From UHGV virus genome UHGV-0439402: a stretch of DNA of 7,036 nt; one strand, written 5' to 3'. The translations under genes and the position numbers were made by a program. Shown in pieces: positions 1 through 7,036 of this stretch. The stretch is from a virus. Numbering within the stretch: the stretch's first letter is position 1; each line of letters begins with the position of its first letter. The notes below the pieces were generated by a model. The model was not told the origin of the DNA and made no database searches. It saw only the letters and a list, made by a program, of their open reading frames with translations.

Positions 1-758
1 CCGAAGCGGAAAAAAAGGATACTTCCAATATACCTGTGTCTGGCTCTTTAAGTGACGAGGAATGGGAAGAATTTCAAGAAAGGATGGAAGAAATAAATGG
101 AAGTTCTGACGAAACTGGCTTATCAACCTTCGTTCTTGATGATGTATTTCTGGATTATATGTATTATCATTTCCGTGACCTCGCTGTTGCTGATATCGCA
201 TCTGCATCAAATGCTAAAAAGGCGTCTTTGGATGAAGTACAGGATGTGGATGGCGTGTTGGAATCTGTTGTACCGTATGAAGATATATCCACATATTCGT
301 TACTATCTGCCAATGCTGAGAATGATTATGTTAATTGCGTCCGTTTTGATTGCGTGGTTGATGGTACGCCGTGTACTCTCCTGTTCCCTTCCACTGACCG
401 GGCGTCCCTTTTTATAGATTCCGATAAACAGCTCTGGAATGTGTCGGATTCCGTAGTTCAGGGCCTTGTGGTCTATGACAGTTTTGCTCCCAGGTCGGAC
501 GAAGGGACGTTGGTATTTATGGCCCCTTGCCTTGGCAATAACTTTTCAAATAACCACAACTATGGAAGTCCCAATTACTTCCGCCGTTACTACTGGTCAG
601 GTGGTTCTTATGACCGCCTGAGTTACACGGATACATATGTTATAGTTCGGGTTGAATCTGCGCCGTTCACGTTCTATTCGGATGATATTATCCAGTATGC
701 TTGTATCCTGATTGGAGGTGCTATTCTGTTATGTTTATTGAAAAAGTCACTGCGTTAA
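1..758 (+). CDS. pIII-like adsorption/minor coat protein paralog P2 (5'-truncated at window edge; probably continues from 6985..7036 if genome is circular); acidic N-region, C-terminal TM anchor + basic tail (…IIQYACILIGGAILLCLLKKSLR)
   Basis: Reading frame (codons 3-5, 6-8…) is open from base 1; listed ORF 36..758 begins at an internal GTG. C-terminal hydrophobic anchor followed by KKSLR. Shares motif NYF-RRYYWSGGSYDRLSYTD with NYYVDGYYSSGDFRLSTD of the 5174..6511 protein. Junction with window end is in frame (t + cc = TCC Ser) giving SVATPS, identical to SVATPS after the leader of the 5174 ORF. Confidence 0.6.
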   Translation, partial: EAEKKDTSNIPVSGSLSDEEWEEFQERMEEINGSSDETGLSTFVLDDVFLDYMYYHFRDLAVADIASASNAKKASLDEVQDVDGVLESVVPYEDISTYSLLSANAENDYVNCVRFDCVVDGTPCTLLFPSTDRASLFIDSDKQLWNVSDSVVQGLVVYDSFAPRSDEGTLVFMAPCLGNNFSNNHNYGSPNYFRRYYWSGGSYDRLSYTDTYVIVRVESAPFTFYSDDIIQYACILIGGAILLCLLKKSLR

Positions 759-877
759 TCGGCCTTGTCCCTGTCCAGTTTGAACCGCTTGTATATGTGA
801 TGGGTTTTATCCTCTTTTTGTGGCTCATTGATGGGTTCTTATGGCTTGCAAAATATCTGGTCTGCGGAGGTAGGTGA
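731..877 (+). CDS. small membrane protein, 49 aa (MFIEKVTALIGLVPVQFEPLVYVMGFILFLWLIDGFLWLAKYLVCGGR); below ORF-track size cutoff
   Basis: ATG at 731 preceded by GGAGGTG (714-720, spacing ~11); single strong hydrophobic segment; overlaps end of upstream gene; stop TGA (875-877) overlaps GTG (874-876) of next ORF (GTGA coupling). Confidence 0.3.
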   Translation: MFIEKVTALIGLVPVQFEPLVYVMGFILFLWLIDGFLWLAKYLVCGGR

Positions 878-1041
878 TTGATGTGTTTTCGGAAGTCAAT
901 GTAGTAGTTGATTGGATATTCACACAATTAACATCCTTTGTCCGTTTCCTTTGGAATGACTGCGCCTGGGTTGGGGTATTGGTGATATCCTTTCCCCTAA
1001 TCCGGCGAGTTATTAATATATTTAAACAAATTTTATCTTAA
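874..1041 (+). CDS. small hydrophobic protein, 55 aa (…VNVVVDWIFTQLTSFVRFLWNDCAWVGVLVISFPLIRRVINIFKQILS); pVII/pIX-like position immediately upstream of coat gene; start GTG 874 or GTG 883
   Basis: GGAGG at 866-870 / AGGTGA at 872-877 upstream; ends 16 nt before the strong SD of the coat gene; hydrophobic core plus basic tail; not in ORF track because <60 aa. Confidence 0.4.
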   Translation: MIDVFSEVNVVVDWIFTQLTSFVRFLWNDCAWVGVLVISFPLIRRVINIFKQILS

Positions 1042-1057
1042 AAAGGAGGTATCTTTC

Positions 1058-1336
1058 ATGTTAAAAATCCGTTGTTTCCTTCGTAAGTATCGGGCCGTTC
1101 CTGTCACGTCTGTGGCGGTTGTGTCCATGTCGTTCCCGGCGTTTGCTAGTGACGCTAGTCCGGCTGGCATGACTTCCCTGCTGGGTTCCTTCACGGAGGT
1201 GGCCGCGTGGATGTGGGCTGAGATTGGCAAGCTTCTTACTTGGGTTCTTGGCCAGCCTATCCTGCTCCTTGCAATGTCCCTGTTCTTTGTAGGGGCCATT
1301 GTATCATTCTTCATCCGTGTATTTCATTCTGTGTAA
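1058..1336 (+). CDS. major-coat-like protein precursor with cleavable signal peptide (MLKIRCFLRKYRAVPVTSVAVVSMSFPAFA|SDASPAG…), mature ~62 aa with acidic N-terminus, hydrophobic core, C-terminal RVFHSV
   Basis: Very strong SD AAAAGGAGGT 8 nt upstream of ATG; n-/h-/AxA signal-peptide architecture; small size and composition typical of inovirus pVIII-type coat proteins; followed by a paralog and a terminator. Confidence 0.7.
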   Translation: MLKIRCFLRKYRAVPVTSVAVVSMSFPAFASDASPAGMTSLLGSFTEVAAWMWAEIGKLLTWVLGQPILLLAMSLFFVGAIVSFFIRVFHSV

Positions 1337-1518
1337 GGAGGTAATTGATTATGACAGAACTTTTAAATGCGTTTACCCAGGTTGCGGCCTGGATGTGGTC
1401 TGAAATCGGCCTGCTTCTTGGCTGGATTCTGAACCAGCCTATCCTGCTCCTTGCAATGTCCCTGTTCTTTGTGGGGGCGATTGTATCCTTCTTCATCCGT
1501 GTATTCCACTCGGTTTGA
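1190..1518 (+). repeat. tandem diverged duplication of coat-gene core (copy 1 ~1190-1336, copy 2 ~1372-1518, 147 nt each)
   Basis: Direct nucleotide alignment, e.g. cagcctatcctgctccttgcaatgtccctgttctttgt occurs in both; mirrored spurious minus-strand ORFs 1033..1314 and 1311..1496 have near-identical translations, confirming the duplication. Confidence 0.8.
1351..1518 (+). CDS. leaderless major-coat-like paralog, 55 aa (MTELLNAFTQVAAWMWSEIGLLLGWILNQPILLLAMSLFFVGAIVSFFIRVFHSV)
   Basis: SD TAAGGAGGT 7 nt upstream of ATG 1351; ~90% nt identity to the 3' two-thirds of the preceding gene (1190-1336 vs 1372-1518); missing from the ORF track only because <60 aa. Confidence 0.6.
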   Translation: MTELLNAFTQVAAWMWSEIGLLLGWILNQPILLLAMSLFFVGAIVSFFIRVFHSV

Positions 1519-1526
1519 TGCTTTAC

Positions 1527-1562
1527 TTCCTAGGGGTATAAAAGCCCCTAGGAACCTTTTGG
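1527..1562 (+). terminator. rho-independent terminator-like hairpin after coat genes (stem TTCCTAGGGG/CCCCTAGGAA, loop TATAAAAG, then CCTTTTGG)
   Basis: 10-bp GC-rich perfect inverted repeat 1527-1536/1545-1554 followed by T-run; positioned like the post-gVIII terminator of Ff phages. Confidence 0.45.
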
Positions 1563-1571
1563 AGGTTTGCT

Positions 1572-1730
1572 ATGATTGAGTTTCTAACTGCTTTTATGGA
1601 TATATTTTTATACCCGGTATCCCTTACGATAGATTTTGAAAATCCCTTATACTATGGCATGATTGCCATATTGGTTACGGCTGGTATTGTATGTATTGTT
1701 AGGAGGTTGATTATTGCATGTATATCATAG
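1572..1730 (+). CDS. small membrane protein, 52 aa (MIEFLTAFMDIFLYPVSLTIDFENPLYYGMIAILVTAGIVCIVRRLIIACIS); pVI-like position upstream of gene I
   Basis: SD GGAGGT 4 nt before ATG 1572; two hydrophobic segments; overlaps start of Zot gene by 13 nt (translational coupling). Confidence 0.4.
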   Translation: MIEFLTAFMDIFLYPVSLTIDFENPLYYGMIAILVTAGIVCIVRRLIIACIS

Positions 1731-2476
1731 GTTTCATTATGGTTCTGCTGTTCTGCGTGTTCATGTTCTTTGCCTACCATGCGTTTAAGTATCGCAACCC
1801 TTACAAGCTCTATATGTGTTTTGGGCGCAAAGGTTCTGGCAAGACTACTCTTATGACAAAGCTTGCTTTGCAATATCAAAAAAAGGGCTGGAATGTTTTC
1901 TGTGACCGTGAAATTCCCGGCTGTATACAGTTTGAAACAGAGGACTTCGGCCGCTATCAGTTCCCACCTAATTCCCTTATCCTGGTTGACGAAGTGGGGC
2001 TTGTCTGGGATAACCGCAACTTCAAAAACTTCCCTGAGCATGTAAAGGTATATTTCAAATATCAGCGTCAATACCAACATGTTGTATACTTATTTAGCCA
2101 GTCCTTTGATATCGATAAAAAGATACGTGACCTCACCGACCATTTGTACATTGTCCAGAACTTTTTCAACTGTTTTTCGATTGCCCGGCGTGTAACTAAA
2201 TCCCTCACCGTTGTCCATGCGGATAAATCATCCCAGGGTGAAAGCAAGATAGTTGATGATTATAACATTGACTCGTTATTGTTTGCCCCCTTCGGCTCAG
2301 TCCGCTTTACATACATACCAAAATATGCAAAATATTTCAAAAGCTTTGACCCTCCCCAGCTCCCATCCTTTGAGGGTTCCCCCCTCCCTGGATTGCCTGC
2401 CCTGAGCAAGCGCCAGACGCTGGTCGGCGCGGCGAAGGAAAGGCAGGAAATGCTGAGATTCTGGAAAAAGCACTGA
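1718..2476 (+). CDS. Zot / inovirus gene I (pI)-family P-loop NTPase, phage assembly/export protein; N-terminal TM segment
   Basis: Walker A GRKGSGKTT, Walker B LILVDEVG; recalled M13 pI segments align: GKLGSGKTLVSV, LLVLDECGTWFNTRSWNDKER ~ LILVDEVGLVWDNRNFKNFPEH, and IIFLVQDLSIVDKQAR ~ VVYLFSQSFDIDKKIR. SD AGGAGGT upstream. Confidence 0.85.
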   Translation: MYIIGFIMVLLFCVFMFFAYHAFKYRNPYKLYMCFGRKGSGKTTLMTKLALQYQKKGWNVFCDREIPGCIQFETEDFGRYQFPPNSLILVDEVGLVWDNRNFKNFPEHVKVYFKYQRQYQHVVYLFSQSFDIDKKIRDLTDHLYIVQNFFNCFSIARRVTKSLTVVHADKSSQGESKIVDDYNIDSLLFAPFGSVRFTYIPKYAKYFKSFDPPQLPSFEGSPLPGLPALSKRQTLVGAAKERQEMLRFWKKH

Positions 2477-2477
2477 C

Positions 2478-2750
2478 CTACAACTTCACGTTTCCCTTAA
2501 CGTCCCCAACAATGACGCCCTTGTTGTTGTCCCCTATAACAACTCCGTTGCTGTTCTGGACGTGTATTCCCGGCTTCTCTCCTGCCTGCATGTCCTGGGC
2601 TATTAGGTCTTTGATATATCCGCTCAGTTTTGTATATCCCTTTTTATTCATGTGCGCAATGACTTCTGGATACTCTTCTTCACGGATGTAGACTTTTACT
2701 GTTTTATATACTTCTTTGTTGTATTCTCTTATATATTCTTGTTTTTTCAT
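2478..2750 (-). CDS. ribbon-helix-helix (CopG/Arc/MetJ-like) DNA-binding regulator, ~90 aa, with a C-terminal Gly/Val-rich tail (listed ORF extends to a GTG at 2783)
   Basis: MKKQEYIREYNKEVYKTVKVYIREEEYPEVIAHMNKKGYTKLSGYIKDLI fits a β-strand–helix–helix pattern (β-strand KTVKVYI). Only minus-strand gene, divergent from the small-ORF/SSB/Rep cluster and facing palindromic repeats. Confidence 0.6.
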   Translation of the reverse strand: MKKQEYIREYNKEVYKTVKVYIREEEYPEVIAHMNKKGYTKLSGYIKDLIAQDMQAGEKPGIHVQNSNGVVIGDNNKGVIVGDVKGNVKL

Positions 2751-2759
2751 AACCTCACC

Positions 2760-2835
2760 TATAGGCCTATATACAAAATTCACATATATAGGGCTATATA
2801 TTTAGTATATATGCCTATATACATATAGTCCTATA
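2760..2835. promoter_or_regulatory. four imperfect-palindromic 12-bp boxes TATA(G/T)(G/T)(G/C)CTATA at 2760-2771 (TATAGGCCTATA, perfect palindrome), 2787-2798, 2808-2819, 2824-2835; candidate operator array
   Basis: Read directly; located between divergent RHH gene and + strand small ORF; spacings 27, 21, 16 bp. Confidence 0.5.
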
Positions 2836-2880
2836 TATGTTATACTGTAGTTACAAGTTAATAAATGATACTTAAAGTTC

Positions 2881-2921
2881 CAGTAGCAATGAGAACATGG
2901 CAGTGTAGTAGTGAGAACTGG
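2881..2921. repeat. adjacent imperfect tandem repeat CAGTAGCAATGAGAACATGG / CAGTGTAGTAGTGAGAACTGG
   Basis: Read directly; overlaps the -35 of the candidate promoter below. Confidence 0.4.
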
Positions 2922-2947
2922 ACATTAGGTATCAACCTAAGTATAGC
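2919..2947 (+). promoter_or_regulatory. candidate sigma-70-type promoter TGGACA-N17-TATAGC for the small-ORF/SSB/Rep cluster
   Basis: Hexamer match 5/6 and 4/6 with 17-nt spacer, ~35 nt upstream of ATG 2981. Confidence 0.25.
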
Positions 2948-2980
2948 AAACGATTCAAGAATTTGAAAGGGGAAAATGAT

Positions 2981-3154
2981 ATGACCAAAAAGGAAAAACA
3001 GGTTTTTCAGAACTACAAGGATATTGCCAGTAGTAAGTTGGTGGAAGCGTTCAATTCTGGTGATGCTGATGCAATTACCAGGGCAACGGATTCATTCGTT
3101 CAGCTTACTTCCCTCTGGGATGAACTTAACAACATAGTGGAACAAGGGGCCTAG
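2981..3154 (+). CDS. hypothetical small protein, 57 aa (MTKKEKQVFQNYKDIASSKLVEAFNSGDADAITRATDSFVQLTSLWDELNNIVEQGA)
   Basis: ATG 2981 with AAAGGGGA SD (spacing ~7); listed ORF starts at an upstream TTG. No recognisable motif; position between repressor region and SSB. Confidence 0.5.
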   Translation: MTKKEKQVFQNYKDIASSKLVEAFNSGDADAITRATDSFVQLTSLWDELNNIVEQGA

Positions 3155-3159
3155 CCCCT
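3143..3159 (+). terminator. short GC hairpin AAGGGGC-cta-GCCCCTT overlapping the stop of the 57-aa ORF, followed by CCCCTTTAAAG
   Basis: Inverted repeat read directly; weak T-tract. Confidence 0.25.
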
Positions 3160-3295
3160 TCCCCTTTAAAGCTACTACCCTATGGGTAACGGTCACAAGT
3201 CCGTGTGAAAGCTGAGTGAAGGTTCTTTTGTTGGTTCGGTCTGTTTGTCAGTGGCTATCGAGAAACTGACGGCTGTTGTTAGGCAGAGATACTGC

Positions 3296-3325
3296 CCATC
3301 CGGGTTGATGGAATGCCCCGGATGG
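3296..3325. other. hairpin CCATCCGGG-(12 nt)-CCCGGATGG upstream of SSB gene
   Basis: Perfect 9-bp inverted repeat; candidate ssDNA structural signal (packaging or complementary-strand origin). Confidence 0.35.
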
Positions 3326-3362
3326 TACGTTGATAATAGAATAATGAAAGGAAGGTATTATT

Positions 3363-3608
3363 ATGAAAGTAAAAGTATTAGGCATTCAGTCGGTTGATTA
3401 TATCAGCCGTAAGACTGGTAACCCCGTAAAGGGGGTTACACTGCATTCAGCATTTAAGGATGCGCAGGTGGAAGGGGAATCCGTTTCCTCCATCTTCGTC
3501 AGCGATAACCTGAATGTTAAGTGTGTCGCTGAGATTCGCCCCGGTATGCTGGTTGATGTGGAATACAATAACCGTGGTTATGTCTGTGACCTGGCTATCT
3601 GTAAGTAA
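3363..3608 (+). CDS. candidate ssDNA-binding protein (inovirus gene V/G5P-like), 81 aa
   Basis: SD AAAGGAAGGT upstream; size (81 vs 87 aa), N-terminus MKVKV… (cf. M13 gpV MIKVEIK…), SRKTGNP (cf. TRSGVSRQGKP) and RPGMLVDV (cf. APGLYTV) are suggestive; adjacent to Rep. CDS itself confident, function moderate. Confidence 0.5.
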   Translation: MKVKVLGIQSVDYISRKTGNPVKGVTLHSAFKDAQVEGESVSSIFVSDNLNVKCVAEIRPGMLVDVEYNNRGYVCDLAICK

Positions 3609-3632
3609 TCTGCTTCTTTCATTTCTCCTTTT

Positions 3633-3661
3633 GCTGGCTGTCCTGTCCTGGTTCAGCCAGC
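3633..3661. other. hairpin GCTGGCTG-(13 nt)-CAGCCAGC just after SSB stop
   Basis: Perfect 8-bp inverted repeat read directly. Confidence 0.3.
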
Positions 3662-3809
3662 CCCTTGCGGACAATATCCGCATTTCCTTGTCCGCTCCCA
3701 GTTCCAGGCCAGACAGCGGTTTAGATTCGTCATTACGTGGTATGCCTACGTTGTGAAACTGTAACAATTTTTAAACTAGTTACTGCATGGATGCGCCCGG
3801 CCTGGCCGG

Positions 3810-3842
3810 GAAGTTGCTAGTATAGTATTACCTAGCAACTTC
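3810..3842 (+). promoter_or_regulatory. rolling-circle (+)-strand origin stem-loop: 11-bp stem GAAGTTGCTAG/CTAGCAACTTC with 11-nt loop TATAGTATTAC containing CRESS nonanucleotide TAGTATTAC (3823-3831; predicted nick T3829^A3830)
   Basis: Perfect inverted repeat read directly; loop matches the circovirus/nanovirus ori nonanucleotide exactly; ~110 nt upstream of a Rep with HUH motifs I-III; preceded by palindrome CCCGGCCTGGCCGGG (3796-3810). Confidence 0.7.
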
Positions 3843-3925
3843 TGTCGCAAAGCCTGACAAGCCTTGTAAAACCAGGGCCTGCCAGTCCGCGACATTAAAT
3901 TGTCGCAAAGTCGCTGTCGCGAAAA
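3843..3925 (+). repeat. iterons TGTCGC(A/G)AA: TGTCGCAAAG at 3843 and 3901, TGTCGCGAAAAC at 3915, directly 3' of the ori stem
   Basis: Read directly; related copies (TTTCGCAAATAG 4980, TGTCGCGCACC 5026, TTTCGCGAAAC 5063) recur downstream of rep. Confidence 0.45.
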
Positions 3926-3949
3926 CAAGAAATAAAGGGGAATGGGAAC

Positions 3950-4948
3950 ATGGAAAAAGATTCACAGAGCCGTAAATGGCAGATTACAATTAACAATCCT
4001 GCTGATAAGGGATTCACCCATGAAAGAATCCGGCAGGGATTAGAGTCCATGAAATCAGTTATCTACTGGTGCATGGCTGACGAGGTAGGCGAGAATGGAA
4101 CCTATCACACTCACCTGTATTTACAGGGAAAAGGCGCTGTCCGCTTCTCCACCATCAAGAAACATTTTGAAGGTGCCCATTTTGAGATGGCAAAGGGCAC
4201 CGCAATGCAGAACCGGGAATATGTCTCTAAGACTGGTAAGTGGGAAAATGATAAGAAGCATGAGACTTGTGTAGACGGAACCTTTGAGGAATGGGGCGAG
4301 ATGCCCGTGGAAAGACAAGGTGCCAGGAATGACATAGCTGACCTACACGCCATGATAAAACAGGGCTTAAGCAACTACGATATCATGGAACAGGTGCCGG
4401 AAGCAATGCTTATGCTTGATAAGATAGAACAGGCCAGGCAGACCATTGTCCAGGAATCCTATAAGACTAAATGGCGTGATATGTCCTGTTACTATATCTA
4501 TGGTGATACGGGGACAGGAAAGACACGTTCCATCATGGAAAAATACGGCTATGAACATGTATTCCGTGTTACGGATTATAGCCATCCATTTGACAATTAC
4601 CGGGGCCAGGATGTGGTCATCTTCGAAGAGTTCCGTTCCAGTTTCCGGGTATCGGATATGCTTAACTACCTGGACGGCTATCCGCTGGAATTGCCTTGCC
4701 GCTATGCAAACAAGTATGCCTGTTATACAAAGGTCTACATAATCAGCAACATACCGTTGTCTGAACAATACCGTAACCAGCCACAAGAAACATTTGAAGC
4801 ATTTCTTAGGCGGTTGAATGGTGTGTTGCACTATACGGGCCATGGTGTTGAAAAGAGTCGTATAGAGTTGATAGGAAGTGGTTTTCGCCTGTTAACAAAT
4901 GGTGAAATGACTCCCTTTGACAAAATGGAAGTGAGTATGATATTATGA
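3950..4948 (+). CDS. rep: CRESS-DNA-type replication initiator: HUH endonuclease + SF3 helicase (332 aa)
   Basis: Motif I WQITINNP (aa10-17), motif II YHTHLYLQ (aa52-59), motif III REYVSK with catalytic Tyr91, Walker A GDTGTGKT (aa185-192), Walker B VVIFEEF, motif C ISN; order and spacing identical to circovirus/nanovirus/pCRESS Reps. Confidence 0.9.
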   Translation: MEKDSQSRKWQITINNPADKGFTHERIRQGLESMKSVIYWCMADEVGENGTYHTHLYLQGKGAVRFSTIKKHFEGAHFEMAKGTAMQNREYVSKTGKWENDKKHETCVDGTFEEWGEMPVERQGARNDIADLHAMIKQGLSNYDIMEQVPEAMLMLDKIEQARQTIVQESYKTKWRDMSCYYIYGDTGTGKTRSIMEKYGYEHVFRVTDYSHPFDNYRGQDVVIFEEFRSSFRVSDMLNYLDGYPLELPCRYANKYACYTKVYIISNIPLSEQYRNQPQETFEAFLRRLNGVLHYTGHGVEKSRIELIGSGFRLLTNGEMTPFDKMEVSMIL

Positions 4949-4987
4949 TATAGATAGCAACTATATCGTTAAACTACTGTTTCGCAA

Positions 4988-5046
4988 ATAGTTGCAGACA
5001 GGTGCGCTCCTACGGGAAAATGATTGTCGCGCACCTTGCAACTACC
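4988..5046. other. long imperfect hairpin TAGTTGCA(gac)AGGTGCGC-(21 nt)-GCGCACCTTGCAACTA downstream of rep, flanked by outer inverted repeat CGTTAAAC (4967-4974)/GTTTAACG (5082-5089) and palindrome TTTCGCGAAA (5063-5072)
   Basis: Inverted repeats read directly; 16 paired positions with a 3-nt bulge. Confidence 0.4.
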
Positions 5047-5128
5047 ACCCTTAGGGATGGGTTTTCGCGAAACATTGGGCCGTTTAACGAATAGTTGGTA
5101 TTTATAACAACAATTCTATATAAATCGA

Positions 5129-5157
5129 TTGAAAACCCATTTAATAACTGAATAAAT
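5129..5157 (+). promoter_or_regulatory. candidate promoter TTGAAA-N17-ATAAAT for the structural operon
   Basis: Hexamer similarity and spacing; 8 nt upstream of SD GGAGGTGG. Confidence 0.25.
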
Positions 5158-5173
5158 ATAGGAGGTGGTTTCT

Positions 5174-6511
5174 GTGAGGTGTAAACGCTTCATGGCTGTT
5201 CTTGTTGCGCTTTCCTTATCGGTACTGTTTGTCTTTCCTGCGTTTGCATCCGTTGCTACGCCTTCCAATGCCTTACCGTCTGAATCATATCTTGGTTTTG
5301 TTCAGTCATTGGACGAATATGCGGATGTTGCAACATCCAGTAATGCGACTCTATCTCAAGATTATATGGAAACGGATGGTTTTGACGCATTGGAAGCCCC
5401 TGTCCTTATGTCGTCTGGTGACGATTCCGTTGTTAATACGGTCAATCTTACCTCTGTCCAGATGTGTCTGTCTTATTATGATATGGCTGGGGTCATCCGT
5501 TATAAGGAGGTATGGTTGGATAAGAATGGTTATGCTTCCATGTCACTTCCTTCTGACTATGCATCACCTATATGGTTTGGTTTTGTCCTGCATAAAGGTG
5601 CATTACCTCCGGCTGGTAAATATAAGATGTCTGTACATTTTGGTAGTAACACTAACATTGTATATCAGTCCAGTTCCATCTGGTTTGGTGTCAGGCGTAA
5701 TAATGTAAGTCAGCAGGAATCCAATTATTATGTTGATGGTTATTACTCCTCTGGCGATTTTAGGCTTTCTACTGATTTATCCATTGGTGCTTCTACAAGC
5801 CAGCTTAATATATCTAATTTTTTGGCTTATGACTCTCCTGCACCGCCATATGGTGGCTATGTCAGCATTAATTTTACCCGTCTTTCCGGTGATGCGCCTG
5901 TACAGGGTGGTTCCCCTGATTCCGGCAATGTTGACCAGGACATTAACCAGAGTATTTCTAATAATACGGCCCAGCAGGTGGAACAGGGTGATACTATCAT
6001 CGAATTAATAAAAAATACCATTCAGACTATTTCTTCTCAGCTTACGGCTTTTTGGAATCAGCTTGCTGGAGAGTTCACTAATCTTTACAATAAAATGAAC
6101 CAGCAACATTCTGAGCAATTACAGGCCGACCGTCAAAATACAGACGATATGATAGCCGCTGGGGAATCGAATACCACGGACATTATCAATAACAACAACG
6201 CCAATACCGATAAAATCACCAACGGTTATGATAACTCTGGTATGCTCTCTGAGAATGACCGATTAAATAATTCCCTTGATGAATACCAGAAAAAAGAGGA
6301 TGAAGTTTTTAATCAGGCAAAGGATAAAGTCAACTCGTTTGAGTATGGCAATCACTTCGATAAGTTCACGGCTCCGCTGGCTGATATATCCTTTTTCCTT
6401 ACGGGTATCTATGATGGTTTGGGCTCCTTGAATGTTCCGATTGCGTTTGCTCTTACGTTGTCTGTATCTCTGCTTGCAATCGGTTACTATCGGTTTAAAT
6501 CTGGTAGTTAG
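5174..6511 (+). CDS. pIII-like adsorption/minor coat protein P1: signal peptide (MRCKRFMAVLVALSLSVLFVFPAFA|SVATPS), N-terminal domain, N/Q-rich probable coiled-coil, C-terminal TM anchor (…PIAFALTLSVSLLAIGYYRFKSGS). Listed ORF starts at GTG 5165, which abuts the SD; GTG 5174 or ATG 5192 more likely
   Basis: SD GGAGGTGG 5161-5168; type-I topology (leader + C-terminal anchor) as in g3p; shares the YY-SGxxxRLSTD motif and SVATPS leader junction with the other paralog. Confidence 0.7.
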   Translation: MRCKRFMAVLVALSLSVLFVFPAFASVATPSNALPSESYLGFVQSLDEYADVATSSNATLSQDYMETDGFDALEAPVLMSSGDDSVVNTVNLTSVQMCLSYYDMAGVIRYKEVWLDKNGYASMSLPSDYASPIWFGFVLHKGALPPAGKYKMSVHFGSNTNIVYQSSSIWFGVRRNNVSQQESNYYVDGYYSSGDFRLSTDLSIGASTSQLNISNFLAYDSPAPPYGGYVSINFTRLSGDAPVQGGSPDSGNVDQDINQSISNNTAQQVEQGDTIIELIKNTIQTISSQLTAFWNQLAGEFTNLYNKMNQQHSEQLQADRQNTDDMIAAGESNTTDIINNNNANTDKITNGYDNSGMLSENDRLNNSLDEYQKKEDEVFNQAKDKVNSFEYGNHFDKFTAPLADISFFLTGIYDGLGSLNVPIAFALTLSVSLLAIGYYRFKSGS

Positions 6512-6522
6512 GAGGTATCTAC

Positions 6523-6741
6523 ATGTTTAAGTTTTTTGAAGGAATTGTAGCTTTTTTAACAACCGCAATCAATTTCATTATCAACCTGTTTGAGATGGTT
6601 GTACAGGTGGTTGTAAACGTGGGTCGTGGCATTGCCTGGCTCTTCGCCTGCCTTTCCTATCTTCCATCCTGGCTGGTTGCGTTTCTGGCCGTCCCGGTTG
6701 CCCTGGCGGTTATATTCCAGATAATAAATAAGGGGTCTTGA
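6523..6741 (+). CDS. small integral membrane protein, 72 aa, two TM segments (pVI-like minor virion/assembly protein candidate)
   Basis: SD TAGGAGGT 6 nt before ATG; highly hydrophobic; stop overlaps start region of next ORF. Confidence 0.6.
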   Translation: MFKFFEGIVAFLTTAINFIINLFEMVVQVVVNVGRGIAWLFACLSYLPSWLVAFLAVPVALAVIFQIINKGS

Positions 6742-6743
6742 TT

Positions 6744-6983
6744 ATGCGTGAGGTGATTACGTTTTGTGTTAATATTTTGGTGCACATTGTAGAATGTTTG
6801 TTTGCTTTGGATATAGGAGGTTATAGCTTTGGTGATTTTCTTACGGCGTGTCTTGTTGTGTCGGTGTTCATATCTTCCCTTGTGGTATCCTTCAAGGGGG
6901 CCGGCGGTTCCCCTGGTTCCGCTGTCCGACCGCCCAGGCCGCATAAACAATCGAAGAGCCGTTCATCTGGTAAGCCTGATTAG
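6744..6983 (+). CDS. small membrane protein, 79 aa, two TM segments and basic Pro/Ser-rich C-tail (RPPRPHKQSKSRSSGKPD)
   Basis: ATG 6744 with AAGGGG upstream (listed ORF uses TTG 6738); TM + basic tail composition. Confidence 0.55.
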   Translation: MREVITFCVNILVHIVECLFALDIGGYSFGDFLTACLVVSVFISSLVVSFKGAGGSPGSAVRPPRPHKQSKSRSSGKPD

Positions 6984-6984
6984 T

Positions 6985-7036
6985 GTGTTCCTACTTATGT
7001 TTTCGGTTCCCGCTTATGCTTCGGTTGCTACGCCTT
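6985..7036 (+). CDS. 5' end (signal peptide MFLLMFSVPAYA|SVATP…) of a pIII-like gene truncated by the window end; in frame with 1..758
   Basis: GTG 6985 / ATG 6997 just after stop 6981-6983; nucleotide and peptide similarity to the 5174 ORF leader (gtctttcctgcgtttgcatccgttgctacgcctt vs cggttcccgcttatgcttcggttgctacgcctt). Confidence 0.5.
   Translation, partial: MFLLMFSVPAYASVATP

What the first reader, a model, noticed from the sequence alone, without database searches (positions are those of the whole stretch)
1058..1518. Tandem duplicated major-coat genes: one with a 30-aa cleavable leader, one leaderless
Genes 1058-1336 and 1351-1518 share ~90% nt identity over 147 nt (mature core …VAAWMW-EIG-LL-W-L-QPILLLAMSLFFVGAIVSFFIRVFHSV). 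The first encodes a classic leader (…SFPAFA|SDASP). The second starts directly at MTELLNAF… with its own strong SD. Filamentous phages normally have one major coat species, inserted either Sec/leader-peptidase-dependently (M13) or leaderlessly via YidC (Pf3). Encoding both types side by side suggests a two-component capsid or regulated switching of coat composition. The pair is followed by a strong terminator hairpin (1527-1562), implying high, coordinated expression.
Basis: seen in the sequence. Interest (0 to 1): 0.6.

Follow-up and report, generated by a model that had tools for sequence, protein, structure and literature searches.

The report
Tandem coat-protein genes in gut filamentous phage
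A filamentous phage of the gut bacterium Enterocloster bolteae carries two adjacent, long-maintained versions of its main coat-protein gene, one with an export signal and one without, which suggests a mixed-subunit filament not reported for this kind of virus in the papers I could search.

Summary
Genes 1058-1336 (92 aa, with leader) and 1351-1518 (55 aa, leaderless) are paralogues. They are 84% identical in protein and 78-82% in DNA, not ~90%.

The window is a closed 7-kb inovirus genome with a Zot/pI ATPase, an RstB-like protein and a Rep. Both proteins occur exactly in Enterocloster bolteae. The family is pVIII-like: a 61%-identical homologue from a phage with imaged virions scored 97% against IKe G8P by HHpred in a published table.

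The second copy is not a recent neutral duplicate:
- dN/dS is 0.14 between the two copies and 0.04 between leaderless orthologues.
- Every leaderless copy has its own ATG and Shine-Dalgarno site.
- A GC-rich hairpin follows only the last copy of each array.

Across about 45 related loci there are arrays of one, two or three copies, in both orders. Some genomes have only leaderless copies.

The 5' halves keep type-specific identity across lineages. The 3' halves, which encode the membrane and DNA-facing part, are homogenised within each genome.

Best reading: a co-transcribed set of coat subunits that build a mosaic filament, entering the membrane procoat-style and Pf3-style. Presence of both in virions is untested. 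Regulated switching is not supported.

The parts
731..877 (+). 48-aa leaderless small membrane protein (MFIEKVTALIG...), candidate pVII/pIX-type tip protein
   Evidence: ORF list. Homologue in the E. bolteae phage is 'gene 4', HHpred 81% to phiLf G7P. Conserved in L011.
874..1041 (+). 55-aa leaderless small membrane protein with a basic C-terminus (RRVINIFKQILS); candidate minor coat protein and the alternative major-coat candidate
   Evidence: Conserved family. No coat-family hit in PHROGs. Only a partial, weak profile match to the coat core (12.5%).
1043..1050 (+). Shine-Dalgarno site AAGGAGGT of copy A, 7 nt before the ATG
1058..1147 (+). Leader (signal peptide) of copy A, 30 codons, ending FPAFA|S
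   Evidence: Published 'Signal peptide' feature for a homologue. The leader is hypervariable between lineages while the core is nearly invariant.
1148..1336 (+). Mature part of copy A (62 aa, 6732 Da predicted) plus stop codon. It comprises a 7-aa surface extension SDASPAG and the 55-aa core.
   Evidence: (helices 36-64 and 67-91, pLDDT above 90 in the core)
1335..1342 (+). Shine-Dalgarno site AAGGAGGT of copy B, overlapping the TAA stop of copy A, 8 nt before the ATG
   Evidence: The same stop/Shine-Dalgarno overlap (TA[AG]GGAGGT) is seen in most of the other arrays.
1351..1518 (+). Copy B: leaderless 55-aa coat paralogue (6257 Da predicted with Met1)
   Evidence: exact protein is WP_207717775.1, found on 90 contigs
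1528..1553 (+). GC-rich hairpin (10-bp stem, 6-nt loop) followed by AACCUUUUGG; terminator or attenuator closing the coat array
   Evidence: A hairpin at this position follows only the last coat copy in all lineages examined, and the stem sequences differ between lineages. Not called by the terminator scan.
1572..1730 (+). 52-aa leaderless membrane protein overlapping the start of pI; possibly an old, diverged paralogue of the coat core
   Evidence: hhalign 69%, E 4.4e-5, 51 collinear columns; controls 12.5% and 0.6%
1718..2476 (+). pI/Zot-like assembly ATPase
   Evidence: Pfam Zot, E 3.3e-6, above the gathering score. phrog_25712 at 7e-27 and the Zot-like phrog_197 at 2.5e-9.

Best explanation
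The two genes are a co-transcribed array of paralogous pVIII-type coat-protein genes of a temperate inovirus of Enterocloster bolteae. Both are translated from their own strong ribosome-binding sites.

Copy A is made as a procoat. Its 30-residue leader is removed by signal peptidase, leaving a 62-aa subunit with a short, variable, acidic N-terminal extension.

Copy B is made directly as a 55-aa subunit. It inserts N-out/C-in without a leader, as Pf3 coat does through YidC-type insertases.

Both share a virtually identical C-terminal half: hinge QP, a transmembrane and inner-layer helix, and R50/H53 facing the DNA. Gene conversion keeps this half uniform, so either subunit fits the same pI-driven assembly site and the same helical lattice. 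The two differ in the outward-facing N-terminal half.

The virion sheath is therefore most likely a mosaic of two subunit species (three in some relatives). It would be a natural counterpart of engineered 'type 88' fd phage.

Shown here: paralogy, conservation, purifying selection, the expression signals, and the mosaic evolutionary pattern.

Inferred: the cleavage site, the insertion routes, and the incorporation of both proteins into virions.
For: Element identity:
- Zot/pI, an RstB-like protein and Rep are present.
- Gene order matches the Enterocloster inoviruses that secrete 500-800 nm filaments.

Coat identity:
- Window A is 61% identical (E 8e-40) to 'gene 6' of those phages, which scored 97.2% against IKe G8P by HHpred.
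- Sub-threshold hits to Pfam Phage_coatGP8 (4 of 37 members, best E 0.0022) and to PHROG 'major coat protein' (5 of 24 members, best E 0.0016).
- The AlphaFold model has two long helices with a hinge at QP and pLDDT above 90 in the core.

Function of copy B:
- dN/dS is 0.14 against A, with dS 0.9.
- Against its orthologue in L004 there are 19 nucleotide but only 2 amino-acid differences, dN/dS 0.04.
- ATG plus Shine-Dalgarno site are conserved in every lineage.
- The exact A and B proteins occur on 93 and 90 contigs, including a 6.4-Mb E. bolteae chromosome.

Array as one unit:
- Spacers are 9-17 nt, and in most arrays the stop codon overlaps the Shine-Dalgarno site.
- The hairpin follows only the last copy.

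Both types can act as the coat:
- Leader-only genomes: L001, L002, L024, L032-34, L036-38, L041.
- Leaderless-only genomes: L010/L030, and L011 in a Lachnoclostridium isolate with a full phage module.
- Both kinds are documented.

Subfunctionalisation rather than plain redundancy:
- In the 5' half, same-type copies in different genomes are closer (0.289) than paralogues within one genome (0.338). Only 3 of 2000 label permutations reach the observed contrast.
- In the 3' half, paralogues within a genome differ by 0.109 against 0.22 between genomes.
- In most mixed arrays (all but L039/L040 and L043) exactly one copy has Lys21; the others have Leu21, often with Lys17.
- Most leaderless copies carry Glu3; five have Ala3.

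Mosaic sheaths are physically possible: type 88 vectors give them (PMC6024655).
Against: - No protein-level data exist for any phage with two copies. The only imaged relatives list a single coat gene.
- Direct database homology to known coat families is below threshold here. There was no match in PDB sequences and none by Foldseek.
- The C-terminus has only one Arg and one His, fewer basic residues than fd pVIII.
- Genomes with only one type show that neither type is indispensable, which also fits plain redundancy.
- The type-specific 5' signal rests on about ten partly related genomes and 84 nucleotides.
- Another small protein (874-1041) has a more basic C-terminus and is not excluded as a sheath component.
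Confidence: 0.55

Rival explanations
1. Dosage or redundancy only. The extra copy or copies simply raise the supply of the most abundant virion protein. The differences between copies are neutral, and whether a copy keeps a leader is incidental.
For: - Copy number varies from 1 to 3, and both orders occur.
- The 3' halves are homogenised, as in dosage repeats.
- Single-type genomes exist.
- L019 appears to have lost one copy by recombination between the repeats.
Against: - The 5' halves stay distinct and type-specific across lineages, despite conversion next door.
- The Lys21/Leu21 partition recurs in most mixed arrays.
- Leaderless copies have usually acquired an acidic Glu3.
- The leader/leaderless mix is retained at dS of about 0.9.
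Confidence: 0.17
2. The leaderless paralogue is a specialised low-copy protein, either a tip/cap subunit (pVII/pIX-like) or an assembly initiator or terminator. It would not be part of the sheath.
For: - The Ff tip proteins are small, leaderless and helical.
- The 52-aa gene before pI looks like an older leaderless derivative of the coat core, so such recruitment may have happened before.
Against: - B has a ribosome-binding site as strong as that of A and lies upstream of the hairpin.
- Its DNA-facing half is kept identical to that of A.
- In L010/L030 and L011 the only coat-family genes are leaderless, so they must form the sheath there.
- Other small leaderless proteins (731-877, 874-1041, 1572-1730) are available for tip roles. 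One homologue scores 81% to G7P.
Confidence: 0.15
3. Copy B stays in the host membrane and has a non-structural role. Possibilities are exclusion of superinfecting phage, modulation of pI assembly, or buffering the toxicity of copy A.
For: It is a small hydrophobic protein of unknown fate, and nothing here shows that it leaves the cell.
Against: Strong conservation of the same lattice- and DNA-facing residues as in A (R50 invariant, H53 nearly so), and leaderless-only genomes.
Confidence: 0.08
4. Recent neutral duplication, a pseudogene, or an assembly artefact.
For: The copy is absent from bajarodino viruses 2 and 30. Tandem repeats can be mis-assembled.
Against: - The copies differ at 22% of bases, with 18 synonymous and 9 non-synonymous codon differences.
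- The pair is present in independent assemblies, including isolate genomes.
- It is intact in all lineages examined.
- dN/dS is 0.04-0.14.
Confidence: 0.02

Closest known systems
pVIII/G8P procoat of Ff and IKe phages
   Same: A small precursor with a cleavable leader ending in a small-x-small motif, an amphipathic N-terminal helix, a hydrophobic helix and a basic C-terminal end. The gene is followed by a hairpin. A published HHpred table gives 97% to IKe G8P for a 61%-identical homologue.
   Different: The host is Gram-positive and there is no secretin. There is only one Arg and one His at the C-terminus. The gene sits just before the small gene and pI, not before gIII. It is present as an array of 1-3 paralogues rather than a single gene.
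Pf3 major coat protein (44 aa, leaderless, YidC-only insertion)
   Same: Copy B has no leader, an acidic N-tail (Glu3, Glu18), one transmembrane helix and a short basic C-tail. This is the layout that lets Pf3 coat insert N-out through YidC and the membrane potential.
   Different: No detectable sequence homology to Pf3 coat. The N-tail is about 29 residues against 18. Copy B coexists with a leader-bearing paralogue in the same operon.
Engineered type 88 fd display vectors (two gene VIII copies in one genome)
   Same: Two coat genes in one filamentous phage genome give a mosaic sheath (PMC6024655).
   Different: That system is artificial, both of its copies carry leaders, and it is unstable without selection. 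Here the arrangement is natural, old and under purifying selection.
Enterocloster inoviruses of Burckhardt et al. 2023 (PMC10061712)
   Same: Same host genus, same gene order, homologous coat (61%), Zot and RstB-like proteins. Virions were secreted and imaged.
   Different: Their table lists one coat gene with a leader, and a different Rep. Tandem or leaderless coat genes are not mentioned.
Paired paralogous major capsid proteins of archaeal filamentous viruses (Lipothrixviridae, Tristromaviridae); from my own knowledge, not checked here
   Same: The filament is built from two paralogous helical subunits.
   Different: Those are unrelated proteins, wrap double-stranded A-form DNA, form obligatory heterodimers, and do not assemble at a membrane.
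Ff pVII and pIX tip proteins
   Same: Small, leaderless, hydrophobic helical virion proteins.
   Different: They are about 32 aa, not recognisably similar to pVIII, present at about five copies, and encoded upstream of gVIII. Copy B is 84% identical to the coat core.

Membership tests
Inovirus major coat protein (pVIII/G8P-like) | Encoded in the structural module of a filamentous phage that has a pI/Zot ATPase | tested here: met
   Zot lies at 1718-2476. GenBank relatives are classed as Inoviridae. Gene order matches the Enterocloster inoviruses.
Inovirus major coat protein (pVIII/G8P-like) | Small protein forming one long helix, with an amphipathic N-terminal part and a hydrophobic part | tested here: met
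   Mature lengths are 62 and 55 aa. The AlphaFold model has helices 36-64 and 67-91 with pLDDT above 90 in the core.
Inovirus major coat protein (pVIII/G8P-like) | Sequence or profile homology to a characterised coat protein | tested here: inconclusive
   Pfam PF19199: 4 of 37 members, best E 0.0022, below the cut-off. phrog_1646: 5 of 24 members, best E 0.0016. Nothing in PDB. A published HHpred result gives 97.2% to IKe G8P for a 61%-identical homologue.
Inovirus major coat protein (pVIII/G8P-like) | Basic C-terminal residues that face the DNA | tested here: inconclusive
   Arg50 is invariant and His53 nearly invariant, but there is only one fully basic residue.
Inovirus major coat protein (pVIII/G8P-like) | The most abundant protein of the virion | not testable with these tools
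   No proteomic data. Indirect support only: strong Shine-Dalgarno sites and a hairpin after the array.
Procoat type (M13-like, leader removed by signal peptidase) | N-terminal signal peptide with a small-x-small cleavage motif | tested here: met
   Copy A: basic n-region, hydrophobic core, FPAFA|S conserved across homologues. Judged by inspection, not with a predictor. Copy B lacks it.
Pf3 type (leaderless coat) | No leader; translation starts at the mature N-terminus; acidic N-tail, one transmembrane helix, basic C-tail | tested here: met
   Copy B has an in-frame stop 6 nt upstream of its ATG. Its layout is Glu3, Glu18 / transmembrane helix 30-49 / R50, H53.
Pf3 type (leaderless coat) | Sequence homology to Pf3 coat | tested here: not met
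   No Pfam, PHROG or PDB match to Pf3-type coats. The resemblance is in layout only.
Pf3 type (leaderless coat) | YidC-dependent, Sec-independent insertion | not testable with these tools
   Inferred from the layout and from PMC2172118.
Intrinsic terminator after the coat gene | GC-rich stem-loop followed by a U tract | tested here: inconclusive
   The stem is strong and its position is conserved. The U tract has only 4 U, and the site is not reported by the scan.

The most novel reading that the evidence does not exclude
This clade of Lachnospiraceae inoviruses builds filaments from two or three coat paralogues that enter the membrane by different routes. It also preserves, within one protein family, each step of the transition between procoat-type and Pf3-type coats: duplication, loss of the leader (by starting either at the core Met or at the cleavage site), partial gene conversion, and loss of one type. 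Older leaderless duplicates, such as the 52-aa protein before pI, may be the source of minor virion proteins.
Probability: 0.35. Interest if true: 0.75.

Novelty: new variant of a known kind. Interest (0 to 1): 0.6.

Why it matters
Filamentous phages are the textbook case of a capsid made from one repeated subunit. M13 procoat and Pf3 coat are the two model substrates for membrane insertion.

A natural phage that keeps both kinds of coat in one operon, over a long evolutionary time, would have three uses:
- It would show that mixed sheaths are a natural strategy and not only a display-vector trick.
- It would give a matched pair of near-identical proteins for comparing leader-dependent and leaderless insertion in a Gram-positive cell.
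- It would show how leaders are lost and how minor virion proteins may arise.

The host is a common human gut commensal whose related inoviruses are secreted in vivo, so the surface composition of these filaments may also matter for phage-host and phage-immune interactions.

Tried and rejected
- Structure search: Foldseek of the AlphaFold model against viral (BFVD) and PDB libraries gave no matches at all, as expected for a bare helix.
- PDB sequence search with the family profile gave only chance membrane-helix hits.
- Pfam and PHROGs on the single window proteins gave nothing significant. Only scanning many family members brought out weak coat hits.
- The whole-core NJ tree grouped paralogues by genome and at first suggested repeated independent duplications. 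Splitting the gene into halves showed this came from conversion of the 3' half.
- L019 as proof that a leaderless copy suffices. It is a clean recombinant of the two L018 copies in a 99.7%-identical background. It could equally be an assembly collapse across the 35-nt identical stretch, so I did not rely on it.
- Internal initiation at Met38 of copy A: there is no Shine-Dalgarno site upstream in the window.
- Read-through or frameshift fusion of A and B: the frames differ and stops intervene.
- VirB2/TrbC pilin and DUF3487 hits were weak, and the element has no conjugation genes.
- Literature searches for tandem or paralogous coat genes in inoviruses found no report. The library is incomplete.

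Full report
**What is in the window**

The + strand carries ORF 1058-1336 (92 aa) and ORF 1351-1518 (55 aa). The second aligns without gaps to residues 38-92 of the first, with 46 of 55 residues identical and E 1e-32.

The 27 differing codons split into 18 synonymous and 9 non-synonymous.

Copy B cannot be extended upstream, because an in-frame TAA lies at 1342-1344. It is also in a different frame from A.

Each gene has a perfect AAGGAGGT site 7-8 nt before its ATG, and the site for B overlaps the stop codon of A.

A 10-bp GC-rich hairpin at 1528-1553 follows B (-22.4 kcal/mol, z -3.3). Only four U follow it, and the terminator scan did not report it.

**What the element is**

The window is a closed circle. 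Its ends are contiguous in L003 and in a 98.7-kb contig, L012.

It encodes a Zot/pI ATPase (1718-2476), a Rep with Viral_Rep and helicase domains (3950-4948), and an 81-aa ORF (3363-3608) whose bajarodino counterpart is annotated as RstB-like. It also encodes large signal-peptide proteins and several small membrane proteins.

GenBank relatives are inoviruses from rodent and lemur faeces.

The exact A and B proteins are RefSeq 'hypothetical proteins' of Enterocloster bolteae. They occur on 93 and 90 contigs, including a 6.4-Mb chromosome. Related prophages sit in E. hominis, Lachnospiraceae AM93-12TA, Lachnoclostridium An14 and a Clostridiaceae genome assembled from a metagenome.

Burckhardt et al. 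[quoted passage not shown]

**Is it the coat protein?**

Direct evidence here is weak:
- Sub-threshold Pfam Phage_coatGP8 hits for 4 of 37 members.
- PHROG 'major coat protein' hits for 5 of 24 members.
- No PDB sequence match and no Foldseek match.

The AlphaFold model is two long helices hinged at the conserved Gln-Pro, with pLDDT above 90 in the core.

The strongest support is external. 'Gene 6' of the E. bolteae ATCC BAA-613 phage is 61% identical to window A over its full length. It scored 97.2% against IKe G8P by HHpred in the authors' Table S5, with a signal peptide noted.

Position, size, strong Shine-Dalgarno sites and the hairpin all agree with this. I take pVIII-family membership as likely (about 0.85) but not proven.

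**Comparative census**

A word-indexed search found 121 clusters. About 90 are 91-99 aa with hypervariable leaders, and more than 20 are exactly 55 aa and leaderless. One of the latter occurs on 708 contigs.

Across about 45 loci I found the following arrangements:
- One leader copy: L001, L002, L024, L032-34, L036-38, L041, L042, L044.
- Leader then leaderless: the window, L003-5/7/8, L009, L012-14, L016-17, L026-29, L039-40, L043.
- Leaderless then leader: L015, L018, L025.
- Leader then two leaderless: L006, L020-23, L031.
- Leaderless copies only (55 aa plus a 62-63-aa form that starts at the former cleavage site): L010/L030, and L011. L011 is a full phage module in an isolate genome.

Every leaderless copy has its own ATG and Shine-Dalgarno site. 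Spacers are 9-17 nt, and in most arrays the stop codon overlaps the Shine-Dalgarno site. The hairpin follows only the last copy.

**Selection and history**

dN/dS between A and B is 0.14, with dS 0.9.

Leaderless orthologues (window against L004) differ at 19 bases but only 2 residues, giving dN/dS 0.04. This is as constrained as the leader copies, at 0.05.

A whole-core tree groups paralogues by genome, but the two halves of the gene tell different stories:
- Codons 1-28: same-type copies from different genomes are closer (0.289) than paralogues within one genome (0.338) or unlike types (0.348). Only 3 of 2000 within-genome label permutations reach the observed contrast.
- Codons 29-55: paralogues within a genome differ by 0.109, against 0.22 between genomes.

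So the duplication is old. The half that encodes the membrane and DNA-facing helix is kept uniform by gene conversion, and the half that encodes the exposed helix keeps two identities.

In most mixed arrays exactly one copy has Lys21 and the others have Leu21, often with Lys17. The exceptions are L039/L040 and L043, where no copy has Lys21. Most leaderless copies carry Glu3; five have Ala3.

The genomes are partly related and the segments are short, so the statistics are indicative only.

**Mechanism**

I conclude that both genes are expressed coat subunits.

- A enters the membrane as a procoat and is cut after FPAFA.
- B has the Pf3 layout: an acidic N-tail, one transmembrane helix and a short basic C-tail. 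It should insert without a leader through a YidC-type insertase.

Because the inner halves are identical, either subunit should fit the same lattice. Engineered type 88 phage show that mosaic sheaths assemble.

Leader-only and leaderless-only genomes show that each type can serve as the sheath. This argues against B being only a tip protein. Other small leaderless proteins are available for that role, and one homologue scores 81% to G7P.

Switching by regulation is unlikely, because nothing separates the genes.

Incorporation of both proteins into virions remains an inference. I put this mechanism at 0.55.

**Rivals**

- Pure dosage (0.17).
- A specialised low-copy role for B (0.15).
- A non-structural membrane role (0.08).
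- A neutral duplicate or an artefact (0.02; contradicted by the comparative data).

**Novelty**

I found no report of natural tandem coat paralogues, or of mixed leader and leaderless coats, in inoviruses. The library searched is incomplete.

The Enterocloster paper lists one coat gene and does not discuss coats in its main text.

This is a new variant of a known kind of protein, and it is ready for a simple mass-spectrometry test (predicted masses).

Noticed in passing
window 1572-1730: The 52-aa leaderless protein that overlaps the start of pI begins MIEFLTAF, against MTELLNAF in copy B. Its family aligns end to end with the coat core: hhalign 69%, E 4.4e-5, 51 columns. Controls with another small-protein family gave 12.5% and 0.6%. 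It may be an old, diverged coat paralogue.
   Followed up: partly
window 3225-5081 versus L003 and L012: The structural module is 99-100% identical to a prophage in a 98.7-kb contig, but the region holding the Rep gene (Viral_Rep plus helicase) is replaced. Relatives L039-41 carry a REP_ORF2-G2P Rep, and L039 has a tyrosine integrase next to the same structural module. The replication modules are swapped.
   Followed up: partly
window ~6829-7036 joined to 1-758: An ORF crosses the circular junction. It has a signal peptide ending VPAYA|SVATPS. The DNA around the cleavage site (6998-7036) is 77% identical to that of the 448-aa pIII-like gene (5226-5264). The start codon is unclear: possibly TTG 6829 with an AGGAGGT site, matching the long N-terminus of 'gene 3' in the E. 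bolteae phage.
   Followed up: partly
window 2760-2840: Four copies of a 16-nt unit (TATAGGCCTATATACA) and a 23-nt inverted repeat lie between the divergent genes 2478-2783 (-) and 2963-3154 (+). They are candidates for operator or origin repeats.
   Followed up: no
L019 2812-2979 versus L018 5001-5472: L019 is 99.7% identical to L018 but has a single leaderless coat gene. Its 5' part matches copy 1 of L018 and its 3' part matches copy 2. This is either a deletion by recombination between the repeats or an assembly collapse.
   Followed up: partly
L010/L030 8181-8369 and L011 7797-7988: Coat genes of 62-63 aa start with Met placed at the former signal-peptide cleavage site (MEGEPTA..., MEPSAPTA...). 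This is a second, independent way of losing the leader.
   Followed up: partly
window 874-1041: A 55-aa leaderless protein has a segment VVVDWIFTQL that resembles VAAWMWSEIG of the coat core, and a more basic C-terminus than the coat. The profile match is weak (12.5%). Its role is unknown.
   Followed up: partly

What the first reader, a model, noticed from the sequence alone, without database searches (positions are those of the whole stretch)
3796..3925. Canonical CRESS origin: 11-bp stem with loop TATAGTATTAC (nonanucleotide TAGTATTAC) plus TGTCGC iterons upstream of rep
The inverted repeat GAAGTTGCTAG…CTAGCAACTTC (3810-3820/3832-3842) is perfect. Its 11-nt loop carries exactly the nonanucleotide at which circovirus and nanovirus Reps nick (TAGTATT^AC). 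Immediately 3' are three TGTCGC(A/G)AA repeats (3843, 3901, 3915) and 5' a GC palindrome CCCGGCCTGGCCGGG, matching the stem-loop + iteron layout of CRESS origins. It lies on the same strand as all structural genes, consistent with the + strand being both the nicked and the packaged strand.
Basis: partly seen in the sequence, partly recalled or inferred. Interest (0 to 1): 0.85.

Follow-up and report, generated by a model that had tools for sequence, protein, structure and literature searches.

The report
Circovirus-type replication origin in a filamentous phage
The hairpin is real and is very probably the start site for rolling-circle copying of a 7-kb filamentous phage of gut Firmicutes that carries a circovirus-like Rep, a phage/Rep combination already reported, so this is a well-supported new example, not a new kind of thing.

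Summary
Observation confirmed. A perfect 11-bp stem (3810-3820/3832-3842) holds the loop TATAGTATTAC. TGTCGC repeats follow, 127 nt upstream of a Rep with a circovirus-type HUH nuclease and an SF3 helicase (3950-4948).

The window is a complete circular inovirus-like genome with Zot and small hydrophobic coat-like genes.

Interpretation supported by comparison:
- All 21 viral relatives (Rep 46-70% identical) and 52 of 65 Bacillota genome loci carry a hairpin with NAGTATTAC in the loop upstream of rep. Stem sequences differ by compensatory changes.
- The repeats sit at fixed offsets from the stem (0, inverted at 46, then 58 and about 67-74). Their last three bases change together within each genome (CGC, AAC, CGA, GAC).
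- That triplet tracks Rep residues just after motif II, even among Reps 90-99% identical.
- A related phage with an unrelated Rep_trans initiator matches both flanks but lacks 3756-4921, so ori plus rep is one swappable cassette.

Corrections: there are five repeat units, not three (one inverted, one partial), and only the first abuts the stem. The GC palindrome is not conserved. The long hairpin after rep does not depend on Rep type, so it is not the nick site.

Inoviruses with such Reps were already reported (Roux 2019, Tisza 2020). No nicking or replication was tested here.

The parts
3756..4921 (+). Replication cassette (origin plus rep). This is the stretch with no counterpart in Dulem virus 64, which is homologous on both sides.
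   Evidence: blastn of window against L024 matches 2841-3755 and 4922-5096 only. The L024 initiator is Rep_trans PF02486 and L024 has no AGTATTAC.
3796..3810 (+). GC-rich palindrome CCCGGCCTGGCCGGG just 5' of the origin hairpin. Its role is unknown and it is not conserved in sequence among relatives.
   Evidence: By eye, the upstream flanks of relatives show no common motif; this was not tested formally.
3810..3842 (+). Origin hairpin: 11-bp perfect stem and 11-nt loop.
   Evidence: Equivalent hairpins lie upstream of rep in relatives. Stem covariation is shown.
3823..3831 (+). Nonanucleotide TAGTATTAC. The predicted Rep nick lies between T3829 and A3830.
   Evidence: Exact match. AGTATTAC is invariant or nearly so in relatives. 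The nick position is inferred from circovirus biochemistry (PMC2690592).
3843..3851 (+). Iteron 1 (TGTCGCAAA), abutting the 3' arm. Together with the arm end it forms the conserved ACTTC|TGT-NNN junction.
3863..3886 (+). Conserved A/T box and flank (CTTGTAAAACCAGGGCCTGCCAGT; family consensus CCTTATAAAA.C.GGGCTTGCCAGT). It may be a promoter -10 element or a bending/unwinding element. This is unproven.
   Evidence: Alignment A4. The sigma-70 scan did not call a + strand promoter here.
3889..3894 (-). Inverted iteron (GCGACA on the + strand, which is TGTCGC on the - strand).
   Evidence: An inverted copy lies 45-54 nt after the stem in many relatives, and its triplet changes with the family's iteron.
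3901..3923 (+). Distal iteron cluster: TGTCGCAAA (3901-3909), partial GTCGC (3910-3914) and TGTCGCGAA (3915-3923).
3950..4948 (+). rep, a 332-aa HUH endonuclease plus SF3 helicase. Motif I is W10-P17 (WQITINNP). HUH is H53-T-H55. Motif III is Y91-V-S-K94 (Y91 codon 4220-4222). Walker A is GDTGTGKT, Walker B is VVIFEEF and motif C is IISN.

Best explanation
This is the plus-strand (leading-strand) origin of rolling-circle replication of a circular 7,036-nt filamentous (inovirus-like) phage of gut Bacillota. The phage's initiator is a circovirus/nanovirus-type Rep of the bacterial pCRESS kind.

Proposed mechanism, every step inferred from homology and comparison:
1. Host enzymes convert the incoming + strand to a supercoiled duplex.
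2. Rep, made from 3950-4948, binds the TGTCGC iterons through residues next to motifs I and II of its nuclease domain. The iterons are one copy abutting the 3' arm, one inverted copy and a distal cluster just before the rep ribosome-binding site.
3. Binding plus supercoiling exposes the loop as single-stranded DNA.
4. Tyr91 cuts TAGTATT|AC between T3829 and A3830. Rep becomes linked to the 5' end and leaves a 3'-OH primer.
5. The host polymerase extends this primer while the SF3 helicase domain unwinds the duplex.
6. After one round, Rep cuts the regenerated site and joins the ends. This releases a circular + strand, the coding-sense strand, which the phage's DNA-binding protein and Zot assembly machinery would package.

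The distal iterons lie between the origin and the rep start codon. They probably also let Rep repress its own transcription, as in porcine circovirus.
For: Anatomy:
- The hairpin, nonamer and iterons are as described and are non-random.

Cognate enzyme:
- Viral_Rep PF02407 at 1e-11 plus an SF3 helicase.
- Full-length alignment to PCV2 Rep 7LAR at E = 5e-14, with all catalytic motifs.

Conservation:
- Every one of 21 viral relatives (5 GenBank inoviruses and 16 IMG/VR contigs, Rep 46-70% identical) has (T/C)AGTATTAC in a hairpin loop 106-319 nt upstream of rep on the same strand.
- 52 of 65 Bacillota genome loci have the same arrangement.
- Plasmid p4M has TAGTGTTAC in an 8-bp hairpin about 30 nt before repA.

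Stem covariation:
- In 21 hairpins with 11-nt loops, 100% of cells pair and 7 of 8 pairs show double changes.
- The covariation score is 1.22, against 0.20 for shuffles and at most 0.27 for slid registers.

Iterons:
- They sit at conserved offsets, with hexamers that differ between lineages but change together at every position within a genome.
- Reps that are 90-99% identical but use TGTCGA, TGTCGC or TGTGAC differ almost only at aa 21-35 and 59-67.
- Across lineages the motif after HUH tracks the triplet..IR with CGC, GGIN with CGA, NGIR with AAC, CSNAVR with GAC.

Cassette linkage:
- Dulem virus 64 shares both flanks but has a Rep_trans initiator and no nonamer.

Mechanistic precedent:
- PCV Rep binds the right arm plus the proximal hexamers, nicks between T and A of the loop octamer using the motif III tyrosine, and represses its own promoter through those hexamers (PMC2690592).
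Against: - There is no experimental evidence for this sequence or any relative. Nicking, Rep binding, replication dependence and the packaged strand are all inferred.
- The hairpins used for the covariation count were chosen for having at least 8 perfect pairs, which inflates the paired percentage.
- The iteron-residue correlation was not corrected for phylogeny.
- 13 of 65 genome loci showed no hairpin with my strict search. Some are truncated contigs and others were not examined further.
- The consensus scan called no promoter between the origin and rep, so the autoregulation step is the weakest.
Confidence: 0.85

Rival explanations
1. The hairpin is a structural signal read in the single-stranded genome, either a packaging signal or a minus-strand (lagging-strand) origin. 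It is not the Rep nick site.
For: Filamentous phages do use hairpins in their intergenic regions for both purposes (established for Ff phages, from my own knowledge). The hairpin is stable as ssDNA.
Against: The element travels with the CRESS-type Rep and not with the phage backbone. It is missing from Dulem virus 64, which shares the flanks. It is present in non-phage relatives that carry an FtsK-type ATPase and in plasmid p4M. The loop sequence is invariant while the stems vary, which points to a sequence-specific enzyme site. A better candidate for backbone functions is the long hairpin at 4946-5110, which is conserved whatever the Rep type.
Confidence: 0.04
2. The hairpin is a transcription terminator or attenuator for the upstream operon, and the TGTCGC repeats are only operators for a regulator.
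For: It lies at the end of the upstream gene block and before rep. The repeats sit between a conserved A/T box and the rep start.
Against: No T-run follows the stem, and the terminator scan did not call it. An invariant 8-9-nt loop with free-varying stems is not a terminator pattern. The loop matches the known cleavage sequence of the homologous enzymes. An operator role for the iterons is compatible with the main explanation and does not compete with it.
Confidence: 0.03
3. It is the attachment or recombination site used for integration into the host chromosome.
For: Many relatives are integrated in Bacillota chromosomes. HUH enzymes can catalyse strand transfer (general knowledge).
Against: Integrated copies keep the hairpin intact at the normal distance upstream of rep. 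Prophages with 81%-identical Rep carry a tyrosine integrase, and their right junction lies downstream of rep and of the long hairpin.
Confidence: 0.02
4. It is a relic origin: conserved by descent, but replication in this phage starts elsewhere, for example at the long hairpin downstream of rep.
For: The downstream hairpin is very stable (z = -6.9) and contains a TGTCGC.
Against: The downstream hairpin is shared with a Rep_trans phage. Its apex motif stays GTCGCGC in relatives whose iterons are TGTAAC, so it is not matched to Rep specificity. The origin hairpin shows ongoing purifying selection with compensatory change.
Confidence: 0.03

Closest known systems
Origin of porcine circovirus 1/2 and other Circoviridae, and of Nanoviridae
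   Same: An 11-bp-class stem with a 10-12-nt loop that ends in (T/A)AGTATTAC directly against the 3' arm. Short direct repeats start at the foot of the 3' arm. rep lies downstream on the nicked strand. Rep is HUH plus SF3 (PMC2690592).
   Different: The host is a bacterium and the virion module is filamentous (Zot and small coat proteins), not a jelly-roll capsid. The iterons are split into one proximal copy, one inverted copy and a distal cluster about 58-75 nt away, not four tandem proximal hexamers. Motif II is a true H-x-H followed by LYLQ, not HxQ. Walker B uses Glu.
pCRESS elements of Bacillota and Actinomycetota (p4M-like cluster, probably pCRESS2; Kazlauskas et al. 2019, PMC6668415)
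   Same: The Rep family and host range match. p4M RepA is 33% identical, there are 65 Bacillota genome loci, and Walker B Glu is as reported for pCRESS1/2 (PMC8780604). p4M and FtsK-type relatives have the same hairpin-nonamer before rep.
   Different: That paper described the elements as plasmids without virus structural genes, whereas this one is a complete inovirus-like genome. I did not place the Rep in their phylogeny. I found no description of the origins of these elements in the papers I could search.
Inoviruses with an RCR endonuclease plus S3H Rep (iPF_00203 of Roux et al. 2019, PMC6813254; ctbe30/ctbc27 of Tisza et al. 2020, PMC7000223; GenBank bajarodino viruses 56, 2, 30, 74 and 13)
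   Same: The same chimeric architecture: Zot, an RstB-like DNA-binding protein and a CRESS-type Rep. Rep is 50-71% identical and Zot up to 79% identical to these GenBank inoviruses.
   Different: It is a different species-level genome. The only megablast hit in 50,697 phage records covers 9% of the window. In the main texts of the three papers I searched (Kazlauskas 2019, Tisza 2020, Roux 2019) I found no description of the origin of these elements, and the five GenBank inovirus records I fetched annotate no origin.
Ff-type (M13/f1) inovirus origin with gene II protein
   Same: Functionally analogous: an intergenic plus-strand origin nicked by the phage initiator, yielding the packaged coding-sense strand.
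   Different: The initiator family and the origin sequence are unrelated. There is no SF3 helicase in Ff phages.

Membership tests
CRESS-type (circovirus/nanovirus-like) rolling-circle origin | Stem-loop with a NANTATTAC-type nonanucleotide in the loop | tested here: met
   TAGTATTAC lies at 3823-3831 in the 11-nt loop of an 11-bp perfect stem.
CRESS-type (circovirus/nanovirus-like) rolling-circle origin | Adjacent cognate Rep with HUH motifs I-III and an SF3 helicase | tested here: met
   PF02407 and PF00910. Alignment to PCV2 Rep 7LAR shows motif I WQITINNP, HUH H53-T-H55, motif III Y91VSK, and Walker A, Walker B and motif C.
CRESS-type (circovirus/nanovirus-like) rolling-circle origin | Short repeated Rep-binding sequences (iterons) next to the stem | tested here: met
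   There are five TGTCGC-type units. Their positions are conserved, and their sequence co-varies within genomes and with Rep residues. Binding itself was not tested.
CRESS-type (circovirus/nanovirus-like) rolling-circle origin | Rep cleaves between positions 7 and 8 of the nonamer and replication depends on it | not testable with these tools
   This needs an in vitro nicking assay and a replication assay.
Cressdnaviricota (CRESS-DNA viruses as a virus phylum) | CRESS Rep combined with a non-filamentous (typically jelly-roll) capsid and a small genome | tested here: not met
   The structural module is inovirus-like: Zot PF05707, phrog_25712 and phrog_197, and small hydrophobic coat-like ORFs. 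The nearest GenBank genomes are filed under Tubulavirales/Inoviridae.
pCRESS2 / p4M-like bacterial Rep cluster | Rep groups with bacterial (Bacillota) Reps, with Glu in Walker B | tested here: inconclusive
   65 Bacillota genome loci at 32-70% identity. 5,955 homologues at E <= 1e-30. p4M RepA is 33% identical. Walker B is VVIFEEF, consistent with PMC8780604. No phylogeny with the published groups was made.
Inovirus-like filamentous phage (Tubulavirales) | Zot/pI-type morphogenesis ATPase with small coat proteins in a 5-10-kb circular genome with nearly all genes on one strand | tested here: met
   Zot at 1718-2476. The ORF layout. An ORF reads across the window ends, so the genome is circular. 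Structural proteins match bajarodino viruses 2 and 30.
Intrinsic transcription terminator | GC-rich stem followed by a T-run | tested here: not met
   The stem is followed by TGTCGCAAAG, and the terminator scan did not call it.

The most novel reading that the evidence does not exclude
The whole cis-acting origin, not only Rep, may be shared between gut-Firmicute filamentous phages or integrative plasmids and eukaryotic circoviruses and nanoviruses. The shared parts are the identical nonamer, its position against the 3' arm, and a proximal repeat at the arm foot. This would mean the complete ori-Rep unit was inherited when eukaryotic CRESS viruses arose from bacterial elements.

In addition, these bacterial elements seem to expose a simple, readable code. 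Three or four residues after motif II (..IR, GGIN, NGIR, CSNAVR) specify the last three bases of the TGT-NNN iteron. If real, Rep specificity could be predicted and re-engineered.
Probability: 0.4. Interest if true: 0.6.

Novelty: new member of a known kind. Interest (0 to 1): 0.4.

Why it matters
- It gives a concrete, testable origin, with a predicted nick at T3829|A3830, for a large and little-studied group of gut filamentous phages and integrative elements. About 6,000 Rep clusters are detectable in public assemblies.
- It shows the circovirus-type origin working context in bacteria, where genetics is easy.
- The natural series of closely related Reps with switched iterons offers a direct route to the rules of Rep-origin recognition. 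Those rules matter for CRESS virus compatibility, for satellites and for HUH-tag engineering.
- It does not reveal a new mechanism.

Tried and rejected
- Rfam gave no match anywhere in the window.
- PHROGs has no family for this Rep.
- An exact search for the 33-nt hairpin found nothing in IMG/VR. In metagenomes it found 3 contigs, one of which shares only the hairpin and first iteron.
- MAFFT put hairpins with different loop lengths out of register (A1). I counted covariation on the 11-nt loop-length class (A2) only; the 10-nt class (A3) was aligned but not counted. My own table covers all 49 hairpins.
- tblastn for Zot in related loci was too insensitive, and Pfam on selected ORFs was needed. 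I therefore give no fraction of relatives that are phages.
- I looked for a sigma-70-type rep promoter between the origin and rep. The scan called none on the + strand there, so the promoter reading of the conserved TATAAA-like box stays a guess.
- I considered that the TGTCGC at 5025, in the downstream hairpin, is a sixth iteron. I rejected this because relatives with TGTAAC iterons keep GTCGCGC there.
- I considered Rep-mediated integration at the nonamer. I rejected it because prophages keep the hairpin intact.
- Literature searches for 'bajarodino', for pCRESS with inovirus, and for p4M with nonanucleotide found no description of these origins.

Full report
**1. What is in the sequence**

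- The window reads GAAGTTGCTAG (3810-3820), TATAGTATTAC (3821-3831) and CTAGCAACTTC (3832-3842). The two arms are fully complementary.
- TAGTATTAC (3823-3831) is the only exact copy in the window.
- As single-stranded DNA the hairpin folds at -9.9 kcal/mol, z = -6.4 against shuffles.
- It is the longest perfect hairpin in the 7,036 bases. Only 1.3% of 300 dinucleotide-preserving shuffles contain any perfect stem of 11 bp or more.
- TGTCGC(A/G)AA occurs three times, at 3843, 3901 and 3915, where 0.07 is expected.
Four of the six TGTCGC hexamers in the window lie within 3843-3920.
- The GC palindrome is at 3796-3810 and overlaps the stem by one base.

**2. Context**

- The window is a complete circular genome. 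An ORF with a signal peptide starts at 6985/6997 and reads through the end of the window into 1-758.
- It encodes a Zot-type assembly ATPase (1718-2476; Pfam PF05707, phrog_25712 and phrog_197). It also encodes several small hydrophobic proteins, an 81-aa protein whose homologues in GenBank relatives are annotated 'RstB-like' (3363-3608), and a 448-aa secreted protein.
- Its structural proteins match bajarodino viruses 2 and 30, which GenBank files under Inoviridae. Zot is 75-79% identical.
- The gene 127 nt downstream of the nonamer (3950-4948) is a circovirus-type Rep: Viral_Rep PF02407 plus an SF3 helicase.
- This Rep aligns end to end with porcine circovirus 2 Rep (7LAR, E = 5e-14). Motif I is WQITINNP, HUH is H53-T-H55, motif III is Y91-V-S-K, and Walker A, Walker B and motif C are present.

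**3. Comparative evidence that the hairpin is functional and belongs to Rep**

Relatives of Rep came from four sources:
- GenBank phages: five bajarodino inoviruses at 50-71% identity.
- IMG/VR: 17 loci.
- GTDB genomes: 65 loci, almost all Bacillota such as Lachnospiraceae, Oscillospiraceae, Hungatella, Clostridium and Paenibacillus. Many are on contigs of hundreds of kb, which means they are integrated.
- Plasmids: Bifidobacterium p4M at 33%.

Hairpin and nonamer:
- All 21 viral relatives with Rep at least 46% identical have (T/C)AGTATTAC in the loop of a hairpin 106-319 nt upstream of rep on the same strand.
- 52 of 65 genome loci do too. The nonamers are TAGTATTAC in 38, CAGTATTAC in 7, AAGTATTAC in 4, TATTATTAC in 2 and CAGTGTTAC in 1.
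- p4M has TAGTGTTAC in an 8-bp hairpin about 30 nt before repA.
- AGTATTAC and the following C are invariant or nearly so, while the stems differ completely between lineages.
- In 21 distinct hairpins with 11-nt loops, every cell pairs and 7 of 8 pairs show changes on both sides. The covariation score is 1.22, against 0.20 in shuffles and at most 0.27 in slid registers.
- Caveat: these hairpins were selected for having at least 8 perfect pairs. The paired percentage is therefore circular. The diversity of pair types is not.

**4. The repeats behave as iterons**

- In relatives the most repeated hexamer after the stem starts within a few bases of the stem foot. It recurs at about +58, +67 and +74, often with an inverted copy at +45 to +54.
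- The hexamer differs between lineages (TGTCGC, TGTAAC, TGTCGA, TGTGAC, TGTAAA, GCACAA and others). Within a genome all copies, including the inverted one, carry the same variant. This is plain in the 12-sequence alignment of the whole origin.
- Five IMG/VR Reps that are 90-99% identical overall use TGTCGA, TGTCGC or TGTGAC. Their differences are concentrated at aa 21-35, after motif I, and at aa 59-67, after motif II. The helicase half is almost identical.
- Across 26 Reps from several lineages, the residues after HTH(L/I)(Y/F) track the iteron triplet:
  - (G/S)(G/S/A)(I/L/V)R goes with CGC.
  - GGIN goes with CGA in five of the seven CGA Reps.
  - (K/R)NGIR goes with AAC.
  - CSNAVR goes with GAC. 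This last group includes L015 and L016/L017, which sit on different backbones.
- These are the regions proposed as iteron-specificity determinants in eukaryotic CRESS Reps (Londono et al. 2010, from my memory; the related Arguello-Astorga and Ruiz-Medrano 2001 paper is cited in PMC8780604).
- The correlation was not corrected for phylogeny.

**5. A natural cassette swap**

- Dulem virus 64 (PP511650) is homologous to the window over 2841-3755 and 4922-5096 but not in between. Its DNA-binding protein is 97.5% identical to the window's.
- In that gap it carries a Rep_trans (PF02486) initiator unrelated to this Rep. It has no AGTATTAC anywhere.
- So 3756-4921, holding the hairpin, the iterons and rep, is one exchangeable unit. 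This is what is expected of an origin and its cognate initiator.

**6. The rival site**

It exists: 4946-5110 folds into a long imperfect hairpin (-43.7 kcal/mol, z = -6.9).
- It is conserved in Dulem virus 64 despite the different initiator, and in L001, L007-L010 and L033-L038.
- Its apex keeps GTCGCGC in relatives whose iterons are TGTAAC.
- In prophages it sits intact at the right end, next to host DNA.
- It is therefore a backbone element, perhaps a packaging signal, a minus-strand origin or an att-associated element. It is not the Rep-specific nick site.

**7. Mechanism**

By homology with circoviruses, Rep would act as follows.
- It binds the 3' arm and the iterons.
- It nicks TAGTATT|AC between T3829 and A3830 with Tyr91 and primes leading-strand synthesis.
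- It closes the displaced + strand after one round.

The precedents come from the PCV review PMC2690592 and from the InterPro text quoted. In PCV, Rep binds the right arm and the proximal hexamers, cuts between T and A of the loop octamer with the motif III tyrosine, and represses its own promoter through the hexamers.

The nonamer is on the strand that carries rep, Zot and the structural genes. That fits the rule that filamentous phages package the coding-sense strand (established for Ff phages, from my own knowledge).

The distal iterons lie between a conserved A/T box and the rep ribosome-binding site. They may make rep self-repressing. That step is a guess, because no promoter was called there.

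**8. Comparison with what is known, and novelty**

- Roux et al. [quoted passage not shown]
- Tisza et al. 2020 described two macaque-stool genomes that combine CRESS Rep with Zot, RstB and inovirus coat genes, with prophage matches (PMC7000223).
- Kazlauskas et al. 2019 defined the bacterial pCRESS Reps and stated that their elements lack virus structural genes. Their supplementary table nevertheless lists a Zot gene in a pCRESS2 element of Hungatella (PMC6668415).
- GenBank already holds related genomes.
- I found no paper in the searchable library that describes the origin of these elements. Even so, a circovirus-type origin next to a circovirus-type Rep is what a specialist would expect.
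- The finding is therefore a correct and well-supported annotation, and a new member of a known kind.
- The parts that go beyond expectation are three. The nonamer is identical to that of circoviruses and nanoviruses across the bacterial/eukaryotic divide. The iteron architecture is conserved and split. An apparent residue-to-triplet code links Rep to its iterons.

**9. Limits**

- Nothing here shows nicking, binding, replication or packaging.
- 13 of 65 genome loci gave no hairpin under a strict search and were not examined further.
- Membership in pCRESS2 specifically was not tested by phylogeny.

Noticed in passing
window 4946-5110: A long imperfect hairpin lies immediately after rep (DNA fold -43.7 kcal/mol, z = -6.9). 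It is conserved in relatives whatever their initiator type, including the Rep_trans phage Dulem virus 64. In prophages L093, L094 and L096 it sits intact at the right end, next to host genes. It is a candidate packaging signal, minus-strand origin or att-associated element.
   Followed up: partly
window 2841-3755 and 4922-5096 versus L024 (PP511650): There is a clean module swap. Both flanks are homologous to Dulem virus 64 (74-76% nt, 83% in the core). The stretch 3756-4921 is replaced there by an unrelated Rep_trans gene with its own hairpin. The right breakpoint lies inside the last 27 nt of the rep ORF.
   Followed up: yes
window 1058-1336 and 1345-1518: Two adjacent small hydrophobic ORFs have nearly identical C-terminal halves (...AAWMW.EIG.LL.W.L.QPILLLAMSLFFVGAIVSFFIRVFHSV). 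They look like a tandem duplication of a coat-like gene.
   Followed up: no
window 6985-7036 joined to 1-758; also 5165-6511: An ORF crosses the window ends, which shows the genome is circular. Its signal peptide (…PAYASVATPS) resembles that of the 448-aa protein at 5165 (…PAFASVATPS).
   Followed up: partly
window 3633-3661 and 3667-3695: Two tandem hairpins with 8-bp stems lie in the part of the intergenic region shared with Dulem virus 64. By eye the second shows a compensatory change there (GCGG/CCGC versus GTGG/CCAC); this was not checked with a tool. It also scores as terminator-like (3666-3682).
   Followed up: no
L093-L095 (Rep 81% identical), L096 (86%): Close relatives are prophages inserted beside the same host genes (PTS-HPr and an ATP_bind_3 protein). 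In L093-L095 a tyrosine integrase lies at the left end. None of the ten window ORFs I scanned against Pfam and PHROGs matched an integrase or transposase.
   Followed up: partly
L020, L022, L073 and plasmid p4M (L006): More distant Rep relatives (about 47% identical, iteron GCACAA) have an FtsK/SpoIIIE-type ATPase directly upstream of the origin hairpin where the phages have their structural genes. p4M has the same arrangement. The same ori-rep module therefore serves non-phage elements too.
   Followed up: partly
L023 813-836: A 2.9-kb IMG/VR contig with a 38%-identical Rep has the hairpin with CAGTATTAC on the strand opposite to rep, unlike all the phage-type relatives.
   Followed up: no
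window 2600-3000: An AT-rich stretch (GC 0.31) lies between the minus-strand repressor-like gene (2478-2783) and the next plus-strand genes. It contains TATATA-rich inverted repeats (2766-2813). It is probably a divergent promoter/operator region.
   Followed up: no
window 1527-1554: A perfect 10-bp hairpin (TTCCTAGGGG tataaaag CCCCTAGGAA) lies between small coat-like ORFs. It is the second-longest hairpin in the window.
   Followed up: no
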